The translations under genes were made by a program, and so were the position numbers. 64,000 nt of DNA from Bacilli bacterium (GTDB lineage: Bacteria > Bacillota_I > Bacilli_A > RFN20 > CAG-826): positions 519,009 to 583,008 of the forward strand of contig JAVBTH010000001.1 of assembly GCA_031556235.1 (NCBI GenBank), given 5' to 3'. The notes below the pieces were generated by a model, which worked only from the letters and a program-made list of their open reading frames with translations, ran no database searches and had not been told where the DNA came from. Positions 1-64,000 of the stretch are shown piece by piece. Numbering within the stretch: the first letter of the stretch is position 1; every line of letters starts with the position of its first letter.

Positions 1-2106
1 TTTAAAAGTAAGTTTTCTAGATATACAAATAGATATAAGGAAGCAGTAATCTTACAATCTGAAAAAGATTTAGAACCAGGCGATTATGTTGTGCATGATA
101 ATCATGGTATAGGCCGTTTTCTAGATATTATTACTTTAGAAGTAGAGGGAGTTCACCGCGATTTTCTGCATATTCAATATGCAGGAACGGATGTTTTGTA
201 TATTCCTTTAGAACAATTTAAATTAGTTAGAAAATTCATAGGAAAAGAAGGCGCTGCTCCTAAACTTAATAGATTAGGTTCTGGAGAATGGGAAAAAACT
301 AAAAAGCGCATTAAAGAAAGAATAAATGAGATGGCGGATAGATTGTTTAAACTCTACTCTGAAAGAACTGAAATTAAAGGTTTTAGCTTTGTTCAAGATG
401 ATGAAATTCAATTGCAATTTGAGAATGAATTCCCTTACGATTTGACAAAGGATCAGCAACAATCGATTTTAGAAATTAAACAGGATATGGAAAAGCCATT
501 ACCAATGGATCGTCTATTATGCGGTGATGTTGGTTTTGGAAAGACTGAAATTGCTTTTAGAGCGGCATTTAAAGCTATTTTGAGTGGGAAACAAGTTGCA
601 ATACTCTGCCCGACTACCTTGTTGGCTAGACAGCACTATGAACGAGCGTTAGAAAGATTTTCTAATTATGGTGTTAAAATTGCTGTGTTCTCACGGTTGG
701 TTGATGAGTCTAGACAAAAAAACTACATTGAACGGATTAGAAGTGGTGAAATTGATTTAGTTATAGGAACTCATCGAATTCTTTCTAAGGATATTGTTTT
801 CCAAGGGCTTGGTCTCCTTGTCGTGGATGAAGAGCAACGATTTGGTGTGGAGCAAAAAGAAAAAATTAAAGAATTAAAAACGACTGTTGATGTCTTGACT
901 CTTACCGCAACACCAATACCAAGAACTCTTCAGATGTCTTTAGTAGGTCTTAGACAACTTTCACAACTTAATACTGCACCAACTAATCGCATGCCAATAC
1001 AGACATATGTGATGCCACATGATAATGCAGTAGTAAAAGAATTGATTGAAAGAGAATTAGCGCGCAACGGACAGGTTTTTTACCTTCACAATAATGTTAG
1101 TAGTATTGGAGAAGTGGCTAATAGGTTACAGAAATCAATTAAAAAATCGATGATTGGTGTTGTGCACGGAAAAATGAATAAAGATGACGTTGAGGATGTC
1201 ATGCTAAGATTTTATAATAATGAAATTAACGTATTAGTGTGTACTTCTATTATTGAGACAGGAATAGATATTGCAAATGCAAACATGATTATTATTGAAA
1301 ACGCGGATAGATTTGGCCTTTCACAGCTTTATCAAATCAAAGGCCGTGTTGGACGAGGAGATAGGATTGCGTATGCGTATTTATTATATAAACCAGATAA
1401 AGAAATGACCGAAATAGCTCGCAAGAGGTTAAAAGCTATTCAAGACTTTACTGAATTAGGCAGCGGTTATAAGATTGCACAAAGAGATTTATTAATCCGT
1501 GGCGCGGGAGACATGCTTGGTCCAGAACAAGCAGGATTTATTGACACTGTTGGGATTGATATGTACATATCAATGCTAAATGAAGCAATTCAAGAGAAAA
1601 AAACAGGCGAAGTAACACCTCCTGCAGTTCCGGCTCGCACACTTGCGATAGATGCATATATTCCCGAGAATTATGTTAGTGAAAAAGGCGAGAAAATTGA
1701 ATTTTACCAGCAAATCGAGTCTGCTTCTTCGCTTGAAGAGCACAAAGCATTAAGAAAAAAAATGCGCGATGTATATGGGCGTATCCCAGAAGAAGTTGAA
1801 AGACTATTTCAAAAGAAAGATATCCTATTTATCTTAGAAAATCGTAAAGTATTTGCAAGTTTTGTTGAAACAAATGAATCAATTGATATTATTCTCTCAC
1901 AAGAATTTAGTAATATTGATAGGATAGGAATTTTACTCTTTCAAGCTCTATCAAATCATCTTAATATGATTAAAGTTAGTTATGTTAACAAACACATCAA
2001 GCTCAAAGTGTATAAAAAATCAGAATGGTTTGGGCATTTATCTACGATTATTAATATAGTCACAACAGTTTATGGAGATACTTTAAAAAACCTAAATAAA
2101 ATGTGA
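1..2106 (+). CDS. mfd: Transcription-repair coupling factor Mfd, C-terminal part (5' end lies outside the window)
   Basis: Open frame from nt 1 with no stop before the ORF-track Met. Contains the GDYVVHxxHGIGRF motif, the DEAD/helicase motif [11 protein letters not shown], helicase C and the TRCF C-terminal domain. Confidence 0.9.
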
Positions 2107-2142
2107 AATACTGGAAACAATATCATTTATGAGGTGTAAAGT

Positions 2143-2661
2143 ATGGAACCATTAGGTGTTTTAAGAAGGATAGATGAACTGGGGCGAATAGTTATACCAA
2201 AGGGAATTAGAAGCAGATTGCACATCAATGAGGGCGACAGTTTAGAGTTGTTAGTTTCTGATAGTCAAGAGCTTATTGTGACAAAATATAACTCTTTTAA
2301 GGGAAACGATGAAACTATTAATGCAATTACTTCAAGCCTTGCTCGTGAATTATCCCTGCAAATCGTGATTATAAATAGTGAAATGGTGTTATCGCATTCT
2401 AAAGATAGTTCACATGAGATGATAGGTAAAAGGATTAACCCATTGTTACTAGGTAAACTAAATGAAAGAAAAATGGTAGTAATGAATAATGAACGCATTA
2501 TAAATTCAAGTGATCCATATAATTTTATTATGTTTCCAATAGCTAAAAACTCCGAAACACTGGGAGGTATAATAATCCTTGATAAACAAAGCGTAACGGA
2601 AGAAGAAATTAAGATAATAAATATATTCCGTAATATTATAACAAACATAATCAAAGTATAA
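2143..2661 (+). CDS. spoVT: Stage V sporulation protein T (AbrB-type N-terminal domain plus GAF-like C-terminal domain)
   Basis: N-terminal MEPLGVLRRIDELGRIVIPKGIRSRL swapped-hairpin AbrB fold. About 172 aa. Sits directly downstream of mfd as in Bacillus. Confidence 0.8.
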   Translation: MEPLGVLRRIDELGRIVIPKGIRSRLHINEGDSLELLVSDSQELIVTKYNSFKGNDETINAITSSLARELSLQIVIINSEMVLSHSKDSSHEMIGKRINPLLLGKLNERKMVVMNNERIINSSDPYNFIMFPIAKNSETLGGIIILDKQSVTEEEIKIINIFRNIITNIIKV

Positions 2662-2746
2662 TGAAGATAAAAGTTACGTAAAATTAATTATTCACCCACA
2701 GTCATAACTCCCATTAATTAATCATAAGATTAGTGGGAGTTTTATT

Positions 2747-3028
2747 ATGGAAAATACATCAAATCTTACACACGGAATTTTAATTCAAGAACGCAAAAGC
2801 GTTGAAATCGAAGGAGTGAAAAAACTCGATAGTTTTGATCAAAAAGAGTTTTTAGTTGATACTTCAATGGGATATGTTCATATCAAGGGGCAAAATCTGA
2901 GTCTTGGCAACATGAACATGGAGCGAGGGTTTTTATCTATTCAAGGAACTATTGATGTTGTCGCATATGTAGGTAAAGGCAAAGAGCAACAAAGCAAAGA
3001 AAGTTTTATGAAAAAGCTATTTAAGTAA
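2747..3028 (+). CDS. yabP: Sporulation protein YabP
   Basis: 93 aa with the VEIEGVKKLDSFDQKEFLVDTSMGYVHIKGQNLSL YabP signature. Conserved position before yabQ. Confidence 0.75.
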   Translation: MENTSNLTHGILIQERKSVEIEGVKKLDSFDQKEFLVDTSMGYVHIKGQNLSLGNMNMERGFLSIQGTIDVVAYVGKGKEQQSKESFMKKLFK

Positions 3029-3471
3029 TGACCTTATTTCAACAGTTCCAAGTTTTTGTTGGATCTATTGTCATTGGTATGCTCTTTTCTTTCTTATGGT
3101 CAGTATTCAATAGAATCTTCTATGGATTGCAAGGTAAATGGGTCAGGATACCTTTTGAAACTATTTTCTTAAGTCTTCTGGCTCTAATATACTTTTTGTT
3201 TTTACATCGCATTAATGGCGGCATATTAAACTTGCATTATTTTTTGGCGCTTATCATTGGTGTTTTATTGTATTTAAAATTTTACGCTCGAAATATTAAT
3301 ATTTGGTTAGAAGAAATAGCAATTAAACTTAAATTAAAAATTCTTGTGCCACTTAAAAAGCGATATGGTATACTTGTAAGTAAGATAAAAAAAATACTTA
3401 CAAATATCAAAAAGCGAAGGGCGGCGAAAAGAGATGGAAAAAGAAAAAAGAAAAAAGAGGCTACTGAGTAA
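3028..3471 (+). CDS. yabQ: Spore cortex biosynthesis membrane protein YabQ
   Basis: Small polytopic membrane protein with a basic C-terminal tail. Start overlaps the yabP stop (ATGA). Synteny yabP-yabQ-divIC. Confidence 0.65.
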   Translation: MTLFQQFQVFVGSIVIGMLFSFLWSVFNRIFYGLQGKWVRIPFETIFLSLLALIYFLFLHRINGGILNLHYFLALIIGVLLYLKFYARNINIWLEEIAIKLKLKILVPLKKRYGILVSKIKKILTNIKKRRAAKRDGKRKKKKEATE

Positions 3472-3703
3472 TATCAGATCTATTTTCGTCTTAATGGCAT
3501 GTATTTGTGTTATTAGCCTTGTAAGTATTAAAATTGTTAATAGTTATCGTCTAAATGAAACGCTAAAAAACGAGAAAGAGAAAATTACTGAAGAAATACG
3601 CTTATTAGAAGATCAAAGAGCACATGGTAGTTATTATGAAGTATATGTGAAAGATAATTTTACGCTTTATGATGGTGAAGTTATTATAGAGTTTAATAAG
3701 TAA
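3434..3703 (+). CDS. divIC: Septum formation initiator DivIC/FtsB family
   Basis: 89 aa with one N-terminal TM helix followed by a coiled coil (LNETLKNEKEKITEEIRLLEDQ). Synteny. Confidence 0.7.
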   Translation: MEKEKRKKRLLSNIRSIFVLMACICVISLVSIKIVNSYRLNETLKNEKEKITEEIRLLEDQRAHGSYYEVYVKDNFTLYDGEVIIEFNK

Positions 3704-3711
3704 AACGACAA

Positions 3712-3740
3712 GAAACGACGAGATTCGTTTCTTTTTTTTT
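3712..3740 (+). terminator. Rho-independent terminator after divIC
   Basis: GAAACG-acgagatt-CGTTTC hairpin followed by a T9 run. Confidence 0.75.
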
Positions 3741-3762
3741 GTATTTTAATGGGGGTACTAAT

Positions 3763-5910
3763 ATGAAATCAATTAAAACACAAAATAAATACTTTAAAGA
3801 TTTACGAATATACGACATCGTGTTGTTGTTTTTTTGCTTAGCGTCAGTGATGTTTGAAAACGCATTCTTATTTAATCCGCTTATTCTTGCATGTTTTTAT
3901 CTTTCTTATAATCGTGGTTTAAATCAATTTATTTTGTGCACCACTAGCATGATTGGATTAGCAATGTTAGTAGATGTGTTTTATGCTTTGGAACTGTTTA
4001 TAGTTTTCTTTACCTTTTTCGTGGCTAATTATTTGATATTGCGTGTGTCTACACGACATAATCGTAGATTTTATGGTATAGCGATTGTGAACTTTTTTTT
4101 GTTAATTAGTACATTAATTGTCAATTTTTCTATGGAAACTGTAATAAGCTTAGTGACAGTTTTGTTAGTTGAATTTATGGTGATTTACGCTTTCACATCA
4201 TTTAGAAAATTATTCGAAGATGATAAATATTGCATAAGCATAATTGGAGCGAGTGCATTCTACTTGTTAATAGCGTTCTCTTGCATGTTTTTTGTTAATG
4301 TAGGACTACTATTTTTTAGATTTATAATTCTTTTGGTCGCGGCAACAAATAAAAAAGAAACTACATTATTAACGATGACGCTTTCCTTTGTTGCGTTAAC
4401 TTCATTATTTGATTATTCGTTTGTTAGTTTGGTAATTGTCTTCCTTCCTCTCGTCGGATATCTTGTCATACCTAAGTATAAAGAGTATGTTTTTGTGGCT
4501 CTACATATAGGGGTTCTTTTCCTAGTAGAGACGCCAATATTTTATAACGCACATTTTTACCAAGGAACCGCTGCTATATTGATGCTATTAATATTACCTA
4601 AACACGTATTAGATAGCATTAAAACCATTGCTAATCGATCTCAACATGTACTAATTAATCATTTGATTAATCAAGAAATAGAGATGAAACAACAATTGCT
4701 TTATGTAACTAATTACTTAGATATCGTCGAAGATACCTCAAAGGCTAATCTTGAGGATCCGCTTACCAAAGGAACTAAACGCGTTCAAATGAGAGTTTGT
4801 GGTAAATGCAGTCACTCAGAAATGTGTCCATTAAGACATAAGGTCTCACAATTAATTCAAGATAAAATACCATCTTTTGCAAAAAAAGAAATTAATGAGA
4901 CATGTCTATTTCCTTATAAACTTACTATGGAACTTCAACAAGCTTTTCACATTTTTGTTGATGAACAAAGTTATTATTACGAAGCGCTTGAAAAGGAGAA
5001 TCAGTATCGATTTGCCGTGAAAAAACTAGTGGAACCTGTAAAAAATCTTCAAAATGCTGATTCGCTAGAAAAAAGAATAAGAATTAATGCTGATAGACAA
5101 CAAGTGCGATTCAAGAATATTACCTATAAAAATGATTATATTATTGCAACACTATTTGAAGATAATTTTCAACAAGAAAAGATTTCTCTTTTAAAGTGTC
5201 TAAACTCGATTGAAGGTAAACAGTTTTATGTCGCAGATGAAAGATATAGTGTGCTTTTAAGGGAATATGTCGTGATTTTCACCGAGTTCCTTGGTCATAG
5301 TTATGAAATTGGGGTTGTTAGTAAAGCGCTTGAAGACGGATATAATGGTGACACCTATGCGATAATTGAAAACAATAGTTCGCTACATGTAATGATTAGC
5401 GACGGAATGGGCCATGGCGAAGCGGCGATGAATAGCAGTCAATACTTGATTAAAGCTATGAAAGCACAGATAAATATCTCTAGTAGTTTAACTGACATTA
5501 TCAAAGAAACTAACAATCTTATGCTAATTAAAGGAGACCGCGAGCAATACGCTACTCTAGATTACATTAGGATTGATCTTAAATCACTCGCATCTACAAG
5601 TGTTAAAGCGGGGTGCTATGCTAGTTATCTTTTTAGAGAAAACCAAATTAGGCGCATTGATACAATTGGAATACCACTAGGAATAATTTCATCGATTGAA
5701 GCGATGAGTATTGATATTGAGTTGATGAAAGACGATATTATAGTGTTAACTAGTGATGGTTTAGGCGATTATTTTGAAACGCATTGTTTGACTTTAACGC
5801 CTCCATTTGAAGGTAGCGTTCAAGAATTCACAAGAAATGTTTTTAAGCAAATTGAAGAAAAATATGAAATAAAAGATGATGCAACGATTATCATGATTAA
5901 AATTATGTGA
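3763..5910 (+). CDS. spoIIE: Stage II sporulation protein E (membrane PP2C phosphatase)
   Basis: About 10 N-terminal TM segments plus a C-terminal PP2C domain (VMISDGMGHGEAAM ... VLTSDGL). ATG at 3763 is preceded by the GGGGGT RBS; the ORF-track start at 3739 has none. Confidence 0.85.
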   Translation: MKSIKTQNKYFKDLRIYDIVLLFFCLASVMFENAFLFNPLILACFYLSYNRGLNQFILCTTSMIGLAMLVDVFYALELFIVFFTFFVANYLILRVSTRHNRRFYGIAIVNFFLLISTLIVNFSMETVISLVTVLLVEFMVIYAFTSFRKLFEDDKYCISIIGASAFYLLIAFSCMFFVNVGLLFFRFIILLVAATNKKETTLLTMTLSFVALTSLFDYSFVSLVIVFLPLVGYLVIPKYKEYVFVALHIGVLFLVETPIFYNAHFYQGTAAILMLLILPKHVLDSIKTIANRSQHVLINHLINQEIEMKQQLLYVTNYLDIVEDTSKANLEDPLTKGTKRVQMRVCGKCSHSEMCPLRHKVSQLIQDKIPSFAKKEINETCLFPYKLTMELQQAFHIFVDEQSYYYEALEKENQYRFAVKKLVEPVKNLQNADSLEKRIRINADRQQVRFKNITYKNDYIIATLFEDNFQQEKISLLKCLNSIEGKQFYVADERYSVLLREYVVIFTEFLGHSYEIGVVSKALEDGYNGDTYAIIENNSSLHVMISDGMGHGEAAMNSSQYLIKAMKAQINISSSLTDIIKETNNLMLIKGDREQYATLDYIRIDLKSLASTSVKAGCYASYLFRENQIRRIDTIGIPLGIISSIEAMSIDIELMKDDIIVLTSDGLGDYFETHCLTLTPPFEGSVQEFTRNVFKQIEEKYEIKDDATIIMIKIM

Positions 5911-5934
5911 TAAACTATTGTCGGAGTTGATAAT

Positions 5935-7143
5935 ATGTTTAATTACGAAAAAGATAAAACATATATTCTTGCATGTTCATTTGGGCCTGACTCAATGGCG
6001 CTTTTTGATATGCTTTTAAAAAATGATTTTACTTTTGTAGTAGCGCATGTCAACTATCATAAGCGTGCAGAAAGTGATTTTGAAGAAACAAGTTTGCGAA
6101 ATTATTGTAAAAAGAATAACGTTATTTGTGAAGTTTATTCTGCAAACCAAGATAATATAACGGGAAATTTTCAAGCTTGGGCGCGCAGTGTGCGTTATGA
6201 TTTTTTCCGCGATATATACAATAAATATAAAGCTTCCGGTCTTTTTGTTGCGCATCATCGCGATGATGCACTAGAAACATATTTAATGCAAATATCGCGC
6301 AAAAGCGATGTTAAATTTTACGGAATCTCAGAAAATTCAATTATTAATGAAATGAAAGTCTACCGTCCATTATTAGAACAATCTAAAGAAAGCCTTATTT
6401 CTTATTGTGTAGATAATTCTGTGCCATATGCAATCGACTTATCAAACCATAGTGATCTTTATACTAGAAATAGGGTAAGGCACCATATTGTTGAAAAAAT
6501 GAGCGAATCTCAAAAGAACCAAGTGACTGAAGAAATGAAAACTAAAAACAAAGCATTGGCGGAAGTTTATCAAATAATCGATTCTTATCCCAAAAACGAG
6601 TTAGACATCTCAAGTGTTTTGAAAGAAACAGATGATACGATTATTAGATTAATTCAAGAACTCCCTTATAAGAATTCTATCACCCACTCAATTAGTAAAA
6701 ACAGTGCATATCAAATCTTAAATGCACTAAAATCTAGCAAACCTAACATTATTTTGTTGCAAAACAATAGGATTACTTTGAGCAAAGAATACAATCTATT
6801 GAAAATTAGCAAAAAAACTGTCTCGATTGACTATAATTATATAGTGAATGAACCAAAAGAGTTGACCACTGAGGGTTTTATCTTGAATCTTTGTTTAAGA
6901 AAAGGGTACATTAATTCTAGTGATTTTCCTTTGACTGTGCGTTTAAAAAAACCGGGCGATAAGGTAATGATTGGTAGTGTAAATAAAAATGTTTCGAGAT
7001 TATTCATTGATTGGAAAATGCCGACATCATTTCGTGTAAAATGGCCGATAGTTATTAATAAAATGGGTAAAATAGTCTATGTGCCTAAATACCCTGATGA
7101 TTTAGATAACGGAAATATTAAAATATTGATTAAATCGTTATGA
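5935..7143 (+). CDS. tilS: tRNA(Ile)-lysidine synthetase
   Basis: PP-loop ILACSFGPDSMAL (SGGxDS-like). About 400 aa with a C-terminal TilS domain. Lies between spoIIE and ftsH as in Bacillus. Confidence 0.85.
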   Translation: MFNYEKDKTYILACSFGPDSMALFDMLLKNDFTFVVAHVNYHKRAESDFEETSLRNYCKKNNVICEVYSANQDNITGNFQAWARSVRYDFFRDIYNKYKASGLFVAHHRDDALETYLMQISRKSDVKFYGISENSIINEMKVYRPLLEQSKESLISYCVDNSVPYAIDLSNHSDLYTRNRVRHHIVEKMSESQKNQVTEEMKTKNKALAEVYQIIDSYPKNELDISSVLKETDDTIIRLIQELPYKNSITHSISKNSAYQILNALKSSKPNIILLQNNRITLSKEYNLLKISKKTVSIDYNYIVNEPKELTTEGFILNLCLRKGYINSSDFPLTVRLKKPGDKVMIGSVNKNVSRLFIDWKMPTSFRVKWPIVINKMGKIVYVPKYPDDLDNGNIKILIKSL

Positions 7144-7171
7144 AAAATAAAAGTAATGCTGTATAATACAA

Positions 7172-7191
7172 TGTACTAGTAAACTAGTACA
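7172..7191. promoter_or_regulatory. Perfect 20-bp palindrome TGTACTAGT-AA-ACTAGTACA in the ftsH promoter region
   Basis: Read directly from the sequence. Lies just downstream of a TATAAT-like box (tgtataat at about 7160). Confidence 0.5.
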
Positions 7192-7236
7192 GTTAAAACT
7201 GATAGAATCATCAAGTTATGATGTGGAGGTAAATGA

Positions 7237-9159
7237 ATGGAAAATAAAAAGCAACAACAAAAAGGAAACGGATTTAGTTTTATATATGTATTCGTTTTGA
7301 TCGTGATTGCTATCTCGGCGTGGTTCATTATTGATGGAGTATCATTCAATAAGACAGTTACAGTTAATGCGGGTAGTATTGAAAACTTTTTAATGCATGA
7401 AAAAGTTCAATCTGTTAAAACAACCGAAAAGGAAACGCTTACCTATATTGAAGGAAAATATATAGACGCTAACGGAAAAACTGTTAACTTTACATGTGTG
7501 GTTTCGAATGAAGACTACCATGAGGATGTTTATAATATTTTAAAAATTCGTCTCGATGACAAGGGTGAAGTTTATTACACACCTAAAATCTGGAAATTAG
7601 TTAATGCTTTTGAAAAATCATGGTTTCAAACATGGGGCATGACAATTATTCTAGTCGTTGCAGTGGGAGGAGTTGCCATTTATTTAGTTGGAAAGATGAA
7701 CGCATCTGTCAACAGTTCTAATAACAAGGCAATGGATTTCAACAAATCGAGAGCACGTAGAATAGATGCATCACAAACTAAATTTAGCGATGTTGCGGGT
7801 GCAGACGAAGAAAAAGCGGAGTTAGTTGAATTAATTGATTATTTAAAAAGTCCTAAAAAATATACGGATTTTGGCGCTAAATTACCAAAAGGTGTCTTGC
7901 TAGTTGGGCCACCGGGAACTGGAAAGACTTTACTTGCTAAAGCTGTTGCTGGAGAGGCAGGAGTACCATTCTTCTCAATCTCAGGTTCAGACTTTGTTGA
8001 AATGTTTGTTGGTGTTGGAGCGGGTCGTGTAAGAGATATGTTTAAAAACGCGAAACGCAATGCACCATGTTTAGTGTTTATTGATGAAATTGATGCTGTC
8101 GGACGTCAACGTGGAGCCGGTATGGGCGGCGGTAACGATGAGAGAGAACAAACCCTTAACCAACTATTGGTGGAAATGGATGGATTCTCAGACAACTCAG
8201 GTATAGTAGTTATTGCGGCCACAAACCGTGAAGACGTATTAGATCCAGCTTTATTAAGAGCAGGAAGATTTGACCGTAAAATCACGGTAGGATTGCCAGA
8301 TAGAAATGGCCGTGAAGCTATACTTCGTGTGCATGCTCGCAACAAAAAACTTGATATTTCTGTCGATTTTACAGAAGTGGCAAAGCGTACAGTTGGATTC
8401 TCTGGAGCAGACTTAGAGAACGTTTTAAATGAAGCAGCGATTTTAGCGATTCGAGTAAATAAAAATGTTGTTACACTTAATGAAATTGATGAAGCAATTG
8501 ATCGTATTTATGCAGGTCCTGCTAAAACATCGAAAAAACTTACTGAAAGAGAACGGAAGGCTATCGCATATCACGAAGCTGGACACGCAATTATTGGTTT
8601 ATTACTTAAGAACTCTGATAAAGTGCAAAAAATTACTATTGTCCCACGTGGACGCACTGGTGGCCATGTGCTAATGACCCCAGAAGAAGATAGATTCCTT
8701 ATGACTAAGAAGGAACTGATGGCAAGAGTTACTGGATATTTAGGCGGACGCAGTTCTGAAGAAGTATTCTTTAAAGATGTTTCAACAGGTGCTCATAACG
8801 ATATTGAGATGGCAACGCGAATTGCTCGTAAGATGGTTACGGAATATGGAATGTCACCTCTTGGGCCAATTCAATATGAGGATGATTCTAGTTCGGTCTT
8901 CTTAGGACGCGATTACAATTCAACACAAAAGAATTTTTCTACGCAAATCGCGTTTGAAATTGATACACAGATTCGTAAGATCATTGATGATTCACACAAA
9001 ATGGCAATTGAGATTATTGAAAAACATAAGAACGATGTCATAATGATTGCGGAAAAGTTGTTGAAAGATGAGACTATCACAGCAGCTGAAATAGAAACCT
9101 TAATGAAAACAAATAATCCTGAATTTGAATTTAACAAATATGGAGAAGGAGAGGAGTAA
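7237..9159 (+). CDS. ftsH: ATP-dependent zinc metalloprotease FtsH
   Basis: Two TM helices, AAA+ Walker [12 protein letters not shown], the HEAGH zinc site and a C-terminal acidic tail. Confidence 0.95.
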
Positions 9160-9170
9160 TCCTTTCCTTT

Positions 9171-10145
9171 TTGCATATGTTGAAGTTTGGAAATATTACA
9201 ACTGATAGTATTGTGCTTTTGGCTCCAATGGCGGGGATCACAAATATTGCATACAGGGAGTTCTGCGTGCCATTTGGGGTTGGAGTCAGTTACACAGAAA
9301 TGGTCAGCGATTGTGGACTAATCTATCAGAATAAAGAAACATATAAGTATCTTGAAATAAGTGAAAATGAACACCCTGTAGGTGTACAACTTTTTGGTGC
9401 AAGCAAGGAAACTCTTTTGAAAGCCTTAGACATTATCAAAAAAGAAGGCATTAAGTGTGATTTTATTGATGTAAACTTAGGATGTCCAGTCCCTAAAGTG
9501 ACCAGAACTGGAGCGGGATCTGCATGGCTTAGTCGCGTTGATGAATTACACGAGATGATGAAATCTTTAGTGTTAGCTTCCGATGTGCCGATAACCGCAA
9601 AAATACGTGTTGGATGGGATGAAAATAGCATTAATGTAAATAAAGTTGTAGAAGCATTAGAAAGTGCAGGAGTTGCAATGATTGCGATACATCCGCGAAC
9701 AAGAAGTCAGTTATATATGGGGAAAGCCAATTATGATTTAATTAAAGATTTAGGAGCAAGAATGCGTGTGCCGTTAGTTATCAGTGGAGATATTTTCACT
9801 TTAGAAGACGCAATTGAAAAAATGCAAATATCAAAAGCAAAAGGAATTATGGTTGCAAGAGGGGCGCTTGGAAACCCCTACTTGATAACGCAAATCAATC
9901 ATTATTATAAAACAGGAGAAAAACTTCCTAATCCCAACTTAGTTGATCAAGTTAAAATGTTATTAAGTTATGCAAATAAACTAATTAGTTTAAAAGGTGA
10001 AGTAATAGCAATTAAAGAGTTAAGAGGAATTGCTCCTCATTTCTTTAAAGGATACCAAAACACGAAAAAAATAAGATCCAGTTTAGCGACCGAAATGAAA
10101 AGTTTTGCTGATTTAGTTTCAATTCTGGAGTGTATAGAGCATTAA
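9171..10145 (+). CDS. dusB: tRNA-dihydrouridine synthase B
   Basis: LAPMAGITN FMN-binding N-terminus, the catalytic NLGCP motif and a TIM-barrel Dus fold. Confidence 0.85.
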   Translation: MHMLKFGNITTDSIVLLAPMAGITNIAYREFCVPFGVGVSYTEMVSDCGLIYQNKETYKYLEISENEHPVGVQLFGASKETLLKALDIIKKEGIKCDFIDVNLGCPVPKVTRTGAGSAWLSRVDELHEMMKSLVLASDVPITAKIRVGWDENSINVNKVVEALESAGVAMIAIHPRTRSQLYMGKANYDLIKDLGARMRVPLVISGDIFTLEDAIEKMQISKAKGIMVARGALGNPYLITQINHYYKTGEKLPNPNLVDQVKMLLSYANKLISLKGEVIAIKELRGIAPHFFKGYQNTKKIRSSLATEMKSFADLVSILECIEH

Positions 10146-10203
10146 TTGCTTTTAAAAGTAGATAAAATGTAGTAAAATAACAAGATATCATGAGGTGATA
10201 AAT

Positions 10204-11688
10204 ATGGAAGAAATAGAATTAACTGAGCAAGAGGCTGTAAGAAGGGCAAAACTTGCAAAATATAAAGAACTTGGCGTGGATCCATTCGGTCAAAAATTTG
10301 TTTGTACTGAGAATAGCGCAACAATAAAAGAAAAATGTGCAAGTAAGACTCATGAAGAATTAGATGAGAATCCACTTATTGCTAAAGTAGCAGGCCGCAT
10401 TATGACAATTAGAAGAATGGGGAAAGCTTCATTTTTAAATATTCAAGATAAATTTGGACAAATTCAATTATATCTAAAAAAAGATGTTGTTGGAGATGAG
10501 GTTTATGAACTTTTTGATTTGGCTGACATTGGTGACATCGTCGGTGCAGAAGGAAGAGTCATGCTTACTAGAACTGGCGAACTTACAGTCCGTGTTGAAA
10601 AATATCAACATTTAACTAAAGCGCTAAGACCATTACCAGAAAAATTTCATGGCTTGACCGACATCGAAGAAAGACATCGCCGCCGCTATGTTGATTTAAT
10701 TATGAACGAAGATGCCAAAAGAGTGGCATTATTAAGACCAAGAATTATTCGTAGTATGCAACATTATTTAGATGACTTAGGCTACGTGGAGGTAGAAACA
10801 TCGGTCCTACACCCAGTGTTAGGTGGGGCTTCTGCTAGACCTTTTGTCACACATCATAATACCTTAGATAAGGATTTTTATCTTCGAATTGCTACAGAAT
10901 TACCGTTAAAAAGATTACTTGTTGGCGGTTTAGAAAAAGTTTATGAAATTGGTCGTTTGTTTAGAAACGAAGGAATGGACACACGTCACAATCCAGAGTT
11001 TACTACGATAGAATTATATATGAGTTATGGTGATATTGAAGATATGGCGGAACTCGCTGAAAACACTATTCGTCATATTGCTAAAGAAGTTCTAGGAACT
11101 GTCGATGTGCCATGGGGTGAAAAGACAATTCACTTAGGAGAACCATTTAGAAAAGTTCATATGGTGGATTTAATTAAAGAAACAACCGGGGTCGATTTCT
11201 GGCAACAAATGAGTTTTGATGAAGCGGTTGCTATTGCAAAAAAACATAAGGTTCCACTTGAGAAACACTATACTGGGGTTGGACATATTATCAATGAATT
11301 TTTCGAGGTGTTTTGTGAGAAAACAATCGTACAACCAACGTTTGTTTACGGCCATCCAATTGAAATAAGCCCACTAGCAAAAAAGAGCAAAGATGAGCGC
11401 TTTACTGAAAGATTTGAGTTGTTTATTGATAGCTGTGAATACGCAAACGCATTTACAGAATTAAATGATCCGCTCGATCAAAAGGAACGTTTTGACTCAC
11501 AATTGCGTGCAAAAGCACTTGGAGATAGCGAAGCGAGTGAAATGGATAGCGACTTTTTAGAGGCGCTTGAGTATGGTATGCCGCCTGCAGGTGGTATCGG
11601 AATGGGAATTGATAGATTGATAATGCTTCTTACAAATTCCGCTTCGATTAGAGAAGTTATACTCTTCCCATGTATGCGCGATCGTTAA
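10204..11688 (+). CDS. lysS: Lysine--tRNA ligase (class II)
   Basis: OB anticodon-binding domain plus class II motifs (GLEKVYEIGRLFRNEG, GGIGMGIDRL). ATG at 10204 is preceded by a GAGGTG RBS; the ORF-track start at 10195 is a GTG inside that RBS. Confidence 0.9.
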   Translation: MEEIELTEQEAVRRAKLAKYKELGVDPFGQKFVCTENSATIKEKCASKTHEELDENPLIAKVAGRIMTIRRMGKASFLNIQDKFGQIQLYLKKDVVGDEVYELFDLADIGDIVGAEGRVMLTRTGELTVRVEKYQHLTKALRPLPEKFHGLTDIEERHRRRYVDLIMNEDAKRVALLRPRIIRSMQHYLDDLGYVEVETSVLHPVLGGASARPFVTHHNTLDKDFYLRIATELPLKRLLVGGLEKVYEIGRLFRNEGMDTRHNPEFTTIELYMSYGDIEDMAELAENTIRHIAKEVLGTVDVPWGEKTIHLGEPFRKVHMVDLIKETTGVDFWQQMSFDEAVAIAKKHKVPLEKHYTGVGHIINEFFEVFCEKTIVQPTFVYGHPIEISPLAKKSKDERFTERFELFIDSCEYANAFTELNDPLDQKERFDSQLRAKALGDSEASEMDSDFLEALEYGMPPAGGIGMGIDRLIMLLTNSASIREVILFPCMRDR

Positions 11689-11707
11689 TTATTAAAAGTA
11701 TATACTA

Positions 11708-11739
11708 AGAGACTGCCTTACAGGAGGTCTCTTTTTTTG
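11708..11739 (+). terminator. Rho-independent terminator after lysS
   Basis: AGAGAC...GTCTCT stem followed by a T7 run. Confidence 0.75.
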
Positions 11740-11805
11740 TATATATTAATAATAAAGGGCAAAAATTATATAGCAGTGTCATAAGTTTAATTTAGGAGAA
11801 CATAT

Positions 11806-13875
11806 ATGCTAGAAAAATTTTCGCTTGAATCACAGAAGATAATTGCGTCTGCGGAATCATTGTCTTATGATTTATCGCACGCTTCAATTGGATGTGAGCA
11901 TTTGTTATTATCAATACTTAAATCACCAGATGTTTTACTCACAATAGAATTAAAAAAATATCGGGTGACATTCAAAAATGTTCTCAACGAAATTAAAGAC
12001 TTGTTTCATACGCCTCCAGGTGATTTATTTTTCATGGAGTATACTTTGGAACTTAAAAAGTTACTTGAAAACGCTATTTATGATAGCAAAGAGTATCGTG
12101 AAGAGAAAGTGTCTTTAAATACACTTTGCATTACTTTTATTAAGCATTTAGAAGGCATTTGCAACGATATATTCGAAAAGTACGAAGTCGATAAAAAAAT
12201 AGTAATGGCAACACTAATTAAAAATCATAAAAAATGTTCAGATTTAGATAGAGTAATTGATTTGCACAATCTAAAGGATGTAAGAAAAGACCCTCTCATC
12301 GGCAGAAAGGCTGAGTTAAAGCAATTAATAAATACTTTAAAGAGAAGAAATAAACCAAATGCTTTAATTATAGGTGCCCCAGGTATTGGAAAGACTGCGA
12401 TTGTTGAAGAGTTAGCATTTTTGCTATCAAAAAACGAAATTAAAGGCTTAGAGAATAAAAGAATTTATGAGTTAGATATGTCTTCGGTTGTGGGTGGAAC
12501 AAAATATCGTGGAGAATTTGAAGAAAAGCTTAAAAAAATAATTAAGTTGGTTAAGGAAGATCGAGATGCCATTTTGTTTATTGATGAAATCCATAATATT
12601 ATAAAAGCCGGTGGTGCTGAAGGAGCGATTGACGCGAGCAATATTTTTAAGCCATATTTGTCGAGAGGAGAAATTCAAATCATTGGTGCCACGACAACTG
12701 ATGAGTATCATCAAACAATTGAAAAAGATAAAGCACTAAATAGACGTTTTCAGATAATTAAAATTGACCCTTCGACCAAATCAGAAACAAAAGAAATTTT
12801 ACAATCGCTTCGTCCAATCTACGAAGATCATTATAAAATTACTATCTCATCAGATTTAATGAACTATATTGTTGACTTAGCAGATGAATATATACCTAAC
12901 CAAGCTTTTCCGGATAAAGCTATCGATATCCTTGACAATTCTTGTGTAGATGCGACCGGAGAGTTAACTATCAATGATATAAACACTATCGTTGAATCGT
13001 ATTATAATGTATCAATATCTAACGTCAGTAGAGCAATGCGTGTTAGAAAGAAATTAGAAGAAAACATTTTTGGACAAGAGGAAGTTATAAACAAAGTATA
13101 TCGTGGATTGCTGCGAATCGAAAAAGGGCTTGTGCATCGAGATAAACCGCTTTTAACAATGTTTTTTGTAGGTCCGTCTGGAGTTGGCAAAACAGAAACC
13201 GCAAAAATAATTGCAAAAGAGTTTGTAAATAATGATCAAGCCCTTATTAAACTAGATATGGCTCAATATCAAGAGAGTGTTTCTCTAAATAAATTAATTG
13301 GATCGGCACCAGGATATGTTGGTTATAACGAATCTCCTTCTTTTGTTAAACGTATGAAAATGCATCCACATTGCGTGGTTTTACTTGATGAAATTGAAAA
13401 AGCACATCTTGATGTTTCGGATTTTTTCTTAAATATCTTTGATGAAGGTTATTTTACTGATGCGCATGGTGAGCGTGTTAATTGTACAAACGCTATCTTT
13501 ATTCTTACTTCAAACATAGGGTTTGATTTAGAAAATATTACTAAAAAAAGATATAGCGTAGCAAATGGCGAAAAAAACGTAGAACAAGATATTTATAAGC
13601 TATTATCCCGTCATTTCCGCCTTGAATTCCTAAATAGAATAGATGATATAGTCCCATTCAAATACTTAGATAGTAGAGTGCATTTAATGATGGTAAACAA
13701 AATAAAGCAAGATTTTATTAATAATTACAATTTTGAGCAATCATCGATATTGGAAGATGTTGTTATCGAGGTAGACAATGCTCAATTTGAACGTTTTGGA
13801 GTGAGATATATTAAGCGAATGATTGCGGATAAGTTAAGCGAATACATTGAAGAATCTGACAAAATAAAAAAATAA
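11806..13875 (+). CDS. Clp/Hsp100 family AAA+ ATPase with Clp_N domain and two AAA modules (ClpC/ClpE/ClpA-like), no obvious M/UVR linker
   Basis: Clp_N repeats at the N-terminus; D1 Walker A GAPGIGKTAIVEEL, D2 Walker A GPSGVGKTETAKIIA and the GYVGY motif. Only 689 aa. Confidence 0.65.
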   Translation: MLEKFSLESQKIIASAESLSYDLSHASIGCEHLLLSILKSPDVLLTIELKKYRVTFKNVLNEIKDLFHTPPGDLFFMEYTLELKKLLENAIYDSKEYREEKVSLNTLCITFIKHLEGICNDIFEKYEVDKKIVMATLIKNHKKCSDLDRVIDLHNLKDVRKDPLIGRKAELKQLINTLKRRNKPNALIIGAPGIGKTAIVEELAFLLSKNEIKGLENKRIYELDMSSVVGGTKYRGEFEEKLKKIIKLVKEDRDAILFIDEIHNIIKAGGAEGAIDASNIFKPYLSRGEIQIIGATTTDEYHQTIEKDKALNRRFQIIKIDPSTKSETKEILQSLRPIYEDHYKITISSDLMNYIVDLADEYIPNQAFPDKAIDILDNSCVDATGELTINDINTIVESYYNVSISNVSRAMRVRKKLEENIFGQEEVINKVYRGLLRIEKGLVHRDKPLLTMFFVGPSGVGKTETAKIIAKEFVNNDQALIKLDMAQYQESVSLNKLIGSAPGYVGYNESPSFVKRMKMHPHCVVLLDEIEKAHLDVSDFFLNIFDEGYFTDAHGERVNCTNAIFILTSNIGFDLENITKKRYSVANGEKNVEQDIYKLLSRHFRLEFLNRIDDIVPFKYLDSRVHLMMVNKIKQDFINNYNFEQSSILEDVVIEVDNAQFERFGVRYIKRMIADKLSEYIEESDKIKK

Positions 13876-13881
13876 GTTGAA

Positions 13882-13916
13882 TCGCCTGCTATTATATTAA
13901 TAGGGGCGTTTTTTTA
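13882..13916 (+). terminator. Weak terminator-like hairpin plus T7 run after the Clp ATPase gene
   Basis: A 4-5 bp CGCC/GGCG stem followed by a T-run. Confidence 0.4.
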
Positions 13917-14073
13917 TGACGGAAAAATCCTCCTATATGTAATATAGAGATTGCATAATTTCTTTACTTTGTCCTTATAGGTGTGTATAATTGTTAAAGG
14001 TAGTGTGAAGGCTACTAAAATAACTCTCTGCTATTCATTAGAATAGCCAGAAAGACCATAGGGAGGTGTACTC

Positions 14074-14361
14074 ATGCGTAAGTACGAAATTATGTATATT
14101 CTTGTACCACAACTCACCGAGGAAGCTCGTAAAGCCGAAATGGAAAAATTACATGCCATTTTAGTTAATAAAGGCGCCAAGGTTGCAGACGTAAAAGAGT
14201 GGGGACTTCGTGAATTAGCTTATGAAATTAACGATTTAACCAAAGGATTTTATGTCTTGATTAAAGTTGAAGGTGAAGCTGAAGCGACAAAAGAATTTGA
14301 TCGTTTAGCGAAGATAAATGCTAATGTTGTCCGTCATCTTATTACTATTGACAAAAACTAA
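14074..14361 (+). CDS. rpsF: 30S ribosomal protein S6
   Basis: MRKYEIMYILVP... sequence and the rpsF-ssb-rpsR operon arrangement. Confidence 0.95.
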   Translation: MRKYEIMYILVPQLTEEARKAEMEKLHAILVNKGAKVADVKEWGLRELAYEINDLTKGFYVLIKVEGEAEATKEFDRLAKINANVVRHLITIDKN

Positions 14362-14378
14362 GAGGGAGAAACAAAAGT

Positions 14379-14804
14379 ATGATTAATCGTGTAGTGCTAG
14401 TAGGTCGCTTAACTCGCGATCCAGAATTAAGAAAAACAACAAAAAACAACATTGCTGTTGTATCCTTCACTATCGCAGTTGACAATCGTTTTAAATCACC
14501 AACAGGCGAAAAAAGCGCTAGTTTTATTCCATGTATTGTATGGAAAGAAACTGCTGAAAACGTTGCTAAATTTACCCATAAAGGTTCACTTGTAGGTGTT
14601 GAAGGCCGCTTAAGCCAACGCAGCTATGAATCTAAAGATGGAAAAAATGTTCAAGTATTTGAAGTTGTGTGTGACACAGTTCAATTCTTGGAACCTAAAG
14701 GAACTAACACAAGCGCTGCTGAGCATTCATTTATTGATGAACCAGTAGAAGAAGAAAATAAAAACTTATCATCAGTTGATATTGATGATGACTTACCATT
14801 TTAA
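14379..14804 (+). CDS. ssb: Single-stranded DNA-binding protein
   Basis: OB fold ([14 protein letters not shown]) and the acidic C-terminal tail DDDLPF. Confidence 0.95.
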
Positions 14805-14818
14805 GGAGGTTATATCTT

Positions 14819-15046
14819 ATGGCTTTTAAGAAAATGAGACCAAGAAAAAAGGTCTGTAATTTTTGCAAAAATAAAGAAGAACGTATTGATTACAAAAACG
14901 TTGAATTAATGAAACATTATATTTCATTAAACGGCAAAATCTCGCCACGTCGCACGACTGGCACATGTGCAAAGCACCAAAGAGAAGTTGCTGGCGCAAT
15001 CAAAAACGCTCGCTTTATGGCTCTATTACCATATTCAGTCGAATAA
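14819..15046 (+). CDS. rpsR: 30S ribosomal protein S18
   Basis: 75 aa with the conserved S18 core. Operon position after ssb. Confidence 0.95.
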
Positions 15047-15057
15047 AAGAATTAAAA

Positions 15058-15088
15058 TGCCTCCGAGAATTAAATCGGAGGCTTTTAT
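15058..15088 (+). terminator. Rho-independent terminator after rpsR
   Basis: GCCTCCGA-gaattaaa-TCGGAGGC hairpin followed by a TTTT run. Confidence 0.8.
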
Positions 15089-15108
15089 TTAAATGAGGAG
15101 GAATAAAG

Positions 15109-16062
15109 ATGAACAAAATTAAACATATTACTGATGCAGGAATGATTACAGGCATTATTGTTGTTTTTTTGTTGATTAGCCGACTCACTGGTGGCGCGTT
15201 TGAAGAACTGTTAACATTTATGCTTCCCATACCATTAGCGCTCTATACGCTTAAATACGACGCTAAAAAGGGAATAGTTCCTCTGGTGGCTATATCGTTA
15301 ATTTCTTTCTTTGTGATTAGTCCAATTAAAGCAGCTTGCTATATTTTGCCTGCAAATATAGTTGGTTTAATCTATGGTAGTGTCTTAAAAACTAAAATAA
15401 ATACAAGTTTAAAAATACTGGTGGCAATAATGGGTGCAATTGTAATTAACGTTCTTACCACTGTTATTTTTTCAAAACTAATTTTCGGTTTTACTATTAT
15501 CGAAGACACCAAAGTTTTGGTGGCAGAAATTATTAAAATATTAGAACAAGCTGGAATTAAACAAATAAACTTAGTAATTTTTGAATCAATTATGTTAGGT
15601 CTAATTCCTAGTATAATAATTATTACGAGCATAATGGAGGGTATCTTAACTCATTTTTGTGTTACTTTACTTGCTGAAAAGGTCTATCGTATTAATTTGG
15701 GTCGTGCTTTTTTAGGTTTTAAGCTTTCTGTTCCTAAAATTGCAACGTTTATAGTACTCCCAATCATGATTGGCGCATTGATATATCTAAGTAGATTTTT
15801 AAGTTCTAATGGGGAAATGCACATAATTTTTGTAATAAGTCTTAATATCACGATAGTATTTATGATTCTTTATGCCTTGCAAGGAAGTATGGTAACCGCT
15901 TTATATTTTCGTCAAACAAATCGACAATTCTTACAAATTCTAGTTGTGTTGTCGGTATTCGTTTTTCCATACGCTATCGCCACAGTCGGGGCGTTAGATT
16001 CAATTTTCGACTTAAAGATGAGAATTCTTCTCCGAAAACAAAAAAATAAGTCAAACGAATAG
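15109..16062 (+). CDS. yybS: YybS-family (DUF2232) polytopic membrane protein
   Basis: About 317 aa, many TM helices. Conserved position between rpsR and gdpP as in Bacillus. Confidence 0.6.
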   Translation: MNKIKHITDAGMITGIIVVFLLISRLTGGAFEELLTFMLPIPLALYTLKYDAKKGIVPLVAISLISFFVISPIKAACYILPANIVGLIYGSVLKTKINTSLKILVAIMGAIVINVLTTVIFSKLIFGFTIIEDTKVLVAEIIKILEQAGIKQINLVIFESIMLGLIPSIIIITSIMEGILTHFCVTLLAEKVYRINLGRAFLGFKLSVPKIATFIVLPIMIGALIYLSRFLSSNGEMHIIFVISLNITIVFMILYALQGSMVTALYFRQTNRQFLQILVVLSVFVFPYAIATVGALDSIFDLKMRILLRKQKNKSNE

Positions 16063-16113
16063 ATGCGTTTTTTCGTGGCATTTGTTATAACAAATGATGT
16101 ATAATATCAACAG

Positions 16114-18144
16114 GTGACAAACATGATAAAAGCTCTCAGTAAAATTCGAATTAGAACGTTATTATTATTCTCAGCGCAAATACTCGTTATTGCTGCTTTT
16201 TTTGCTTTATGGCACTTTGATGTCTTTTCTTTAAAGGATGTTGTAACGATTGAGGCTATAGCCCTTGGGCTAATGCTTTTTACATTAATTGACATAGTTT
16301 TTGTGACATCAATTATTGCTAGAATTTCTAAAATTAGGCATAAAGCTGATTTAAGAGCCGCCGAAATAATTGGATCAGACGTCCAAGAAGCTTATAATTT
16401 TGGAGCAATCGGCCTATTAGTTGTTGATGAAAGTGATGTTATACTATGGACAAATGAGTTGTTCGCGGAGCGGCAAATAAATGTCATGGACTTAAATGTT
16501 TTTGAATGGCAACCCAAATTGCGCGAACTTAAGAATAGTGAAGAGGAAGATTTCACGGTAAAAGTGGACATTAACTCGCATATTTACGAAGTTAAATACT
16601 TACCAGATGCAATGCTTTACATATTGAAAGATGTTTCCGAATTTGAATCCTTGTATAAATATTCGAAAGAACAATCTCCCGTTGTAGGAGTTTTAATGAT
16701 TGATAACTATGCCGACGTTGTCGCAAACCTTGATGACAATAGTGATACTGTTGCTAATATTCGTAAGGCGATTGCGGAATACGCTAAAAAGCACGGTTTG
16801 CTTTTAAGACGTTATCGCTCTGATGCGTATTTTGCCCTTTGCACATATAAATCTTTTGAAGTAATGCGAGCAAACGATCAGTTCTCCTTATTAGATGCAG
16901 TTCGTGGATTTGGCGCCGGGGATGAAACTCCTCTTACTCTTTCGATGGGGTTCGCTTATGACTTTCCAGATGTTATTAAACTAAACGATATGGCGGTAAG
17001 CGCCATGGATATTGCAATGTCTCGCGGTGGAGACCAAGTTGTTGTTTCGCGATATGGCGATGAATTAGCCTTCTTCGGTGGTAAAACAGAAGCTCAAGAA
17101 AAACGTAATAAAGTAAAAGTTCGTGTTATGGCTGACTCACTTGTAGGCTTAATAAAGGCTTCATCGAATGTACTTATTATGTCTCATGCGGATATGGATT
17201 TAGATGCTTTAGGAAGTGCGTTAGGTGTTAAGGCGATATGTGACCATTTAAATAAGAACTCTTTAGTAGTTTATGATCCAAAGAACACTGAAAGAAAAAC
17301 TCGCAACGCCGTAACAACGATGTTCTCTCGTGAGGAATTAGGTAGAATAATGATTTCTCCTCAAGATTGTTTAGAAAAACTAAAAAACAATACGCTAGTG
17401 ATTATTACTGACGTGCACAGACCATCTATGACCACTTATCCTAAACTTTTAGAAGAAGCAACAAAGGTTGTTGTTATTGATCATCATCGTCGTGGCGAAG
17501 AATTTATTGAATCACCAGTGTTTAACTATGTCGAACCGTCTGCCTCATCAGCTTCCGAACTTGTCGCGGAATTAATTAGATATAGTTCAAGCAATCCAAA
17601 AATCTCTGTTCCTTCCTCGTACGCTACAATCATGTTGGCTGGTATTTTCTTAGATACGAATTACTATCGTGCTAAAACAGCTGGTATGAGAACTTTTGAA
17701 GCTTCGATGATTTTAAAAGAGTTTGGTGCGGAAAACTCTCAAGCAGATGATTTCTTGAAAGATGAATATGAAGAATACGCATTGAAAACAAAAATAATGT
17801 CAAATACACACACGCCATATTATGGTGTCGTAGTAGCGCAAGCAGATGATAAGGATTATATTGAAAGAGCTACATTAGCAAAAGTAGCAAATCAAAGTTT
17901 GCAAATTAAGGGAATAAATGCAGTATTTGTGATTGGAAATAGTGCTGAAAAAGAAACAAGAATGTCGGCCCGTAGTGATGGGTCAATCAACGTTCAGTTA
18001 TTACTTGAGAAGATGGGTGGCGGTGGTCACTTTACAAGTGCTGCGGCAGTGTTTACAAACTCATCAATTACAGAAGTAAATCAAAAACTAGAAGAAGTGT
18101 TAGAGCAATATTTAAGTGTTGCGCGAAGCACATATAAAAAATAA
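16114..18144 (+). CDS. gdpP: Cyclic-di-AMP phosphodiesterase GdpP (2 TM, PAS, degenerate GGDEF, DHH/DHHA1)
   Basis: Two N-terminal TM helices and the DHH motif region (LIMSHADMDLDALGSALG, VIDHH). DHHA1 with the GGGH motif. Synteny with rplI. Confidence 0.85.
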   Translation: MTNMIKALSKIRIRTLLLFSAQILVIAAFFALWHFDVFSLKDVVTIEAIALGLMLFTLIDIVFVTSIIARISKIRHKADLRAAEIIGSDVQEAYNFGAIGLLVVDESDVILWTNELFAERQINVMDLNVFEWQPKLRELKNSEEEDFTVKVDINSHIYEVKYLPDAMLYILKDVSEFESLYKYSKEQSPVVGVLMIDNYADVVANLDDNSDTVANIRKAIAEYAKKHGLLLRRYRSDAYFALCTYKSFEVMRANDQFSLLDAVRGFGAGDETPLTLSMGFAYDFPDVIKLNDMAVSAMDIAMSRGGDQVVVSRYGDELAFFGGKTEAQEKRNKVKVRVMADSLVGLIKASSNVLIMSHADMDLDALGSALGVKAICDHLNKNSLVVYDPKNTERKTRNAVTTMFSREELGRIMISPQDCLEKLKNNTLVIITDVHRPSMTTYPKLLEEATKVVVIDHHRRGEEFIESPVFNYVEPSASSASELVAELIRYSSSNPKISVPSSYATIMLAGIFLDTNYYRAKTAGMRTFEASMILKEFGAENSQADDFLKDEYEEYALKTKIMSNTHTPYYGVVVAQADDKDYIERATLAKVANQSLQIKGINAVFVIGNSAEKETRMSARSDGSINVQLLLEKMGGGGHFTSAAAVFTNSSITEVNQKLEEVLEQYLSVARSTYKK

Positions 18145-18155
18145 GGAGTGATATT

Positions 18156-18605
18156 ATGAAAGTGGTATTATTACAGGATGTTAAAGGTGTTGGAAAAAAG
18201 GGTCAGGTTGTTGAAGTAAGTGACGGATATGGCGCAAACTTTATTATTCCAAGAAAGTTAGGCGTTCTAGCAACTAAAAAAAGTGTAGAAATACGCGATC
18301 AACAAGTAGTGGATGCAAAGAATCTGGAAGCCCAAAAAAGGCAAGAAGCTGAAGTTTTGAAAGAAAAACTTAAGGATGTTATCGTTGAATTTGCATGCAA
18401 AACTGGCAAGGATGGAAAAATGTTTGGTTCAATTTCATCTAAGCAAATTGCCGAAGAATTAAAGAGTAAACATGGAATAGAGATAGATAAGCGGAAGTTT
18501 ATTGATCAAACCACTGCAAGTAATGTGGGGTACACTATTTTAAAAATAGAGTTATTTAAAAATGTCGTTGGAGAAATTAAAGTACATATAAAAGAAATGA
18601 AGTAG
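18156..18605 (+). CDS. rplI: 50S ribosomal protein L9
   Basis: MKVVLLQDVKGVGKKGQVVEVSDGYGANFIIP N-terminus. Confidence 0.95.
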   Translation: MKVVLLQDVKGVGKKGQVVEVSDGYGANFIIPRKLGVLATKKSVEIRDQQVVDAKNLEAQKRQEAEVLKEKLKDVIVEFACKTGKDGKMFGSISSKQIAEELKSKHGIEIDKRKFIDQTTASNVGYTILKIELFKNVVGEIKVHIKEMK

Positions 18606-18612
18606 GTGCATT

Positions 18613-20070
18613 ATGGCTAAATTAAAATTACCAAATGATCAATATGCGGAACGAGCAGTGCTAGGAGCAATGCTTATTTCAACTGAAGCATTAGTGATTG
18701 GTCTAGGTTCTTTAGAGATCGAAGAGTTTTATGAAGAAAACTTGGAACACCGATTAGTCTTTGAAGCTATGATCCGCCTTAGTGACAGTCGTAGCGAAGT
18801 TGATGTGGGAACTGTTTATAACGAGTTATCAAATATGCAACAAATAGAAAAAGTGGGAGGATTTCAATTCCTTGAACTCTTGTCAGATAGTGCGATTGGA
18901 TTAACTGGGTTAGAGCACTATGTAAAAATAATTAAAGATGCTTATGTTTTAAGAAAACTTCTATTAGAGTTAGAGGTTATTAAAGAGGAATATGGCAAAG
19001 GAATCGAAGGAACAGTTCCTGATTTTGTTGCTAGCGCAGGAGATAAAATAGCTAAAATTGTTGAACGTCGGCGTGTTGCAGAATTTGTACCAATTGGCGA
19101 ATATGTTGAAAGAGTTGAAAAAGAGTTAAGCATTCAAAGAGAATCGAGCGAAGACTCTATTACCGGTATTTCGACTGGATATTCACGGCTTAATTATTTA
19201 ACAAACGGTTGGCAAAATGAAAACATGATTGTTGTGGCGGCGCGTCCTAGTGGAGGTAAAACAGCTTTATCATTAAATTTTGCTTTAACCGCCGCTAAAA
19301 AAACGAAAAAAACAGTGGCTTTTTTCTCATTAGAAATGTCGGGAGATTTACTTACCAAACGTTTGCTTGCAATTGAATCACTTGTCGATTTGACGCGCAT
19401 TACAACGGGACATTTGAACAGGAATGAACAAATCGATGTTGCCAGCGCGGCAAAAAGGTTGAGCGACTTAAAAATCTATATAGATGATACTCCAAGCATA
19501 AAAATGGCTGATATGATTGCGAAAGCTAAAAAAATGCAAAATTCACATAATGATTTAGCAATGGTTGTTGTTGACTACATTGGGTTAATAACATCTTCTG
19601 CTCGTTCAGAAAGTCGCCAGCAAGAAGTTTCTGAATATTCACGTAAACTCAAGGATTTAGCGAGAATGCTTAAAGTGCCAGTAATTATTCTTTGTCAATT
19701 ATCTCGTAAAGTAGATGACCGCGACAACAGTGAACCAATTATGAGTGACTTAAAGGAGTCAGGGCAAATAGAGCAGGATGCTGATATGATTTTACTATTG
19801 AGTGCTAAAGACACTGGTAAAAAAGGTAAAAAGAAATTTGGAAGCCCTAAAGAGGGCGAAGAAGAGGTTATTGAAAAACCTAAAAATCCTGATCGAGTTA
19901 TTATTAAAGCAAATTTAGTAAAAAACCGAAATGGTCAAACAGGAGAAAGTTTGCTTTTATTTCAAAAGAAATGGTCACTGTTTAGTGATTTGACTGAAGA
20001 AAACATTGAAGAATTTAAAGAACTTCTTGTTGGGGAAGAACACTCTCTGCCAAGATTTAAGAATAAATAG
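18613..20070 (+). CDS. dnaB: Replicative DNA helicase (DnaB family; dnaC in Bacillus nomenclature)
   Basis: N-terminal DnaB domain, Walker A ARPSGGKTA, and the RecA-like fold with QLSR and KNRNGQTG motifs. Carries a Lys-rich insertion before the NRNG motif. Confidence 0.9.
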   Translation: MAKLKLPNDQYAERAVLGAMLISTEALVIGLGSLEIEEFYEENLEHRLVFEAMIRLSDSRSEVDVGTVYNELSNMQQIEKVGGFQFLELLSDSAIGLTGLEHYVKIIKDAYVLRKLLLELEVIKEEYGKGIEGTVPDFVASAGDKIAKIVERRRVAEFVPIGEYVERVEKELSIQRESSEDSITGISTGYSRLNYLTNGWQNENMIVVAARPSGGKTALSLNFALTAAKKTKKTVAFFSLEMSGDLLTKRLLAIESLVDLTRITTGHLNRNEQIDVASAAKRLSDLKIYIDDTPSIKMADMIAKAKKMQNSHNDLAMVVVDYIGLITSSARSESRQQEVSEYSRKLKDLARMLKVPVIILCQLSRKVDDRDNSEPIMSDLKESGQIEQDADMILLLSAKDTGKKGKKKFGSPKEGEEEVIEKPKNPDRVIIKANLVKNRNGQTGESLLLFQKKWSLFSDLTEENIEEFKELLVGEEHSLPRFKNK

Positions 20071-20081
20071 GGAAAATAAAA

Positions 20082-20846
20082 ATGAGATTATTTGTGCTAG
20101 CTAGTGGATCAAAAGGAAACGCAACTTTAGTTGAATCAAATGGCCATGTCATTCAAATTGATATGGGCATTTCTTTGCGTAAATACAAAGAAAGAATACT
20201 TGAAACTCCCTTTTGTATTGAAGATGTTGAAGCTTTGCTTCTAACTCATGATCATGTTGATCACGATGCACATGCTAGAAGATTTGAAAACAGTAAAATA
20301 TACACAAGTTGTGGGACGTACAAAAGTATGGCAGAGGAAAACACACTGCATCCATATCATAGGCATTTAGTAGCTAATTTTGAAATTATTCCTTTACCGA
20401 CCTCACATGACGCTACCGCGCCAATCGGTTTTGTGATAGAAAGCGAAGGCAAAAAGCTTGTATATATGACTGATACTGGATATATTTCGGAAAAGAATCT
20501 TAAATATATGAATAACCCTGATTATATAATTATTGAAAGTAACCACGATGTGGAACTTCTTTGGAAAACTGGCAGACCTGCTAGATTAATTATGCGAATA
20601 ATTAGCGATTATGGTCACTTGAGCAATAAAGACTCTGCAAATTTTATTAGTGACATTATTGGTGATAAAACCAAACAAATCTTATTAGCTCACCTATCAG
20701 AAGACGCTAATACTCCAGAAATAGCATTAGAAAGTTATAAGGAAATTTTGCGGCAAAAAGGCATTGATTTATCAGCGGTGGAAGTTAAAACAACTTCGCA
20801 ACACCGAGTGGTTAAAGGCGGAGATGAAGTATGGATCTCAAAATAG
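20082..20846 (+). CDS. yycJ: MBL-fold metallo-hydrolase, YycJ/WalJ-like
   Basis: HDHVDHD metal-binding motif. Synteny dnaB...yycJ-rlmH mirrors Bacillus yycJ-yydA. Confidence 0.7.
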   Translation: MRLFVLASGSKGNATLVESNGHVIQIDMGISLRKYKERILETPFCIEDVEALLLTHDHVDHDAHARRFENSKIYTSCGTYKSMAEENTLHPYHRHLVANFEIIPLPTSHDATAPIGFVIESEGKKLVYMTDTGYISEKNLKYMNNPDYIIIESNHDVELLWKTGRPARLIMRIISDYGHLSNKDSANFISDIIGDKTKQILLAHLSEDANTPEIALESYKEILRQKGIDLSAVEVKTTSQHRVVKGGDEVWISK

Positions 20847-21313
20847 TTGCGGTTGGAAAAATCAAAGATAATAATTTTAAAACCTTAATCGCTGACTATC
20901 TTAAACGTATACAAATCTATGTAAAGACTACAATAATTGAAGTAGAAGATGAAAGCATTGCAAAAAATTCGAACAATACTTTAGACTCTATCGTAAAAGA
21001 AAAAGAAGGACAGCGAATACTTGATAAAATAAAAGAGCATGATTATGTTATTTTACTAGATTTATTAAACGCAAAAGCTCTAACTTCAATTGAACTATCG
21101 GAAACTATTGAAAAGCTAATGTGCGAAGGTAAAACGACTATTGTCTTTGTTATTGGAGGATCGTTAGGTCTAGGTGAAAATGTTCGAAAACGGGGCAATA
21201 TGCGTCTAGAATTAAGTAAGATGACTTTTACTCATCAGTTTGTGCGGTTAATTATTTTAGAGCAAGTATACCGAGCATATAAGATTATAAACAACGAAAC
21301 TTATCATAAGTAA
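20831..21313 (+). CDS. rlmH: 23S rRNA (pseudouridine1915-N3)-methyltransferase RlmH (SPOUT)
   Basis: About 160 aa with MDLKIVAVGKIKD... and the C-terminal SPOUT knot region. Confidence 0.85.
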   Translation: MDLKIVAVGKIKDNNFKTLIADYLKRIQIYVKTTIIEVEDESIAKNSNNTLDSIVKEKEGQRILDKIKEHDYVILLDLLNAKALTSIELSETIEKLMCEGKTTIVFVIGGSLGLGENVRKRGNMRLELSKMTFTHQFVRLIILEQVYRAYKIINNETYHK

Positions 21314-21325
21314 GGAGGGAAATCA

Positions 21326-21688
21326 ATGAAGGCTACATTAGGATTAGATTTACCGATTCATCAAATGAATTTACATACCGCTCCTTTTGATCTTATTTTA
21401 AGTGGTGAAAAAATATATGAATTAAGACTTTATGATGAAAGAAGAAAAGTTTTAAAAGTTGGAGATTTTATCGAATTTGATGAGACTAACGGACATAGAA
21501 AACTTGTTGTGCAAATAGAAGACATTATGCATTTTGCTAATTTTGCTGAGTTATATGCTTCCTTGCCGTTTGATAAAATTGGTTATAAAAGTGACGAAAA
21601 AGCTGATCCATCAGATATGGATATTTATTACTCCAAAGAAAAACAGCGCATGTATGGAGTAATAGCTATTAAGGTAAGGTTAATATAA
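21326..21688 (+). CDS. ASCH/PUA-like domain protein
   Basis: 120 aa, with LSGEKIYELRLYDERRKVLKVGDFIEF typical of the ASCH fold. Confidence 0.5.
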   Translation: MKATLGLDLPIHQMNLHTAPFDLILSGEKIYELRLYDERRKVLKVGDFIEFDETNGHRKLVVQIEDIMHFANFAELYASLPFDKIGYKSDEKADPSDMDIYYSKEKQRMYGVIAIKVRLI

Positions 21689-21727
21689 AAGATGTTACAA
21701 ACAATAGGTTTATAACATCTTTTTTTC
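21689..21727. terminator. Bidirectional terminator between convergent ASCH and yfhO genes
   Basis: AAGATGTTA-15 nt-TAACATCTT 9-bp stem followed by a T7 run. Confidence 0.65.
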
Positions 21728-24538
21728 TTATACGTTTGTTGGCTCGGCTATTTCTTTTTCAGAATTTGGTTTCTTCTTGTTTTTAAATTTGTCAACGTAA
21801 ACTAATACTGTTTTATCTAAATGATACCATGAGACAGCAATGTAACCAATCGCCACTAAGCCAATTAGGATAGCATAAGTATAACTACTACCCGCGTATC
21901 TAAGATCAACTTTAAGTGTTTGACCATCGCTAAAGCCTAATGAACTTAAATCCGCACCTAGAAATAATTCCTGAACATTTCTTGTTTTAACGCTTTTACC
22001 ATTAATTGAAATTTTCCAACTACTTTCAAATGGGAAAGTCATCATTAACATAGGTTTGGCTTTGTTATAAGTTACTTCACCTTTGTAATGTGAAGAAGAT
22101 ATTTTTTTAATCTGTAAAGAATTATTTTGCAAGTTATCCGTATATTGTTTTAAAACATTAGTGTCTTCGTAATAAAAGAATGCGTTTAGTTCAACTGTTT
22201 CCCAATATGTATTGGCATTTAATAGAAGAGTGTATGTTCTTGTTGTGCTTGCGTTACGCTTAATTGGGTTAATAGCTTGGTTGTAATAGTTTTCATAACG
22301 AACAGATACACCATTCTCTAAGACAGTCATTTGACCTTTATAGAAAGGAGAAACATAATAATAGTAAGGAAAATTGTTGCTAGAGTCGATTGTGACTGTA
22401 TAAGTTATTCGACCAACTTCGCCGAGATTGGTTAATTTAAATCTCTTAGGATTTTCTGGAAGTGGTTCTAGATTAGTATACGCGACCGAAACGCCAGCTT
22501 TTTTAAAAATGTCATTATTATCTGCATCGGTTAAATCATCATCTACGGGAAGATTTGCTAAGTCTTTGAACATGTAGTTTTGATATTCAAAAATATTAAA
22601 CCAATACGTAGAGTTGTCAGCTAAATAGACTCCTTGTCGTCCATACTTGTTAGTGGATGGCTTAACCATATATCCCATTCCTAAGGCATAAGGATTTTCA
22701 AAGGTATAATAGTTACCTCCACTTGAATCAGTTGCAGGAACTGTATTTATTAGATTTAAATGATCCCGGCCTCCGAAGTTACGGTTGGAGATTAATCCGC
22801 TATTATAGAATTGGTCGCGGTCAATAATATATTTTACGTTTAAGAGTGAATTAGCTGCAATAGTAGATCCTTGTGCATAACTAGTCCAGTTAGGATTAGA
22901 ATGGAAACCGAGACGATTACTCATGTAAGAACGAACATTTAGCTTGTCACTGGATGAATAGTGTGACAATCCAGCATAGTCAAACATCATTGCATCATTA
23001 TTTGCGTAATTGTATGATGAATTACGATAAAATGTCTTTTCCATCCGGTATTGATATCCGCTTTGGTCATATTCCTTTACGTAATCAATTAATGAGCCTA
23101 TTTCATTAATATCATCTTTATATGTTTTATAAGATAAATAGTTATTTGCCTTTGCGTTAGTGGAAATGACTTGAGAGGTGGATTTACTCATATCTACTAT
23201 ATTAATCGTAAGCAGAACGCCAATAGTAACGTATTTGCTCCAAGTAAAATGTTTGAATTTATGATTGAATAAAATCACTGCCGCAAAAATAATATAGAGA
23301 ACTATTTCTAAATCTAAGTTGTTTTTAAGCGACGAAAATCTGTTGATAATAAATTGAATAACAATCAATGCGAGAACTAGAATTAGTTGATAAGGAGAAA
23401 ATCCTTTTTCAAGTTTATTAAACCCGCGAGCTGCAAAGTAGATAATAAAGAAGCTGAATATGAAAGCATATCGATATGGGAACCAAGTGGGTGCTGCGCC
23501 ACCATGCATTAAGTTATCTAAAGCCCTAATCGAAAATATTAATATAAAACCTGCGAGGATATATGCGGCATTATATCTTTCATTTTTTTCAATTGAATTA
23601 TTTGCAAAGTACATGACAAGAAGATATAGGCTTAGACATCCGCAGAATACTAATGGTGAGCCACTTATAATATCAGATATTCCGGCGTATGAACCACCAC
23701 TAAGATTTCCGATAGCGTCTGTAAAATTTATTATTAAACTAAAATCAGTGACGTTTCCACTGCCAATTTGAGTTTTAGATCCTGTCATTGCAAGAATCGC
23801 GGTTAGCCACGATATCGCGCTTAAAGCGCCTGCTAAAATTGAAGCAGTTAAAAATTTGCTGAAAAATTGCTTGATATCTTTCTTCTCGCGTTTTTTACGA
23901 TATAACTCAAATAGAAAGAAAACTACCGAAGCAATGCAAATCATGAAACCAATATAATAATTTGAGAATATGGCAAGAGCTAGTGAGACGACATATAATA
24001 TCGCCTTTTTTCCATCGAAAAGTTGTTTAATGCCCAGTACAACAAGAGGTAGAAATATGACGCCATCAATCCACATGATATTGGAGTGGTATACAATTAC
24101 GTATGCACATAATGCGTACGAGATCGAAAAAACGAGTCCAGTAAGAGGTTTCTTGTAAACATATTGCATTAAAGCAAAGAAAGTTAATCCACAGGCTCCT
24201 ATTTTTAAAGTAGTAACAATGCTAAGAGTAACTGGTAAAGCTGATGACGAGACAAATACATAAATGAAGTTAAACGGAGATAATAGGTAGTAGGTCAAAA
24301 TAGAGACCATGTCTCCGCCAAGAGATTTCGTTAAAGTATAAATGAAATCATTACTAGTGCGGAAAACTGAACCTAAATAACTCAGCATAGAAATATATTG
24401 CCCTTGCAAATCTACCATTAATAAAGTTCCATCTCCAAATGGTGTAATTTTATTAGCGCTTAGTGTAAATAAAAAAATTACACTTGGGATTATGAAAGAA
24501 GCAATGTAACAAGATATACGTAGTATTTTTTTACTCAT
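21728..24538 (-). CDS. YfhO-family polytopic membrane protein (putative glycosyltransferase/glycopolymer modification)
   Basis: About 935 aa, with roughly 14 N-terminal TM helices and a large C-terminal extracytoplasmic domain. ATG at 24538 is preceded by a GAGGTGA RBS; the ORF-track start at 24547 is a GTG inside that RBS. Confidence 0.55.
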   Translation of the reverse strand: MSKKILRISCYIASFIIPSVIFLFTLSANKITPFGDGTLLMVDLQGQYISMLSYLGSVFRTSNDFIYTLTKSLGGDMVSILTYYLLSPFNFIYVFVSSSALPVTLSIVTTLKIGACGLTFFALMQYVYKKPLTGLVFSISYALCAYVIVYHSNIMWIDGVIFLPLVVLGIKQLFDGKKAILYVVSLALAIFSNYYIGFMICIASVVFFLFELYRKKREKKDIKQFFSKFLTASILAGALSAISWLTAILAMTGSKTQIGSGNVTDFSLIINFTDAIGNLSGGSYAGISDIISGSPLVFCGCLSLYLLVMYFANNSIEKNERYNAAYILAGFILIFSIRALDNLMHGGAAPTWFPYRYAFIFSFFIIYFAARGFNKLEKGFSPYQLILVLALIVIQFIINRFSSLKNNLDLEIVLYIIFAAVILFNHKFKHFTWSKYVTIGVLLTINIVDMSKSTSQVISTNAKANNYLSYKTYKDDINEIGSLIDYVKEYDQSGYQYRMEKTFYRNSSYNYANNDAMMFDYAGLSHYSSSDKLNVRSYMSNRLGFHSNPNWTSYAQGSTIAANSLLNVKYIIDRDQFYNSGLISNRNFGGRDHLNLINTVPATDSSGGNYYTFENPYALGMGYMVKPSTNKYGRQGVYLADNSTYWFNIFEYQNYMFKDLANLPVDDDLTDADNNDIFKKAGVSVAYTNLEPLPENPKRFKLTNLGEVGRITYTVTIDSSNNFPYYYYVSPFYKGQMTVLENGVSVRYENYYNQAINPIKRNASTTRTYTLLLNANTYWETVELNAFFYYEDTNVLKQYTDNLQNNSLQIKKISSSHYKGEVTYNKAKPMLMMTFPFESSWKISINGKSVKTRNVQELFLGADLSSLGFSDGQTLKVDLRYAGSSYTYAILIGLVAIGYIAVSWYHLDKTVLVYVDKFKNKKKPNSEKEIAEPTNV

Positions 24539-24613
24539 AGTCGTCACCTCATATAAAAGTAGTATATACCAATAATAAGTAAAATAAAATAGATACTGAT
24601 GTATCTATTCTTA

Positions 24614-25405
24614 TTAGTCTATTAATTTATAATGTTTGATTGCCTTAGCCCAGCCATCATTATCAATATCATCGGTGACAAAGTCAGCAACTGCTTTAGC
24701 TTCTGATTTTCCATTTCCCATTGCTACTGAGATTCCGGCAAAGCTTAACATTTCGACATCATTACTATTGTCTCCAAGGCACATTACGTTTTCTGGATTC
24801 CAACCATAATACTCTAATACAGCTAAAATTCCTTTTGATTTGTCGCTATCTGTAGGCATAATATCTACGGCATATTCGTCCCATCTTGCACTTTTACATA
24901 AATGTAAATGTGGAAGGAATAATGATTCATCTAATTCGTCACAAAAGGCAATAGCTTGATAAATAACGCGATCATAATGATCAGGATACGTTCTAGGTTG
25001 AGGAAATCTTGTGCCAAATTTTTCATGGGCAGATATCACTCGTTCATCAATCATGTTTATATGTCCTTCAGTTTCTTCAATAAGAGTTAATCCGAAACGT
25101 AGACGTTTAGAAAATTTTATTAAAGAATCAACTTCAGATTCTGGGATAGGATATCGATAAATAATCTTTCCTTCAATAATTGCATTAGCGCCATTCATCG
25201 TGATTAAGCCATCGGGTTTAATAATATCCAAAATGCCCGTTTTTCTAATCAAGTAAAAATTTCTACCAGAGCATAAAAATATTTTGATTCCTTTTGCTTG
25301 TAATGCCTTGATTGCATCAATCGCGCTTTGTGGGACTTTCTTTTGCGAATGTGAATATAAAGTCTGATCAATGTCAGTTATTACGGCTTTAATCTTTTTA
25401 TTCAT
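24614..25405 (-). CDS. Cof-type HAD-IIB family hydrolase (sugar phosphatase)
   Basis: VITDIDQTLY (DxD motif I) and GDNSNDVEML (motif IV). Internal Met at 25405 with an AAAGGA RBS is the likely start. Confidence 0.75.
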   Translation of the reverse strand: MNKKIKAVITDIDQTLYSHSQKKVPQSAIDAIKALQAKGIKIFLCSGRNFYLIRKTGILDIIKPDGLITMNGANAIIEGKIIYRYPIPESEVDSLIKFSKRLRFGLTLIEETEGHINMIDERVISAHEKFGTRFPQPRTYPDHYDRVIYQAIAFCDELDESLFLPHLHLCKSARWDEYAVDIMPTDSDKSKGILAVLEYYGWNPENVMCLGDNSNDVEMLSFAGISVAMGNGKSEAKAVADFVTDDIDNDGWAKAIKHYKLID

Positions 25406-25458
25406 CTTTATATCATCCTTTCTTTGTGGTATTCTAATATCAGAAATGAGGCGCATAG

Positions 25459-25807
25459 CATGAGTGTAAAGCACGAAGAATGGCAAGACTTAGAACTTGT
25501 TGAAGATTTAAGTAATCCATTTTGCAGTAAATACGTTTATCCAACAAAAGAATGCTTTTACATAGAACCGATTTTTTACACTATGCTCATGGGTTTTAAA
25601 CAACGCCATGCAAATCAATTCCAACTTATTTTAGATGAAATAAGACGAATAGTCAAAAATAATCGCAAAGTTGTGTTTACAGGAGAATTTGAAACTCCGC
25701 TAACAAAAGCAACAGATGATTATATATATCTAGAAATATTTGATGTGACAGATAAATTAGGAATTTTTGTTGAAGACAAGTCGCGCGGATCTGACTATGG
25801 AGATTAA
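25459..25807 (+). CDS. Hypothetical protein (116 aa)
   Basis: ORF with a GAGG RBS before the Met at 25459. No recognisable motif. Confidence 0.4.
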
Positions 25808-25861
25808 TACTTTATAAAAGTGAAATAAATTGTAATACTAATGATTAAAGGGGCTAAAAAT

Positions 25862-26734
25862 ATGAAAAATGCAGTGATTATTTATAATCTTACGCAAACT
25901 GAAGAAAAGTTTGCTGCACAAATCGATGAATTTGTTAAGGAATTTGCAAAAGTGCATATTAAACTTTTCAAAGTGGATAATGCTTCAGCAGAGCGTTTTT
26001 TAAGCAAGAATAAAAAAATTAAGTTCGTACTATTCTATGATAAAGATGCACGATTAGCAGCGGCTTTGGAAAGCAAAGGATATCTCCTTTATAATAGTGC
26101 TGAAACCATTAGAATTTGCGATGATAAAGGATTAACACAAGTAGCTTTAGAAAAACATAAAATTAATACTCCAAAAACAAGAGTTTTGCCAGAAGTTTTA
26201 GGACAAAATATTAGTTTCTATATGGATTCGATTGAACCAATTATTTCTGAGTTCACATATCCTTTCATCTTGAAAGAGCGAATAGGATCTTTTGGGGACC
26301 AAGTTTATTTAATAAAGAATAAAGATGCGCTTGTTGCAAAATTAGTTGAAGTTGGGCACAAAGGACTTTTAATTCAAGAATTTATTGAATGCTCTTCAGG
26401 AAAAGATTATCGCGCGTTTGTCATTAATAAAAAAGTTATTGTCGTCAAGCGAACGAATGAAAATGATTTTAGAAGTAACGTTAATCAAGGTGGAGAAATG
26501 TCAAGATATACAAGTTTAGGATACGCTAAAATTCGCAAAGTAGCTTTGAAAAGTGCTAAAGCAGTCAAAGCAAAGTTTGCAGGTGTAGACATAGTTTTTA
26601 ACGAGTATCGTGTTCCACTAGTTTTAGAAGTTAATAGTAATGCTCGTACTCTGTCAATTAGACAAGCGACTGATGTTAATGTAACAAGAATGATCGCAAA
26701 ATATATTAAAAGAGATTCCAAGCGAAAAATTTAG
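25862..26734 (+). CDS. ATP-grasp family ligase (RimK-like)
   Basis: ATP-grasp fold: YPFILKERIGSFGDQVYLIKN, KDYRAFVI, and the metal-binding LVLEVNSNA. Confidence 0.7.
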   Translation: MKNAVIIYNLTQTEEKFAAQIDEFVKEFAKVHIKLFKVDNASAERFLSKNKKIKFVLFYDKDARLAAALESKGYLLYNSAETIRICDDKGLTQVALEKHKINTPKTRVLPEVLGQNISFYMDSIEPIISEFTYPFILKERIGSFGDQVYLIKNKDALVAKLVEVGHKGLLIQEFIECSSGKDYRAFVINKKVIVVKRTNENDFRSNVNQGGEMSRYTSLGYAKIRKVALKSAKAVKAKFAGVDIVFNEYRVPLVLEVNSNARTLSIRQATDVNVTRMIAKYIKRDSKRKI

Positions 26735-26748
26735 ATTGGGGAATTTAC

Positions 26749-28077
26749 ATGACAATTGCAGTATTAGGAATGAGTGTAATAGGCATTATACATAGCCTAG
26801 TATTCTCATCATTAGAAAATGAAATAATCGCTTATGATGATAATCAGATTAAAATAGATAGTTTGAAACGGGGAATTCCTCTTTGCAAAGAACCAGGCGT
26901 AAAGGAAATGTTGTCACAATATAATGACAACATTCTTTTCACTTGTAATATTGAAGAGGCATTAAAAGAAGCAGAAATAATCGTCATAACTTCCGAAACA
27001 ATTGAAGTTGCTGACGGCTCTATTGATTTAAGTGAAATTTCTCAATATATTCAAAATATAATCAAATATGCTGCTAAAGATGCAATTATAATTATTAAAA
27101 CAAGTGTCCCAATTGGAACCGCAAAACAAGTTGAAGAAATGATTTTGAATCATAAAAGAAGTAATCCGATAGTAATCAATCCAGATTTTTATTCGCTGGA
27201 GACACTTGTAGATGATTTAAAGGAACCTAAGCAAATTGTTGCGGGAGTTAAAGAGGTTGAGACTCATGTGAAAATCAACTGGTTATACCGGTCTTTCATC
27301 GAGAGAGATATATCAATTTGTTTTACTTCGCCGACAACCGCGGAGGTAATTAAGCATGCTGCTGACCGTTTTGCAGGTGTTAAGAATAGCTTTATTAATG
27401 AAGTCGCGGCTTTCTGTGATCGAGTTGGGGCAGATATTGTCGCAGTAGTGAGTGCTCTTAGCGCAAACAAAAATATCGGGAATAGTTACCTAGAAGTTGG
27501 TGCAGGATATGGAACGCATATTAACAATAAAAAACGTGCTCCTTTGAGCTTTCCTGAATTGCGTGAGCCACTTGATATATGTCGTGCCGCCGAGATTTCT
27601 AATCGTAAAATGCCAAGACTTTTCGCACAGAGAATAATAAATAGATTCTCCTCCAATGAAAAAAAACCTGTTGTAGCTGTGCTAGGGCTTTCGAATGTAA
27701 AAGAAAGAAATGGGATTAATAATTCTCCCGCTGCAATTTTAATTGATACGTTATTAAAAAACGAAATAGAAGTAGTTGGATATGATTACAATTACGAGAG
27801 TGAGTTTGCAATCTCGTTTGGTAAAAATAAATTATTAAGATATTCAGATGAATTAAAGGATGCAATAAAGCATGCTGATTGCGTTGTAATTATGAGTGAT
27901 AGTGCAGACATTAAGCAATTAAATCAGAAAATATTTCTTGAACTAATGGGAGAAAATGCAGTTGTGTTTGATGCGATTAATTTATTTAATCCCATGCAGA
28001 TGTCTAAAATTGAGTATCACCCGTTTGGGAGAGCAATAATTCACAAATATATTGAAAAGGGTCCATTTAAAGATTAA
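26749..28077 (+). CDS. UDP-glucose/GDP-mannose dehydrogenase family homologue with degenerate active site
   Basis: N-terminal Rossmann domain (IAVLGMSVIG ... EPGVKEML), central dimerisation domain and C-terminal UDP-binding domain (VAVLGLSNVKERNGINNSPAAI ... VVGYD). The catalytic GGSCFPKD cysteine segment reads GAGYGTHINN instead. Confidence 0.6.
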   Translation: MTIAVLGMSVIGIIHSLVFSSLENEIIAYDDNQIKIDSLKRGIPLCKEPGVKEMLSQYNDNILFTCNIEEALKEAEIIVITSETIEVADGSIDLSEISQYIQNIIKYAAKDAIIIIKTSVPIGTAKQVEEMILNHKRSNPIVINPDFYSLETLVDDLKEPKQIVAGVKEVETHVKINWLYRSFIERDISICFTSPTTAEVIKHAADRFAGVKNSFINEVAAFCDRVGADIVAVVSALSANKNIGNSYLEVGAGYGTHINNKKRAPLSFPELREPLDICRAAEISNRKMPRLFAQRIINRFSSNEKKPVVAVLGLSNVKERNGINNSPAAILIDTLLKNEIEVVGYDYNYESEFAISFGKNKLLRYSDELKDAIKHADCVVIMSDSADIKQLNQKIFLELMGENAVVFDAINLFNPMQMSKIEYHPFGRAIIHKYIEKGPFKD

Positions 28078-28113
28078 AAAACTCTAGCAAATTACTTGCT
28101 AGAGTTTGTTTTT

Positions 28114-29121
28114 TTAAGCTGCGACTGGTTTGAGATTTTTTGTTGACATCCACATAGTTCTTAGCCCAAAGCTTAACATAAATACAATTGATGCGTAAGC
28201 AGGAGCAATAAATCCGACTATTACTGTCAATATTGCAGGACATAATGCTAGGAAGGCAGATACTTTTAATGCTTCTAAGAAAGTAAAATCGCGATTTGGA
28301 TTATGCTTTCCACGAGTCATAACGAAGATCATTAAACCAATCATTAATACTACTAAGACGTTTACACCGAAGTAAACACTGACTTGTAATTGAAGAGTAT
28401 TAGCTTTTAATGGAGCGTATGATTTATCGAACAATAAACCCCATCTCTCCATTATCTCTGCTTCCGTAGAAGTAGGGGAGGCTTTAAAACTTTTGATGTT
28501 TGTATTAACTAGATTCTTCGCATACACTCCGGTCATTTGATCTTGAACAGTTGCTCCCTTAGTTGCGTCTTTCTTATAGAGAACAACATTAAGTGTTTCA
28601 CGACCTAAAATCATAAATGAAACAATTTTTTCTTGCTCTGCAGGCAACTCGCTTCCTTCAACATAAACTTTGTCGATTAATTCTTTTCTAAATGCTTGAG
28701 TATCTTCAGCATTTAAATCTACACTGTAAATTCTAAAGCGAACATTCTCCTCTTTACCATCGAATGCCTTGTATTCATATGGCATATTTTCACCGAAGGC
28801 TTCATTCCATTCGGTTTGATTTTTATTTACAAGAACATATTTATATTTTGAGGTGGTGTCGGTTGATGGCTCCACTACGATATTAATGCCTTCTTCGTTG
28901 AGTCGTTCAACAAATTCATACATCGCGGATTCCGCGCCATTTAGCGATTTGTCTAAAATATCACTACCATTAATTTTGTTAATGGTTACCATTGTTGGAA
29001 TAACCGCAAGTATCATGGAGATAAGAAATACAACTATTGCTAACCACCATGCTTTTTTCCGACCATCTAAGGCAACTTTATTGCTAAATAAACTGCCAAA
29101 TATAAACTTAATAATATCCAT
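28114..29121 (-). CDS. Hypothetical membrane protein (N-terminal TM, extracytoplasmic domain, C-terminal TM bundle)
   Basis: Hydrophobic segments at the N- and C-termini. No named family recognised. Confidence 0.5.
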   Translation of the reverse strand: MDIIKFIFGSLFSNKVALDGRKKAWWLAIVVFLISMILAVIPTMVTINKINGSDILDKSLNGAESAMYEFVERLNEEGINIVVEPSTDTTSKYKYVLVNKNQTEWNEAFGENMPYEYKAFDGKEENVRFRIYSVDLNAEDTQAFRKELIDKVYVEGSELPAEQEKIVSFMILGRETLNVVLYKKDATKGATVQDQMTGVYAKNLVNTNIKSFKASPTSTEAEIMERWGLLFDKSYAPLKANTLQLQVSVYFGVNVLVVLMIGLMIFVMTRGKHNPNRDFTFLEALKVSAFLALCPAILTVIVGFIAPAYASIVFMLSFGLRTMWMSTKNLKPVAA

Positions 29122-29288
29122 AATTCATCATCCTTTTCTTAGAAACTAATTATAGTAAATATTTTGATATATATCAAACTATTTATTTAATAAAAAAAAT
29201 TAGGATATTGATAATTCATAAATAATGTCGGTTTTTGTGTTTAATTCGTATAAATAAGCATAAAAAACTCCTCAAAGAGGAGTATCTA

Positions 29289-29822
29289 CTAATAATTTTC
29301 TTTACGTACTTCGAAATAACTTTGTGGATGGGCACAAACTGGACACACAAGTGGAGCCTTTTTACCCATTACTAGATGTCCACAATTACGGCATTCCCAC
29401 ATTGTTTGATCACCTTTTTCAAAGACTTTTTGCATTTCAACATTTTCAAGAAGAGCACGATATCTCTCTTCGTGTGCTTTTTCGATTTTGGCAACGCCTC
29501 TAAATTGAACTGCTAATTGTAAAAAACCTTCTTCCTCGGCTTCGCGAGCAAACGTTTCATACATGTCTGTCCATTCATAATTCTCGCCTTCAGCTGCGTG
29601 CAACAAGTTTTGTGCAGTTCCGCCTAACATTCCAAGAGCCTTGAACCAAAGTTTTGCGTGTTCTTTTTCATTTTCGGCTGTTTCCAAGAATATTGATGCA
29701 ATTTGCTCATAGCCCTCTTTCTTTGCAACGCTAGCAAAGTAGGTGTATTTACCTCTTGCTTGTGATTCGCCAGCAAATGCTGCTAGTAAATTCTTCTCTG
29801 TCTTAGATCCTTTTAATTCCAT
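29289..29822 (-). CDS. rbr: Rubrerythrin (ferritin-like diiron domain plus C-terminal rubredoxin-like CxxC...CxxC)
   Basis: ExxH diiron motifs and the terminal CRNCGH...CPVCAH. Confidence 0.9.
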
Positions 29823-29834
29823 TTATTTTTCCTC

Positions 29835-30224
29835 CTATTTATTAATATCGAGATTGCACATACACTCTAGACAAAGTCCTTCATAAGTAACGTGACATTT
29901 CTCGATTTTAAAACCATTAACTTCAATCGAATTATTATTTTCTGTTGAGGCGTTAATATCGAACAATTTGTGACAGCAACGACAATAAGCATGATGATGA
30001 TTATGAATGAAGTTGTCATATCTGTCAGCGCCACCAGGAATTTTAATTCGAGCAATTTTACCATCTTCCGCGAGCTCATTTAAATTGCGATAGACAGTCG
30101 CACGACTAATGTGTGGATGCTCAGTATTTATATTTGCATACACTTCGTCAGCGGTAGGATGATTGTGCGAGTTGGTCATTATTGAAAACGTGATAATTTT
30201 TTGTTTTGTTTGTCTTTTTTTCAA
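29835..30224 (-). CDS. perR: Fur-family peroxide-responsive repressor (PerR-like), probable TTG start
   Basis: HPTADEVY...ATVYRNL HTH, HHxHxxC and CxxC zinc motifs. Adjacent to rubrerythrin. Only a TTG with an AAAGGA RBS gives a full-length N-terminus. Confidence 0.8.
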   Translation of the reverse strand: MKKRQTKQKIITFSIMTNSHNHPTADEVYANINTEHPHISRATVYRNLNELAEDGKIARIKIPGGADRYDNFIHNHHHAYCRCCHKLFDINASTENNNSIEVNGFKIEKCHVTYEGLCLECMCNLDINK

Positions 30225-30284
30225 TTATTCTCATCCTTTCACCCTTAATGATATTTTATATCAATAAGAAAACAATGTCAATTA

Positions 30285-30767
30285 TTACGCGTTTTTTCTA
30301 TCATTATAATATTTCTTTTCCATAGCTAATAATGCTTTTTTGATTTCTTGACTTCCGGTATAATTCCCTATATTTCCGCGCGTACCAATGACTCTATGAC
30401 AGGGGAGAAGAATAGGAACGTAGTTACTGCAAAGATAATTTGCAATCGCTCTTGCGTAATTTGGGTTACCAAGTATGCGGGCGATATCGGTGTAAGTTAA
30501 AGTTTTTCCGTATGGAATTTGCTGAACTATTTCGCGAACTGGGTTTACGAATTCTGAGCCAATAAAACAAATTGGAATGTCGAAATGTACTCTTCTTCCA
30601 GCAAAATACTCTTGAAGTTGGTACCAAGTTTTTTTAATTACTGGTGTTTCTATTTCATCAGCCGTTGGAAATGTGCGTTTGTAGTTAAAAACTATGTGAA
30701 GAATTCTAGCATTCATTGCCACAATTGTAATTGGACCTAATGCTGATTGATAAGTGAATTTTTCCAT
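30285..30767 (-). CDS. ogt: Methylated-DNA--protein-cysteine methyltransferase
   Basis: Active site LLPCHRVIG. Confidence 0.9.
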   Translation of the reverse strand: MEKFTYQSALGPITIVAMNARILHIVFNYKRTFPTADEIETPVIKKTWYQLQEYFAGRRVHFDIPICFIGSEFVNPVREIVQQIPYGKTLTYTDIARILGNPNYARAIANYLCSNYVPILLPCHRVIGTRGNIGNYTGSQEIKKALLAMEKKYYNDRKNA

Positions 30768-30790
30768 ATTTTACACCCCATTTACTTTTT

Positions 30791-31198
30791 CTACTTTTTA
30801 AAAACAAAAAACTTCATGTACAAGAATTCCGTGATAAAGTTTATCAACATACTGATTATGAGAACGAGTGTACCATTCCACCCGATTGCTTCCAGTTCCC
30901 CCCCTCCAATTGTGGAAAGTGGAGTAAAAACTAGGTAGTAACAAAGAACTTTAAGCATAGCAATTTTAATATTAGAAGCTGATTTAAAGGTAACTTTACG
31001 ATTTAAAGTGAAATTCCATAAGACGGATAAAGTTATGCTTATTACATAACTAACCATCCAAGGCCATTTAATTAAATCGAACATAAGTGTGAATGATAAG
31101 AATTGAATGATTCCAGCAGATAGCGAGAATAGTGTGAACTTAATAGCTTGAATAGTGGTAGTGTTAGACTTTTTTTCTGTAACTTCTGTGTTTTCCAT
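30791..31198 (-). CDS. GtrA-family membrane protein (glycopolymer synthesis/flippase-associated)
   Basis: 135 aa, 4 TM helices, with the conserved WNFxLNRxxTF motif. Confidence 0.7.
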   Translation of the reverse strand: MENTEVTEKKSNTTTIQAIKFTLFSLSAGIIQFLSFTLMFDLIKWPWMVSYVISITLSVLWNFTLNRKVTFKSASNIKIAMLKVLCYYLVFTPLSTIGGGELEAIGWNGTLVLIISMLINFITEFLYMKFFVFKK

Positions 31199-31280
31199 AA
31201 TGTGCTCTTTTCTTTAGTATATAATAACACTTTTTAACATATAGAAAAAGCCTAGATTAATGATAATCTAGGCTTATAAA

Positions 31281-32720
31281 CTATTTCTTTGCTTTCGGCT
31301 CTTTTTCTAATTTAGGCTCAACAATTTCGACGACTTCCGCTGGTGCGGTTTCTTTTCCTAAATAACTAGGAAGTTCTAATCCTGCCATTTTAAATATTTC
31401 ATTTAGTGGCGGAATTGATTTAAGTAGTGAAGAGGCGAAATTAGAAGTTGAAGATGTGCCTTCTTTACCGTTTGCACCACTATCCCAAACTGTGACTTTA
31501 TCAATTTTGAGATTTTTGATGGCGTCAACTTGAATTCTAACTAACTCTTCGATCTTATCAGAAATCATTAGCATTGCAGCTTCACTTGCGTGACCATTCG
31601 CGGCTTTAACAATTTCCATAAAACCTTCAGCTTGTTTAGTAAGTTTTGCTTGAATACCACGAGCTTCGGCTTCCATTTTGGCATAGATAGCATCAGCTTC
31701 ACCTTTTGCTAATCGTCTAATTTGTTCAGCTTTTGCTTCCGCTTCAAGCTCAAGTCTTTTCTTTTCAATTTCCATCTTGACGATGATATCAGCTTGTAAT
31801 GTTGCTTGTTCTCTAGAGGCACGAGCTTGTTCGGCTTGCATTTCAGCAGCATATGATTCTTCCAACGCTTTCGCGGTAGCGATTTTTTCAGCAGCAGTCG
31901 CAATTCTTAAAGATTCAGCTTCAATTTCACGACGTTTTGCGTTTGATTGAGAAATATTTGCTAAAGCGGTATTTTCACCACGGATTGCAATTGAGTTAGC
32001 TTCCGCGACAGAAACACGTTGATCTTTTTCAGCATTTGCTTGACCAACAGATCCATCTCTATTTTTTTCCGCGACAGATGTTTTAGCATCGTTGATGGCT
32101 TTTGCAGCGGCTTCTTTACCAAGAGCATCAATATATCCAGATTCATCGGAAATATCGGTGACGTTAACGTTGATTAGACGAAGACCAATCTTTTTAAGTT
32201 CGGTTTCGACGTTTCTACTGACGGCATCTAGAAATTTATCACGGTCAGTATTAATTTCTTCAATTTCCATGGTCGCAATTACAAGACGTAGTTGACCGAA
32301 AATAATATCTTTTGCGAGTTCTTGTACATCATTTAATCTTAAACCAAGTAGTCTTTCAGCGGCATTTTGCATAACGCCTGCTTCAGTTGATATACCAACG
32401 GTAAATCTTGAAGGAACATCAATACGAATGTTTTGTTTTGATAATGCGGCTTTAAGATCGACAGGAATAGACATAGGAGTTAAGTCCATGAACTGATAGG
32501 CTTGTACTAATGGCCAGACCATCGCGGCACCGCCATGAATACATTTTGCGCTACGTCTAACGCCATCTTTATTTGAACCAACTTTACCATGTATGACAAG
32601 AATTTTGTCAGAAGGACATTTTTTATAACGAGTTAGTAAGATAATAGCGGCTAATAAGATGACTGCTACTAGAGCAACTATTAGAAATGTTCCAGCAGGA
32701 GAAAGAAGTGTTATCGGCAT
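31281..32720 (-). CDS. floT: Flotillin-like SPFH/band-7 protein (FloT/YuaG-like)
   Basis: N-terminal TM, SPFH domain, and a long EA-rich coiled-coil. Paired with NfeD upstream. Confidence 0.8.
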   Translation of the reverse strand: MPITLLSPAGTFLIVALVAVILLAAIILLTRYKKCPSDKILVIHGKVGSNKDGVRRSAKCIHGGAAMVWPLVQAYQFMDLTPMSIPVDLKAALSKQNIRIDVPSRFTVGISTEAGVMQNAAERLLGLRLNDVQELAKDIIFGQLRLVIATMEIEEINTDRDKFLDAVSRNVETELKKIGLRLINVNVTDISDESGYIDALGKEAAAKAINDAKTSVAEKNRDGSVGQANAEKDQRVSVAEANSIAIRGENTALANISQSNAKRREIEAESLRIATAAEKIATAKALEESYAAEMQAEQARASREQATLQADIIVKMEIEKKRLELEAEAKAEQIRRLAKGEADAIYAKMEAEARGIQAKLTKQAEGFMEIVKAANGHASEAAMLMISDKIEELVRIQVDAIKNLKIDKVTVWDSGANGKEGTSSTSNFASSLLKSIPPLNEIFKMAGLELPSYLGKETAPAEVVEIVEPKLEKEPKAKK

Positions 32721-33322
32721 TATTTATTTTCCTTTCTTTTAACGACCACTCTGTCGAGGTCGTATGATTCTACAATAACTTCTGAACCAGTAGGAATTTC
32801 TTCTCCTTCGGTTACAGCGTCAATTTCGACTAGTCTTTCCTGAACAGTGACATGAACTTTACCTTTGCCACTTTTTTCTTTCGGAATCGTGAGATATACT
32901 GATGCAATTTGTCCAATTGAATTAGCATAGTCGACAGTACCATCAGATTGCATATCTTCCATTTTCTTGATAGCAAACGCGAATAAAATCATAACTATTA
33001 ATCCTGAAACAATTCCTAATAAGATAGAGAGCCAATAGTCGCCATTTTGTTCTCTAACAAGTAGAGCAACCCAAGGGCCTGTGGCAAGAAAGACTATAAC
33101 ATTTCTTACAGATAAGATGCGCATTCCGCCTATGTGTCCAAAAAAGGAACCTCCATTAGGATCAAAATCTACATCCATATCGCCAGCATCAAATTCAACA
33201 TCATTGTGATCAAAACCTATAATCATCAGAATAATTTGAATTATTAGTAATACTGTTGCGACGCCTGCAATTAGAAACAAAGCTTGAGAATAAGTCTCTA
33301 GACCTTTATACCATTCAATCAT
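32720..33322 (-). CDS. NfeD-family membrane protein (YuaF-like), flotillin partner
   Basis: 200 aa with N-terminal TM helices and a C-terminal OB-fold. Stop overlaps the floT start. Confidence 0.7.
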   Translation of the reverse strand: MIEWYKGLETYSQALFLIAGVATVLLIIQIILMIIGFDHNDVEFDAGDMDVDFDPNGGSFFGHIGGMRILSVRNVIVFLATGPWVALLVREQNGDYWLSILLGIVSGLIVMILFAFAIKKMEDMQSDGTVDYANSIGQIASVYLTIPKEKSGKGKVHVTVQERLVEIDAVTEGEEIPTGSEVIVESYDLDRVVVKRKENK

Positions 33323-33379
33323 TGCAATATATACCTCCTTAATATTTATATTAACATATTTCGATTTAAAGAATAAACA

Positions 33380-34933
33380 TTAAATTTTTGTTATTTGGAT
33401 AGTTGCTTGTGTGTTAGAAACGCTAGTCACAGAGATTGTATATCCGATAGTACTTCCATCGTTAAATTTTGTACCTTTAGTAAAGAAAGTTGTCGAAGGA
33501 GTAAAGGATTTTCCGGTTGTAAATAAAGTGGCGTTAGATGCTTTTCCATTATTTTTAAAAGTGTTTGAACCGCCTGCTTCAAGAAGGTGGACAAGTTTGT
33601 ATGTGCCGGCGGTAGTATCTGTTTCGCTCCATTCATTACTGTTAGCGGCGCCAACTGCGTAATGACCGGTATTATATTGTGCATCAGTTATGTTATCGAC
33701 ATAAGAACTGAAAGCGCCAGAGCTAGTTAATTTAACAGCGCGTGAGTCAATATGATAGATTTTAACACCTGGAATTGTATATCCCTTTAGATTATTTCCT
33801 GGATAAGCGGCAGCAGAGTCTTTTTGGTTAATACCAGTTGGGGTATAGAATTCAATGGCGATATACTCATCAAGCGCAGAGCCGTTCCAATTATCATTAA
33901 TGATGATACATTCACCAGTACTTTCAAATGGATTTAATGTAATGGTTGTAGAACCAGTTACGACATAAGGATATGTCCATTCCATTGCCATTTTTGAGTA
34001 AACATTATGATCTAAAATATTATTATCCATCATATCCAGTTGACCTGCGGCATTATAGTTATTGTCATATGGATAGTAATCATCAAGTCCGAGCATGTGC
34101 CCAGCTTCATGAATATAAGTGTGAGCATCAATACCTGAGGTGCCATAGCCATCATTCATAAATGTATAACTTGCCCACATATGAACATCGATGCTAGGTT
34201 TAGTTGAACTCGCGGCATTGCCAAGCCAATAAACCCAAGCCCAATAAGCACCACTACCAGTAGAACTATAGTTATTAGAATATATGAAACAAATACCATC
34301 CACTATGCCATCACCATCAGTATCATATTCTTTTAGTAAAGAGCTACTTGCGGAGGCATAGAATTCTTTTGCTATATAGTCTGGTGCATTATCTCCATAT
34401 CCATTAAGCGTTGTTGTGGAATATTTTGACACAAGAACGTTTGTTACTTCGCCAGTGATGTTAAGTTTTCCATAACTTGACGCTTTATAAAAGCTTGCGA
34501 CTGAGTGCCAACTTGTTTCACTTGCTTCACCAAAGAATGCATTGTCTAACCTAGTTAGCATCTCGGAGTTATAAACTGTACCATTTGATAATTGAACAGG
34601 AACAACTAGAATCTTACGATTTCCGACATGAGGCATACTTAGCATGCCGTCACTTCCGTTTACATCTCTGTTGTGGAGATTGTAACTTGTTGGAATGTAC
34701 CAGTTGTCTCCTTGTTGGCTAGTAGATGTAGATGTAGATGTAGATGTACTGACAGACACATTGGTTGCATTAGAAATTTCACCAACTGAATCAGATACAC
34801 TATCTACAGTAGACACATTTGATGAAGGTATTGATCCAATACTTTCATTGCCACTAGAATCTAACGCAGTACATCCCCCAAGTAGTAAAGCGGTTAAAAG
34901 TAGTGACGCGGATAATAATTTATTATTTTTCAT
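33380..34933 (-). CDS. Secreted zinc metallopeptidase lipoprotein (HEAGHxxGLxDxYY; M6/M64-like)
   Basis: Lipobox LLGGC. Ser/Thr linker (ST)5. Zinc motif YIHEAGHMLGLDDYYPYD. Confidence 0.65.
   Translation of the reverse strand: MKNNKLLSASLLLTALLLGGCTALDSSGNESIGSIPSSNVSTVDSVSDSVGEISNATNVSVSTSTSTSTSTSQQGDNWYIPTSYNLHNRDVNGSDGMLSMPHVGNRKILVVPVQLSNGTVYNSEMLTRLDNAFFGEASETSWHSVASFYKASSYGKLNITGEVTNVLVSKYSTTTLNGYGDNAPDYIAKEFYASASSSLLKEYDTDGDGIVDGICFIYSNNYSSTGSGAYWAWVYWLGNAASSTKPSIDVHMWASYTFMNDGYGTSGIDAHTYIHEAGHMLGLDDYYPYDNNYNAAGQLDMMDNNILDHNVYSKMAMEWTYPYVVTGSTTITLNPFESTGECIIINDNWNGSALDEYIAIEFYTPTGINQKDSAAAYPGNNLKGYTIPGVKIYHIDSRAVKLTSSGAFSSYVDNITDAQYNTGHYAVGAANSNEWSETDTTAGTYKLVHLLEAGGSNTFKNNGKASNATLFTTGKSFTPSTTFFTKGTKFNDGSTIGYTISVTSVSNTQATIQITKI
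34720..34752. repeat. Hexanucleotide tandem repeat (TAGATG)n, about 5 units, encoding the (ST)n linker of the metalloprotease lipoprotein
   Basis: Sequence ggctagTAGATGTAGATGTAGATGTAGATGtact, in frame on the minus strand. Confidence 0.8.
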
Positions 34934-35088
34934 TATTTTGTCCTCCTTTAGAACTTCCGTTTATTATTATAGTTGAAATTACCATAATGTGATATATGAA
35001 ACTCTGCTTTTTTACTATTAGAGAATAAGTTTCAGATAATATTCACATTCAAGTAGCAATGATATACACTTATAAGTAGGTGATTAAT

Positions 35089-36018
35089 ATGAAACTGAAA
35101 AAAATGATGATACTTGTCGTAATGCTCGTGCCTTTTTTGTTTTCTTGTTCTTCTAATCCTTCTGATGCATCTTATTCTAGTAATATGTCTGGTACTAGTA
35201 TTGAAACAAGCGAACCTATTTCAGAGAAAGAGTCTACAAGTGGCTTAACTAGTTCGCCTTGGAATGAAAAAACAAGGAACCAAATGCTAGGCGCACTAGG
35301 TTGTGAAATGCCATACATAAATGAGTTTGCTGAGAATTATCAAGTTATTATGGGGACAATGGCAGACTCCACCATTCCTTACGTCAATCTTTATGTGGAG
35401 GGGGCATCAAACTGGGTTAATTCATATAAAACTGCTTTGATTAAAGAAGGGTATTTATATGATTCTGAAGACTTTGACGATGGCGTTACGTGGTACAATT
35501 ACTATAAAAATATATCAATTGGTAGGGACTTAGACATTAGATTTGCCTTTTACTACAATGAGGGAAGTAATTGGTTTGATGTCTATGGAAACTTGTCGAC
35601 TGGAGGGGGAGGATTAGACATACCCGATACCGCTGATTACAAACTATTGCCGGATATCTTTGGGCTAACTAGCGATCCATATAAAACAGGAGAACAAGTT
35701 TTAGAAATTGAAGATTTATCGCTAACATATTTGGATGTTAAAAGTCAGTTGATAAATAAGGTTAAACAAATCCAGTTTAAAAAAGGAAGCGGGTGTATTT
35801 ACAATAATTTAGCTATGTCGCCGATTAGTCTTATTTATTTAGAAGACGCCAATAATTATACTAACTTTAGGGTTTATGGCGGAAATTCACTAGCAAATAT
35901 GACTTTAATTACAACTTATAATGGAGTGTATGGTCTAAATGGAGCAACCTACTTTAAGATTGAATCGGCAAATATTAATGTTGGTACGCTTACTTCAATA
36001 CAGATAGTATTACAATAA
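35089..36018 (+). CDS. Hypothetical lipoprotein
   Basis: Signal peptide plus lipobox LFSCSS. ATG at 35089 after an AGTAGGTGA RBS. No recognised domain. Confidence 0.55.
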   Translation: MKLKKMMILVVMLVPFLFSCSSNPSDASYSSNMSGTSIETSEPISEKESTSGLTSSPWNEKTRNQMLGALGCEMPYINEFAENYQVIMGTMADSTIPYVNLYVEGASNWVNSYKTALIKEGYLYDSEDFDDGVTWYNYYKNISIGRDLDIRFAFYYNEGSNWFDVYGNLSTGGGGLDIPDTADYKLLPDIFGLTSDPYKTGEQVLEIEDLSLTYLDVKSQLINKVKQIQFKKGSGCIYNNLAMSPISLIYLEDANNYTNFRVYGGNSLANMTLITTYNGVYGLNGATYFKIESANINVGTLTSIQIVLQ

Positions 36019-36032
36019 GAAAGAGGAAAAAT

Positions 36033-36707
36033 ATGGAATACAAAATATCAGGAAACACAATGCCGTTTTTAACGCTTAAAATGAATGCAGGAGAGCAGGT
36101 TTATGCTCAATCAGGTAGTATGGCTTGGATGTCTCCTACAATTAGTTTTCAAGCAAAGATGAAAGGCGGACTTTTAAAAGGTTTTGGACGTATGTTTAGC
36201 GGCGAATCAATGTTTCAGACTATTTTTACCGCTGATAGAGAGGGAGAACTGACTTTAACGCCATCAATGTGTGGGTCAATTAAAGCGATTGATTTGAATC
36301 AATGTCATTCTATTATATGTCAAAAAACTGCCTTCCTATGTGCACAAATGAGTGTAGACCAAAAAGTTGTATTTACAAAGAAATTTAGTTCCGGACTATT
36401 AGGCGGAGAAGGATTCGTTTTACAGGAATTTAGCGGTGGCGGTTTTGTTTTCTTAGAAGTCGTTGGAGAGCTTTTTGAGAAAGTATTAGAACCAGGCGAA
36501 AGCTTTATCGTAGATAATGGACACCTTGTTGCCTTCGAACCAAGCGTTAAATACAATGTAGAGATGAATAAAGGTCTAGGTAATATGCTTTTTTCAGGCG
36601 AAGGATTTACGGTTCTCAGAATGGTTGGACCAGGAAAAATAATTTTGCAATCGATGACTGCAGCGGGATTTGCCCAAACTATTCTCCCGTTTATACCAAG
36701 TAAGTAA
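36033..36707 (+). CDS. AIM24/TIGR00266 (DUF124) family protein
   Basis: 224 aa with the conserved family N-terminus (YAQSGSMAWMS) and Gly-rich repeats. Confidence 0.6.
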   Translation: MEYKISGNTMPFLTLKMNAGEQVYAQSGSMAWMSPTISFQAKMKGGLLKGFGRMFSGESMFQTIFTADREGELTLTPSMCGSIKAIDLNQCHSIICQKTAFLCAQMSVDQKVVFTKKFSSGLLGGEGFVLQEFSGGGFVFLEVVGELFEKVLEPGESFIVDNGHLVAFEPSVKYNVEMNKGLGNMLFSGEGFTVLRMVGPGKIILQSMTAAGFAQTILPFIPSK

Positions 36708-36729
36708 GTTTTAATAGATTACAAAAAAA

Positions 36730-36748
36730 GGGACGATCGTCCCTTTTT
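36730..36748. terminator. Bidirectional terminator (palindromic GGGACGATCGTCCC flanked by A and T runs)
   Basis: Perfect 14-nt palindrome with A7 upstream and T5 downstream. Serves the convergent AIM24 and rsmI genes. Confidence 0.8.
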
Positions 36749-36763
36749 GCTTTTAATCGAAAA

Positions 36764-37624
36764 TTAATTTAAGCGATTATTTGTAATAACAATTTTGTAG
36801 ATAGTGTTGCGGTTGATTTTGTATGTGTCACTAATTTCTTTAATCGCATCTTTTGTAGACATGCCTTGTGAGGTGAGTGCTTCAACATTTTTAATTATGG
36901 TTGTTGCATCAATGCTGATAGTACTTTCTAGCATTCCTTCGACTACTAACACCATTTCGCCTTTTAAAGTAGACTCATCCAATTCAATGGCGGATTTTAA
37001 ATCAATTCTTATAAACTCTTCAAATTTTTTGGTTAACTCTCTTGCGATGCAGATGCGACGGTTTCCTAGTATTTCAAATAGACTAGTGAGAGTTGAGAGA
37101 ATTCGATGCGGGGATTCATAAAAAATGATAGTCTCTTTTTTGTTCTTTAAACTTTCTAATTCGGAGTTTCTTGCACTATTCTTACTTGGCAAAAATCCAT
37201 GGAAATAAAAGTGATCAGTTGGTAGTCCTGAAGCGACTAAAGCGTTAAGCAGTGCACTCGGGCCGGAAACGCAAGAGATCTTAATTTCTTTTTCTAAAGC
37301 CTTTTGAACTAATCGACTGCCAGGATCAGAAATTCCAGGATATCCGGCATCACTAATGAAAGCAACTTTTTTATTTGCGAGTAATAATTCTATAATATAA
37401 TTACTTGCTTCATTTTCGTTATGCTCATGACAAGAAATTAAACTTTTTTTGATACCCAAAAGGCTTAGCAATGAACCACTAACGCGAGTGTCTTCACAAG
37501 CGATATAGTCCATTTCATTTAGTGTTTCTATAGCTCTAGGTGTTATTTCTTTTAAATTACCGATTGGAGTGGCAACCAAATATAGTAGAGGAGAGGTTCC
37601 TTCGAAATTGCATTCGCGTTTCAT
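36764..37624 (-). CDS. rsmI: 16S rRNA (cytidine1402-2'-O)-methyltransferase RsmI
   Basis: Tetrapyrrole-methylase fold (LYLVATPIGNLKEITPRAIETL...ACEDTR). Confidence 0.9.
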   Translation of the reverse strand: MKRECNFEGTSPLLYLVATPIGNLKEITPRAIETLNEMDYIACEDTRVSGSLLSLLGIKKSLISCHEHNENEASNYIIELLLANKKVAFISDAGYPGISDPGSRLVQKALEKEIKISCVSGPSALLNALVASGLPTDHFYFHGFLPSKNSARNSELESLKNKKETIIFYESPHRILSTLTSLFEILGNRRICIARELTKKFEEFIRIDLKSAIELDESTLKGEMVLVVEGMLESTISIDATTIIKNVEALTSQGMSTKDAIKEISDTYKINRNTIYKIVITNNRLN

Positions 37625-37635
37625 TGTTTGATACC

Positions 37636-38472
37636 TCAGTCATGTTTAATTAACTTCAATATAGTTTCTAAAGGTAAGAATTGTACGTCTCCTGGTTTTT
37701 CAATCTTGATCATTCTGTTTAAGACATTCATAGATCCAATGCGATATTGCTCGCCATTATAAATTAGTTTTTGACCAATTTTTGGGAATTGCTGTCTTAA
37801 TTCGGTGTAAGCTTCGTCCTCGTATTTTAAACAGCAAATGAGCTTTCCGCAATGACCAGAAAGTTTCGGAATATTTAAAGAAAGTAATTGGTTTTTAGCG
37901 CGATAAATAGATATACCATCAAACTCGTTTAAAAAAGTTGAGCAACATAAAGGAAGCCCACATATTCCTATTCCGCCAATTGATTTTGCTTTGTCACGGG
38001 ATCCAACTTGACGTAGGTCAATGCGACATTTGAATTTTGCCGCTAAAACCTTTAATAATTCTCTAAAATCTACACGTTCATCAGCAATGTAAGAGAAAAT
38101 TAGTTTGCTACGATCTAGAGTATACTCGCAAGAAATTAGGTTCATGTCGAGTTTTGTGTTCTCTATTTCATCACGACAAAACTTAAAGGCCGCTTTCGCA
38201 TCATTTATATTATCCTCATATGCTTTGAGGTCGCGTTCTGTCGCTCTTTTTTGAATTGGCTTAAGTTCAAGTGGTTGCTTGTAGGTAGACATTTCTAGCA
38301 GGTCCCCGCAAATTTCCCCAATTTCAGTTCCTCTTATTGTTTCTACAATACATTTGTCGCCAATTTTAAAAGTATCATCATCAGTGCAAAAAAAGTATGC
38401 TTTAGTCGCGTTATTTAATTTAACTGGAACATAAAACTTCATCGAATTCTTATTTATTTCGTCCATTGACAT
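37636..38472 (-). CDS. ricT: PSP1 domain protein RicT/YaaT
   Basis: PSP1 C-terminal domain with the Cys cluster (GICGLPLCCSTF ... CGKLICCL). Synteny after holB. Confidence 0.8.
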   Translation of the reverse strand: MSMDEINKNSMKFYVPVKLNNATKAYFFCTDDDTFKIGDKCIVETIRGTEIGEICGDLLEMSTYKQPLELKPIQKRATERDLKAYEDNINDAKAAFKFCRDEIENTKLDMNLISCEYTLDRSKLIFSYIADERVDFRELLKVLAAKFKCRIDLRQVGSRDKAKSIGGIGICGLPLCCSTFLNEFDGISIYRAKNQLLSLNIPKLSGHCGKLICCLKYEDEAYTELRQQFPKIGQKLIYNGEQYRIGSMNVLNRMIKIEKPGDVQFLPLETILKLIKHD

Positions 38473-39451
38473 TGTCTCCTTTCAAAATATAAATCATTAA
38501 GTGGTCAAGTAGAAGACCGCTATTAACGTTTAAGTCTATTTGAGATCTCACTAACATAATTTCTAATAAACTTTCTTGTAAATGTGAAAGCTTACTTGCA
38601 AGCTCATTTAATATAATAACATAACTTTGCAGTGTTATGCTTTGATCAATTTTAATATTTAATAAATCAGTGAAGGCAATTTGTAGCATATCAAGATAAT
38701 ATCTCAATGATTCTTTGCTTTTTAAAGTAGGAGTTATTGATTTATGCAGAATAGGAAATATAGCGTTTTTGCCATCGTTTAGAGCGTTTAATGTCTCTAA
38801 AAAACATTTTTTTGCTTCTATATAACTACTATCTTCTGAGGCATTTTTAAGTGCATGGGCTTCATAATAAAAATGCAATAATAACTCAACATCTTCAGAG
38901 TTGACGCCAATCTCTATTGATTCAATTTTTAGACTGCTCGCGTTCACTGCTTTAAACTTAAGGGTTTGTGAGCGAGAAATAATTGTTGGTAGAACTCTAT
39001 TTTCGTTTTCAGTAGTTAAAAAAGCATAGATATTCTTACCAGGCTCCTCTAAAAACTTTAATAGTGAATTAATAGCTTCGGCGGTCATATTTTCTACAAG
39101 ATGAATTATATAAATCATAATCTGTTTTTCTTCAATTGCGGTTTTATTAAAGCGATTTTCTAGTTCGCGAATTTCTTCTTTTTTTATGCTAGAAACGCTA
39201 CCATCTAAGACAATAATATCTGCGTAATTTTTTTCGTCTATCCGAATGCAGGACAAGCAATTATCACAAGCATAATCAATGCGATTTTCACAAATGAGTG
39301 ATTTGGCAAACAAGTATGAGATTTCTAATAATGGAATTCCTTGACTCCCAGAGAGCAAATAGGCGTGCGCTAAACGATCGTGATTGAGTGCATTCAAAAA
39401 AGTGCTATAAGCGATTTTTTGATGTTTTTCAAGATAGTTAGCGATGTTCAT
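38450..39451 (-). CDS. holB: DNA polymerase III delta' subunit
   Basis: AAA+ clamp-loader fold (HAYLLSGSQG and the CxxC zinc module). Sits after tmk. Confidence 0.75.
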   Translation of the reverse strand: MNIANYLEKHQKIAYSTFLNALNHDRLAHAYLLSGSQGIPLLEISYLFAKSLICENRIDYACDNCLSCIRIDEKNYADIIVLDGSVSSIKKEEIRELENRFNKTAIEEKQIMIYIIHLVENMTAEAINSLLKFLEEPGKNIYAFLTTENENRVLPTIISRSQTLKFKAVNASSLKIESIEIGVNSEDVELLLHFYYEAHALKNASEDSSYIEAKKCFLETLNALNDGKNAIFPILHKSITPTLKSKESLRYYLDMLQIAFTDLLNIKIDQSITLQSYVIILNELASKLSHLQESLLEIMLVRSQIDLNVNSGLLLDHLMIYILKGDNVNGRNK

Positions 39452-39455
39452 AGAA

Positions 39456-40079
39456 TTAATCCTGCTTTATTTTTTTATTTATTGCATCAATCGCAGCATT
39501 TACAACTTCTTGAAGTGATTTTGATGCATCAATTACTACATATCTCTCGCCATAAATTGTACTCAGTTTCAAGAAAGTTTTACGAACCTGCGTATGAAAG
39601 TCAATTTTTTCTAAATCTAGGCGATTAACTTCTCTATTTTTATTTGCGGCAATTCTTTTCAATCCATCTTCTGGAGCTATGTCAAAGAGCAATGTTAAAT
39701 CAGGATAAGTGTTCTCAGTTGCAAAAAGATTGACATTCAAAACTTCATTAATACCTAATCCTCTAGCGCCGCCTTGATAAGCTAAAGAGCTATCAAGATA
39801 GCGGTCACATATTACTATTTTACCCTCTTTCAATGCTGGCCATACTTTTTCAACTAAATGTTGACGACGAGAGGCAGCATAAAGAAGAGCTTCGGCTCTG
39901 GGATCTAAAGCGGTATTTTCTTTGTCAAGAATTACGTTACGAATTGCTTCCGCAATAGGTGTGCCGCCTGGTTCTCTAGTTAAAATGACATCTAAGCCAT
40001 TTTCTTTTAGTTTTTCAGCAACAAGTTTAGCGACACTTGTCTTTCCACTACCTTCTGGTCCTTCAAATGTTATGAACAT
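39456..40079 (-). CDS. tmk: Thymidylate kinase
   Basis: P-loop FITFEGPEGSGKTS and LID region. ATG at 40079 with an AAGGAG RBS, 4 nt after the recR stop. Confidence 0.9.
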   Translation of the reverse strand: MFITFEGPEGSGKTSVAKLVAEKLKENGLDVILTREPGGTPIAEAIRNVILDKENTALDPRAEALLYAASRRQHLVEKVWPALKEGKIVICDRYLDSSLAYQGGARGLGINEVLNVNLFATENTYPDLTLLFDIAPEDGLKRIAANKNREVNRLDLEKIDFHTQVRKTFLKLSTIYGERYVVIDASKSLQEVVNAAIDAINKKIKQD

Positions 40080-40083
40080 AATT

Positions 40084-40689
40084 TTACTCCTTAATAATTT
40101 TTGTGCGCCCATCGAGAGCTTTGCTTAAAGTCAGTGAATCGGCGTAATCAAGATGTCCGCCCATAGGAAGACCATAGGCTAAACGCGTGGTTTTTGTAGG
40201 ATATTCTTCAAGTAATTTTGCAATGAATAGGGCTGTTGTTTCGCCTTCAATCGTCGGATTAGTGGCAATAATTACTTCTTTGGTGTTTCCTAATGAAATC
40301 CTTTTTATTAACGAATCAATATTAAGTTCATCATAGCCAACACCTTTAACAGCGGAAAGCACTCCGCCTAGTACATGATATCTGCCATTAAAAGATTGTA
40401 ACTTTTCAAATGCAATGACATCTTTTTCAAAAGATACAACAATTAATTCTTCGTCAGTTCTTGCTGGATCTGCACATATCTCACACAAAGAATCTTCGGT
40501 GAATAGGCCACATATTGGACACTTGTGAATTTCTTGCTTAAGTTTTTTTAAAATATTGCCGAAATCATCCAAAACATTTTCATCCATTTCTAGAAGTGCG
40601 TACGCCATACGCTCCGCAGATTTAGTTCCAACGCTTGGCAATCTTTTTAAATGTTCGACAAGTGCGTTAATTGTCTTTAATTCTTTCAT
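40084..40689 (-). CDS. recR: Recombination protein RecR
   Basis: HhH, C4 zinc finger CPICG...CEIC, and Toprim domain. Confidence 0.95.
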   Translation of the reverse strand: MKELKTINALVEHLKRLPSVGTKSAERMAYALLEMDENVLDDFGNILKKLKQEIHKCPICGLFTEDSLCEICADPARTDEELIVVSFEKDVIAFEKLQSFNGRYHVLGGVLSAVKGVGYDELNIDSLIKRISLGNTKEVIIATNPTIEGETTALFIAKLLEEYPTKTTRLAYGLPMGGHLDYADSLTLSKALDGRTKIIKE

Positions 40690-40690
40690 A

Positions 40691-40990
40691 TTAAAAACCA
40701 GGCATTTTTGCGCTTACTTTATCATTTATGGCTTCAAATGCTGCATCAATTTGTTCAAGTGCGTTGTTTAAAGACATAGTAATTATTTCTTCAATCATTT
40801 CTTTGTCATCGGGGTTAAGCATGTCTTTATCAATGTCAATTTTCTGTATTTGACGTGAGCCAAGAACAGTTACAGTCACAGCTCCTCCGTTTGATGAGAC
40901 GACAAATTCTTTTTTTGCAAGTTCGTCTTGGGCTTTTTGCATTTCTCTTTGCATCTTTTGGGCTTGCGCCATCATTTGTTGAATATTCAT
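40691..40990 (-). CDS. ybaB: Nucleoid-associated protein YbaB/EbfC
   Basis: 99 aa (MNIQQMMAQAQKMQ...). Sits between dnaX and recR. Confidence 0.9.
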   Translation of the reverse strand: MNIQQMMAQAQKMQREMQKAQDELAKKEFVVSSNGGAVTVTVLGSRQIQKIDIDKDMLNPDDKEMIEEIITMSLNNALEQIDAAFEAINDKVSAKMPGF

Positions 40991-40993
40991 TTT

Positions 40994-42655
40994 CTATTCT
41001 CCTTTAATATCAATTTTTATTTGGTCTTCACTTACCTGTGGTAAACGATATATTTGTCTTAGTTCTAAGAACTTTTTTTGTAAATCTATTGCTTTATTTC
41101 TAGTGACTGCAAATATTGGAATGTCAACGCCGCTGATCAACTTGACGATTTTTCTAAAAGTTACTTGATTAGCTTTAATATTAATCAAGTCACTTTTGTG
41201 AGTAAATTGAAATTCCAAAATCAAGATTTTTTTATTCATTACATATGGTTTACCTTCACAAAGCACATTTATATAACTCGCAATCGTGTTGTCATACTTA
41301 TATTGTTCAAGCAAGTTCCATTTTTCAATTAATTGTAACTTCATGGCACGATCACCTAGCGTCATAATTTCGATAATCGTATCATCGCTAAGTATATTTT
41401 TCTCTCCTTCAGACTGCAATTCTTTTTCAATTTTTAGACTTGGAATTACTGGAGGAGTGTCTTTAATAATTGTTTTTTCTTTGGGAGTAGCGGCTTCGAT
41501 TTTGCTCTCTTCAATTTTTTTAGAAGCCGAGATATTAACAACAGGAGAAGTTTCTATAGTTTCTGATTGATTAAACAAGTTACTAAGTTTAAGTAATGTT
41601 ACTTGGAAAAGCGCTTGGATATTGCTGACAAATTTAAATTCGGATTGAGTTTTAAGTAAAATATCAATCATTTCTAAACACTTTCCAGTAGGAATTAGTT
41701 TTTTGAGTTGATCTGCTTGAGGGTTATTTAAACGATTTAATAAAGAATCATCCATTGTTTTTTGGAAAATAACAATGTCCTTTAAAATTATAAGCAAATC
41801 GTCAGTTAGTTTTCTAAGATCGGCGCCATCCTCAATGAATTGATTCATTTTCAATAAAGTCGCTTTTGTATTGTTAAGGGCTAAATGTTCTAAAAGTGTG
41901 ATTTTTTCTTCGATGTTAATTAAACCAAATATTTCTCTAATATCAGAAGCTTTTAAACCATCTCCGTTATAGGCGATAGCTTGATCTAATATGGATAAAG
42001 CGTCACGAACTCCGCCATCGGATAAAGAAATAATCATGTCGATTGCGTCATCTTCGTAAATGGTGTTTTCTTGAGTGAGAACATCAATAATGCGATTTTT
42101 AAGTGACTTATCATCAACTTTAGAAAAATCATATCTTTGGCAACGGGAAATAATTGTAGGGAGTATTTTATGTGCCTCGGTTGTGGCTAGTATAAATATG
42201 ACATGTGATGGTGGTTCTTCAAGCGTTTTTAATAAAGCATTAAACGCTCCAGGAGTCATCATATGAACTTCATCGATAATGTAAACTTTGTAACGTCCTT
42301 TGATAGGAGAATACTTTACTTTATCGATTAAGTCACGTACTTCATCGACTCCATTATTTGATGCAGCGTCAATTTCAATGACATCTGGATGTGAACCATC
42401 ATTAATCGATAAGCAATTTGCACATTTATTACATTGATGACCAAGGCCTTCTTCGCAATTAAGAGCCTTAGCTAATAGTTTTGCCATTGAAGTTTTACCA
42501 GTTCCGCGTGGGCCACAGAAAAGATATGCATGCGCCATCTTATTTCCATGCAGAGCGTTTTTTAATGTTTGTACGATATGTTTTTGACCCGCAACTTCCT
42601 CAAAAGTGCTAGGACGATAGGCTCGATATAAAGCTTTGTATGACATATTTTTCAC
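40994..42655 (-). CDS. dnaX: DNA polymerase III subunit gamma/tau
   Basis: Walker A GPRGTGKTS, zinc module CxxC...C, sensor motifs, and a tau C-terminal extension. Confidence 0.95.
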   Translation of the reverse strand: MKNMSYKALYRAYRPSTFEEVAGQKHIVQTLKNALHGNKMAHAYLFCGPRGTGKTSMAKLLAKALNCEEGLGHQCNKCANCLSINDGSHPDVIEIDAASNNGVDEVRDLIDKVKYSPIKGRYKVYIIDEVHMMTPGAFNALLKTLEEPPSHVIFILATTEAHKILPTIISRCQRYDFSKVDDKSLKNRIIDVLTQENTIYEDDAIDMIISLSDGGVRDALSILDQAIAYNGDGLKASDIREIFGLINIEEKITLLEHLALNNTKATLLKMNQFIEDGADLRKLTDDLLIILKDIVIFQKTMDDSLLNRLNNPQADQLKKLIPTGKCLEMIDILLKTQSEFKFVSNIQALFQVTLLKLSNLFNQSETIETSPVVNISASKKIEESKIEAATPKEKTIIKDTPPVIPSLKIEKELQSEGEKNILSDDTIIEIMTLGDRAMKLQLIEKWNLLEQYKYDNTIASYINVLCEGKPYVMNKKILILEFQFTHKSDLINIKANQVTFRKIVKLISGVDIPIFAVTRNKAIDLQKKFLELRQIYRLPQVSEDQIKIDIKGE

Positions 42656-42854
42656 CTAGTATGATTATACACTTTTGGCGTTATCTTTTAAATAAGGAAT
42701 ATCATCATTTTTTAAATCAAAACTTATTTTAATGAAACGTATATTAAATTTAATTTTTCTTATTTACTGATATTTGCAATCTATCGATTAACTTAAAAGC
42801 AATAATTTCATAAATACAAAATTATTGAACGAATTGTTAAAAAAATGTAATATA

Positions 42855-42871
42855 TTGACAACGACTGTCAA
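42855..42871. promoter_or_regulatory. Perfect inverted repeat TTGACA-ACGAC-TGTCAA (doubling as a -35-like hexamer on both strands)
   Basis: Read directly. Lies in the 360-nt AT-rich gap between dnaX and the downstream island. Confidence 0.45.
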
Positions 42872-42880
42872 TAAAAAGAG

Positions 42881-43000
42881 GTGCCCAATCATTATATACG
42901 CCATAGGCAGTAGATTTCGGGGGAAATACGAACACAACATTTAAAGAGAAGTATCAGCACAAATATAGCCCCTGCACCATTAACAGAGGCTATACTTTTT
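42881..43000 (+). other. Candidate structured leader/small RNA ending in an intrinsic terminator-like hairpin (TATAGCC-17 nt-GGCTATA plus T7)
   Basis: A hairpin plus T-run at 42962-43000 lies immediately upstream of the small HTH ORF. A 5' GGUGC can pair with GCACC in the terminator loop region. Confidence 0.3.
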
Positions 43001-43017
43001 TTGTGCTACTCGATCAT

Positions 43018-43203
43018 ATGGAAAATACGGTATATAGTAAAATATTTAGTTTAATATTTATAAATAAAGAAAACATTGGCTTAGAAGAAATTGCCGCAAG
43101 AGTTGGTGTTAGCCTTGATACTTTAAAAAGAAACATAAAAAAATGCATCATTATAATGGAATTTATACACACACATGCTGGCGATTATACCAAAGACATA
43201 TAA
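43018..43203 (+). CDS. Small HTH-domain protein (61 aa)
   Basis: LEEIAARVGVSLDTLKRNIKK resembles an HTH recognition unit. The ORF-track start at 43003 is a GTG. Confidence 0.4.
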   Translation: MENTVYSKIFSLIFINKENIGLEEIAARVGVSLDTLKRNIKKCIIIMEFIHTHAGDYTKDI

Positions 43204-43285
43204 ATTCTAACAGTGCAGATGTTGCGCTGTTTGAACTCTTTTGTTTGCGATAAATTGATGGTGAGCAAAGGAGGAAGGGATTGAG

Positions 43286-43717
43286 ATGGAGTTTTTAGAA
43301 CTAATAGAGATTGAGTTATTAAAGTCAGTAGGTTATGTGACCATAATATCGGCGGTATTTACAATTATACTAACTAGCATAATTAAGAAGATACTAGTCA
43401 AAAAAGATGTAATATACCCAAATATGTCGAAAGCCCATAAGGATGAAATATTATCAAAAATTGCGCGATATACGGCGCTTGTAAGTTATGCGATTGTATT
43501 CTTTCTTAATTTGTTTCTGACAAAACAAACTATAGAAATAGACGAAAATCTAATCATTTCGCTAACTTGCGGAGGCAGTATGACAATAATTGTCACTAAA
43601 GGAATTTACACAGCATTACACCAAGGTAGCAAAAAGCAACTCGCTTATACCGAGATGGAAAGAGCACTAGAAATCGAACGTTTAGTGGAAGCTGAAATAA
43701 TTTCACTTAAAAAGTAG
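43286..43717 (+). CDS. Small membrane protein (about 3 TM) with a coiled C-terminal tail
   Basis: Hydrophobic segments and a GGAGG RBS upstream. Confidence 0.45.
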   Translation: MEFLELIEIELLKSVGYVTIISAVFTIILTSIIKKILVKKDVIYPNMSKAHKDEILSKIARYTALVSYAIVFFLNLFLTKQTIEIDENLIISLTCGGSMTIIVTKGIYTALHQGSKKQLAYTEMERALEIERLVEAEIISLKK

Positions 43718-43729
43718 AAAGGAGAAAAA

Positions 43730-44443
43730 ATGGAAACAAGTAAAATGCCAGGAATGTCTATAAGTTTTATCAGAAATGAATATGGAAATAAGTTTTTGAT
43801 TTTTAAAAGCGAAAGAATCACTCATGAATTAGAAGATAAACTTCGCTATGGAAGCATTAGAATGCAAATTTGGCTAGAAAAAAAGGTGCGAAAAGCCAAT
43901 GGTAAGAATCGTGTCAAAAAATGGGTTCATCCAGCGGATAAAAGTTCAACAGCACCAGTGAGATTTAGTGAAGAAGAAATTTTATTTAGACAAGGTTGGG
44001 GAGTTAGAACTTACAGTCCAGATTCCGGATTTTGTCCAAGTTATTCTACCACTAACGGATATGTTCCAACGGAATGGGAAGTAACTATAGACGATGTTAA
44101 AAGAGGCTGCATTGAGCGTAAAATTCCCTTCGATGATATAATTTCAAATATTATAACCTATAATGAGGCTCTCGTTTTTGACGAATCTTATAATATAATT
44201 GATGGTCCGTTTGAAATACCTAGTGGAACGGAATTATCACAAATTAGACTTATTGGAAATAGAACAAGTAGTAAAATTGAAATTCGTGTCAAATTAGTCA
44301 TTAAAGAAAATAATCTATTGACTAGTGGGACGTCACTTAATTCAGCTTTAGTAGGTCTTAGAAAAGAAGGGAATCTACCAGATTTTGATCGGATCTTTGA
44401 CGCTGAAAATGTAATGAAAATAGCCGCGATAGTAATTAAATAG
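43730..44443 (+). CDS. Hypothetical protein (237 aa), no recognisable family
   Basis: ORF with an AGGAG RBS, tightly coupled to the preceding gene. Confidence 0.45.
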   Translation: METSKMPGMSISFIRNEYGNKFLIFKSERITHELEDKLRYGSIRMQIWLEKKVRKANGKNRVKKWVHPADKSSTAPVRFSEEEILFRQGWGVRTYSPDSGFCPSYSTTNGYVPTEWEVTIDDVKRGCIERKIPFDDIISNIITYNEALVFDESYNIIDGPFEIPSGTELSQIRLIGNRTSSKIEIRVKLVIKENNLLTSGTSLNSALVGLRKEGNLPDFDRIFDAENVMKIAAIVIK

Positions 44444-44510
44444 AATTGGTTAGTGAGGCTTGTTCATGATTTCTTCTTAAAGAGATTTATAAGTCGAAGC
44501 GTTGAGAAAT

Positions 44511-44519
44511 TGTTATAAT
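44511..44519 (+). promoter_or_regulatory. Extended -10 promoter element TGtTATAAT upstream of the rhs gene
   Basis: TGnTATAAT match. The nearby TTGAGA is only 5 nt away and so is not a functional -35. Confidence 0.45.
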
Positions 44520-44520
44520 C

Positions 44521-44705
44521 ACTTCAGGCAATTGAAGTGAGCGGGGACTCTTATTCGATAGTAACAACTATCTACAGAATGAGGAGCCACTAAAGACTTT
44601 TCTTTAGATTCGATCAAAAAGTTTCACGACCCAATTCATGTATATAAGACCGATAGTTAAAAATATCGGTCTCATTTTAAATCATGGAAAAAGGAGATAA
44701 ATAAA
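44521..44705 (+). promoter_or_regulatory. About 180-nt structured 5' leader of the rhs gene, with a hairpin at the putative TSS and a 9-bp hairpin AGACCGATA-gttaaaaa-TATCGGTCT followed by cattttaaa
   Basis: The hairpins were read from the sequence. A strong RBS AAAGGAG lies 8 nt before the ATG at 44706. Confidence 0.4.
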
Positions 44706-47700
44706 ATGAGTACAAAAAGAACTGTGTCGATTATACCCAGTTTAACTGGAGTAACAGATAGCAATAATAGACTGACATTAGGTAAAAACATTGGTATAGG
44801 CATTACGATTCCTGCTACCAATCTGAATATAAATGAAAATGAAAAAATCAGCAGTGCGGTATTAATGCTCCGCATAGAGGGTTTTTATACGACTATGACT
44901 GGTTCATCAAATTTCACTGCTTATTTGATCGACAAAAATAATAAAAAAATAGCTTTAAAAGCTTTTAAACTATCCTCAATTCAAAGCGCAATGACAATAC
45001 CTTTGCTATTTGATGTAGGAGGTTTTCTAAAAGAAACCTTGTTGGGCGAAGACATATTATTAGCGCTCAAAATAGATGTGCCTCTCTTAGGAACGCATTA
45101 TTTAAATATTTCTAAACAAGGAGAATTGGTAGTCAGTTTAGAGTCTGTTGAAGAGGATCAAGCAGATGAGGGTGAAACAGGTGATAATGAGTCAGGCGAA
45201 GAAACTGCTTATGAATTAGATATTGACCGAAAAGATAGTGCAGTATCGGATGAAATTAATAAGATTATCTCGCTTACCGCAAGAGGGGCCGAATACTCTG
45301 AAGCGAATGATCCTATTCCTAATGGAGGGTTCACGGTTGGTTTTAATGGATATGGACATGGCGACGTAGATTACGTTGTGGCAGTTAATCAAGTCTTAAA
45401 AGATTTAAAAGATTTTGCAATAGAAAATGTGAAAATGGTTTTGAAAATTGATGATCATAAAAGACAGCAAATCGATGAAAATTTACCACTAGTAGCAATG
45501 GTTCATGGAAGCGACATTCTTGATGTGTTTACAGTGAACAATGATGCAGAAATGGAGTTTGATGTTACTAAAATATTCTTGTCTCCAATCGATAATATAT
45601 TGGTGAAGATTAAATCATTTTCAACTTTATCAAAACTAAACTATATTTTAGTTTCAGAAGATTCGGCTACTTTTAGGATTAAAGTAAAAGAAAAACATAA
45701 CACCGATAGAACTAGTATTACTAAAACATTAAAAAATCGTGACGAATTGCGTATCGATTTGTGTGATGGAAATCAAGTTCATGAGCACGTTTTGCTTACT
45801 AAAGAAGAAAGCCAACTGCCATTCGATATAACCCAAATTGGCAGCAAGCATGGTATAAAACTCAATATTGAGCAAAAACTTGAAACTGATGTAAAATTTG
45901 GAAATCTAGAATCAGATGGAAAAATTTCACGTGTAATCGAGGCAAATGGTGAGTCAAGGATATTTGTTGAAAAGTATTTTTATTATATGGGTGATAAAAG
46001 AATATTTGTTTCTAAGAATGACGTAATCAAAGTTAGTGAAGAAAAATATGAGATTAAATTAGAAGATAAAATACATGAAGTTTTCAAAGCTAGTATTGAT
46101 GAGAATGGAAATGCTTTAGTTTCTAGTAAAGAAGAAGATATAGATGTAGGTTTATTCTTAAAAAAATTTGGAGACAAAGTCTCTGAAGTTAAAATGTATT
46201 GTTACATTAATGATACAAGAAAAGAAATAACAATTGATGATAATATAGCAAATGTATCATCTATATATTACTTTGAGCATAGTGGAGTTTTTCCATTGAG
46301 TGACGTGGCAATCAGGAAAGATTCACTAGGAACTTATTTTGTATGCGACGGTGAGAGATTTGTGGTTGGAATAAAGGATCATAAGTTTGAAGTTATAGAT
46401 AAAAGTAACAAAATATATTTTCAGATTCCAACGAAATATTCTATAGATAATCATGATAATGCGCAAATAGCTGAATACGAATTAATAGAAATTTTTTCGG
46501 AAAAAGATAATATTTCTAAACATCTCCCAGAAATTTTTAAAAATGAAGATTTACTAATGAAAATCGAGGAATTAGAACAAACAAATGACTATATTAAGCA
46601 AATTAAAAATCAATTAGATGAAATAGAAATAAACAAAAATGATGCAAGACAAAAAACATATAAAGAAATTTTTAATATTAAAAACATCCTGCAAGACATT
46701 TATAATGAATGGAATAGTTTTAATAGAGATGAAGAATGGAATAAAGTAAAAAACATTTACTTTCCTGATGAATGTGAATATTTGTCGAAAGAAGATTGTT
46801 ATAAGTATCTTAACGATGCGTTAAATGACTTAGTTATATCTACAGATTTTGTTTTAAACGAATATAATATGTCGAGAATAGTTGAAAGCAAAGATTGTTT
46901 GTTAAGACCACTTAGTACTGGGTTAAATTATAATTTGCCGAGAGAAGTTTTTCTTCCAAAACTTAATGCATGCATAAATTCATTCAATTCTAAGCTTGCA
47001 TACGAAAACGAACAGATACAAAATGATACTATAGAGAAACAAAAAACGAGAATTAGTAAAGAATTAGAAAAATATCAAAATATAAAGAAGAAACTCTTTG
47101 ATGATATAAGGGTTCTATGGAGAAAATATTCATCCGGTCCAGTAAGTTTTATATTAAATCAAGATGAAAACTATTATGGATATGATTCAAAAGGCAGTTT
47201 TATCACCATGGGCAACAAAAAAGAAGAGACGTTGCGAATCATTTATGACGATAAACTCTCAGAATTTGGAGTAATATCGACAATTTATTTTAAAAACGAA
47301 AAGTTTGTTACTTTTTCATATGAGAATAATCAACTTAACAGAGTGAAAGCAGAGACGGGTAAGTTCGTTGAATTGGAAATGCTTGCAAATCAAATCAAGT
47401 ATAACCATAACAATAAATACGATGTTGATATAACTTGGAACGGAGAAACTCTTCGAGTTAGTAATAATGAGCATTATTTAGAAGCATCAAATTTATTTTA
47501 TGACCCACCAATAATTAAAGGAGAATCATGTCATAAATTCTTAAAAGTCGGAGGACTGATTACTAGTTATAATAGTCAAAAAATTGATGGTGGAGAAGAT
47601 ATTTATTTAGAAGAATATGATATTCACTTTATAAGCGATACTGTTACTAAAGTAGAGAATTTACAAAATAAACTAGTTCAGCAATATATCTTTAATCACT

Positions 47701-50700
47701 TAGGTGAAGTTGTGAGCACATTCAACTATTATTTGGAAAACGATCGTGAAAACGTTGAAGATATTGCCTTTAATGCAGTGAAACGCAATATAGGAAACAA
47801 GACTATTGAAGTTAAACAAACGAAAGTAGATATAATTGAACCGATTACTTTTGAAAACGGCATTAATGATTGGATAAGTTCCGCGGGAACAGTCGCAAAT
47901 ATTGCTAGCAATCAGCATTTCACAGGTAGCAAATCTTTAGAGATTGTAGGTGGAATTAACAAAAAGGCTAGCGTTAGTAAGAATATCACTTTAAATAAAT
48001 TTCCGATAAATAAAGCTTTTTCAGTCTCAGTATGGGCTAAAGCTGATGCGATGATTATGAACGACATATGCATTATTAACGAACCAGCAAAATCAGATGA
48101 AGGCAATGTTACTAAGTTTACTTTGCGAGTTGAGACAAAATTTAAAAAACGCTCACAGATTTTTGTAAGTGAGGCTGGTTTTGATGCACTTACAAGTGAT
48201 TGGCAATTACTTTCTGTGCCGGTGTCATTAAGATTTGCAAGCGAATTAAGCGATATAGTTAGTGTAAAAATTGTTCTTAAATATGAATACAACAACGGCA
48301 ATGTTTATTTTGATGACTTACATGTGGGCGAATGTTCGTATTCTCTTATTGAAGTTAATGATGAAGGTGTTGTGGTTTATCAAGAGAGTGAAAATGAAAG
48401 AACATATTATCTAAACTTAGTGGATAAAAAGCCAACGATTTCTTTGACTTTTGATAATGATGGCGAGAAGTATCATAACTACTTTAGTTATGGTGAAAAC
48501 GGTCAATTAGTTAAAGAAGAAAATCATTTAGGAATTATCAAAGAATATTTGTTTGATGAAAAAAATAAGAAAAGAGTCATTAAAACTTATCATAAAGATG
48601 AACCAGCTAATTCAATTTATGAAGAAAATATTTTTGATGAAAATGGTCGCAAAATAAAAGAAAGCACCAGTCGTGGTGGCTATCGTAATTATGGATTGTA
48701 TAATAATTATGAATATCATCAAAATTCTGATTTAGTTAGAAGTTATCAAGATGGTAGAGGTAATAAAACATATTATGGATATGATGAGGATAATCGTCTA
48801 ATAAATATTACTAGTTCGGTTAATGATGAAGAATGTTCGACATCAATCAAGTACGCTGGAGAATATATATGTAGAATGAGGACAGGAGATAATGAATATA
48901 CATATTCATATGATACTCGAGGACGTTTGTTAAACTTTAATATCAATAATCAAGAATATTTAAATAGCTCTTTTGAAGAAATTGACTTTGAAGATGTAAC
49001 AGTTACAACATACGGAACAGCGGAACAGTTTGTTAGCAAAGTAAGTAAGGATAAAAAATCAAATGTAATTATTTATAATGGTGAAATGTTACAGGAAATA
49101 AGTAAACTTGATCATGATACATACGAGATTAAGGACTATTTAAATAAAGCAATATATTTAATAGATGAAGAATCGGTTGACTGTAGAACACTTGATGCAA
49201 GTGAATTGATATATAGAAAAACGGTAAATCCACACATTCATAGTGTAAATTATGAAATTAACAATTGTGGAACAATAAAAGAATATACCTACATTACTCA
49301 TTATGATAATTTATTAGATCAAAAAATTAAAGAGTATAGTATTAATGAATCAACTAAGCAACTTTTTGACTATGATTTGCTCAATCGCGTTAAAAAGATA
49401 TGTATTTCTGAAAATGATAATAATTTGCTCGAATATAATTATAAATATTTAAAAGCTGGAGACTATGCAAGTAATATTATAAACAAAGTTACCAGATTTG
49501 TTTCAGAGGAATTAGAAAAAGAAACAAATTATAAATATGATGAAATAGGCAATATTATTGAAATATTGCAAAATGGTGAGACCACACATCGTTACAAATA
49601 TGATAGTGTTAGTCGTTTAGTTAGAGAAGATAATAAAGTTTTGAATTTAACTAATTTGTTTAGCTATGACTGTAATGGAAATATTTTGAGTAAAACATGT
49701 TATGGGTTTGCAAATGGAAAGTTAATAGATAAATTTTCAGGTAATAAACATGTATACACTTACGATAAGGACAATCAAGACCGTTTAATTGACTTTAATG
49801 GTGAAAAATGTACATATGACAAAATTGGAAATCCAAAGATTTACCGCGACAAAACTCTAACTTGGAGTCACTTACGTGATTTAATTAATTATGGACCCGT
49901 AACTTTTACGTATGGTGCAAATCATATGAGAACAAGTAAAAACTTATACGGCAACATTAGTAAGTATGTTTATGATGGAAATAATTTAATATTTGAAACG
50001 AGAAGTGATGGAACGACTATCGCCTATTTCTATGGCGCAGAGGGAATATTGGGATTTGAATACTGCGGGGAAAAGTATTTCTATGGAAAAAGTTTGCAAG
50101 GTGATGTTGATTGCATATATAATAAAGATGGAAAAATTATAGTAAAATATGAGTACGATGGGTGGGGGAATGTTAGAACTATTAATGGAAATGAAAAAAA
50201 TATAGGCGATATAAATGCGATAAGATATAGAGGATACTATTTTGATGTTGAAACTAATCTATATTACTTAAAATCTAGGTATTATGATCCAGAAACTGGA
50301 CGCTTTATTAATGCAGATGATATAAGCTACCTTGATCCGGAAACTATTAATGGTTTAAATTTATATGCTTACTGCAGAAATAACCCTATTAGATTTAAAG
50401 ATGAAATGGGCCGTTTTCCAAATAGTGATAGTGATGCCTATGAATTATTGGCAGCGGCTCTCGAGTTTAGCATAGGATTTGTATATGCGTTTAAAGCGTT
50501 TGGAATTAATCAAGATCTAAAAACAGCTACTTGGCCTCCTTACATTACAAAATACACTAATGAATTAACGGCGTTAAATAATACTTTGAAAATTGTCCAA
50601 AAAGCAGCAACTGTGTTAGCTGTAATTGGAATTGCTATTTCTACGATAGAAAACATAAATTCGGACATAAAAAAAGGTTACTCAACTGGAAGAATAGTAT

Positions 50701-50963
50701 CAAATGCCATCGTTAATACTGTAGTCAATTCCATAAGTACATTTGGCTTTGCAGCTTTAGGCTCAAAAATTGGTGGAGTAATAGGATCGTTTATTCCAAT
50801 TCCAGGTGTCGGTACCGCGATTGGAATGGTGATAGGGGCAGTGATTGGGTATGGTGTGGGTTTAGTATTTAACGCTGTGATGAATTTGAAAATAGGCGGC
50901 AAAAGTATTATGGATCATATTAGAGATGGATTTTATAACTTTTGGAAAAGTATATTTAGATAA
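44706..50963 (+). CDS. Giant Rhs/YD-repeat polymorphic toxin (2085 aa): unknown N-terminal region, acidic stretch, CBM4/9-like beta-sandwich, YD repeats, Rhs repeat-associated core, variable C-terminal glycine-zipper toxin domain
   Basis: Many YD repeats (e.g. [61 protein letters not shown]). The Rhs core reads [33 protein letters not shown]...[18 protein letters not shown]. The CBM-like domain is at about 47844-48332 (FENGINDW...[10 protein letters not shown]...FSVSVWAK...WQLLSV...VYFDDLHV). The N-terminus has no signal peptide. Confidence 0.85.
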   Translation: [2085 protein letters not shown]

Positions 50964-50972
50964 TAGTGAGGA

Positions 50973-51407
50973 ATGAAAATGAAAAAAATAAGCTTAGTGT
51001 CAATTGGTATAAAAATAATTATTGCGGTTTTAATTTTAATTTTTCTCGCCGCATTTGTTTTTCTAGCCATTTATGAAGGTCTAACGTCTTCAAACGTATT
51101 ATTCTATATTTTACTGCTACTCGCGATTAGTATAATGATTCTTTCTATAATTTTAAGTTTTAAAAGCAGGATACTAATTAATTATAATGAAAAGTACTTT
51201 GTAGTAAATAAAAAAAAGATAAATTTTTGTAATATAAAAGATGTGATTGTTTCGGAAACCTTAGTTAATAAAAGAATTAAACGTGCTATTATAATTCAAA
51301 AGAATGGAATAGAGGTAGAATTTATGTACATCTGTATTGGAAATAGAAGACAGACGAAAAAAATAATTAGTATTTCTAACGAATTAAAACTCTTAAACAT
51401 TACATAG
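50973..51407 (+). CDS. Putative cognate immunity protein of the Rhs C-terminal toxin (two-TM membrane protein plus small cytoplasmic domain)
   Basis: Sits immediately (9 nt) downstream of the rhs stop with its own GAGG RBS. Two TM helices. Position is typical of rhsI. Confidence 0.5.
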   Translation: MKMKKISLVSIGIKIIIAVLILIFLAAFVFLAIYEGLTSSNVLFYILLLLAISIMILSIILSFKSRILINYNEKYFVVNKKKINFCNIKDVIVSETLVNKRIKRAIIIQKNGIEVEFMYICIGNRRQTKKIISISNELKLLNIT

Positions 51408-51449
51408 AAATGCGATTTAAACATTTAGCGAGTTTTGGTGCAGAGAGAA

Positions 51450-51480
51450 AGGTAAATCATAAAAATGATTTACCTTTTTA
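51450..51480 (+). terminator. Strong rho-independent terminator closing the rhs operon
   Basis: 11-bp perfect stem AGGTAAATCAT-aaaa-ATGATTTACCT followed by TTTTTA. Confidence 0.85.
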
Positions 51481-51596
51481 TAAGAAAATGATTTAAAGTG
51501 ATTGGAGAAATATAATTATTTTGAATCATAAAAAACAAAAAACTTTATTGTTTTTATTAAAAGTGATAAAATAATGTGCCGAAAGTAGGGATAACC

Positions 51597-52676
51597 ATGG
51601 AAGAGACAATGCTTAATAGACTTGAAGCTACTATTGTTAGGCTTAAAGAGATTGACGAAGTACTAATGGATGAGAAAATCACCCAAGATATTAATAAGTT
51701 TCGCGAATTATCTAAAGAGCGAGCAAACATCGAACCTGTCGTAGAAAAGTTTTTAGAATACAAAAAAACTATTTCCGATAAAGAAGAAGCCTTAATAATG
51801 GCTAACGAACATGATGAAGAAATGTCTGCTTTAGGAAAAGAAGAGTTAAAGAACTTAATAGAAAAAGAAGAAAGTTTAATTGAAGAAATTCGTTTATTAC
51901 TTATTCCAAAAGATCCTAATGATGATAAGAACATTGTTGTCGAAATTCGTGGTGCGGCCGGTGGAGATGAAGCAAATATATTCGCTGGTGATTTATTTAG
52001 AATGTATACCAGGTATTCTGAAAGAAATGGTTGGAAACTTCAAATGATTGATGAAAGTTCATCAGGAGCAGGCGGATTTTCAAGTGTGTCTTTTAGCATC
52101 AAGGGCGATAATGTTTATTCAAGACTAAAATTTGAAAGTGGTGCGCATCGCGTACAACGCGTTCCACGCACTGAAGCATCGGGACGTATTCATACATCTA
52201 CCGCGACAGTTTTAATAATGCCAGAAGCCGAAGAAGTAGACGTTGTCATTGAACAAAAGGATTTACAGATTGATACTTACCGCAGCCAAGGAGCAGGTGG
52301 TCAAAACGTAAACAAGACTGAATCTGCAGTTAGAATTACGCATATTCCAACCGGAATCGTTGTGGCGTGTCAAGTTGAAAAATCACAAATTCAAAATAGA
52401 GAAATTGCAATGAAGTTATTAAGGACTCGTGTACTTGCCGCCAAAGAAGCTGAGCAAGAAGAAAAGATTTCATCTGAAAGAAGATTAAAAATTGGTACAG
52501 GTGAAAGATCAGAAAAAATTAGAACTTATAACTATCCACAAAATAGAGTTACAGATCATAGGATTGGATTTACGATTCAAAAACTTGATCGCGTCATGGA
52601 AGGCGATTTGGATGAAATATTAGATGCGCTAATTTATGCTGATCAACAAGATAAAATGGCGGGAGAGAACAAGTGA
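51597..52676 (+). CDS. prfA: Peptide chain release factor 1
   Basis: PxT motif (RVPRTEASGRIHTS...) and GGQ (SQGAGGQNVNK). ATG at 51597 after the AGGGA RBS. Confidence 0.9.
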   Translation: MEETMLNRLEATIVRLKEIDEVLMDEKITQDINKFRELSKERANIEPVVEKFLEYKKTISDKEEALIMANEHDEEMSALGKEELKNLIEKEESLIEEIRLLLIPKDPNDDKNIVVEIRGAAGGDEANIFAGDLFRMYTRYSERNGWKLQMIDESSSGAGGFSSVSFSIKGDNVYSRLKFESGAHRVQRVPRTEASGRIHTSTATVLIMPEAEEVDVVIEQKDLQIDTYRSQGAGGQNVNKTESAVRITHIPTGIVVACQVEKSQIQNREIAMKLLRTRVLAAKEAEQEEKISSERRLKIGTGERSEKIRTYNYPQNRVTDHRIGFTIQKLDRVMEGDLDEILDALIYADQQDKMAGENK

Positions 52677-53512
52677 AAATTCGCGATTTCTATCACGAAA
52701 TACTAAACAAATATAAGAACACTAATTATCTCACAGACGTTGTTTTGAGATCGTTAATTGTTAAAGCGGAAGAATTGGGCACAATGTCACAATTCTTTTT
52801 TGCTTTCGAAAAAGAATTGCAACATATTGATTTGTTAATGGAATACATTGAAAAGGTAATTGAAGGAATTCCTTATCAGTACGTAATTAATGAAGCAGAG
52901 TTCTACCATAATACCTTTATGGTGGATTCACGTGTGCTTATTCCGAGGATGGAGACTGAAGAATTAGTTGATATTATCTTAAACGATTTGTCTTCATCAA
53001 CAAAAACATTAGCAATTGGTGATATTTGTACTGGGTCGGGATGCATTGCTATATCTATTAGGAAAAACAAAACAGATATTAAGGTTTATGCTAGTGACAT
53101 TTCTAGCGAAGCGTTAGAGGTTGCTTCCTTTAATGCTTCAAAACATAATTGTGATATCACATTAATACAAGGTGATTTGTTGAAGCCATTTATTGAAAGA
53201 AAAATAAGACTCGATGTCTTGATTTCTAATCCTCCTTATATATCAAATAGAAACGAAGTTGATGAGGGTGTGCTTAACTATGAACCTCATCTTGCGCTTT
53301 TTGCTAGTGAAGGAATAAATTTTTATATCGAAATATTTAAAGATTGTTTTAAAGTTTTAAATTCTGGTGCCTTAATGTATTTTGAGTTTAATTATGATCA
53401 AAAAGAGTTATTAACTGAAGCAATTGTAAAGTATTTGCCTAATTCAAAATTTGAATTCTATAAAGATTCATTTGGAAAATGGAGAATGCTGAAGATTTAT
53501 TATAAAGAATAA
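52673..53512 (+). CDS. prmC: Release factor glutamine N5-methyltransferase PrmC/HemK
   Basis: NPPY motif (VLISNPPYIS) and SAM-binding DICTGSG. Start overlaps the prfA stop. Confidence 0.9.
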   Translation: MKIRDFYHEILNKYKNTNYLTDVVLRSLIVKAEELGTMSQFFFAFEKELQHIDLLMEYIEKVIEGIPYQYVINEAEFYHNTFMVDSRVLIPRMETEELVDIILNDLSSSTKTLAIGDICTGSGCIAISIRKNKTDIKVYASDISSEALEVASFNASKHNCDITLIQGDLLKPFIERKIRLDVLISNPPYISNRNEVDEGVLNYEPHLALFASEGINFYIEIFKDCFKVLNSGALMYFEFNYDQKELLTEAIVKYLPNSKFEFYKDSFGKWRMLKIYYKE

Positions 53513-53552
53513 GAAATATATATTTGCCTAAACTCAAGTTGAGGTGAATATT

Positions 53553-53951
53553 ATGAAATTACACACATTTGCGATTCCGATGCTTGCTGTTTCAGCAGCG
53601 GCCTTTGTTATGCTCTCTGAAGAGCCTTTTCAATATAAATATGAAATTGTCGCTAATTCAAATTCCGCGCAGGATGTTTTGAATCTATATTCTTACAAAG
53701 AAAAACTTATTACACATTACGAGAAAGATTTTATGCCTCTAGATAAAAAGACTTTAGAGACAAAACTAATTAACGATATCCAGTCGTTCGCTTTTGTAAG
53801 TGATATCAAGGCAAGATATGCTTATGGAACTATTGTATTATTAGTTGGAGACGCAAAGGGATATACATTAAGTGGTAATTTAAAAACAGATAGCTGTGAT
53901 GAAACAGTGATACGCACAAAAGTGTTCATATTTGATTTATTTTTCAACTAA
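53553..53951 (+). CDS. spoIIR: SpoIIR-like secreted protein (short form, about 132 aa)
   Basis: Signal peptide. EIVANSNSAQDV matches the SpoIIR motif RILANSDSDQDQ. The position between prmC and ywlC/tsaC is the Bacillus spoIIR position. Shorter than canonical SpoIIR. Confidence 0.5.
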   Translation: MKLHTFAIPMLAVSAAAFVMLSEEPFQYKYEIVANSNSAQDVLNLYSYKEKLITHYEKDFMPLDKKTLETKLINDIQSFAFVSDIKARYAYGTIVLLVGDAKGYTLSGNLKTDSCDETVIRTKVFIFDLFFN

Positions 53952-53981
53952 TAGTGGTAAAATGTTTTCGAGGAAAGCATT

Positions 53982-54602
53982 ATGGGATTACTAAAGATCG
54001 AAAAAAATGAAATTCAAGTTGCTGCTGATTTAATTAACTCTGGAAAAATTGTAGCCTTTCCTACCGAAACAGTTTATGGTTTGGGGGTTGTTTTTGATAA
54101 TCAAAAAGCATTTAATGATTTAGTGATTGCAAAAAAGCGCCCTGAGAATAAACCGTTTTCTTTAATGTGTGATTCAATTAGTAGCGCCTCTGAAATTGCC
54201 ATAATTAGTAAAGAGGCAAGAATTGTCATGGAAAAGTATTTGCCAGGTCCTTTAACGATGCTACTTCAACCTAAAATTAAGTTGCCGGATTATGTGACTA
54301 TGAAGTTACCAACGGTAGGTATTCGGATTCCAAATCATAAAGTTGCTTTGGAATTAATAAAATTAGTTGGTAAGCCACTTCTTGTGCCAAGTGCTAATAT
54401 TGCGGGAGAAACACCCGCTACAACAAGTGATGAAGTAATTAAAGTTTTTAATAACTCGCCTGTGGCAGGTGTTATTTTAGGAACTTCTGATAGTGAAGTG
54501 CCTTCTACAATAGTTGACTTTACTTGCAATCCGGTTAAACTAATAAGAGAGGGAGCAATTCTATTTAAGGATATCTTAAAAACATTGGAGGAAATAAAAT
54601 GA
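53982..54602 (+). CDS. tsaC: L-threonylcarbamoyladenylate synthase (YrdC/YwlC/TsaC family)
   Basis: YrdC fold (FPTETVYGLG; KKRPENKPFSLM). Confidence 0.85.
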   Translation: MGLLKIEKNEIQVAADLINSGKIVAFPTETVYGLGVVFDNQKAFNDLVIAKKRPENKPFSLMCDSISSASEIAIISKEARIVMEKYLPGPLTMLLQPKIKLPDYVTMKLPTVGIRIPNHKVALELIKLVGKPLLVPSANIAGETPATTSDEVIKVFNNSPVAGVILGTSDSEVPSTIVDFTCNPVKLIREGAILFKDILKTLEEIK

Positions 54603-55036
54603 AAATATCAATAGGTTCTGATCATGGTGGATACGACTATAAAAAAATTATTATTGAATACTTAAAGGAAAAAGGACACGAGGTATTCGACTGTGGTACA
54701 GATTCAACAGATTCGTGTCATTATCCTTTATATTCTTTTAAAACAGCAGAAATGGTAAGAGATGGCAAAGTCGAAAGAGGAATTCTTATTTGTCGTTCGG
54801 GTGAGGGAGTATCTATTGCCGCGAATAAAGTAAAGGGCGTAAGATGCGCGATTGGTTACAATGAAACAGTATCTAGATTATGCCGTGAGCACAACGACGC
54901 TAACATGATTGCCTTTGGAGCTGACTATTTCAGCGTTGAAGAAGTCAAGAAGATGGTAGATGAATTTATTAAGACTCCATTTGGTGGTGACAAACACCAA
55001 ACTAGAGTTCAAATGATTGTCGATTATGAAAAATAG
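54599..55036 (+). CDS. rpiB: Ribose-5-phosphate isomerase B (RpiB/LacAB family)
   Basis: MKISIGSDHGGYDYK...CGTDS...RGILICRSGEGVSIAANK. Confidence 0.9.
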   Translation: MKISIGSDHGGYDYKKIIIEYLKEKGHEVFDCGTDSTDSCHYPLYSFKTAEMVRDGKVERGILICRSGEGVSIAANKVKGVRCAIGYNETVSRLCREHNDANMIAFGADYFSVEEVKKMVDEFIKTPFGGDKHQTRVQMIVDYEK

Positions 55037-55057
55037 CAACTTCGGTTGCTTTTTTTG
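55035..55057 (+). terminator. Rho-independent terminator after rpiB
   Basis: AGCAAC-ttcg-GTTGCT hairpin followed by a T7 run. Confidence 0.8.
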
Positions 55058-55169
55058 TATAAAGTAAAGTTTTCCGCACAAACTACTTGTAAGCATTAGT
55101 TCCACTTCTTAAAAAAACAAAAAAATGTATAAAAAAAGAGAAATAGGAAAAAATGGACATGAGGTGAAA

Positions 55170-55883
55170 GATATGGAAAACAAAAATAATATTCAAAAAG
55201 CAGATAAGAAAGACAACAAACAAGTTAAACTCAAAGAAGAAGCAAAAGTTGGTTTAGTCGTATCACTTTCAGCGGCTTTATTCTTTGGTGGCGTTATTAC
55301 AATCGCTTCCTTACAAAAAGGACCAAGAACTGGAGTTTCAGTAAATCCAAGTACTTCAGAGCCAATCGGTGATGTTTCGACTCCAACTTCAGACGATCCA
55401 GTGATAGTAGTCCCGGATCCAATGAAAGAAGTAGTTGAACGTCCATTTAGTGCTGATTTAAGTATTGCACGTACTTTCTATGACAGCACTGATGATGCTG
55501 AAACAAGAATGACTGCGCTTGTAAATTTACCAGGCGAAGAAGGCACATATAGTAAAAGTTTTGGAGTTGACTTTAAAGCAGCTACACAATTTGAAGTAGA
55601 AGCTTCCTTCAGTGGAGTAGTCATTAGAAAAGCAAACGATTCAATATATGGTAATGTTATTCACATTAAGCATGACTCTGGCGTTGTTGGAGTATACGCA
55701 TCACTTGGCGCAATGCTTGTCAATGAAGGACAAACAGTAAAGCAAGATGATATTATTGCAACATCTGGAGAGAGCATCTACACTTCCGGATTTGGACAAA
55801 GTTTACATTTTGAATTAAAAGATGCTGACAATTTACACGTAAATCCAAATAAAGCTTTTGGAACACTTGTAAAGAATATATAA
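55170..55883 (+). CDS. Membrane-anchored M23/LytM-domain protein (SpoIIQ-like architecture)
   Basis: N-terminal TM helix (VGLVVSLSAALFFGGVITIASL) and a C-terminal LytM-like domain (VIHIKHDSGVVGVYASLG...GQSLHFELK). ATG at 55170 after a GAGGTGA RBS. Confidence 0.6.
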   Translation, partial: DMENKNNIQKADKKDNKQVKLKEEAKVGLVVSLSAALFFGGVITIASLQKGPRTGVSVNPSTSEPIGDVSTPTSDDPVIVVPDPMKEVVERPFSADLSIARTFYDSTDDAETRMTALVNLPGEEGTYSKSFGVDFKAATQFEVEASFSGVVIRKANDSIYGNVIHIKHDSGVVGVYASLGAMLVNEGQTVKQDDIIATSGESIYTSGFGQSLHFELKDADNLHVNPNKAFGTLVKNI

Positions 55884-55887
55884 AATT

Positions 55888-55911
55888 ACGCCTTATTTAG
55901 GCGTTTTTTTC
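55888..55911 (+). terminator. Rho-independent terminator
   Basis: ACGCCT-tattt-AGGCGT hairpin followed by a T7 run. Confidence 0.8.
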
Positions 55912-55943
55912 TTAAAAGCTCAATTCCTTACTATTACATATAT

Positions 55944-57128
55944 GTGAGGAATTTTTTTTGTGAAGTTTGTGGTAATAACGAAGAGAAGTTTATAGGAATT
56001 AAAAACGGAGAACAGTATTGCCGAAGATGTATTTCTTTTTGCGGAAAAAGAGTTGAAGCTCCTAAAAAGAAACAAAGAGAAAACGTAGAAGTTTGCTTGA
56101 ACTATGAGTTAAGCAAGGAGCAGCATAAAGTAGCAAAAAAAGCACTTGCAAATTACATACAAAAGATTAACACCTTAATTTACGCAGTATGTGGAGCGGG
56201 CAAGACTGAACTAGTTTTTGAAGTGATTAGTTATGTTTTAAAAAAAGGAGGATATGTTGGATTTGCAACGCCGCGCAAAGATGTAGCAATCGAATTATAC
56301 CCGCGGATAAAAAGCGCATTTAAAAATTGTGATGTGACATTAGTTTGTGGAGGACATAATGAAAATTTAATAGGTGATATTATAGTACTTACGACGCATC
56401 AATTATATCGGTATGAAAAATACTTTGATTTGGTAATTGTCGATGAAATAGATGCGTTTCCTTATAAATCTAATGAGCTTTTATATGGCTTTTTTAAAAG
56501 ATCCGTCTCTGGAAATTATATTTTACTAACTGCGACACCTTCGAAAACAGATATGGAAACTTTTTCAAAACCCAAGCATGATATTATTGAATTGTTAGTG
56601 AGATTTCATTATTCGCCATTACCGATTCCAAGCGTTTTAATAAATATAGATTTTATAAATTTAATACTAGTAATAATTATTTTACGTAAGTTTCTTAAGA
56701 ATAGATATCCTGTACTAGTATTTACTCCGACGATTGGATTGTGTGAAAAACTGTATCGTTTTCTATCTGTTTTTTGTAAAAATGGCAATTATGTTCATTC
56801 CAAAAGACATAACCGGGAGGAAATTATAGATAAATTTAAACATAATACTTATAAATATTTGGTGACAACATCGGTGCTAGAAAGAGGAATAACAATAAAA
56901 GATTTGCAAGTGATTATTTTTAAGTTTGATCATGATATATATGATTGCTCAACTTTAATCCAAATATCGGGAAGGGTTGGTAGAAAAATTGGTGCTACAG
57001 AAGGTCAAGTCGTTTTTATTGGTAGTGAAAACACACTTGCGGCGCGAAATGCGGTTAGAGAAATCCGTCATGCAAATAAAACATTGCAAAATCTGCTTTC
57101 AAGAGGTAAAAGAGAATATCTTAAATGA
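55944..57128 (+). CDS. comFA: Competence protein ComFA (DEAD-box-like helicase with N-terminal zinc finger)
   Basis: CEVCG...CRRC zinc finger, Walker A CGAGKTE, and VIVDEID. The start codon is uncertain: the ORF-track start is a GTG with no clear RBS. Confidence 0.7.
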   Translation: MRNFFCEVCGNNEEKFIGIKNGEQYCRRCISFCGKRVEAPKKKQRENVEVCLNYELSKEQHKVAKKALANYIQKINTLIYAVCGAGKTELVFEVISYVLKKGGYVGFATPRKDVAIELYPRIKSAFKNCDVTLVCGGHNENLIGDIIVLTTHQLYRYEKYFDLVIVDEIDAFPYKSNELLYGFFKRSVSGNYILLTATPSKTDMETFSKPKHDIIELLVRFHYSPLPIPSVLINIDFINLILVIIILRKFLKNRYPVLVFTPTIGLCEKLYRFLSVFCKNGNYVHSKRHNREEIIDKFKHNTYKYLVTTSVLERGITIKDLQVIIFKFDHDIYDCSTLIQISGRVGRKIGATEGQVVFIGSENTLAARNAVREIRHANKTLQNLLSRGKREYLK

Positions 57129-57687
57129 TTTAATGTTTTGCAGAATAAATGTTTGTGAAAAATGCTATGAGGAGATGGATCCAATATTTACAAAGATTTC
57201 TTTTGGAAAAATAAAAGGAACAGCAATTTATGAGTATAATGATAAAATTAAATCCTTATTGTATTTGTTAAAGGGATGCGGGGATATCGAGATAGCGCCA
57301 CTATTTTTTGAACGGATCCAAATGAGTTTAAGCATAAGGTTTAAAAACTACGTCGTAGTTCCTGCACCATCCATCGAAACAGAGGATGAAATTAGAGGAT
57401 TTAATCACGTCATAGAGATTTTTAAACCACTTGGTTTAAAAATAGTTAATTGCATTAAAAAGAAAGAAAATTTTAAGCAAAGTGCCCTTTCAAAAGAAGA
57501 ACGGGAAAGAGTGAAAGAAAAGTTATCAATCGTGGATTTAAACTTGTTAATGAATAAAAAAGTTTTAATTGTTGATGATGTGTCTACCAGTGGCTCAACA
57601 ATACTTGCGATGATTGATTTAATTAAATTAGCTAAACCAAAGCGGATTAGTGTGCTTATTATGGCAAAAGTTTGTCGAAAAATGTAA
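57070..57687 (+). CDS. comFC: Competence protein ComFC (phosphoribosyltransferase-like)
   Basis: N-terminal Cys pairs (CKIC...CEKC) and the PRTase motif VLIVDDVSTSGST. Overlaps the comFA 3' end in another frame. The start is ambiguous, anywhere from 56977 to 57133. Confidence 0.65.
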   Translation: MQIKHCKICFQEVKENILNDLMFCRINVCEKCYEEMDPIFTKISFGKIKGTAIYEYNDKIKSLLYLLKGCGDIEIAPLFFERIQMSLSIRFKNYVVVPAPSIETEDEIRGFNHVIEIFKPLGLKIVNCIKKKENFKQSALSKEERERVKEKLSIVDLNLLMNKKVLIVDDVSTSGSTILAMIDLIKLAKPKRISVLIMAKVCRKM

Positions 57688-57775
57688 TTATTTAGAGCCT
57701 AAAATAACTTTATTTTATTAGATATAAAATTAATAATTGACTTAGCAGTAAATAGAATGAAAGGTGGTAAAAAAC

Positions 57776-57976
57776 ATGGCAGTTGGAAAAGTTAAATGGT
57801 TCAACGCTGAGAAGGGCTTCGGCTTTATCAATCGTGGAGAAGGTGCAGATATATTTGTGCACTATTCCCAAATTGTTGAAGAAGGATACCGTTCCTTAGA
57901 TGAGGGGCAAGATGTTGAATTTGAACTTCTTGAAACAAATCGTGGACTTCAAGCAAAAAACGTTGTAAAAATCTAG
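57776..57976 (+). CDS. cspA: Cold-shock protein (CspA family)
   Basis: [15 protein letters not shown]1 and VHYS RNP2 motifs. ATG at 57776 after an AAAGGTGG RBS. Confidence 0.95.
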
Positions 57977-57987
57977 TTAAAAGCGAA

Positions 57988-58010
57988 GCGTGGAATATTT
58001 CCATGCTTTT
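57988..58010 (+). terminator. Rho-independent terminator after the csp gene
   Basis: GCGTGGAA-tat-TTCCATGC hairpin followed by TTTT. Confidence 0.65.
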
Positions 58011-58124
58011 ATTATCTTTGTTGCACTAGTAAATATAAAATATTATTTATTATATATATAATAAGTATTGGAAATAATTGGTTTGGGTGGTAAAATGTTT
58101 AAATGACTAGGAAGGAGTGCACAT

Positions 58125-64000: not shown

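What the first reader, a model, noticed from the sequence alone, without database searches (positions are those of the whole stretch)
43018..44443. Three uncharacterised genes (small HTH protein, small membrane protein, 237-aa protein) directly upstream of the rhs operon
A tightly spaced co-directional trio sits between the dnaX-upstream gap and the rhs promoter. It comprises a 61-aa protein with an HTH-like segment (LEEIAARVGVSLDTLKRNIKK), a 143-aa 3-TM protein and a 237-aa soluble protein (GWGVRTYSPDSGFCPSYSTTNGYVPTEWEV...) with no family I recognise. No terminator separates them from rhs. They may be a regulator, a holin-like or export accessory, and a chaperone/adaptor for the Rhs protein, or an independent module of the same island.
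Basis: inference. Interest (0 to 1): 0.6.

Follow-up and report, generated by a model that had tools for sequence, protein, structure and literature searches.

The report
Unnamed accessory genes of Rhs toxin
Two of the three small genes, a three-pass membrane protein and a beta-sandwich protein, belong to unnamed families that sit directly in front of giant Rhs toxins lacking any export signal in every related locus examined, so they are very probably part of the toxin system and possibly its way out of the cell, though that mechanism is inferred rather than shown.

Summary
The three ORFs exist as described. They lie on a low-GC island between dnaX and prfA that also carries a 2085-aa Rhs toxin and a 2-TM immunity-like ORF.

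- **ORF2 and ORF3:** these are real, conserved genes. In 13 lineages from at least 7 chromosomal neighbourhoods, an ORF2 homologue always lies upstream of an Rhs locus.
  - In 10 lineages it is translationally coupled to an ORF3 homologue, followed by a ~500-aa N-module gene and then the Rhs.
  - In 3 lineages, including abundant human-gut forms, ORF3 is absent and ORF2 abuts the Rhs or N-module directly.
  - ORF2 is therefore the core partner, and ORF3 is a rare add-on with 5 representatives among 1.84 billion proteins.
- **ORF1:** it is a 5'-truncated copy of a ~90-aa HTH family that is present in only some loci.
- **Export signals:** none of the soluble proteins shows an N-terminal hydrophobic segment.
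- **Family matches:** ORF2 and ORF3 match no Pfam, NCBIfam, PHROG, PADLOC, PDB or phage entry.
- **Terminator:** A hairpin followed by a T-run precedes the toxin gene's RBS in 9 of 10 loci.

My best reading, which is inferred, is that ORF2 is a holin-like membrane dock or conduit and ORF3 is a cytoplasmic adaptor. The Rhs linkage is solid. The mechanism is not.

The parts
42964..43001 (+). Hairpin plus U7 run (intrinsic-terminator-like) immediately upstream of the ORF1 start. There is no + strand gene upstream of it. It may be the end of a short leader or small transcript, or a scar of the event that truncated ORF1.
   Evidence: -14.5 kcal/mol, z -4.25, 0 of 200 shuffles fold as well; sequence; no Rfam match.
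43018..43203 (+). ORF1, 61 aa (66 aa from GTG 43003). A small HTH protein with a sigma-70 region-4-like or HTH_11-like segment. It is a 5'-truncated member of a ~90-aa family (MLKRS...) found upstream of ORF2 in some related loci. No clear SD.
   Evidence: all HTH matches below cut-off; alignment with L004, L008, L015 and L016 copies; window copy lacks ~30 N-terminal residues; L017 copy frameshifted; L004 copy HTH_11 at 24.1 bits against a cut-off of 25; E 1.5e-5 to the L016 copy.
43209..43231 (+). Inverted repeat or hairpin (AACAGTGC-N7-GCGCTGTT) between ORF1 and ORF2, ~60 nt upstream of the ORF2 start. Palindromes at the same position occur in related loci (TTACCAG...CTGGTAA). It could be a 5' stem-loop, a weak terminator or an operator.
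   Evidence: z -2.3.
43286..43717 (+). ORF2, 143 aa membrane protein. My reading of the topology: acidic N-terminus outside, TM1 at 14-33, basic cytoplasmic loop (+5), TM2 at 62-79, short acidic loop, conserved Gly/Thr-rich third segment at 89-107, and a charged, helical-looking cytoplasmic tail. It is the core Rhs-linked component and is holin-like in architecture only.
   Evidence: SD AAGGAGG; at least 132 homologous clusters; hydropathy, loop charges, conserved K34, K52-D53, Y68, G96, K105-G106, Y108-T109, Q113; always upstream of Rhs loci; no family above noise.
43730..44443 (+). ORF3, 237 aa soluble protein with no hydrophobic segment. The prediction is a beta-sandwich plus a low-confidence loop at about residues 66-112. 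That loop carries most of the family's best-conserved motif (GWG...YSTTNGxVPTExE). ORF3 is closely spaced or overlapping with ORF2 (spacer -4 to +12 nt across loci). It is a lineage-restricted add-on of the Rhs locus.
44444..44705 (+). ORF3-Rhs spacer. It holds an extended -10-like TGtTATAAT (44511-44519) and a structured stretch at 44519-44592. A terminator-like hairpin at 44647-44672, followed by a weak T-run, lies directly before the Rhs SD.
   Evidence: hairpin z -5.0; 44515-44600 z -4.6; hairpin plus T-run before the RBS in 9 of 10 loci; no other sequence conservation; no Rfam family.
44706..50963 (+). Rhs/YD-repeat polymorphic toxin, 2085 aa. It has no N-terminal hydrophobic segment, and Pfam reports no LXG domain. 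The N-terminal ~1500 aa have no BLASTP match to the related Rhs proteins. The Rhs-associated core is at residues 1817-1902. The C-terminal ~180 aa are a glycine-zipper, hydrophobic (membrane-acting) toxin domain.
50973..51407 (+). ORF5, 144 aa with two hydrophobic segments. It is an immunity-like gene directly after the toxin. The exact sequence is not in the protein collection.
   Evidence: Other loci carry different small ORFs at the same position, and those in L005 and L019 look membrane-associated.
51448..51479 (+). Terminator-like inverted repeat plus T-run closing the Rhs-ORF5 unit, before prfA.
   Evidence: inverted self-match 51448-51477; sequence.

Best explanation
ORF2 and ORF3 are dedicated accessory components of a Gram-positive Rhs polymorphic-toxin locus, and I think they act in getting the toxin out of the producer cell.

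**Shown:**
- An ORF2-family gene always lies directly upstream of an Rhs locus. It is closely spaced or overlapping either with ORF3 or with the Rhs or N-module gene itself.
- The linkage holds whichever C-terminal toxin the Rhs carries.
- The Rhs, its detachable ~500-aa N-module and ORF3 have no N-terminal hydrophobic segment, so ORF2 is the only membrane protein conserved in the cassette.

**Inferred:**
- ORF2 (N-out, C-in, three membrane segments) oligomerises in the cytoplasmic membrane like a holin. It would form the dock and conduit, or cause local membrane disruption, through which the pre-folded, ~240-kDa Rhs leaves the cell.
- Its conserved cytoplasmic-face motifs (K52-D53 loop, KG-YT..Q after the third segment, charged tail) recruit the cargo.
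- ORF3 is a cytoplasmic beta-sandwich adaptor whose conserved flexible loop bridges ORF2 and the Rhs N-terminal region. It occurs in the subclade where ORF2 has a short tail.
- ORF1 is a decaying copy of an optional small HTH regulator.
- Toxin expression is gated separately by a terminator or attenuator in front of the toxin gene.
For: **Synteny.** Thirteen lineages, counted by ORF2 cluster, come from at least 7 different chromosomal neighbourhoods: dnaX|prfA here, ylbDEF, tmk-holB, pth-mfd, abhydrolases, yfhO/DUF3810 and an R-M/resolvase island.
- All have an ORF2 homologue followed by Rhs-system genes.
- The spacer after ORF2 is -23 to +12 nt.

**Fused and split forms.**
- In L019-21, ORF2 abuts a 2116-aa Rhs with a 0-nt spacer.
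- Residues 48-273 of that Rhs are 39-42% identical to the separate ~500-aa proteins of the ORF3-type loci. The same components therefore occur fused and split.

**Not immunity.**
- The C-terminal toxins differ between loci: a glycine zipper here and in L005, a different domain in L004, and PT-HINT in L006.
- ORF2 and ORF3 stay the same across these loci.

**No classical export signal.**
- No segment with KD >= 1.6 occurs in ORF3, in the first 100 aa of the Rhs, or in the N-module.
- Pfam reports no LXG or WXG domain.
- The larger ORFs of the 64-kb window that I scanned with Pfam are housekeeping genes, with no T6SS or T7SS components.

**ORF2 architecture.**
- Loop charges are -3, +5 and -2, followed by a basic tail.
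- Conserved residues cluster at the cytoplasmic face.
- Weak recurrent hits are to a PHROG holin family (4 of 16 members, best E 0.064) and to small membrane-disrupting proteins: SieB (6 of 16) and Cap15_TM (6 of 16).

**Regulatory parallel.**
- Sigma-70-type genes lie upstream in L008/9 and L019-21.
- This recalls the TcdR-TcdE-toxin layout (PMC12485765).
Against: - No holin, endolysin or any other family match reaches significance for ORF2 or ORF3.
- Neither family has relatives in phage records or viral contigs.
- No peptidoglycan hydrolase lies in the cassette.
- The ORF3 model is only moderately confident (pLDDT 61-62), and its fold matches are generic.
- ORF3 is absent from most of the ORF2 family, so it cannot be essential to the general mechanism.
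- A terminator-like element separates ORF2-ORF3 from the toxin genes in ORF3-type loci. This is also compatible with a regulatory role.
- Only 64 kb of the genome was seen, so a T7SS or other machine may be encoded elsewhere.
- No expression or secretion data exist.
Confidence: 0.4

Rival explanations
1. Regulatory module. ORF2, a membrane protein with a cytoplasmic tail, and ORF3 sense an envelope or cell-contact signal. They control expression of the toxin genes, for example by acting with ORF1 or the sigma factor, or on the conserved terminator in front of the toxin gene. They would not transport anything.
For: - A terminator-like hairpin lies directly before the toxin gene RBS in 9 of 10 ORF3-type loci, with promoter-like elements in the spacer.
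- HTH or sigma genes recur upstream.
- Palindromes recur upstream of ORF2.
Against: - In L019-21, ORF2 abuts the Rhs gene with a 0-nt spacer and no terminator, and those loci already carry a sigma factor plus a single-TM protein that looks like the anti-sigma.
- ORF2 and ORF3 have no DNA-, RNA- or nucleotide-binding domain match.
- This reading leaves the export of a protein without an export signal unexplained.
Confidence: 0.2
2. Producer-side assembly or self-protection factors. ORF3 would be a folding or assembly chaperone for the Rhs shell or N-module. ORF2 would be a general membrane protector against the hydrophobic, glycine-zipper C-terminal toxins that these Rhs proteins carry. Export would occur by another route or by cell lysis.
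For: - The C-terminal regions after the Rhs core in the window, L004, L005 and L019 all contain hydrophobic or glycine-zipper segments.
- T6SS Rhs effectors with TM segments need dedicated chaperones (PMC7773334).
- ORF3 is a soluble beta-rich protein like many adaptors.
Against: - Separate, variable immunity-like ORFs already follow each toxin.
- Rhs toxins are encapsulated by the shell, which already protects the producer (PMC8636562).
- ORF3 is dispensable in most loci.
Confidence: 0.17
3. The Rhs is a substrate of a known machine encoded elsewhere in the genome (T7SSb, or Sec through an unrecognised signal). ORF2 and ORF3 would be targeting partners for that machine, comparable to the small partner proteins of LXG toxins.
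For: - T7SSb-linked Rhs toxins exist in Bacillota (PMC10327511; PMC11217815).
- Only 64 kb of the genome was inspected.
Against: - Pfam reports no LXG, WXG100 or other helical targeting domain for the Rhs. The soluble partners have no N-terminal hydrophobic segment.
- No EssC or EsxA genes were seen, either among the larger window ORFs I scanned or among the called genes of the related loci.
- ORF2 is an integral membrane protein, unlike the LXG partner proteins.
Confidence: 0.12
4. ORF1-3 are an unrelated module, such as a prophage lysis remnant, a toxin-antitoxin or abortive-infection pair, or a defence system, that merely shares the island with the Rhs.
For: - ORF2 shows weak SieB and holin-like hits.
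- The island has a lower GC content than its flanks.
Against: - The fixed order next to Rhs genes holds in 13 lineages at different chromosomal sites (as listed above).
- There is no match in 50,697 phage records, IMG/VR contigs, PHROGs or PADLOC.
- No other phage genes are nearby.
Confidence: 0.03

Closest known systems
C. difficile PaLoc: TcdR sigma factor, TcdE holin-like protein and TcdL endolysin remnant, with the large toxins TcdA/TcdB (PMC12150058, PMC10516005, PMC12485765)
   Same: - A very large toxin without a signal peptide.
- A small multi-pass membrane protein with a charged C-tail encoded beside it.
- A small soluble partner.
- In some related loci, a short sigma-70-type factor upstream.
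   Different: - ORF2 matches no holin family. The window protein had none at E up to 10, and the recurrent family hits are noise-level.
- ORF3 is not an endolysin fragment.
- The cargo is an Rhs/YD shell toxin with an immunity gene, which points to interbacterial use, rather than a glucosyltransferase toxin.
- No phage ancestry is detectable.
Type 10 secretion or lysis cassette releasing the Yersinia entomophaga Tc toxin, whose TcB/TcC part is an Rhs-type cocoon (PMC10847048, PMC10847046, PMC10101115)
   Same: - An Rhs-repeat-containing giant toxin without a signal peptide.
- The toxin is released with the help of a dedicated membrane protein encoded in or near the toxin locus.
   Different: - A T10SS needs a holin plus an endolysin (and a spanin in Gram-negatives). 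No peptidoglycan hydrolase is present here.
- This is a Gram-positive host.
- There is no TcA-like injection subunit.
T6SS Rhs effectors with Eag chaperones, VgrG or PAAR (PMC7773334, PMC8636562)
   Same: - Conserved accessory genes lie directly upstream of the Rhs gene.
- Those genes are independent of the C-terminal toxin type.
- The N-terminal region of the Rhs adapts it to the delivery route.
   Different: - There is no PAAR, VgrG or DUF1795 match and no T6SS, in a Gram-positive host.
- The accessory here is an integral membrane protein.
T7SSb-associated Rhs/LXG toxins of Bacillota (PMC10327511, PMC11217815, PMC10765036)
   Same: - A Bacillota host.
- An antibacterial polymorphic toxin with a downstream immunity gene.
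- Small partner genes upstream.
   Different: - Pfam reports no LXG or WXG100 domain for the Rhs.
- No EssC is seen in the window ORFs I scanned or in any related locus.
- The partner is a membrane protein.
WapA-type, Sec-dependent Rhs proteins of Gram-positives (PMC12704120, PMC3482391), and the S8-PTS loci (PMC9424270)
   Same: - A YD-repeat shell with polymorphic C-terminal toxins and immunity genes.
- The L019-type relatives also carry a Peptidase_S8 gene next to the toxin, as in S8-PTS.
   Different: - WapA and S8-PTS toxins start with a signal peptide. These Rhs proteins and their N-modules do not.
- No ORF2-like gene is described for those systems.

Membership tests
Rhs/YD-repeat polymorphic toxin (the downstream gene, 44706-50963) | RHS repeat-associated core domain followed by a variable C-terminal toxin | tested here: met
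   - TIGR03696 matches at 3.1e-20 (72 bits against a cut-off of 32.5) over residues 1817-1902.
- A YD repeat (TIGR01643) scores 26.8 bits against a cut-off of 15.8.
- The C-terminal domain differs between sister loci.
Rhs/YD-repeat polymorphic toxin (the downstream gene, 44706-50963) | Cognate immunity gene directly downstream | tested here: inconclusive
   A small ORF with two hydrophobic segments lies at 50973-51407, and variable small ORFs occupy the same place in other loci. No homology to a known immunity family was found, and there is no functional test.
Phage holins (Pfam and PHROG holin families, including the TcdE family) | Sequence match to a holin family profile | tested here: not met
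   - The window ORF2 has no holin family at E up to 10 in Pfam or PHROGs.
- Across 16 members, the only holin family is phrog_1299, in 4 members with best E 0.064.
Phage holins (Pfam and PHROG holin families, including the TcdE family) | Small protein with at least 1 TMD and a charged cytoplasmic C-terminus | tested here: met
   - The proteins are 143-197 aa with 2 clear hydrophobic segments plus 1 weaker one.
- Loop charges are -3, +5 and -2.
- The tail is lysine-rich.
- This is an architectural feature, not a specific one.
Phage holins (Pfam and PHROG holin families, including the TcdE family) | Encoded next to an endolysin, or of phage origin | tested here: not met
   No peptidoglycan hydrolase domain is found in ORF3 or its neighbours. 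There are no relatives in phage records or viral contigs.
Phage holins (Pfam and PHROG holin families, including the TcdE family) | Forms lethal or permeabilising membrane lesions when expressed | not testable with these tools
   This needs an expression or complementation assay.
Type 10 secretion system | Holin plus peptidoglycan-cleaving enzyme acting together for protein release | tested here: not met
   Only a holin-like membrane protein is present. ORF3 has no hydrolase match by sequence or by fold.
Sigma-70 / TcdR-type sigma factor (ORF1) | Region 2 and region 4 domains above the family cut-off | tested here: not met
   - ORF1 has only sub-threshold region-4/HTH hits (15 bits against a cut-off of 24) and no region 2.
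- The profile comparison with the locus-linked sigma factors aligns only the HTH (E 0.01, probability 4%).
T7SSb substrate (LXG/WXG100) | N-terminal LXG or WXG100 helical domain, with EssC/EsxA genes nearby | tested here: not met
   Pfam reports no such domain in the Rhs, ORF3 or the N-module. No FtsK/EssC-type gene is seen among the larger window ORFs I scanned or in the related loci. The rest of the genome was not seen.
Sec-dependent wall-associated Rhs (WapA type) | N-terminal signal peptide | tested here: not met
   No hydrophobic segment (KD 19-residue window at 1.6 or above) occurs in the first 100 residues of the Rhs, nor anywhere in ORF3 or the N-module. This is a simple hydropathy test, not SignalP.
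T6SS effector chaperones/adaptors (Eag/DUF1795, DUF4123, DUF2169) | Match to the adaptor family, with a T6SS context | tested here: not met

The most novel reading that the evidence does not exclude
The ORF2 family, with ORF3 as a lineage-specific adaptor, defines a previously undescribed export or release route for giant, pre-folded Rhs toxins in Gram-positive gut bacteria. In this reading the route is independent of Sec, T7SS and phage-type lysis enzymes. A small three-pass membrane protein would recognise the detachable N-terminal module of the Rhs and let it cross the membrane.
Probability: 0.3. Interest if true: 0.8.

Novelty: new variant of a known kind. Interest (0 to 1): 0.55.

Why it matters
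How Rhs toxins without a Sec signal, a T6SS or a T7SS leave Gram-positive cells is an open question.

This locus type offers a compact and testable candidate. The candidate is one small membrane protein that is always encoded with the toxin, plus an optional soluble partner and a detachable N-terminal module.

The ORF2 family is abundant in human-gut metagenomes (Hadza and Nepal samples). Its function may therefore bear on competition among gut Firmicutes.

Even if the export idea fails, the work defines two unnamed protein families by a strict genomic association. It also defines a conserved terminator checkpoint in front of the toxin genes.

Tried and rejected
**Family scans.**
- Pfam, NCBIfam, PHROGs and PADLOC scans gave nothing above noise for ORF2, ORF3 or the N-module.
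- Only sub-threshold HTH hits appeared for ORF1.

**RNA searches.**
- Rfam on 42500-44900 at E up to 1 gave no hits.
- Rfam on the whole window at gathering score gave no hits.
- There is therefore no known riboswitch or leader in the spacers.

**Exhaustive search.** The HMM search with the ORF3 profile found no distant relatives, only 5 representatives.

**Structure.**
- Two AlphaFold runs of ORF3, with 4 and 8 sequences, stayed at pLDDT 61-62.
- The afdb50 library was not available.
- The PDB sequence search gave nothing.

**Phage origin.**
- tblastn against phage records gave no relatives.
- Pattern scans of IMG/VR gave none either.
- The prophage-remnant idea is rejected.

**Fusion hypothesis for the window's Rhs.**
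- I tested whether the window's 2085-aa Rhs contains the ~500-aa N-module.
- BLAST and two profile comparisons found only a 37-residue motif (residues 559-595, probability 2%).
- This is not demonstrated, although the fusion is clear in L019.

**ORF1 as a sigma fragment.** The profile comparison aligns only the HTH, so this is left as a hint.

**Spacers.**
- Alignment of the ORF3-toxin spacers showed no conserved leader apart from the terminator and RBS.
- No repeats of the spacers occur elsewhere in the window.

**Literature.** Searches found no description of such accessory genes.

**Organism.** The source organism could not be named.
Full report
**1. What is in the window**

The region lies in a low-GC Bacillota chromosome among housekeeping genes. 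The tmk, recR, ybaB-like and dnaX genes are on the minus strand and end at 42655. The prfA gene starts at 51576, and mfd, spoIIE, ftsH, dnaB, yfhO and secA lie further out. Between dnaX and prfA sits a + strand island:

- ORF1: 43018-43203, 61 aa.
- ORF2: 43286-43717, 143 aa.
- ORF3: 43730-44443, 237 aa.
- A 2085-aa Rhs protein: 44706-50963.
- ORF5: 50973-51407, a 144-aa ORF with two hydrophobic segments.
- A terminator-like inverted repeat at 51448-51479.

GC falls to 26-30% inside the Rhs gene, against 33-36% in the flanks. The Rhs identity is secure: it matches Rhs_assc_core at 3e-20 over residues 1817-1902 and carries a YD repeat. The ~180 residues after the core form a glycine-zipper, hydrophobic domain.

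**2. Are the three ORFs real?**

ORF2 and ORF3 have good Shine-Dalgarno sequences and a 12-nt spacer. Both have homologues at 30-46% identity on many independent contigs, so they are genes.

ORF1 is weaker:
- Its HTH hits are all below curated thresholds.
- It has no clear SD.
- A strong hairpin plus U7 (42964-43001, z -4.25) ends 1 nt before its alternative GTG start.
- It aligns with a ~90-aa family (MLKRS...; L004, L008/9, L015, L016-18) but lacks the first ~30 residues. The L017 copy is frameshifted, and L006/7, L010/11 and L012/13 have no copy.

I read ORF1 as an optional small HTH gene that is degenerating here.

**3. Linkage to Rhs**

ORF3 has only a handful of relatives: 4 by word-indexed search and 5 representatives among 1.84 billion proteins by exhaustive HMM search. 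Every ORF3 relative whose context could be read has the same layout:
- It lies directly after an ORF2 homologue, with a spacer of -4 to +2 nt.
- After a further 130-350 nt come a ~500-550-aa gene and then a 1575-1795-aa YD/Rhs gene with small ORFs behind it.
- This holds in L001/2, L003, L004/5, L006/7, L008/9, L011, L012/13 and L016-18.

The flanking genes differ between loci (ylbDEF, tmk-holB, pth-mfd, abhydrolases, yfhO/DUF3810). The cassette is therefore a mobile unit and not a conserved chromosomal neighbourhood.

**4. ORF2 is the core partner and ORF3 is an add-on**

A profile of 16 ORF2 relatives retrieved at least 132 clusters. Most are 165- or 176-aa forms from human-gut metagenomes.

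In L019-21, the order is as follows:
1. Sigma-70 factor.
2. A 199-aa protein with one hydrophobic segment.
3. Peptidase_S8.
4. ORF2 homologue.
5. After a 0-nt spacer, a 2116-aa Rhs.
6. A small hydrophobic, immunity-like ORF.

ORF3 is absent from these loci.

Residues 48-273 of that Rhs are 39-42% identical to the N-terminal half of the separate ~500-aa proteins. That protein is therefore a detachable N-terminal module of the Rhs. In L015 and L022, ORF2 is likewise followed directly by an N-module-type gene.

The window is a third variant: ORF2, then ORF3, then one long Rhs. The N-terminal ~1500 aa of that Rhs have no BLASTP match to the others. Only a 37-residue motif (559-595) resembles the N-module core, and not significantly.

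**5. What the proteins look like**

ORF2 (segment boundaries are my reading of the sequence):
- An acidic N-terminus with net charge -3.
- TM1 at 14-33.
- A basic loop with net charge +5.
- TM2 at 62-79.
- A short acidic loop.
- A third segment at 89-107 that did not reach the threshold in my hydropathy scan. It carries several of the family's conserved residues (G96, T100, K105-G106).
- Y108-T109 and Q113 follow directly after it.
- A charged tail of variable length.
- The loop charges fit an N-out, C-in topology.

That is the architecture of a class I holin, but no holin family matches. Only noise-level recurrent hits appear: phrog_1299 holin in 4 of 16 members, SieB in 6 of 16 and Cap15_TM in 6 of 16.

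ORF3:
- It has no hydrophobic segment and no family match.
- AlphaFold gives a beta-sandwich at pLDDT 61-62.
- Most of the best-conserved motif (GWG...YSTTNGxVPTExE) lies in a low-confidence loop at about residues 66-112.

Neither family has relatives in phage genomes or viral contigs.

**6. Transcription signals**

- A 9-bp hairpin at 44647-44672 (z -5.0), followed by a weak T-run, precedes the Rhs SD.
- In 9 of 10 ORF3-type loci, a hairpin followed by a T-run lies shortly upstream of the SD of the gene after ORF3.
- The window spacer also carries an extended -10-like TGtTATAAT (44511-44519) and a structured stretch with z -4.6.
- Apart from the terminator and RBS, the spacers are not conserved, and no Rfam family matches.

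I infer that ORF2-ORF3 and the toxin genes are separately gated, by an attenuator or a read-through checkpoint. In the ORF3-less loci, ORF2 and the Rhs gene abut directly.

**7. Mechanism**

What is shown:
- ORF2, and ORF3 where present, belong to the Rhs system and are independent of the toxin domain. The window's C-terminal domain resembles that of L005, whereas the near-identical sister locus L004 has another one, and L006 has PT-HINT. They are therefore not immunity proteins.
- The Rhs, the N-module and ORF3 have no N-terminal hydrophobic segment, and Pfam reports no LXG or WXG domain.
- No T6SS or T7SS gene is seen among the larger window ORFs I scanned or in the related loci.

What is inferred:
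- ORF2 is the only conserved membrane component, and its conserved residues face the cytoplasm.
- It is therefore the best candidate for a membrane dock or conduit for the folded toxin, working like TcdE or like the holins of type 10 systems. ORF3 would be a cytoplasmic adaptor.
- I give this 0.4.

The rivals are these:
- A regulatory role at the terminator checkpoint (0.2).
- Assembly or self-protection factors (0.17).
- Targeting partners for a T7SS or other machine encoded elsewhere (0.12).
- An unrelated module (0.03).

**8. Comparison with known systems**

The layout works like two known systems:
- The clostridial PaLoc, with a sigma factor, a holin-like protein, a small partner and a giant toxin (PMC12150058, PMC10516005, PMC12485765).
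- The T10SS-mediated release of the Rhs-containing Yersinia Tc toxin (PMC10847048).

Membership in the holin or T10SS families fails on sequence and on the missing peptidoglycan hydrolase.

The locus differs from the other known Rhs classes as follows:
- T6SS Rhs (PMC7773334, PMC8636562): there is no PAAR, VgrG or Eag.
- T7SSb Rhs (PMC10327511): there is no LXG domain or EssC.
- WapA and S8-PTS toxins (PMC12704120, PMC9424270): there is no signal peptide.

The large survey of polymorphic toxin systems (PMC3482391) does not mention holins. My literature searches found no description of these accessory genes.

**9. Verdict**

- The association with Rhs is strongly supported.
- The roles assigned to the three genes remain hypotheses.
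- This is a new variant of a known kind: an Rhs polymorphic-toxin locus with two unnamed accessory families and a conserved terminator checkpoint.

**10. Limits**

- Only 13 lineages of the ORF2 family could be inspected.
- The signal-peptide test is a simple hydropathy scan.
- The structure model is of moderate confidence.
- Nothing here measures expression or secretion.

Noticed in passing
window 42826-43002 (+): A strong hairpin plus U7 (42964-43001) lies on the + strand with no + strand gene upstream, since dnaX is on the minus strand. A promoter-like TTGAAC-18-TAATAT lies ~110 nt before it. This could be a ~140-nt leader or small RNA, or a scar of the ORF1 truncation. No Rfam match.
   Followed up: partly
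window 43018-43203; L017 418-594: The window ORF1 lacks ~30 N-terminal residues of its ~90-aa family, and the L017 copy is frameshifted. Several loci have no copy. The small HTH gene appears to be decaying or optional.
   Followed up: yes
L003 ~85-112; L004 ~9925-9952; L008 ~9920-9947; L010/L011 upstream of ORF2; window 43209-43231: A palindrome (TTACCAG-N7-9-CTGGTAA; AACAGTGC-N7-GCGCTGTT in the window) recurs ~60-70 nt upstream of the ORF2 start codon. It could be an operator, a 5' stabilising stem-loop or a weak terminator.
   Followed up: partly
L019 7089-9884 (also L020, L021): In the human-gut loci, a sigma-70-type factor (169 aa), a 199-aa protein with one hydrophobic segment (anti-sigma-like) and a Peptidase_S8 with a signal-peptide-like N-terminus precede ORF2-Rhs. 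This is reminiscent of the S8-PTS loci (PMC9424270). A related sigma gene (28% identity) lies upstream in L008/L009.
   Followed up: partly
window 50400-50963 (Rhs residues ~1900-2085); L005 12863-17605; L004 12863-17590: The window's glycine-zipper C-terminal toxin resembles that of L005 (27% identity, E 2e-10). L004, a locus otherwise near-identical to L005, carries a different C-terminal domain and a different downstream ORF. This is typical toxin and immunity cassette swapping.
   Followed up: partly
L001 824-1034: The spacer between ORF3 and the N-module gene contains two direct copies of a ~45-nt unit (ttggtgacaattgctcctttga.cta..gttataa...tttgcaaaatggtct). Each carries promoter-like hexamers. 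This locus lacks the usual terminator hairpin.
   Followed up: no
window 46380-46490 (Rhs residues 559-595): The short motif FEVIDKSNKIYFQIPTKYSIDNHDN..YEL resembles the most conserved motif of the detachable N-module (IEL.D..N...IPSP.M.D.NN..S.D..YEI). It is not statistically significant (hhalign probability 2%).
   Followed up: partly
window 1-64000: No Rfam family reaches its gathering score anywhere in the 64-kb window, on either strand.
   Followed up: no

Follow-up and report, generated by a model that had tools for sequence, protein, structure and literature searches.

The Sec-dependent Rhs toxins of Gram-positive bacteria, which include WapA of Bacillus subtilis and the Ruminococcus-type proteins P0002-P0025, are built from a shell, a core and a variable toxin next to an immunity gene, and the locus described here has the same parts. 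The toxins of Tse5 and BiTLP reach their site of action, the cytoplasmic membrane, from its outer side (PMC13018210; for Tse5, PMC10684867 as cited there). Large toxins without a signal have also been described beside holin genes. The C. difficile PaLoc, TcdR/TcdE/TcdA-B, joins a regulator, a holin and a large signal-less toxin (PMC10516005, PMC12150058). TcsE/TcsL places a holin beside such a toxin (PMC8878733), UviA/UviB/Bcn5 and TpeE/TpeL are further precedents of regulator, holin and signal-less toxin (PMC9527704), and a T10SS made up of holin and endolysin serves to release Tc toxins with a Rhs shell (PMC10847048). In this study, a Rhs-family polymorphic toxin with an immunity layout was supported in a 64-kb window, the whole stretch of DNA that was analysed. 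The Rhs protein is an ordinary type of bacterial weapon, except for its orphan aa 1-815 and the conserved genes upstream.

The Rhs ORF (44706..50963, + strand) encodes 2085 aa. Its ATG start codon lies 8 nt downstream of AAAGGAG, and the ORF has no upstream extension because there is an in-frame stop at 44658. The initial annotation had described a Rhs protein with many YD repeats. The Rhs identity was confirmed by the repeat-associated core TIGR03696 (aa 1817-1902, nt 50154-50411, + strand; 72.4 bits, cut-off 32.5), a YD repeat match to TIGR01643 in NCBIfam (aa 1611-1641), Pfam RHS_repeat (32 bits; gathering score 22), and the match of aa 1537-1911 to solved Rhs, Tc and teneurin shells in the PDB (best E 1e-16). 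The repeats are present but degenerate, and only single repeat matches reach family thresholds. The shell ending in the core (aa 1220-1904; 48363..50417, +), delimited by TIGR03696, the PDB and a local profile, carries RYYDPETGRFINADD ... NNPIRFKDEMGRF. The local profile, built from P0026, aligns with aa 1306-1920 (E 4.8e-140), and shell identity to P0005 and P0026 is 31-38%. The cleavage motif KDEMGRF departs from DPxGL, which we count against our explanation. A first YD-type block lies at aa 820-1035 (47163..47810, +): aa 820-928 match a local jackhmmer YD profile (domain E 1.3e-5), and aa 823-900 align to the YD repeats of P0026 by BLAST. Inserted in the repeat region is a beta domain (aa 1041-1210; 47826..48335, +) recognised by alignment to Firmicute Rhs proteins, namely to aa 1333-1490 of P0031 inside a longer alignment (overall E 5e-29) and to aa 907-1060 of P0026 (E 0.024). 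It has no Pfam or PDB match, and by eye it looks like a carbohydrate-binding module.

The gap comparison bore out the earlier claim of an insertion between dnaX and prfA. In 57 of 69 related loci with both genes, the gap is at most 300 bp (67-247 bp, with divergent neighbours); the largest gap among relatives is 2,889 bp, compared with 8,920 bp in the window. Therefore, the 8.9-kb island is specific to this gut Firmicute lineage. Relatives of any island gene were absent from all 80 related loci. The unit also reaches upstream to approximately 43018, before the start previously given (44706).

The N-terminal region (aa 1-815; 44706..47150, +) has no relatives by sequence search. When 1.84 billion (1.84e9) representatives were searched exhaustively with phmmer, the self match alone came back; there was no match in Pfam, PHROGs, the PDB or phages, and an hhalign comparison with the N-module found in other Firmicute Rhs proteins gave a probability below 1%. 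A region of about 1,150 aa had been described as lacking a recognisable family. This holds for aa 1-815, but the extent was too long, because the YD profile already matches from aa 820 and aa 1042-1210 align with the Firmicute Rhs beta domain. The AF2 single-sequence model of the region had a pLDDT of 40.8, and therefore only its secondary structure was used: beta-rich at 1-147, an acidic linker at about 150-200, beta-rich at 200-600 and helical at 600-810. No N-terminal hydrophobic signal was found (within the first 70 aa, the highest Kyte-Doolittle mean over 19 residues was 0.81), Cys and RR motifs are absent from the N-terminal sequence, and LXG, WXG100, PAAR, VgrG and wall-anchor families gave no match in Pfam or NCBIfam. 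These scans and profile searches agree with the initial annotation, which had reported neither a Sec or lipoprotein signal nor the usual Gram-positive trafficking domains. A signal peptide or an LXG/WXG domain found by profile methods had been named as contrary evidence, and none was detected. Among the window ORFs of at least 120 aa, no T7SS or T6SS genes were found, as had been stated for the 64 kb; the remaining ones are housekeeping genes, SecA, competence genes and lipoproteins. The missing signal is not as unexpected as it first seemed, because YD-shell toxins without one are already in the literature, where their export is described as unknown (PMC13018210).

The C-terminal domain (aa 1905-2085, 181 aa; 50418..50963, +) was delimited by composition and position. 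It has TM-like segments at 1960-1981 and 2025-2061, contains 11% Gly and 13% Ile, and gives sub-threshold matches to Gly-zipper_Omp and DUF6861. There is no PDB match, and the sole database relative is a 141-aa protein with GSFIPIPGVGTAIG in common. By sequence, this domain and the N-terminal region are orphans. The hydrophobic, glycine-zipper-rich character of the C-terminal domain makes it a probable membrane-permeabilising toxin; a phage Rhs carries a C-terminal domain of similar composition. The candidate immunity protein (144 aa; 50973..51407, +) begins 9 nt past the Rhs stop. Two strong N-terminal TM helices, followed by a soluble domain of about 75 aa, confirm the small membrane ORF reported earlier, and no Pfam or NCBIfam family exceeded its cut-off. 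The toxin and immunity functions were assigned from composition and position only. The strong terminator reported after this ORF was also recovered (51446..51480, +), with a perfect 15-bp stem at 51446-51479 and a z of -3.45 for the region.

Three conserved genes (43018-44443) precede the Rhs gene and are the best clue to its regulation and export. They do not appear in the initial annotation. The first is a 61-aa helix-turn-helix ORF (43018..43203, +), a candidate island regulator. Its HTH_24, HTH_11 and Sigma70_r4 matches are weak (E 0.006-0.013, below cut-offs), and the ORF that occupies the equivalent place in contig L084 shares 35% identity with it (E 2e-7). This gene is annotated in the public record as well (P0069). 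The second, orf143 (43286..43717, +), encodes a 143-aa membrane protein with 42% identity to L084:549-1004 (E 1e-23). It has hydrophobic segments at approximately 14-36, 59-81 and 88-108, a first loop of +4 and a charged 35-aa C-terminal tail. Class I holins are N-out, with three TM segments and a charged cytoplasmic tail, and the topology of orf143 matches this layout. PHROGs and Pfam gave no match to a holin family, and no relatives were found in INPHARED phages, IMG/VR or PLSDB; we count both results against our explanation. The third, orf237 (43730..44443, +), starts 12 nt past orf143 and encodes a 237-aa soluble protein with 29-36% identity to homologues on other contigs. It is a small beta-sandwich with a generic Ig-like fold only, which counts against our explanation.

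The Rhs leader follows (44444..44705, +), with an extended -10 promoter-like TGtTATAAT at 44511-44519 and a terminator-like hairpin with a T-run at 44647-44672, immediately before the RBS. Its RNA fold has an MFE of -46.7 kcal/mol (z -3.9 against shuffles), and no Rfam family matched. A comparable hairpin precedes the RBS in L084, where the order HTH, orf143, orf237 and large signal-less protein recurs. On contigs L081 and L082, an orf143-like gene is represented by a C-terminal fragment and accompanied by an orf237 homologue and a large protein; in L081, the fragment lies upstream of the orf237 homologue. The cassette was seen on three or four contigs only, and on the others the downstream gene encodes no Rhs; its product has about 500 aa and a phage-tail-like N-module. 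We count both the small number of contigs and the different downstream protein against our explanation.

We believe, at roughly even odds, that the island encodes a Rhs toxin for use against other bacteria together with its immunity protein, and that the upstream cassette is needed both for expression and for Sec-independent release, on the model of TcdR/TcdE or T10SS. We infer that the YD-repeat shell (aa ~820-1904) would enclose the 181-aa C-terminal domain and that the Rhs core would cleave this domain free within the shell. Once delivered, the glycine-zipper domain would insert into the target cytoplasmic membrane and dissipate it, and the 2-TM protein encoded 9 nt downstream would shield the producer and its kin. 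Because the Rhs protein lacks a Sec, T7SS or T6SS signal, we propose that the three upstream genes govern its production and exit, and they may explain how it leaves the cell. The small HTH protein may turn the unit on, perhaps through read-through of the structured leader hairpin. Then orf143 and the Ig-like orf237 would open the membrane so that the protein exits independently of Sec, whether by lysis of a subpopulation or without lysis; this holin-type release is, above all, what we infer here. The orphan 815-aa region would serve as the recognition, targeting or adhesion part.

It is rather unlikely that Rhs is exported by a dedicated system encoded elsewhere, such as a T7SSb, through an unrecognised N-terminal signal, with the cassette being regulatory or unrelated. 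The contig is at least 672 kb long and the window covers 64 kb of it, so a T7SS or a tail-like system may lie elsewhere in the genome. The N-terminal region contains the long helical stretch at aa 600-810, and Firmicute Rhs toxins can be T7SS substrates (PMC10327511). Against this, the Rhs lacks a detectable LXG/WXG100 domain, small WXG-like partner genes do not flank the Rhs gene, and the window has no T7SS gene. T7SS signals are N-terminal helical domains, whereas the Rhs N-terminus is predicted to be beta. Passive release by autolysis or by lysis of the sporulation mother cell, with the cassette timing expression only, is unlikely. The organism carries the sporulation genes spoVT, yabQ and spoIIE, the island encodes no endolysin or other peptidoglycan hydrolase, which also counts against our own explanation, colicins exit by lysis as an accepted route (PMC3482391), and this route is debated for TcdA/B (PMC12485765). 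However, passive release does not account for the conserved order in which genes for a membrane protein and for an Ig-like protein stand ahead of large signal-less proteins on independent contigs.

We consider it improbable that Rhs is borne on, or released with, a phage or tail-like particle, its N-terminus docking to the tail or baseplate and the island being the remnant of a prophage late region. In other Firmicute Rhs proteins that lack a signal, the N-module is a homologue of a siphophage tail protein encoded after the tape-measure gene (examples are PBC1 gp18 and 16 IMG/VR contigs), orf237 homologues stand ahead of proteins with such a tail-like N-module, P0026 sits in a prophage tail-lysis region, and a sequenced phage encodes a related Rhs. 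However, the tail-type N-module is absent from our Rhs (hhalign probability <1%), whose N-terminal region has no phage match. Phage structural, integrase and lysis genes are absent from the island and the window, no att-like repeats flank the island, and the cassette was not found in phage collections. The antiphage role raised earlier, an abortive-infection device in which infection frees the membrane toxin from its shell inside the producer, found no support and is very improbable: the missing export signal, a membrane collapse like that caused by many Abi effectors and a very weak Cap15_TM match of orf143 (E 0.095) would suit it, but PADLOC returned nothing meaningful for the five island proteins (the small HTH alone gave a weak WYL-type hit, E 0.009), a sensor/NTPase component is absent, Rhs shells are known as delivery containers, and competition, where a separate and constitutive membrane immunity protein is typical, is the better fit.

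Compared with known systems, the Rhs is 36-38% identical to Sec-dependent Gram-positive Rhs toxins over the last ~320 shell residues and shares their inserted beta domain. Those toxins have a Sec signal peptide at the N-terminus (P0005: MKCKLRKCLSTVSIILCFAMIYLIPMNVVALV) and carry wall-binding or CBM96-type N-modules, whereas the Rhs described here has neither, and its aa 1-815 are unique. Tse5 is delivered via the T6SS, and neither a PAAR nor a VgrG module was found in our Rhs with Pfam and NCBIfam. TLPs have TIP, NHL and FN-plug domains, none of which was detected here. The proposed toxin resembles Tse5, a Pseudomonas aeruginosa Rhs pore-former whose YD shell encloses a small hydrophobic membrane toxin (PMC10684867, cited in PMC13018210), and BiTLP, a bacterial teneurin-like protein with a YD shell and a membrane-active C-terminal domain (PMC13018210), although the toxin domains show no detectable sequence similarity.

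The Anaeroplasmataceae phage NatCom_34063 (PV036447) has a like layout, in which a 2-TM protein comes after a signal-less Rhs of 1,836 aa. Its shell is similar (28% identity over aa 1555-2051, E 9e-35), and its C-terminal domain is Gly/Ala-rich and hydrophobic. P0026 (L083) is also signal-less with a similar shell (31% identity over aa 1337-1934) and is flanked by a tail gene and DUF5071-holin-endolysin. That signal-less relatives occur in such phage surroundings, together with lysis genes, speaks for our explanation. Both genes lie in phage genomes by tail, replication or lysis genes, whereas our Rhs lies in a chromosomal housekeeping region; their N-terminal regions are unrelated to ours, and the similarity between the phage Rhs immunity protein and our candidate is not significant (E 0.07). 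Relative to PaLoc- and T10SS-type loci, the island has no endolysin or endolysin remnant, orf143 lies outside known holin families, and the 61-aa HTH protein is too short for a full TcdR-type sigma factor. We know of no counterpart of the Ig-like orf237 gene in the PaLoc, TcsE/TcsL, TpeE/TpeL, UviA/UviB/Bcn5 or T10SS loci. The logic of PaLoc-type loci is nevertheless shared by the island: beside a very large toxin gene without a signal peptide stand two small genes, one of regulator type and one of the multi-TM holin type.

The Rhs gene is a single uninterrupted frame of 2,085 codons at 44706-50963 on the forward strand. Its ATG is preceded by a strong ribosome-binding site, AAAGGAG, and a stop codon in the same frame, 48 nt before the ATG, rules out a longer N-terminus. 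At a G+C content of about 30%, an open frame this long cannot arise by chance. The Rhs repeat-associated core TIGR03696 was found at aa 1817-1902 with 72.4 bits against a cut-off of 32.5, covering model positions 1-75 of 76, and the YD repeat TIGR01643 lies at aa 1611-1641 (26.8 bits against 15.8; both NCBIfam). The YD repeats are degenerate and few single repeats rise above threshold; the Pfam family RHS_repeat exceeded its gathering score of 22 once, with 32.2 bits. The solved shells of Rhs proteins, Tc toxins and teneurins in the PDB match aa 1537-1911 (E 1e-16 to 1e-9). Together with the two-TM ORF and the hairpin that follow the gene, these matches confirm the Rhs ORF of the initial annotation.

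A local profile search aligned the main shell, aa 1306-1920, to P0026, a Rhs protein encoded on a prophage contig (E 4.8e-140). In the local profiles, YD-type repeats start at about aa 820 (aa 820-928, domain E 1e-5); aa 1041-1210 form a beta domain common to P0026 and the Bacillus Rhs protein P0031. The N-terminus had been described as about 1,150 aa without a family. This holds for aa 1-815 and fails beyond, because the YD repeats and the shared beta domain reduce the family-less part to 815 aa. The reference motif of the aspartyl autoprotease that releases the toxin is PxxxxDPxGL with conserved Asp residues. In the motif region of our protein, RYYDPETGRFINADD...NNPIRFKDEMGRF, the Asp residues are kept and DPxGL has become DEMGR; the relatives carry comparable variants, such as KDEIGES and VDYTGQW. 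The likeness to bacterial teneurin-like proteins (TLPs; chains 9pt5 and 9ifo) is confined to the shell end, aa 1625-1911. The reference TLP has a TIP domain, an FN-plug and an NHL propeller before the YD shell, whereas Pfam found neither NHL nor any other TLP domain in the Rhs protein.

In an exhaustive phmmer search with aa 1-820, 1.84 billion cluster representatives yielded no hit other than the protein itself, and the N-terminal region had no match in the PDB, in PHROGs or in the phage searches. The AF2 single-sequence model of aa 1-830 had a pLDDT of 40.8, so it was read for secondary structure only. At this pLDDT, it suggests a beta-rich part at 1-147, an acidic linker, a second beta-rich part at 200-600 and a helical part at 600-810. 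Other Firmicute Rhs proteins of about 2,000 aa (P0002-P0031) keep a common N-terminal module of about 450 aa that includes CBM96. Local jackhmmer found this N-module in P0005, in P0031 and in the large protein of the contig L081, and did not find it in our protein. Divergent DNRLRE/CBM96 domains were considered for aa 1-147 and 170-335, and the idea was dropped because jackhmmer did not detect the module in our protein and the hhalign probabilities were below 1%.

The C-terminal region, aa 1905-2085, is not related to the corresponding domains of the nearest homologues. It contains 11% Gly and 13% Ile, two hydrophobic stretches (1960-1981 and 2025-2061) and sub-threshold glycine-zipper matches. 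Its single database relative is a weak 141-aa match, and the two have only the glycine-zipper motif GSFIPIPGVGTAIG in common. Nine nt past the Rhs stop begins an ORF of 144 aa with two strong TM segments (50973-51407), and the unit ends in a hairpin with a perfect stem of 15 bp (51446-51479). The previously described order of variable C-terminus, small membrane ORF and terminator is therefore present, as judged by layout only. The composition, taken with the two TM segments of the ORF downstream, points to a membrane-permeabilising toxin in aa 1905-2085 and a membrane immunity protein in the 144-aa ORF. Analogues of such a toxin are the C-terminal domain of BiTLP and Tse5 (PMC13018210). We hold with high confidence that the Rhs protein and the 144-aa protein are an interbacterial Rhs toxin/immunity pair.

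Within its first 70 aa, the Rhs protein reaches a 19-residue hydropathy of at most 0.81, compared with about 1.6 expected for a hydrophobic core, and the N-terminal sequence has neither Cys nor twin arginine (RR). Hydropathy and motif reading revealed no WapA-type signal peptide or lipobox, and an earlier in-frame start is not possible. When the whole protein and eight segments of it were scanned with Pfam and NCBIfam, no domain of the LXG, WXG100, PAAR, VgrG, wall-anchor or S-layer type was detected. DUF6531 was not matched in either database, and the features of a T6SS Rhs effector were not found; a T6SS is not expected in a Gram-positive host. All other ORFs of at least 120 aa in the window were annotated or read. 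The named genes (mfd, spoVT, yabQ, spoIIE, tilS, ftsH, lysS, ssb, rplI, dnaB, tmk, holB, recR, ybaB, dnaX, prfA, prmC, sua5, rpiB, comFA/FC, secA and prfB) are origin-proximal housekeeping and sporulation genes, with a few lipoproteins besides. The initial annotation was right here: the hydropathy and the missing Cys bear out the lack of a Sec or lipoprotein signal, the profile scans the lack of LXG, WXG100 and wall-anchor domains, and the ORF check the lack of T7SS and T6SS genes in the 64 kb. A rival explanation is that the Rhs protein is exported by a T7SS, or by another system, encoded outside the window. The features of a T7SS substrate were not found: the neighbouring genes are not WXG-like, and no FtsK/EssC-type gene lies within the 64-kb window. 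Elsewhere in the window, 31281-36018 encodes an SPFH/flotillin protein, an NfeD-like membrane protein and two lipoproteins, one of 517 aa with the zinc-protease motif HEAGHxxGxxD and one of 312 aa; apart from the SPFH/flotillin protein, none matched a Pfam family at E 1e-5.

The synteny sample comprised 80 dnaX loci from GTDB species representatives, 69 of which carry both dnaX and prfA. These two genes are divergent neighbours only 67-247 bp apart in 57 of the 69 loci, and the maximum gap is 2,889 bp. The gap in the window is 8,920 bp, in agreement with the insertion between dnaX and prfA proposed at first reading, and relatives of the island genes were found in none of the 80 loci. Insertions of 1.3-2.9 kb occur in 11 dnaX/prfA loci of the relatives, and by eye they resemble ordinary metabolic genes rather than toxin cassettes. 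Their products, also by eye, are a 367-aa protein, or a thioredoxin-reductase-like and a glutaredoxin-like protein. The island itself shows no mobile-element signature: no integrase, no notable flanking repeats and no shift in G+C. The nearest dnaX loci belong to uncultured Erysipelotrichales and related "Bacilli" MAGs, with a DnaX identity of only 57-68%. At 90% identity, all window proteins recovered in the look-up, PrfA and SecA among them, are singletons. The singletons and the low DnaX identity indicate a lone and very poorly sampled lineage, and for this reason less weight should be given to the "orphan" findings. The whole 64-kb window contains no tRNA gene, no Rfam family at gathering score and no SRP RNA upstream of dnaX.

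The initial annotation had started the unit at the Rhs gene. The island begins earlier, and three genes precede the Rhs gene: an HTH ORF of 61 aa (43018-43203), orf143 (43286-43717) and orf237 (43730-44443), which begins 12 nt past orf143. None of the three products matched a family in Pfam, NCBIfam, PHROGs or PADLOC. The orf143 product (143 aa) has three hydrophobic segments (about 14-36, 59-81 and 88-108), a positive first loop with a net charge of +4 and a charged C-terminal tail of 35 aa with six K/R and six D/E. By its sequence it fits the general holin layout, which is a small protein with one to four TM segments and a charged hydrophilic C-terminus. Membership in a described holin family was rejected, as no PHROG at E <=0.1 and no Pfam holin family was found. 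tblastn gave no match for orf143 in INPHARED, IMG/VR or PLSDB, and orf237 was not found in the phage, plasmid and viral-contig searches.

Relatives of this cassette were found on three contigs. The metagenome contig L084 keeps the gene order, with an HTH protein (35% identity, E 2e-7), an orf143 homologue of the same layout (42%, E 1e-23), an orf237 homologue (about 32%) and then a signal-less protein of at least 486 aa. The L084 HTH protein matched BLYB with 21 bits, below the cut-off of 25, and this was not relied on. L081 and L082 carry an orf143-like C-terminal end, an orf237 homologue and a signal-less protein of 514 aa. The large protein of these three contigs carries the Firmicute Rhs N-module (E 1e-18 to P0026), which is absent from our protein; the cassette thus accompanies signal-less proteins of two N-terminal types. 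Judging from these relatives, the HTH ORF, orf143 and orf237 are conserved as a set.

We propose that the cassette would govern Rhs production and Sec-independent release. Confidence in cassette-dependent release, which is suggested by analogy, is moderate to low. It is weakened chiefly by the lack of a holin family for orf143, by the absence of an endolysin and by the small number of cassette instances. The linkage of an orf143-type gene to a large signal-less protein is seen in the window, in L084 and, as a C-terminal fragment, in L081/L082; these are few cases, and the island encodes no endolysin. Passive release of the Rhs protein by autolysis or mother-cell lysis is a rival of cassette-dependent release. 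A further reading, which we consider rather doubtful, is that the cassette is a previously undescribed, dedicated release module for signal-less giant exoproteins of uncultured gut Bacilli. It would consist of a holin-like protein and an Ig-like partner with no endolysin, and the 815-aa N-terminus would either be recognised by the module or bind the target cell.

The leader between orf237 and the Rhs gene is 262 nt long, with an extended -10 site and a T-run hairpin immediately 5' of the ribosome-binding site. The leader RNA (44520-44705, forward strand) has an MFE of -46.7 kcal/mol (z -3.9 against shuffled sequences) and about five hairpins, the last of which abuts the ribosome-binding site. 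L084 has a leader with a similar hairpin. Because Rhs transcription must cross the T-run hairpin, regulated read-through is suggested, and the leader may be an attenuator or an antitermination target. The leader RNA matched no Rfam family, and the only Rfam match in the noncoding parts of the island was sraL at chance level (14.5 bits, E 3.1). Between dnaX and the island, 42856-43000 (forward strand) holds a promoter-like site containing TTGACA and, about 130 nt on, a T-run hairpin at about 42965-43000; this element could be a small RNA, and the chance-level sraL match is its only one in Rfam. In L081, the 514-aa gene is separated from the orf237 homologue by a leader (824-1031) with two copies of ATTGGTGACAATTGCTCCTTTGA, which may serve the small HTH protein as operators.

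The N-module of the relatives matches the N-terminus of gp18 of Bacillus phage PBC1, a virion protein encoded directly after the tape-measure gene, and ORFs of 950-1,170 aa after tape-measure-sized ORFs on 16 IMG/VR contigs. Its carriers include P0026, P0005 (behind its signal peptide) and Bacillus P0031, and a siphophage tail protein has a homologous N-terminus. This homology suggests that the Firmicute Rhs proteins with the N-module borrowed a phage tail domain. P0026 is a signal-less Rhs protein of 2,046 aa in a prophage late region (L083, a contig of Logan SRR6824185, 3770-12218). The gene order there is tail protein (phrog_6465), Rhs, DUF5071 protein, holin, Amidase_2 endolysin and HTH repressor. 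The Anaeroplasmataceae phage NatCom_34063, a sequenced gut phage, encodes a signal-less Rhs protein of 1,836 aa (PV036447.1, 8194-14370). It is 28% identical to our protein over aa 1555-2051, including the Gly/Ala-rich hydrophobic C-terminal domain. A 214-aa two-TM protein follows it, and the pair lies among replication-region genes, not tail genes; the similarity of this protein to our 144-aa protein is not significant. These findings indicate that the signal-less Rhs proteins of the clade are repeatedly linked to phage lysis settings. They bear on a further rival, in which the Rhs protein is attached to a phage-tail-like particle; our Rhs gene has no phage gene nearby, and the N-terminal region is without a phage match. 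The intracellular antiphage or abortive-infection role raised in the initial annotation found no support, as the PADLOC scan of all five island proteins yielded nothing beyond a weak WYL-type match on the HTH protein (E 0.009).

Rhs polymorphic toxins with immunity proteins are already well known, and signal-less YD-shell toxins are already in the literature. New here are the N-terminal region of 815 aa and the toxin, both orphans, and the conserved upstream cassette with its testable export hypothesis. For some bacterial YD-shell proteins, the export route is openly called unknown. The locus is a compact test case, with a regulator, a holin-shaped protein, a small beta-sandwich protein, a signal-less Rhs protein and an immunity gene within 8.5 kb. 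If the cassette is not a release device, the locus would be a lineage-specific Rhs system for competition, ordinary but for its unusually divergent N-terminus, in a poorly sampled gut lineage. If it is one, polymorphic toxin systems would gain a trafficking class, new for Gram-positive Rhs toxins if the release module exists, and a new holin-like family would be added. How very large signal-less toxins exit Gram-positive cells is only partly understood, and the debate on TcdE is an example. For cassette-dependent release, the models would be TcdR/TcdE, UviA/UviB and the T10SS release of Tc toxins (PMC9527704, PMC10516005, PMC8878733, PMC10847048).

Follow-up and report, generated by a model that had tools for sequence, protein, structure and literature searches.

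How Gram-positive toxins of the Rhs/WapA type find and enter their targets is poorly understood, and the question raised by this locus is what a CBM-type module is doing in the middle of the shell of one of them. The window, i.e., the whole stretch of 64,000 nucleotides that was analysed, derives from an uncultured bacterium of low GC content in the Bacilli, and a copy identical to its Rhs protein, P0001, was found in a public collection on a contig of 672,584 bp. The reading that we favour, at a probability of about 0.55, is that the CBM inserted in the shell docks the Rhs toxin container on a glycan of the target-cell envelope. The features of the toxin gene that bear on it are these:

44706..50963, + strand: complete Rhs/YD-repeat polymorphic toxin gene encoding P0001 (2085 aa; ORF list and translation)
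47151..47813, + strand: upstream YD-like beta-hairpin stretch (aa 816-1036), proposed to be the start of the Rhs shell ahead of the insertion
47817..48365, + strand: CBM4/9/16/22-type beta-jelly-roll module (family-HMM envelope, aa 1038-1220)
48351..50105, + strand: YD repeats that make up the Rhs shell downstream of the module (aa 1216-1800)
50154..50411, + strand: Rhs-associated core domain (aa 1817-1902; TIGR03696 and a C-terminal match to NF041261 RHS_core)

P0001 is an Rhs/YD-repeat polymorphic toxin, as judged by its Rhs core, its glycine-zipper/transmembrane C-terminus and an immunity-like ORF with two transmembrane (TM) segments downstream of it. The core was matched over its listed interval by TIGR03696 (Rhs_assc_core) with an E-value of 3.1e-20 (72.4 bits vs. 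a cut-off of 32.5), and motif positions placed RYYDPETGRF and DPETINGLNLYAYCRNNP within it; it marks where the shell ends and where autoproteolysis presumably cuts. A YD repeat was recognized at aa 1611-1641 by TIGR01643 (E 5e-6, 26.8 bits vs. a cut-off of 15.8), and Pfam RHS_repeat scored below its cut-off on the protein (14.7 vs. 22). At the other end of P0001, hydropathy revealed neither a signal peptide nor a hydrophobic segment, the N-terminal 805 aa had no match in PHROGs, and Pfam and NCBIfam searches produced no match at E<=1 to PAAR, LXG, LysM, DNRLRE/CBM96 or DUF6531, and no recognisable wall-anchor domain. A DUF6531-like string, IDLCDGN, at aa 350 was spotted by eye only.

The preliminary description had proposed a CBM4/9-like beta-sandwich at 47844-48332, a segment that in frame +1 corresponds to aa 1047-1209 of P0001, and the peptide it quoted is the exact translation of that interval. 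These coordinates fall within the family-HMM envelope of the module, whose folded core is put at about aa 1044-1210 (nt 47835-48335). In the AlphaFold model, the strands predicted well run from about aa 1057 to 1210. Based on the envelope and these strands, the interval encodes a real, bounded domain, a beta-sandwich of about 165 residues. The proposed fold was upheld, since the predicted beta-jelly-roll can be superposed on solved CBMs and relatives of the segment match CBM_4_9; the module is a single CBM-type beta-jelly-roll of the galactose-binding-like superfamily, closest to CBM16, CBM22 and CBM4_9. Compared with CBM16 and its relatives in the CBM4/9/16/22 group, it has a longer loop at about aa 1110-1135, where pLDDT is 54-66.

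The homology of the module emerged through its relatives. Searched directly against Pfam, NCBIfam and the sequences of the PDB, the segment returned no CBM, and Pfam CBM_4_9 (PF02018, gathering score 25.9 bits) gave no match at E<=1 whether the query was the whole of P0001, a 203-aa segment or a 181-aa segment. An exhaustive phmmer search with aa 1030-1225 as query, covering 1.84 billion representative proteins, found 21 relatives at E<=1e-3 (from 9.9e-13 for the best to 8e-4 for the weakest), most of them aligned across nearly the whole domain. Seventeen of the 21 had a full-length domain match, and almost all of the 17 are YD-repeat proteins. Together with the window segment and a further Rhs protein (P0041) they formed a family alignment, A1, of 19 sequences, nine of which match CBM_4_9, the best at 1e-9, so that the PF02018 check proposed in the preliminary description failed for the segment itself and succeeded for close to half of its family. 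The profile of A1 in turn matched solved structures, namely 4q8k (1.7e-7), the CBM16 entries 2zex and 2zew (6e-6), 4d0q (1.3e-3) and, weakly, CBM4-2. Word-indexed homology searches with the segment or with A1 found no relatives, a blank that we attribute to the sensitivity of those tools, given what phmmer recovered, and do not count as evidence. A scan of genome contigs with the segment also returned no relative. The resemblance of the module to its relatives is, at the level of sequence, far beyond chance, and these comparisons place it in a CBM lineage that occurs almost exclusively in YD-repeat proteins. E-values and fold results rule out a chance motif reading of the module, and they likewise exclude a minus-strand gene at the overlapping ORF 47912-48301 (129 aa), for which there was no support.

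What a domain of this fold might bind is a separate matter. Within the wider CBM4/9/16/22 beta-jelly-roll group (PF02018), its nearest known counterpart is the CBM16 of Caldanaerobius polysaccharolyticus ManA/Man5A (2zew, 2zex, 2zey and 2zez), which is joined to a glycoside hydrolase, whereas the P0001 module lies inside a toxin shell. Plant beta-glucans, mannans and xylans are the ligands of the closest solved folds, and Ruminococcus sp. and gut metagenomes are the sources of the relatives that carry a name, both of which would suit a module that binds an environmental glycan, such as dietary fibre or host mucin, and thereby places the toxin in a shared gut niche. We regard this as very improbable, as the island within the window has no glycoside hydrolase or dockerin context and the identity of the module to plant-polysaccharide CBMs is only 12-22%, a level at which sugar specificity is not transferable to it.

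The fold is also shared by domains that bind protein (MAM, ephrin-receptor and reelin domains), and 4q8k, the best PDB match of the A1 profile, comes from a PL18 alginate lyase, where it forms the CBM16-like domain at the N-terminus, part of a CBM16-like group for which no carbohydrate binding had been reported and a role as a folding aid has been proposed (PMC5651945). In addition, the positions conserved throughout A1 (the W in SGWAK, DWQ, Y.YN and YFD) resemble core residues. All of this would fit a CBM fold that does not bind carbohydrate and whose role is to brace the structure, to assist folding within the molecule or to offer the Rhs shell a site for protein-protein contact, e.g., with a partner or receptor protein; we consider this doubtful. 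Among the fold matches, there are also glycan or receptor binders from phages (tailspikes and tail fibres) and from toxins of the Cry, Vip and binary types; the receptor-binding CBM-like domains of this kind include those of CBA120 TSP4, Klebsiella phage Kp7 gp52, the Cry protoxin domains, Vip1/3/4 and CDTb RBD1. With 9-21% identity and other host proteins, their likeness to the P0001 module is one of function type and fold, not of close family, and by analogy with them the module probably serves to dock on sugars of the cell surface.

The preliminary description had placed YD repeats on both sides of the module. Downstream the repeats are clear, with nine YD motifs in aa 1216-1800, a number matched by none of 500 shuffles; from aa 1337-1588 onward, P0001 and the Rhs proteins of its relatives are 31-38% identical, and AF2 pLDDT is mostly 75-95 over about aa 1545 to 1875. 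The shell model of P0001 matched Rhs and teneurin shells with Foldseek E-values of 5e-29 to 1e-22. This AlphaFold model, of 1160 aa, had a pTM of 0.44 and a TM of ~0.24 to solved shells, did not reproduce shell closure, and is usable for local secondary structure alone. Upstream the proposal held weakly. Two motifs were found there, YGYDSKG at aa 824 (nt 47175, in agreement with the start at about 47171 given in the preliminary description) and YIFNHLG at aa 994, a count that 21 of 500 shuffles also reached, and in aa 816-1036 AF2 shows beta-hairpins only, with pLDDT at ~50-79 in some portions and under 50 in the rest. Pfam RHS_repeat and a custom HMM had no significant match in this stretch; the HMM, built from the upstream YD region of the relatives, gave a collinear alignment to P0001 with negative, non-significant scores, so the upstream repeats of P0001 are unproven by sequence.

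It was the relatives that argued for an insertion. The family HMM found the domain, in one or two copies, in 30 of the 30 nearest Rhs homologues (P0002-P0031), as well as in P0041 and P0045-P0063, and apart from P0041 it found none in the distant Rhs proteins P0032-P0044. In the relatives, strict YD motifs flank the domain on both sides, and the module is often a tandem pair that follows DUF6531 and Pfam-significant RHS repeats; their upstream segments carry RHS_repeat (E 4e-13 to 2e-4) and DUF6531, and that of P0060 holds a first CBM_4_9 copy (2.6e-11). P0001 is collinear with these proteins in a global alignment (A2), in which its CBM aligns to their second CBM and their significant RHS repeats map onto its aa ~850-905. 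The distance from the end of the module to the start of the Rhs core is also nearly constant, at ~550-610 aa in most relatives and 571 aa in P0001. The flanking motifs, the upstream RHS_repeat and DUF6531, the collinearity and the constant distance bear out the claim that the module is an insertion in the Rhs shell, and the alignments show its insertion site to be conserved. A search for CBM-Rhs genes on viral contigs gave two weak relatives, both of them CBM_4_9 modules in tail-fibre-like proteins and not in Rhs proteins, which fits the analogy with tail fibres.

Conservation of the module extends to its sequence. Within the near-identical Ruminococcus-type family (P0002-P0025) the CBMs are not hypervariable, the sole dip lying between the two CBMs, and past the Rhs core column identity drops from ~0.9 to ~0.25, which makes the C-terminal toxin the true polymorphism. 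Hypervariability is what might be expected of a determinant of receptor specificity, and its absence counts against the docking reading. CBMs that are conserved and not diversified among close relatives would also fit a module that binds the producer's own wall glycopolymer, and so retains or displays the cocoon on the producer surface, as wall-binding regions do in WapA-type proteins, instead of recognising the target. In Gram-positive bacteria, WapA/Rhs toxins associate with the wall by way of LysM or DNRLRE-type regions at the N-terminus (PMC12704120), and P0001, having no recognisable wall anchor, could use its CBM as one. The module sits in the shell, however, outside the N-terminal anchoring region, and relatives with signal peptides hold the same inserted CBMs besides their N-terminal regions; in P0001, with no signal peptide, an ordered surface display is not obvious. 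On balance, we think it unlikely that the module serves to anchor the toxin to its producer.

WapA-type toxins (Bacillus subtilis WapA and Streptococcus suis WapA-CT, PMC12704120) share with P0001 a large YD shell, an Rhs core, a Bacillota host, a C-terminal putative toxin and an adjacent candidate immunity gene. WapA, in contrast to P0001, has a Sec signal peptide and N-terminal wall-binding LysM and DNRLRE domains, none of which are detectable in P0001, and in the literature examined a shell-inserted CBM, present in P0001, is not described for WapA. For such an insertion, the precedent is the mosquito protein SGS1, in which a CBM and a lectin domain are inserted in an Rhs/YD shell and are surface-exposed (PMC9935623). 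Both proteins have a YD/Rhs cocoon with putative receptor domains (in SGS1, the CBM and lectin-CRD) made from segments within the repeat sequence, the shell of SGS1 encloses membrane-type helices, and the P0001 shell model matches SGS1 (8fjp) with a Foldseek E-value of 1.5e-19. Unlike P0001, SGS1 is eukaryotic, has ~3000 aa or more, and possesses a wedge domain along with two beta-propellers; the CBM of SGS1, for which an Ig-like sandwich is described, was absent from the best 50 fold matches of the P0001 module. The likeness is one of design, and there is no sign that the inserted modules share ancestry or occupy a common site. SGS1 with its CBM and lectin, the TcB propeller and the teneurin NHL make up a group of shell-decorating domains, and the P0001 module is likewise encoded between YD repeats. 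The "decorated cocoon" design of SGS1 is thereby extended to bacterial toxins, although the known picture of Rhs toxins is unchanged by the module, which is a sensible and not very surprising variation on a known design.

The docking of the container would be in the service of the C-terminal cargo, which lies within an island of genes:

43286..44443, + strand: two small same-strand ORFs of the island, directly upstream of the toxin gene, possible accessory/release factors
43286-43717, + strand: the first of these, 143 aa with 2-3 TM segments (ORF list and hydropathy)
43730-44443, + strand: the second, 237 aa (ORF list)
50481..50960, + strand: C-terminal cargo, a putative membrane-acting toxin (~aa 1926-2085, ~160 aa), hydrophobic and glycine-zipper rich
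50973..51407, + strand: candidate immunity ORF of 144 aa with two predicted TM helices, 10 nt past the toxin stop codon

The cargo has hydrophobic segments at aa 1960-1981 and aa 2025-2061, no sequence relative in the PDB, and Pfam matches that are all under curated cut-offs (DUF6861, E 1e-4; Gly-zipper_Omp, 0.019; Gly-zipper_YMGG, 0.086). Its closest parallel in kind is Tse5 of Pseudomonas aeruginosa (8cp6; PMC10684867), in which an Rhs cocoon surrounds a small hydrophobic C-terminal fragment that is pore-forming and depolarises membranes. As in Tse5, the C-terminus of P0001 is hydrophobic and rich in glycine zippers, and the shells match with a Foldseek E-value of 1.4e-22, but Tse5 is delivered by a T6SS and has no inserted CBM, and the two toxin domains share no sequence similarity.

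In the mechanism that we propose, in which the exposed position of the module, sugar binding and its specificity, the way of release and how the toxin acts are all inferred, the YD repeats would form the usual closed cocoon around a C-terminal glycine-zipper membrane toxin, and the CBM would project from the exterior of the cocoon some 570 residues ahead of the Rhs core. Its outward-facing position is presumed, the shell model (pTM 0.44, TM ~0.24) being what it is. The container would leave the producer via lysis or a holin-like route, as a free particle needing a targeting module of its own. On the target, the CBM would serve as an adhesin or receptor-binding module, tethering the released container to an envelope glycan (wall polysaccharide, teichoic acid or capsule). 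The container would thereby be enriched at the surface before its C-terminal domain, once freed by autoproteolysis, arrives at the membrane; the 2-TM ORF further downstream would shield the producer.

Two relatives lacking a signal peptide, P0045 and P0061, have a Hol44-type phage holin immediately upstream of the Rhs gene. That position behind phage holins, together with the absence of a signal peptide from P0001, makes a lysis or holin-like release, followed by action as a free particle, plausible. It is possible, if unlikely, that the lineage as a whole is the target-recognition device of a bacteriocin-like, lysis/holin-released free-cocoon toxin in a clade of gut Bacillota, with glycan specificity residing in the CBM or CBM pair; if true, such free cocoons would give a first handle on target choice by Gram-positive Rhs toxins. 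The module is a concrete and easily expressed candidate for the receptor-recognition step, found across a clade of Rhs proteins of gut Firmicutes.

The island genes of the window add some detail. The 143-aa and 237-aa ORFs had no Pfam, NCBIfam or PHROGs match, and the 143-aa ORF is not detectably a holin, its BLAST comparison with the holins of the relatives yielding a non-significant E-value of 0.13 in a tiny database. By its position, the 144-aa ORF is a candidate immunity protein; hydropathy places its segments at residues 3-40 and 36-70, and Pfam gives it a weak hint of DUF6095 (E 0.005).

The segment at 47844-48332, which the preliminary description had read as a CBM4/9-like beta-sandwich, corresponds in frame +1 to residues 1047-1209 of a single uninterrupted ORF of 2085 aa (44706-50963, forward strand), and its translation reproduced the peptide quoted there. 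The host protein of this module is an Rhs toxin, and a divergent, AT-rich member of that group, the GC content along its gene being about 26-34%. NCBIfam profiles placed an Rhs-associated core at residues 1817-1902 (TIGR03696, E = 3.1e-20) and a YD repeat, scoring above its cut-off, at residues 1611-1641 (TIGR01643); Pfam RHS_repeat, at 14.7 bits, fell under its cut-off. An AlphaFold model of the shell (residues 806-1965, 1160 aa) matched Rhs, teneurin and Tc shells in Foldseek at E = 5e-29 to 1e-17, with poor global geometry (pTM 0.44, TM about 0.24 to those shells). An opposite-strand ORF of 129 aa (47912-48301) was rejected, support of any kind being absent.

The assignment of the module to a CBM-type fold is secure, because members of its family match Pfam CBM_4_9, the family profile and Foldseek both match solved CBMs, and AlphaFold predicts the fold with confidence. 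The window protein had no CBM_4_9 match at E ≤ 1, and its segment had no match among PDB sequences and returned nothing from a word-indexed homology search. At a threshold of E ≤ 1e-3, exhaustive phmmer against 1.84 billion representatives found 21 relatives (best E = 9.9e-13); in most of them the alignment spans almost the full domain and lies mid-protein, the proteins being 1000-2200 aa long. Nineteen sequences, namely the window segment, 17 phmmer relatives and the homologous protein P0041, were aligned (A1) and had the common pattern YN.L.NG.FE.G..GW ... S.SL...G ... Q.V.V ... ETFTLSGWAKA ... F.LRA.I.Y ... F...T.DWQ.ASV ... Y.YN.G.AYFD.I.LVR., with W75, F124, W131, Q132 and Y158 invariant. 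The expected CBM_4_9 match, missing for the window segment, was found individually for 9 of the 19 members (best 1e-9). Against solved structures, the A1 profile matched an alginate lyase of family PL18 in its N-terminal CBM16-like domain (4q8k, 1.7e-7), ManA CBM16-1 and CBM16-2 (about 6e-6), the hyaluronan-binding module 4d0q (1.3e-3) and, weakly, Cry protoxin domains and CBM4-2. The AlphaFold model built with A1 was all-beta (pLDDT 80.7, pTM 0.80), its weak spots being a loop at about residues 1110-1135 and the termini, and its nearest PDB fold by Foldseek was CBM16 (E = 4e-9, TM 0.78 normalised to the target), followed by CBM22, a porphyran-binding CBM, CBM11, CBM61, phage tailspikes and Cry protoxins. 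The beta-sandwich reading was borne out, profile and fold searches pointing to CBMs and not to another fold devoid of carbohydrate-binding relatives.

Known insertions in YD shells are the TcB propeller, the teneurin NHL domain, and the CBM and lectin domain of mosquito SGS1; within a limited literature search, no paper was found that describes a bacterial Rhs toxin with a CBM_4_9-type insertion. The module sits inside the Rhs shell of relatives: the 400 residues upstream of the matched domain hold Pfam RHS_repeat (E = 4e-13 to 2e-4) and, in P0041, DUF6531, and in most relatives strict YD motifs flank the domain on both sides. In P0060 that upstream stretch holds a first CBM_4_9 copy (2.6e-11), and the sequences suggest that further relatives may have one as well. 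With the A1 HMM, one or two copies of the domain were detected in each of the 30 nearest full-length homologues (P0002-P0031), and no copy in 13 more distant Rhs proteins (P0032-P0044), Pseudomonas proteins included. A tandem pair of CBM-type modules occupies the insertion site in most of P0002-P0031 and P0045-P0063; the window protein has a single module, which in a global alignment pairs with the second CBM of relatives. From module end to Rhs core there are about 550-610 aa in most homologues, the window protein having 571 aa, and this near-constant distance points to one conserved insertion site. The YD-like repeats proposed for both sides of the module were clear downstream, with nine motifs within residues 1216-1800 (a count matched in 0 of 500 shuffles), but weaker upstream, with two (matched in 21 of 500), at residues 994 and 824, the latter at nt 47175, in agreement with the suggested repeat start at about 47171. 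Upstream of the module in the window protein, an HMM search for repeats gave no significant match and the AlphaFold prediction consists of beta-hairpins only, of low to moderate confidence; the Pfam-significant upstream RHS repeats of relatives map by global alignment to window residues 850-905 or so. It is mainly because of the relatives, with their upstream RHS_repeat and DUF6531 and the fixed distance to the core, that we accept insertion into the shell as the probable arrangement in the window protein also.

By eye, IDLCDGN...LPFDITQI at residues 350-356 (45753-45773) resembles the shell-opening DUF6531 motif of relatives (e.g., IDLACGNL...PVTIRHLFNS in P0055); Pfam detected no DUF6531 in the window protein. 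Between this putative shell start and the YD-like hairpins, residues 621-815 or so (46566-47150) are rich in E, K, N and Q and read as helical or coiled-coil, with weak Pfam hints of WEMBL and DUF3958. Residues 1-340 (44706-45725) contain strings (DSNNRLTLG ... ISSAVLMLRIEG) reminiscent of DNRLRE/CBM96-type surface domains, which are found N-terminally in Gram-positive Rhs proteins, and the relative P0031 has a CBM96 match; family searches detected no such domain at the N-terminus of the window protein, and Pfam and NCBIfam gave no match to PAAR, LXG, LysM or DNRLRE within it.

Fold, lineage and analogy suggest that the module most likely serves as an exposed adhesin, by which the toxin container would attach to a glycan in the envelope of a target cell. 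Phage tail-fibre CBMs, and the sandwich domains with which Cry, Vip and binary toxins bind their receptors, are analogies for such a role, and in SGS1, as apparently here, a CBM is inserted in the YD shell, SGS1 having a lectin domain there in addition (PMC9935623). A CBM-type fold alone is no proof of sugar binding: for the CBM16-like domains found in PL18 alginate lyases no ligand had been reported, and they may assist folding (PMC5651945). A non-glycan role, structural or protein-binding, is the less likely reading beside glycan docking. The window protein has no signal peptide, and a released Rhs particle without one would need a docking module of this type. Anchoring of the toxin to the producer's own wall we consider less probable. 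Signal peptides are present in some relatives (P0005, P0041, P0048 and P0031) and absent, as in the window protein, from others. Two CBM-bearing relatives without one, P0045 and P0061, lie directly downstream of Hol44-type phage holins (loci L081 978-13223 and L085 1-6565; Pfam E = 3e-10 and 5e-25 for the holins). In L081, the genes ahead of P0045 encode a tail protein (BppU_N/collagen/GDSL), an endolysin (Amidase_2) and the holin; behind it comes a 749-aa orphan C-terminal Rhs fragment (Amidase_6), accompanied by a small ORF of its own. These settings suggest prophage-linked, lysis- or holin-released Rhs toxins. Distant relatives of the module occur on viral contigs (L086 4836-9692, L087 8000-12808) in tail-fibre-like proteins of about 1600 aa with CBM_4_9, that of L087 also with a Peptidase_S74 endosialidase chaperone; the L086 ORF has an odd terminase-like N-terminus and BppU-like_C, and is possibly mis-joined. 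Within the closely related P0002-P0025 family the CBMs are not diversified; polymorphism is confined to the C-terminal toxin, where it is complete after about residue 1870, apart from a smaller dip in the most variable internal stretch (about residues 951-1100), which lies between the two CBMs. Binding of environmental glycans is the least favoured of these roles. For work on how Gram-positive Rhs toxins recognise their targets, the module offers a convenient experimental entry point.

The Rhs gene is flanked by dnaX, recR, tmk and holB (minus strand) on one side and by prfA and prmC on the other. The closest PrfA sequences (61-75% identity) belong to MAGs of uncultured Bacilli, some of which carry the label Staphylococcaceae, Mollicutes or Erysipelotrichaceae. 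Three related MAGs (L004-L006) retain the holB-tmk-recR-dnaX ... prfA order; in the dnaX-prfA interval, two ORFs (213-319 aa) are present in L004 and L005, and L006 has no ORF of 150 aa or longer. Because the Rhs gene is absent from this interval in all three, the stretch surrounding it looks like a lineage-specific island, of ordinary composition and with no GC anomaly:

42656-51575: apparent island of about 8.9 kb, with a 143-aa TM ORF, a 237-aa ORF, the Rhs gene and a 144-aa TM ORF
43286-43717, forward strand: 143-aa ORF with two to three hydrophobic segments, upstream of the Rhs gene
43730-44443, forward strand: 237-aa soluble ORF, directly upstream of the Rhs gene
within 50481-51407, forward strand: C-terminal cargo, about 160 aa after the core, hydrophobic and glycine-zipper rich
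10 nt downstream of the toxin gene: 144-aa ORF with two TM helices

The 143-aa and 237-aa ORFs had no Pfam, NCBIfam or PHROGs match. No holin identity was detected for the former, despite its small-TM nature and a position comparable to that of the relatives' holins, its N-terminal resemblance to the L081 holin (MEFL..., VGYV) being insignificant. Rfam, which covers curated RNAs such as rRNAs and riboswitches, had no family at gathering score on either strand of the 64-kb window.

The cargo, hydrophobic at residues 1960-1981 and 2025-2061, gave Pfam hints of a glycine zipper and of DUF6861 (E = 1e-4, under the cut-off), and its roughly 160 residues had no PDB relative. A toxin gene followed by its immunity gene is the usual layout, and the 144-aa ORF is likely the immunity protein. 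Together, the cargo and this two-TM ORF suggest a membrane-acting cargo like that of Tse5, an Rhs toxin (PMC10684867).

Follow-up and report, generated by a model that had tools for sequence, protein, structure and literature searches.

A two-transmembrane protein encoded directly behind a glycine-zipper Rhs domain as a probable cognate immunity protein of a small, unannotated family

Pairs of Rhs toxins and their immunity proteins are well understood in outline. To our knowledge, detailed studies of pore-forming Rhs tips and of the membrane-embedded antidotes that accompany them are confined to a handful of pairs, such as Tse5/Tsi5, with next to none from Gram-positive gut bacteria. The closest worked-out analogue of the pair described here is Tse5 (RhsP1)-CT with Tsi5 of Pseudomonas aeruginosa, followed by the glycine-zipper toxins of the T7SS. 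Tse5-CT is located at the C-terminus of an Rhs protein, lacks enzymatic signatures, and acts by entering the cytoplasmic membrane and depolarising it (PMC9637101; also described so in the discussion section of PMC12744356). The gene beside the toxin encodes its partner Tsi5, a small integral membrane protein for which two transmembrane (TM) segments are predicted (PMC9637101). The T7SS systems EsxX/ExiCD, TspA/TsaI (Staphylococcus aureus) and TelE/TipE combine glycine-zipper depolarising toxins with immunity proteins, and the membrane-embedded immunity of the EsxX/TspA type protects against toxin arriving from outside (PMC12744356). Additionally, the small membrane proteins YdbS and DdE (bPH_2) have been tied to membrane-active peptide toxins, the leaderless bacteriocins, in Firmicutes (PMC8657885).

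The window, i.e., the whole 64,000-nucleotide stretch of a Bacilli genome that was analysed, contains an rhs (YD-shell) polymorphic toxin gene at 44706-50963 on the + strand, which encodes 2085 aa and was assigned by its Rhs core and shell similarity. The Rhs_assc_core model (TIGR03696) matched near the C-terminus, in the last 285 aa, with E 1.1e-21. At the same time, residues 1-1200 (44706-48305, +) gave no match to Pfam or to any other family and contained no obvious signal peptide and no known secretion-targeting domain. Two ORFs on the same strand, 43286-43717 (143 aa) and 43730-44443 (237 aa), are located directly upstream of rhs; neither had a match in Pfam, NCBIfam or PADLOC, and a role as accessory or secretion factors of the Rhs protein is possible. 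Of the two, the 237-aa ORF was not similar to the 188-aa ORF found upstream of the Rhs of the UMGS285-like loci discussed below. The further surroundings consist of dnaX upstream, on the opposite strand, and of prfA, prmC and sua5 downstream, and the GC content along the locus provided no clear island signature.

Directly behind rhs lies the candidate cognate immunity gene (50973-51407, +). The preliminary description had presented it as a 144-aa ORF starting 9 nt after the rhs stop and preceded by its own ribosome-binding site. The ORF does comprise 144 aa when read from the first ATG, and the gap from the rhs stop at 50963 is 9 nt to this codon and 15 nt to the second ATG at 50979. The Shine-Dalgarno sequence GAGGA, read directly at 50968-50972 (+), abuts the first ATG and sits 6 nt before the second one, so translation is likely to start at 50979. 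The public record P0001, with 142 aa, agrees with this start, as does the N-terminus of the homologue P0018 (MKKISLVS...). The ORF, the gap and the ribosome-binding site therefore stand as described, but the true start is probably 50979 and the product 142 aa long. In related loci, AGGAG overlaps the toxin stop or comes just after it, and no promoter-like site was found upstream of the window ORF in the 3' end of rhs. The location of the ribosome-binding site at or beside the toxin stop suggests co-transcription, and probably coupled translation, of the toxin domain and the gene behind it.

The rhs-immunity unit is followed, 39 nt past the stop of the window ORF and ahead of prfA (51576-), by a hairpin with a U-run at 51446-51479 (+), a probable intrinsic terminator. 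A terminator had been noticed here earlier, but its stem, given then as 11 bp, consists of a 10-bp core (GGUAAAUCAU/AUGAUUUACC) that A/U pairs lengthen to 15 bp, with a 4-nt loop and a U5 run. Thermodynamic folding of the 96-nt hairpin stretch resulted in an energy of -20.2 kcal/mol (z = -3.45 versus shuffles); a rule-based terminator scan did not list the hairpin, and its identity as an AT-rich intrinsic terminator is plausible. Note that the U-run on the 3' side of the hairpin is matched by an A-run on the 5' side, and transcription could therefore be terminated in both directions.

The Rhs core ends at ...NNPIRFKDEMGRF, and the remaining ~185 aa (Rhs residues ~1901-2085; 50406-50960, +) form the C-terminal toxin domain (CT), which is hydrophobic, with three hydrophobic stretches, and predicted to be all-helical. 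Counting of GxxxG motifs delimited a glycine-zipper segment at CT aa 119-152 (50760-50861, +) with 25% Gly, in which G136, G140, G144, G148 and G152 follow one another at i+4 spacing as a five-fold GxxxG zipper. An IP(I/L)P insertion within the zipper marks the toxin subtype shared by the window and loci L003 and L019, and the C-terminal CT helix HIRDG(V/F)YNFW is highly conserved. Homologues of the CT were found on Rhs C-termini at 36-51% identity. The window CT belongs to no named family: its Pfam matches, to DUF6861 and to Gly-zipper_Omp (PF13488; 18.6 bits vs a cut-off of 25), were all sub-threshold, and Gly-zipper_Omp matched seven of eight CT relatives, with only that of L010 above the cut-off (25.7 bits vs 25). 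Comparison with PDB chains by sequence gave no match at E <= 10, and the structure model of the CT, with five helices and a pLDDT of 41, was unreliable and too poor for a fold search. By analogy with Tse5-CT, EsxX-CT and TspA, these sequence features point to a membrane-inserting, depolarising or pore-forming toxin.

The zipper was also met on other proteins. A 13-residue zipper stretch of the window toxin, SFIPIPGVGTAIG, is identical in P0003, a Dit-like phage tail protein of 235 aa (PF21821, E 4e-24) whose C-terminus bears a glycine zipper, and in P0004, a 153-aa protein with a weak TraT-like match, so the same zipper cassette occurs on very different carriers. In L004, a second, weak match to the CT profile (1865-2155, E 2.2e-5) is located in an ORF at 1331-2194 downstream of the immunity gene, and this ORF may encode another glycine-zipper protein.

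Searches that started from the window ORF itself returned very little. A word-indexed protein search found only the query, an exact-sequence contig look-up for P0001 had no match, and exhaustive phmmer against 1.84 billion representatives provided a single relative, P0005 (151 aa; E 4.8e-4 over residues 3-135). The search from the CT side led to L001 (a metagenome contig), L002 (an uncultured Clostridiales MAG) and 14 further metagenome loci, and each of these carries behind the CT a two-TM ORF colinear with the window ORF over its full length. A profile built without the window ORF scored it at 43.0 bits (E 1.8e-12), and none of the other six-frame segments of the window (790 in total) matched; among 1000 shuffles that kept the composition of the TM half and of the soluble half, the highest score was 11.1 bits. 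In a profile search of 5.8 billion proteins, the immunity family was represented by only 15 clusters, with no Pfam domain and no name besides "hypothetical protein" among them; one cluster, which belongs to a common human-gut Clostridiales lineage, has index entries in 544 blocks of the contig collection. The family is thus real, small and unannotated, with members of ~140-153 aa. That no family could be recognised for the window ORF from its sequence was borne out, because no Pfam or NCBIfam match reached the threshold; the sub-threshold ones (DUF6095, DUF3262, DUF4131 and DpiB) reflected TM composition only. The ORF had no match in PADLOC, and the immunity profile found nothing among PDB sequences besides chance matches to ribosomal eL20.

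To characterise the linkage of the two families, 39 fetched loci and the window were scanned in six frames with the toxin-CT profile and the immunity profile. In 39 of 39 loci and in the window, a colinear homologue of the window ORF comes directly after the CT, and this applies to intact CTs, to those on orphan Rhs fragments and to remnants alike; since most loci are metagenomic and several are near-identical copies from one abundant gut species, this number corresponds to ~15-20 independent sequence pairs. At the level of single bases, which was inspected in 17 loci, the gap between the CT and the gene lies between -4 and +10 nt. The pairing is the same for loci reached via the toxin and for those reached via the immunity protein. 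Among the 39 loci, there was no gene copy without at least a CT remnant upstream and no CT with readable downstream sequence that lacked the gene. The check proposed in the preliminary description, i.e., whether homologues always co-occur with this particular CT, has been run with a uniformly positive outcome, and a conserved housekeeping protein found without Rhs neighbours, which would have spoken against immunity, was not seen in this tiny family (15 clusters among 5.8 billion proteins). The conserved, translationally adjacent pair of a CT and a two-TM gene behaves as a polymorphic-toxin module.

This linkage bears on the simplest alternative, an unrelated or housekeeping membrane protein, or even a chance ORF, that merely lies beside rhs. 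Such a view could draw on the lack of a named family, on the AT-rich, low-complexity sequence, and on prfA, prmC and sua5 located immediately downstream; it is extremely improbable, as both its position and its sequence are kept across 39 loci, the few family members are linked to the toxin without exception, and the shuffle control rules out a compositional match. With the 43.0-bit profile score added to this control and to the 39-locus linkage, the chance or housekeeping reading can be considered effectively refuted.

Two of the scanned loci had irregular immunity ORFs. The last contig codons of L007 (1360-1409) translate to ...LIHISEPTRRSYI, which we take to resemble sequencing-adapter read-through, and this would explain why the immunity ORF breaks off there. 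L017 (4141-4561) is the sole locus with a frameshifted immunity gene, at an A-run; this could be a sequencing error or a pseudogene.

The behaviour of the module can be followed in the UMGS285-like loci of common gut Clostridiales (L027-L031, e.g., L027 1-10507), where AMP-binding, PP-binding and BtrH_N genes, a 188-aa ORF, the main Rhs, a DUF6560 gene, an orphan Rhs fragment with its CT, and the immunity gene follow one another. Up to the motif NGLNLYAYCxNNP, the 2076-aa main Rhs and the window Rhs have homologous shells, with 30% identity across ~900 aa, and the CTs behind this motif are unrelated. The main Rhs, with its unrelated CT, which is likewise Gly-rich and hydrophobic, is followed by the DUF6560 gene, and DUF6560 is likely the immunity family for this other CT. 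The 758-aa orphan Rhs fragment carries a CT of the window type, followed by an immunity gene of the window type. The identity of the gene thus switches with the CT and not with the Rhs body.

Orphan CT/immunity modules were found in L018/L019, L027-L031 and L033, and an intact gene accompanies a frameshifted or truncated CT remnant in L003, L016, L024, L025/L026 and L032. L024 (9445-10462) and L032 (780-3028) represent the same site in GCA_964322625.1 and GCA_964318885.1; here, only a frameshifted CT stub of ~60 aa is left between hsp20 and glyS, and the full 153-aa gene is kept. The ratio dN/dS was ~0.3 in the decayed-toxin group, including the orphan-orphan pair L024/L032, as estimated from only ~20-26 substitutions per pair. 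Pairwise identities of toxins and immunity proteins correlated (Pearson 0.83, 45 pairs), although some correlated divergence is expected of adjacent genes regardless of function because they share ancestry. Mean identity was 35% for the immunity proteins vs 52% for the toxins, so the immunity side diverges faster. Moreover, the IP(I/L)P toxins (window, L003 and L019) pair with the immunity subgroup that has no SINPKK(Y/F)C motif.

Apart from these features, two extra ORFs of 162 and 175 aa are present at the hsp20-glyS site of L032, and the site in L024/L032 looks like a decaying insertion. In L018 (1467-4215) and L033 (2399-9914), further orphan Rhs C-terminal fragments are located downstream of the pair, each with small ORFs, some of them TM-rich; these are typical orphan toxin/immunity arrays.

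The retention of the gene beside toxin stubs and its switching with the CT disfavour both a secretion helper and a holin. A holin-like or release protein would permeabilise the producer and thereby free the signal-less 2085-aa Rhs, and the small size of the window protein, its two TM helices, its basic C-terminal region and its gene position right after a large toxin without an obvious signal peptide would suit such a role. It is nonetheless very unlikely, because it is the CT, and not the Rhs body or N-terminus, with which the gene changes (in the UMGS285-like loci, a DUF6560 gene takes its place behind the main Rhs), and because the gene has also been kept beside stubs and orphan fragments, for which secretion is impossible. 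In addition, no endolysin is present in the window neighbourhood, the only holin-family match was that of one member at E 0.094, and the structure model described below predicts a folded PH-like domain of ~80 aa instead of a short charged tail.

The UMGS285-like loci (L002 1202-1732; L027 10511-11150) have, after the immunity gene, a 41-aa ORF and a multi-TM ORF of 165-176 aa, which are absent from the window and may represent either a further immunity component or a remnant of some other module. If the former were true, the window protein might provide just half of the immunity function, with a second membrane protein encoded elsewhere, as for ExiC and ExiD, which protect only together (PMC12744356). 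This division of labour seems distinctly unlikely here, given that the unit in the window contains no further membrane gene before the terminator and prfA, that the gene stands alone in L024 and L032, and that the extra TM ORFs are not conserved across loci. The linkage to the CT, the tracking of the CT and the persistence beside decayed toxins are comparative-genomic evidence in favour of the immunity function suggested in the preliminary description, and on this basis, the window ORF quite probably encodes the cognate immunity protein of the Rhs CT.

The two TM helices read earlier from the sequence were recovered both as hydropathy peaks of the window ORF at aa 15-31 and 46-62 and in an AlphaFold model. 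This model, obtained with a 15-sequence alignment (mean pLDDT 67, pTM 0.48; moderate confidence), consists of a strand at aa 3-7, helices at 11-35 and 39-64, six strands, and a C-terminal helix at 125-143. The two helices would form a TM hairpin (51003-51164, +) with the short external loop YEGLTSSN, and the six strands with the C-terminal helix a predicted cytoplasmic PH-like domain (51165-51404, +), which the N-terminal strand, with its conserved motif SL(T/V)SxGxK, probably joins in the model; Ser10 and Lys14 of this motif are invariant. Two N-terminal TM helices, a PH-like beta-sandwich and a C-terminal helix cap, the architecture of bPH_2, are thus all present in the predicted structure. 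A Foldseek search with the model gave no match at E <= 0.001. A profile of the C-terminal domain only barely matched the window copy (9.5 bits), so for this copy the PH-like call leans on the full-length alignment and profile and on the model.

The N-terminus contains 3-4 Lys/Arg in most members, including the window copy, with few or no acidic residues; the inter-helix loop of the family, 6-14 residues long, has no net positive charge, and the region after the second TM helix is Lys/Arg-rich. This distribution and the positive-inside rule suggest an N-in/C-in topology with almost nothing exposed outside.

Near-threshold matches of family members to DUF5381 and EbsA-like were colinear and spanned both the TM hairpin and the beta domain, but they concerned 4-5 of 11 members, and all were below the cut-offs. 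The best DUF5381 score was that of the L012 protein (aa 17-129 vs positions 20-138 of 170; 25.6 bits, cut-off 26), the EbsA-like scores were 19.6-20.9 bits vs a cut-off of 25.9, and the window ORF had no match to DUF5381 or EbsA. A literature search found no paper mentioning DUF5381, so a match to this family would add no functional information.

The PH-like build raises the alternative of a CT-specific handling factor, i.e., a membrane-anchored PH-like protein that helps to insert, export or mature the hydrophobic CT. Architecture and size resemble those of YdbS (159 aa) and DdE (141 aa), implicated in the export of enterocin DD14 (PMC8657885); the modelled PH-like fold would be consistent with such a role, and a helper dedicated to this CT would likewise be expected to be strictly linked to it. 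However, a helper serves no purpose once its toxin is lost, whereas intact copies that are under purifying selection persist beside the ~60-aa stubs of L024 and L032. Moreover, Pfam bPH_2 (PF03703) had no match in 11 family members even at E <= 1, nor in 15 members at E <= 0.1, and the Rhs shell itself shields the CT in the producer, as the discussion section of PMC12744356 describes. Overall, a handling factor appears unlikely, and cognate immunity is the function for which a mechanism is considered below.

In the proposed mechanism, the CT would insert into the cytoplasmic membrane of neighbouring cells, where its glycine zipper would form a depolarising channel. The immunity protein would reside in the same membrane in N-in/C-in orientation, with only the external loop of ~6-14 residues facing outwards. 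As there would be hardly any external surface, we propose that it meets the toxin inside the bilayer. The TM hairpin might pack against the glycine-zipper helices of the toxin and block their oligomerisation into a channel, and the PH-like domain, together with the N-terminal strand SL(T/V)SxGxK, might clamp a toxin segment that emerges at the inner face, possibly the C-terminal helix HIRDG(V/F)YNFW. Because Rhs shells encapsulate the CT in the producer, protection would probably be directed mainly against toxin from sibling cells. This binding mode, TM packing combined with a PH clamp, is a conjecture and is considerably less probable than the immunity function itself; EROS binds NOX2 in a two-site way (bioRxiv 10.1101/2023.09.11.557130), so an architecture of this kind can work in such a manner. 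It is possible, albeit doubtful, that the window protein is the founding example of an undescribed immunity family, built of a membrane hairpin and a split, EROS/YdbS-like PH domain in the cytoplasm, that would counteract a glycine-zipper Rhs pore-former both inside the bilayer and at its inner face.

The pair is compact, with a putative toxin of ~185 aa and a candidate antidote of ~142 aa, and it poses the mechanistic question of how a near-surfaceless immunity protein could stop a toxin that comes from outside, for which the combination of two TM helices and a PH-like build suggests a hypothesis. Several DUF families and the YdbS-like proteins may also become functionally accessible for the first time through this pair. 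If the links to DUF5381/EbsA and to YdbS/DdE were true, small membrane-anchored PH proteins could have a general role in guarding Firmicutes against membrane-inserting protein toxins.

Comparison with the known systems places the locus as follows. Like Tse5/Tsi5, the window pair combines an Rhs protein, here with a hydrophobic glycine-zipper CT, with an adjoining two-TM protein, and this likeness is architectural only. Tse5 is a T6SS effector of a Gram-negative bacterium with a PAAR-like N-terminus, whereas the window locus belongs to a low-GC genome with no T6SS genes in view, and the relatives of the window pair are found in Clostridiales MAGs, unlike Tse5/Tsi5 of P. aeruginosa. The T7SS toxins share with the window pair the Gram-positive hosts, glycine-zipper domains on polymorphic carriers, and immunity genes that also occur as orphans. 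They differ in that the carrier is an LXG protein that the T7SS exports and not an Rhs protein, and that the polytopic ExiC and ExiD function jointly; unlike the product of the window ORF, ExiAB and TipE are soluble and belong to DUF5085, and no sequence relationship of the window pair to the T7SS glycine-zipper systems was detected.

YdbS and DdE share with the predicted immunity protein both their size (141-159 aa) and their layout, in which a short N-terminus precedes two TM helices and a single PH-like domain. At the same time, they are paired with the larger YdbT/DdF and with an ABC transporter, both absent from the window locus, and the role proposed for them is export or tolerance and not one-to-one immunity; a literature search combining bacterial PH domains with immunity proteins returned nothing relevant. 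DUF5381 and EbsA-like are Firmicutes families of unknown function, with a colinear, near-threshold likeness only. EROS/CYBC1, a eukaryotic NOX2 chaperone that is 10-15% identical, is very probably an analogue and serves as a precedent for the binding mode only. Set against these systems, the locus appears to be of an ordinary kind, an Rhs toxin with a cognate immunity gene, in which both families are small and unnamed and the build of the immunity protein, as modelled, would be the unusual part.
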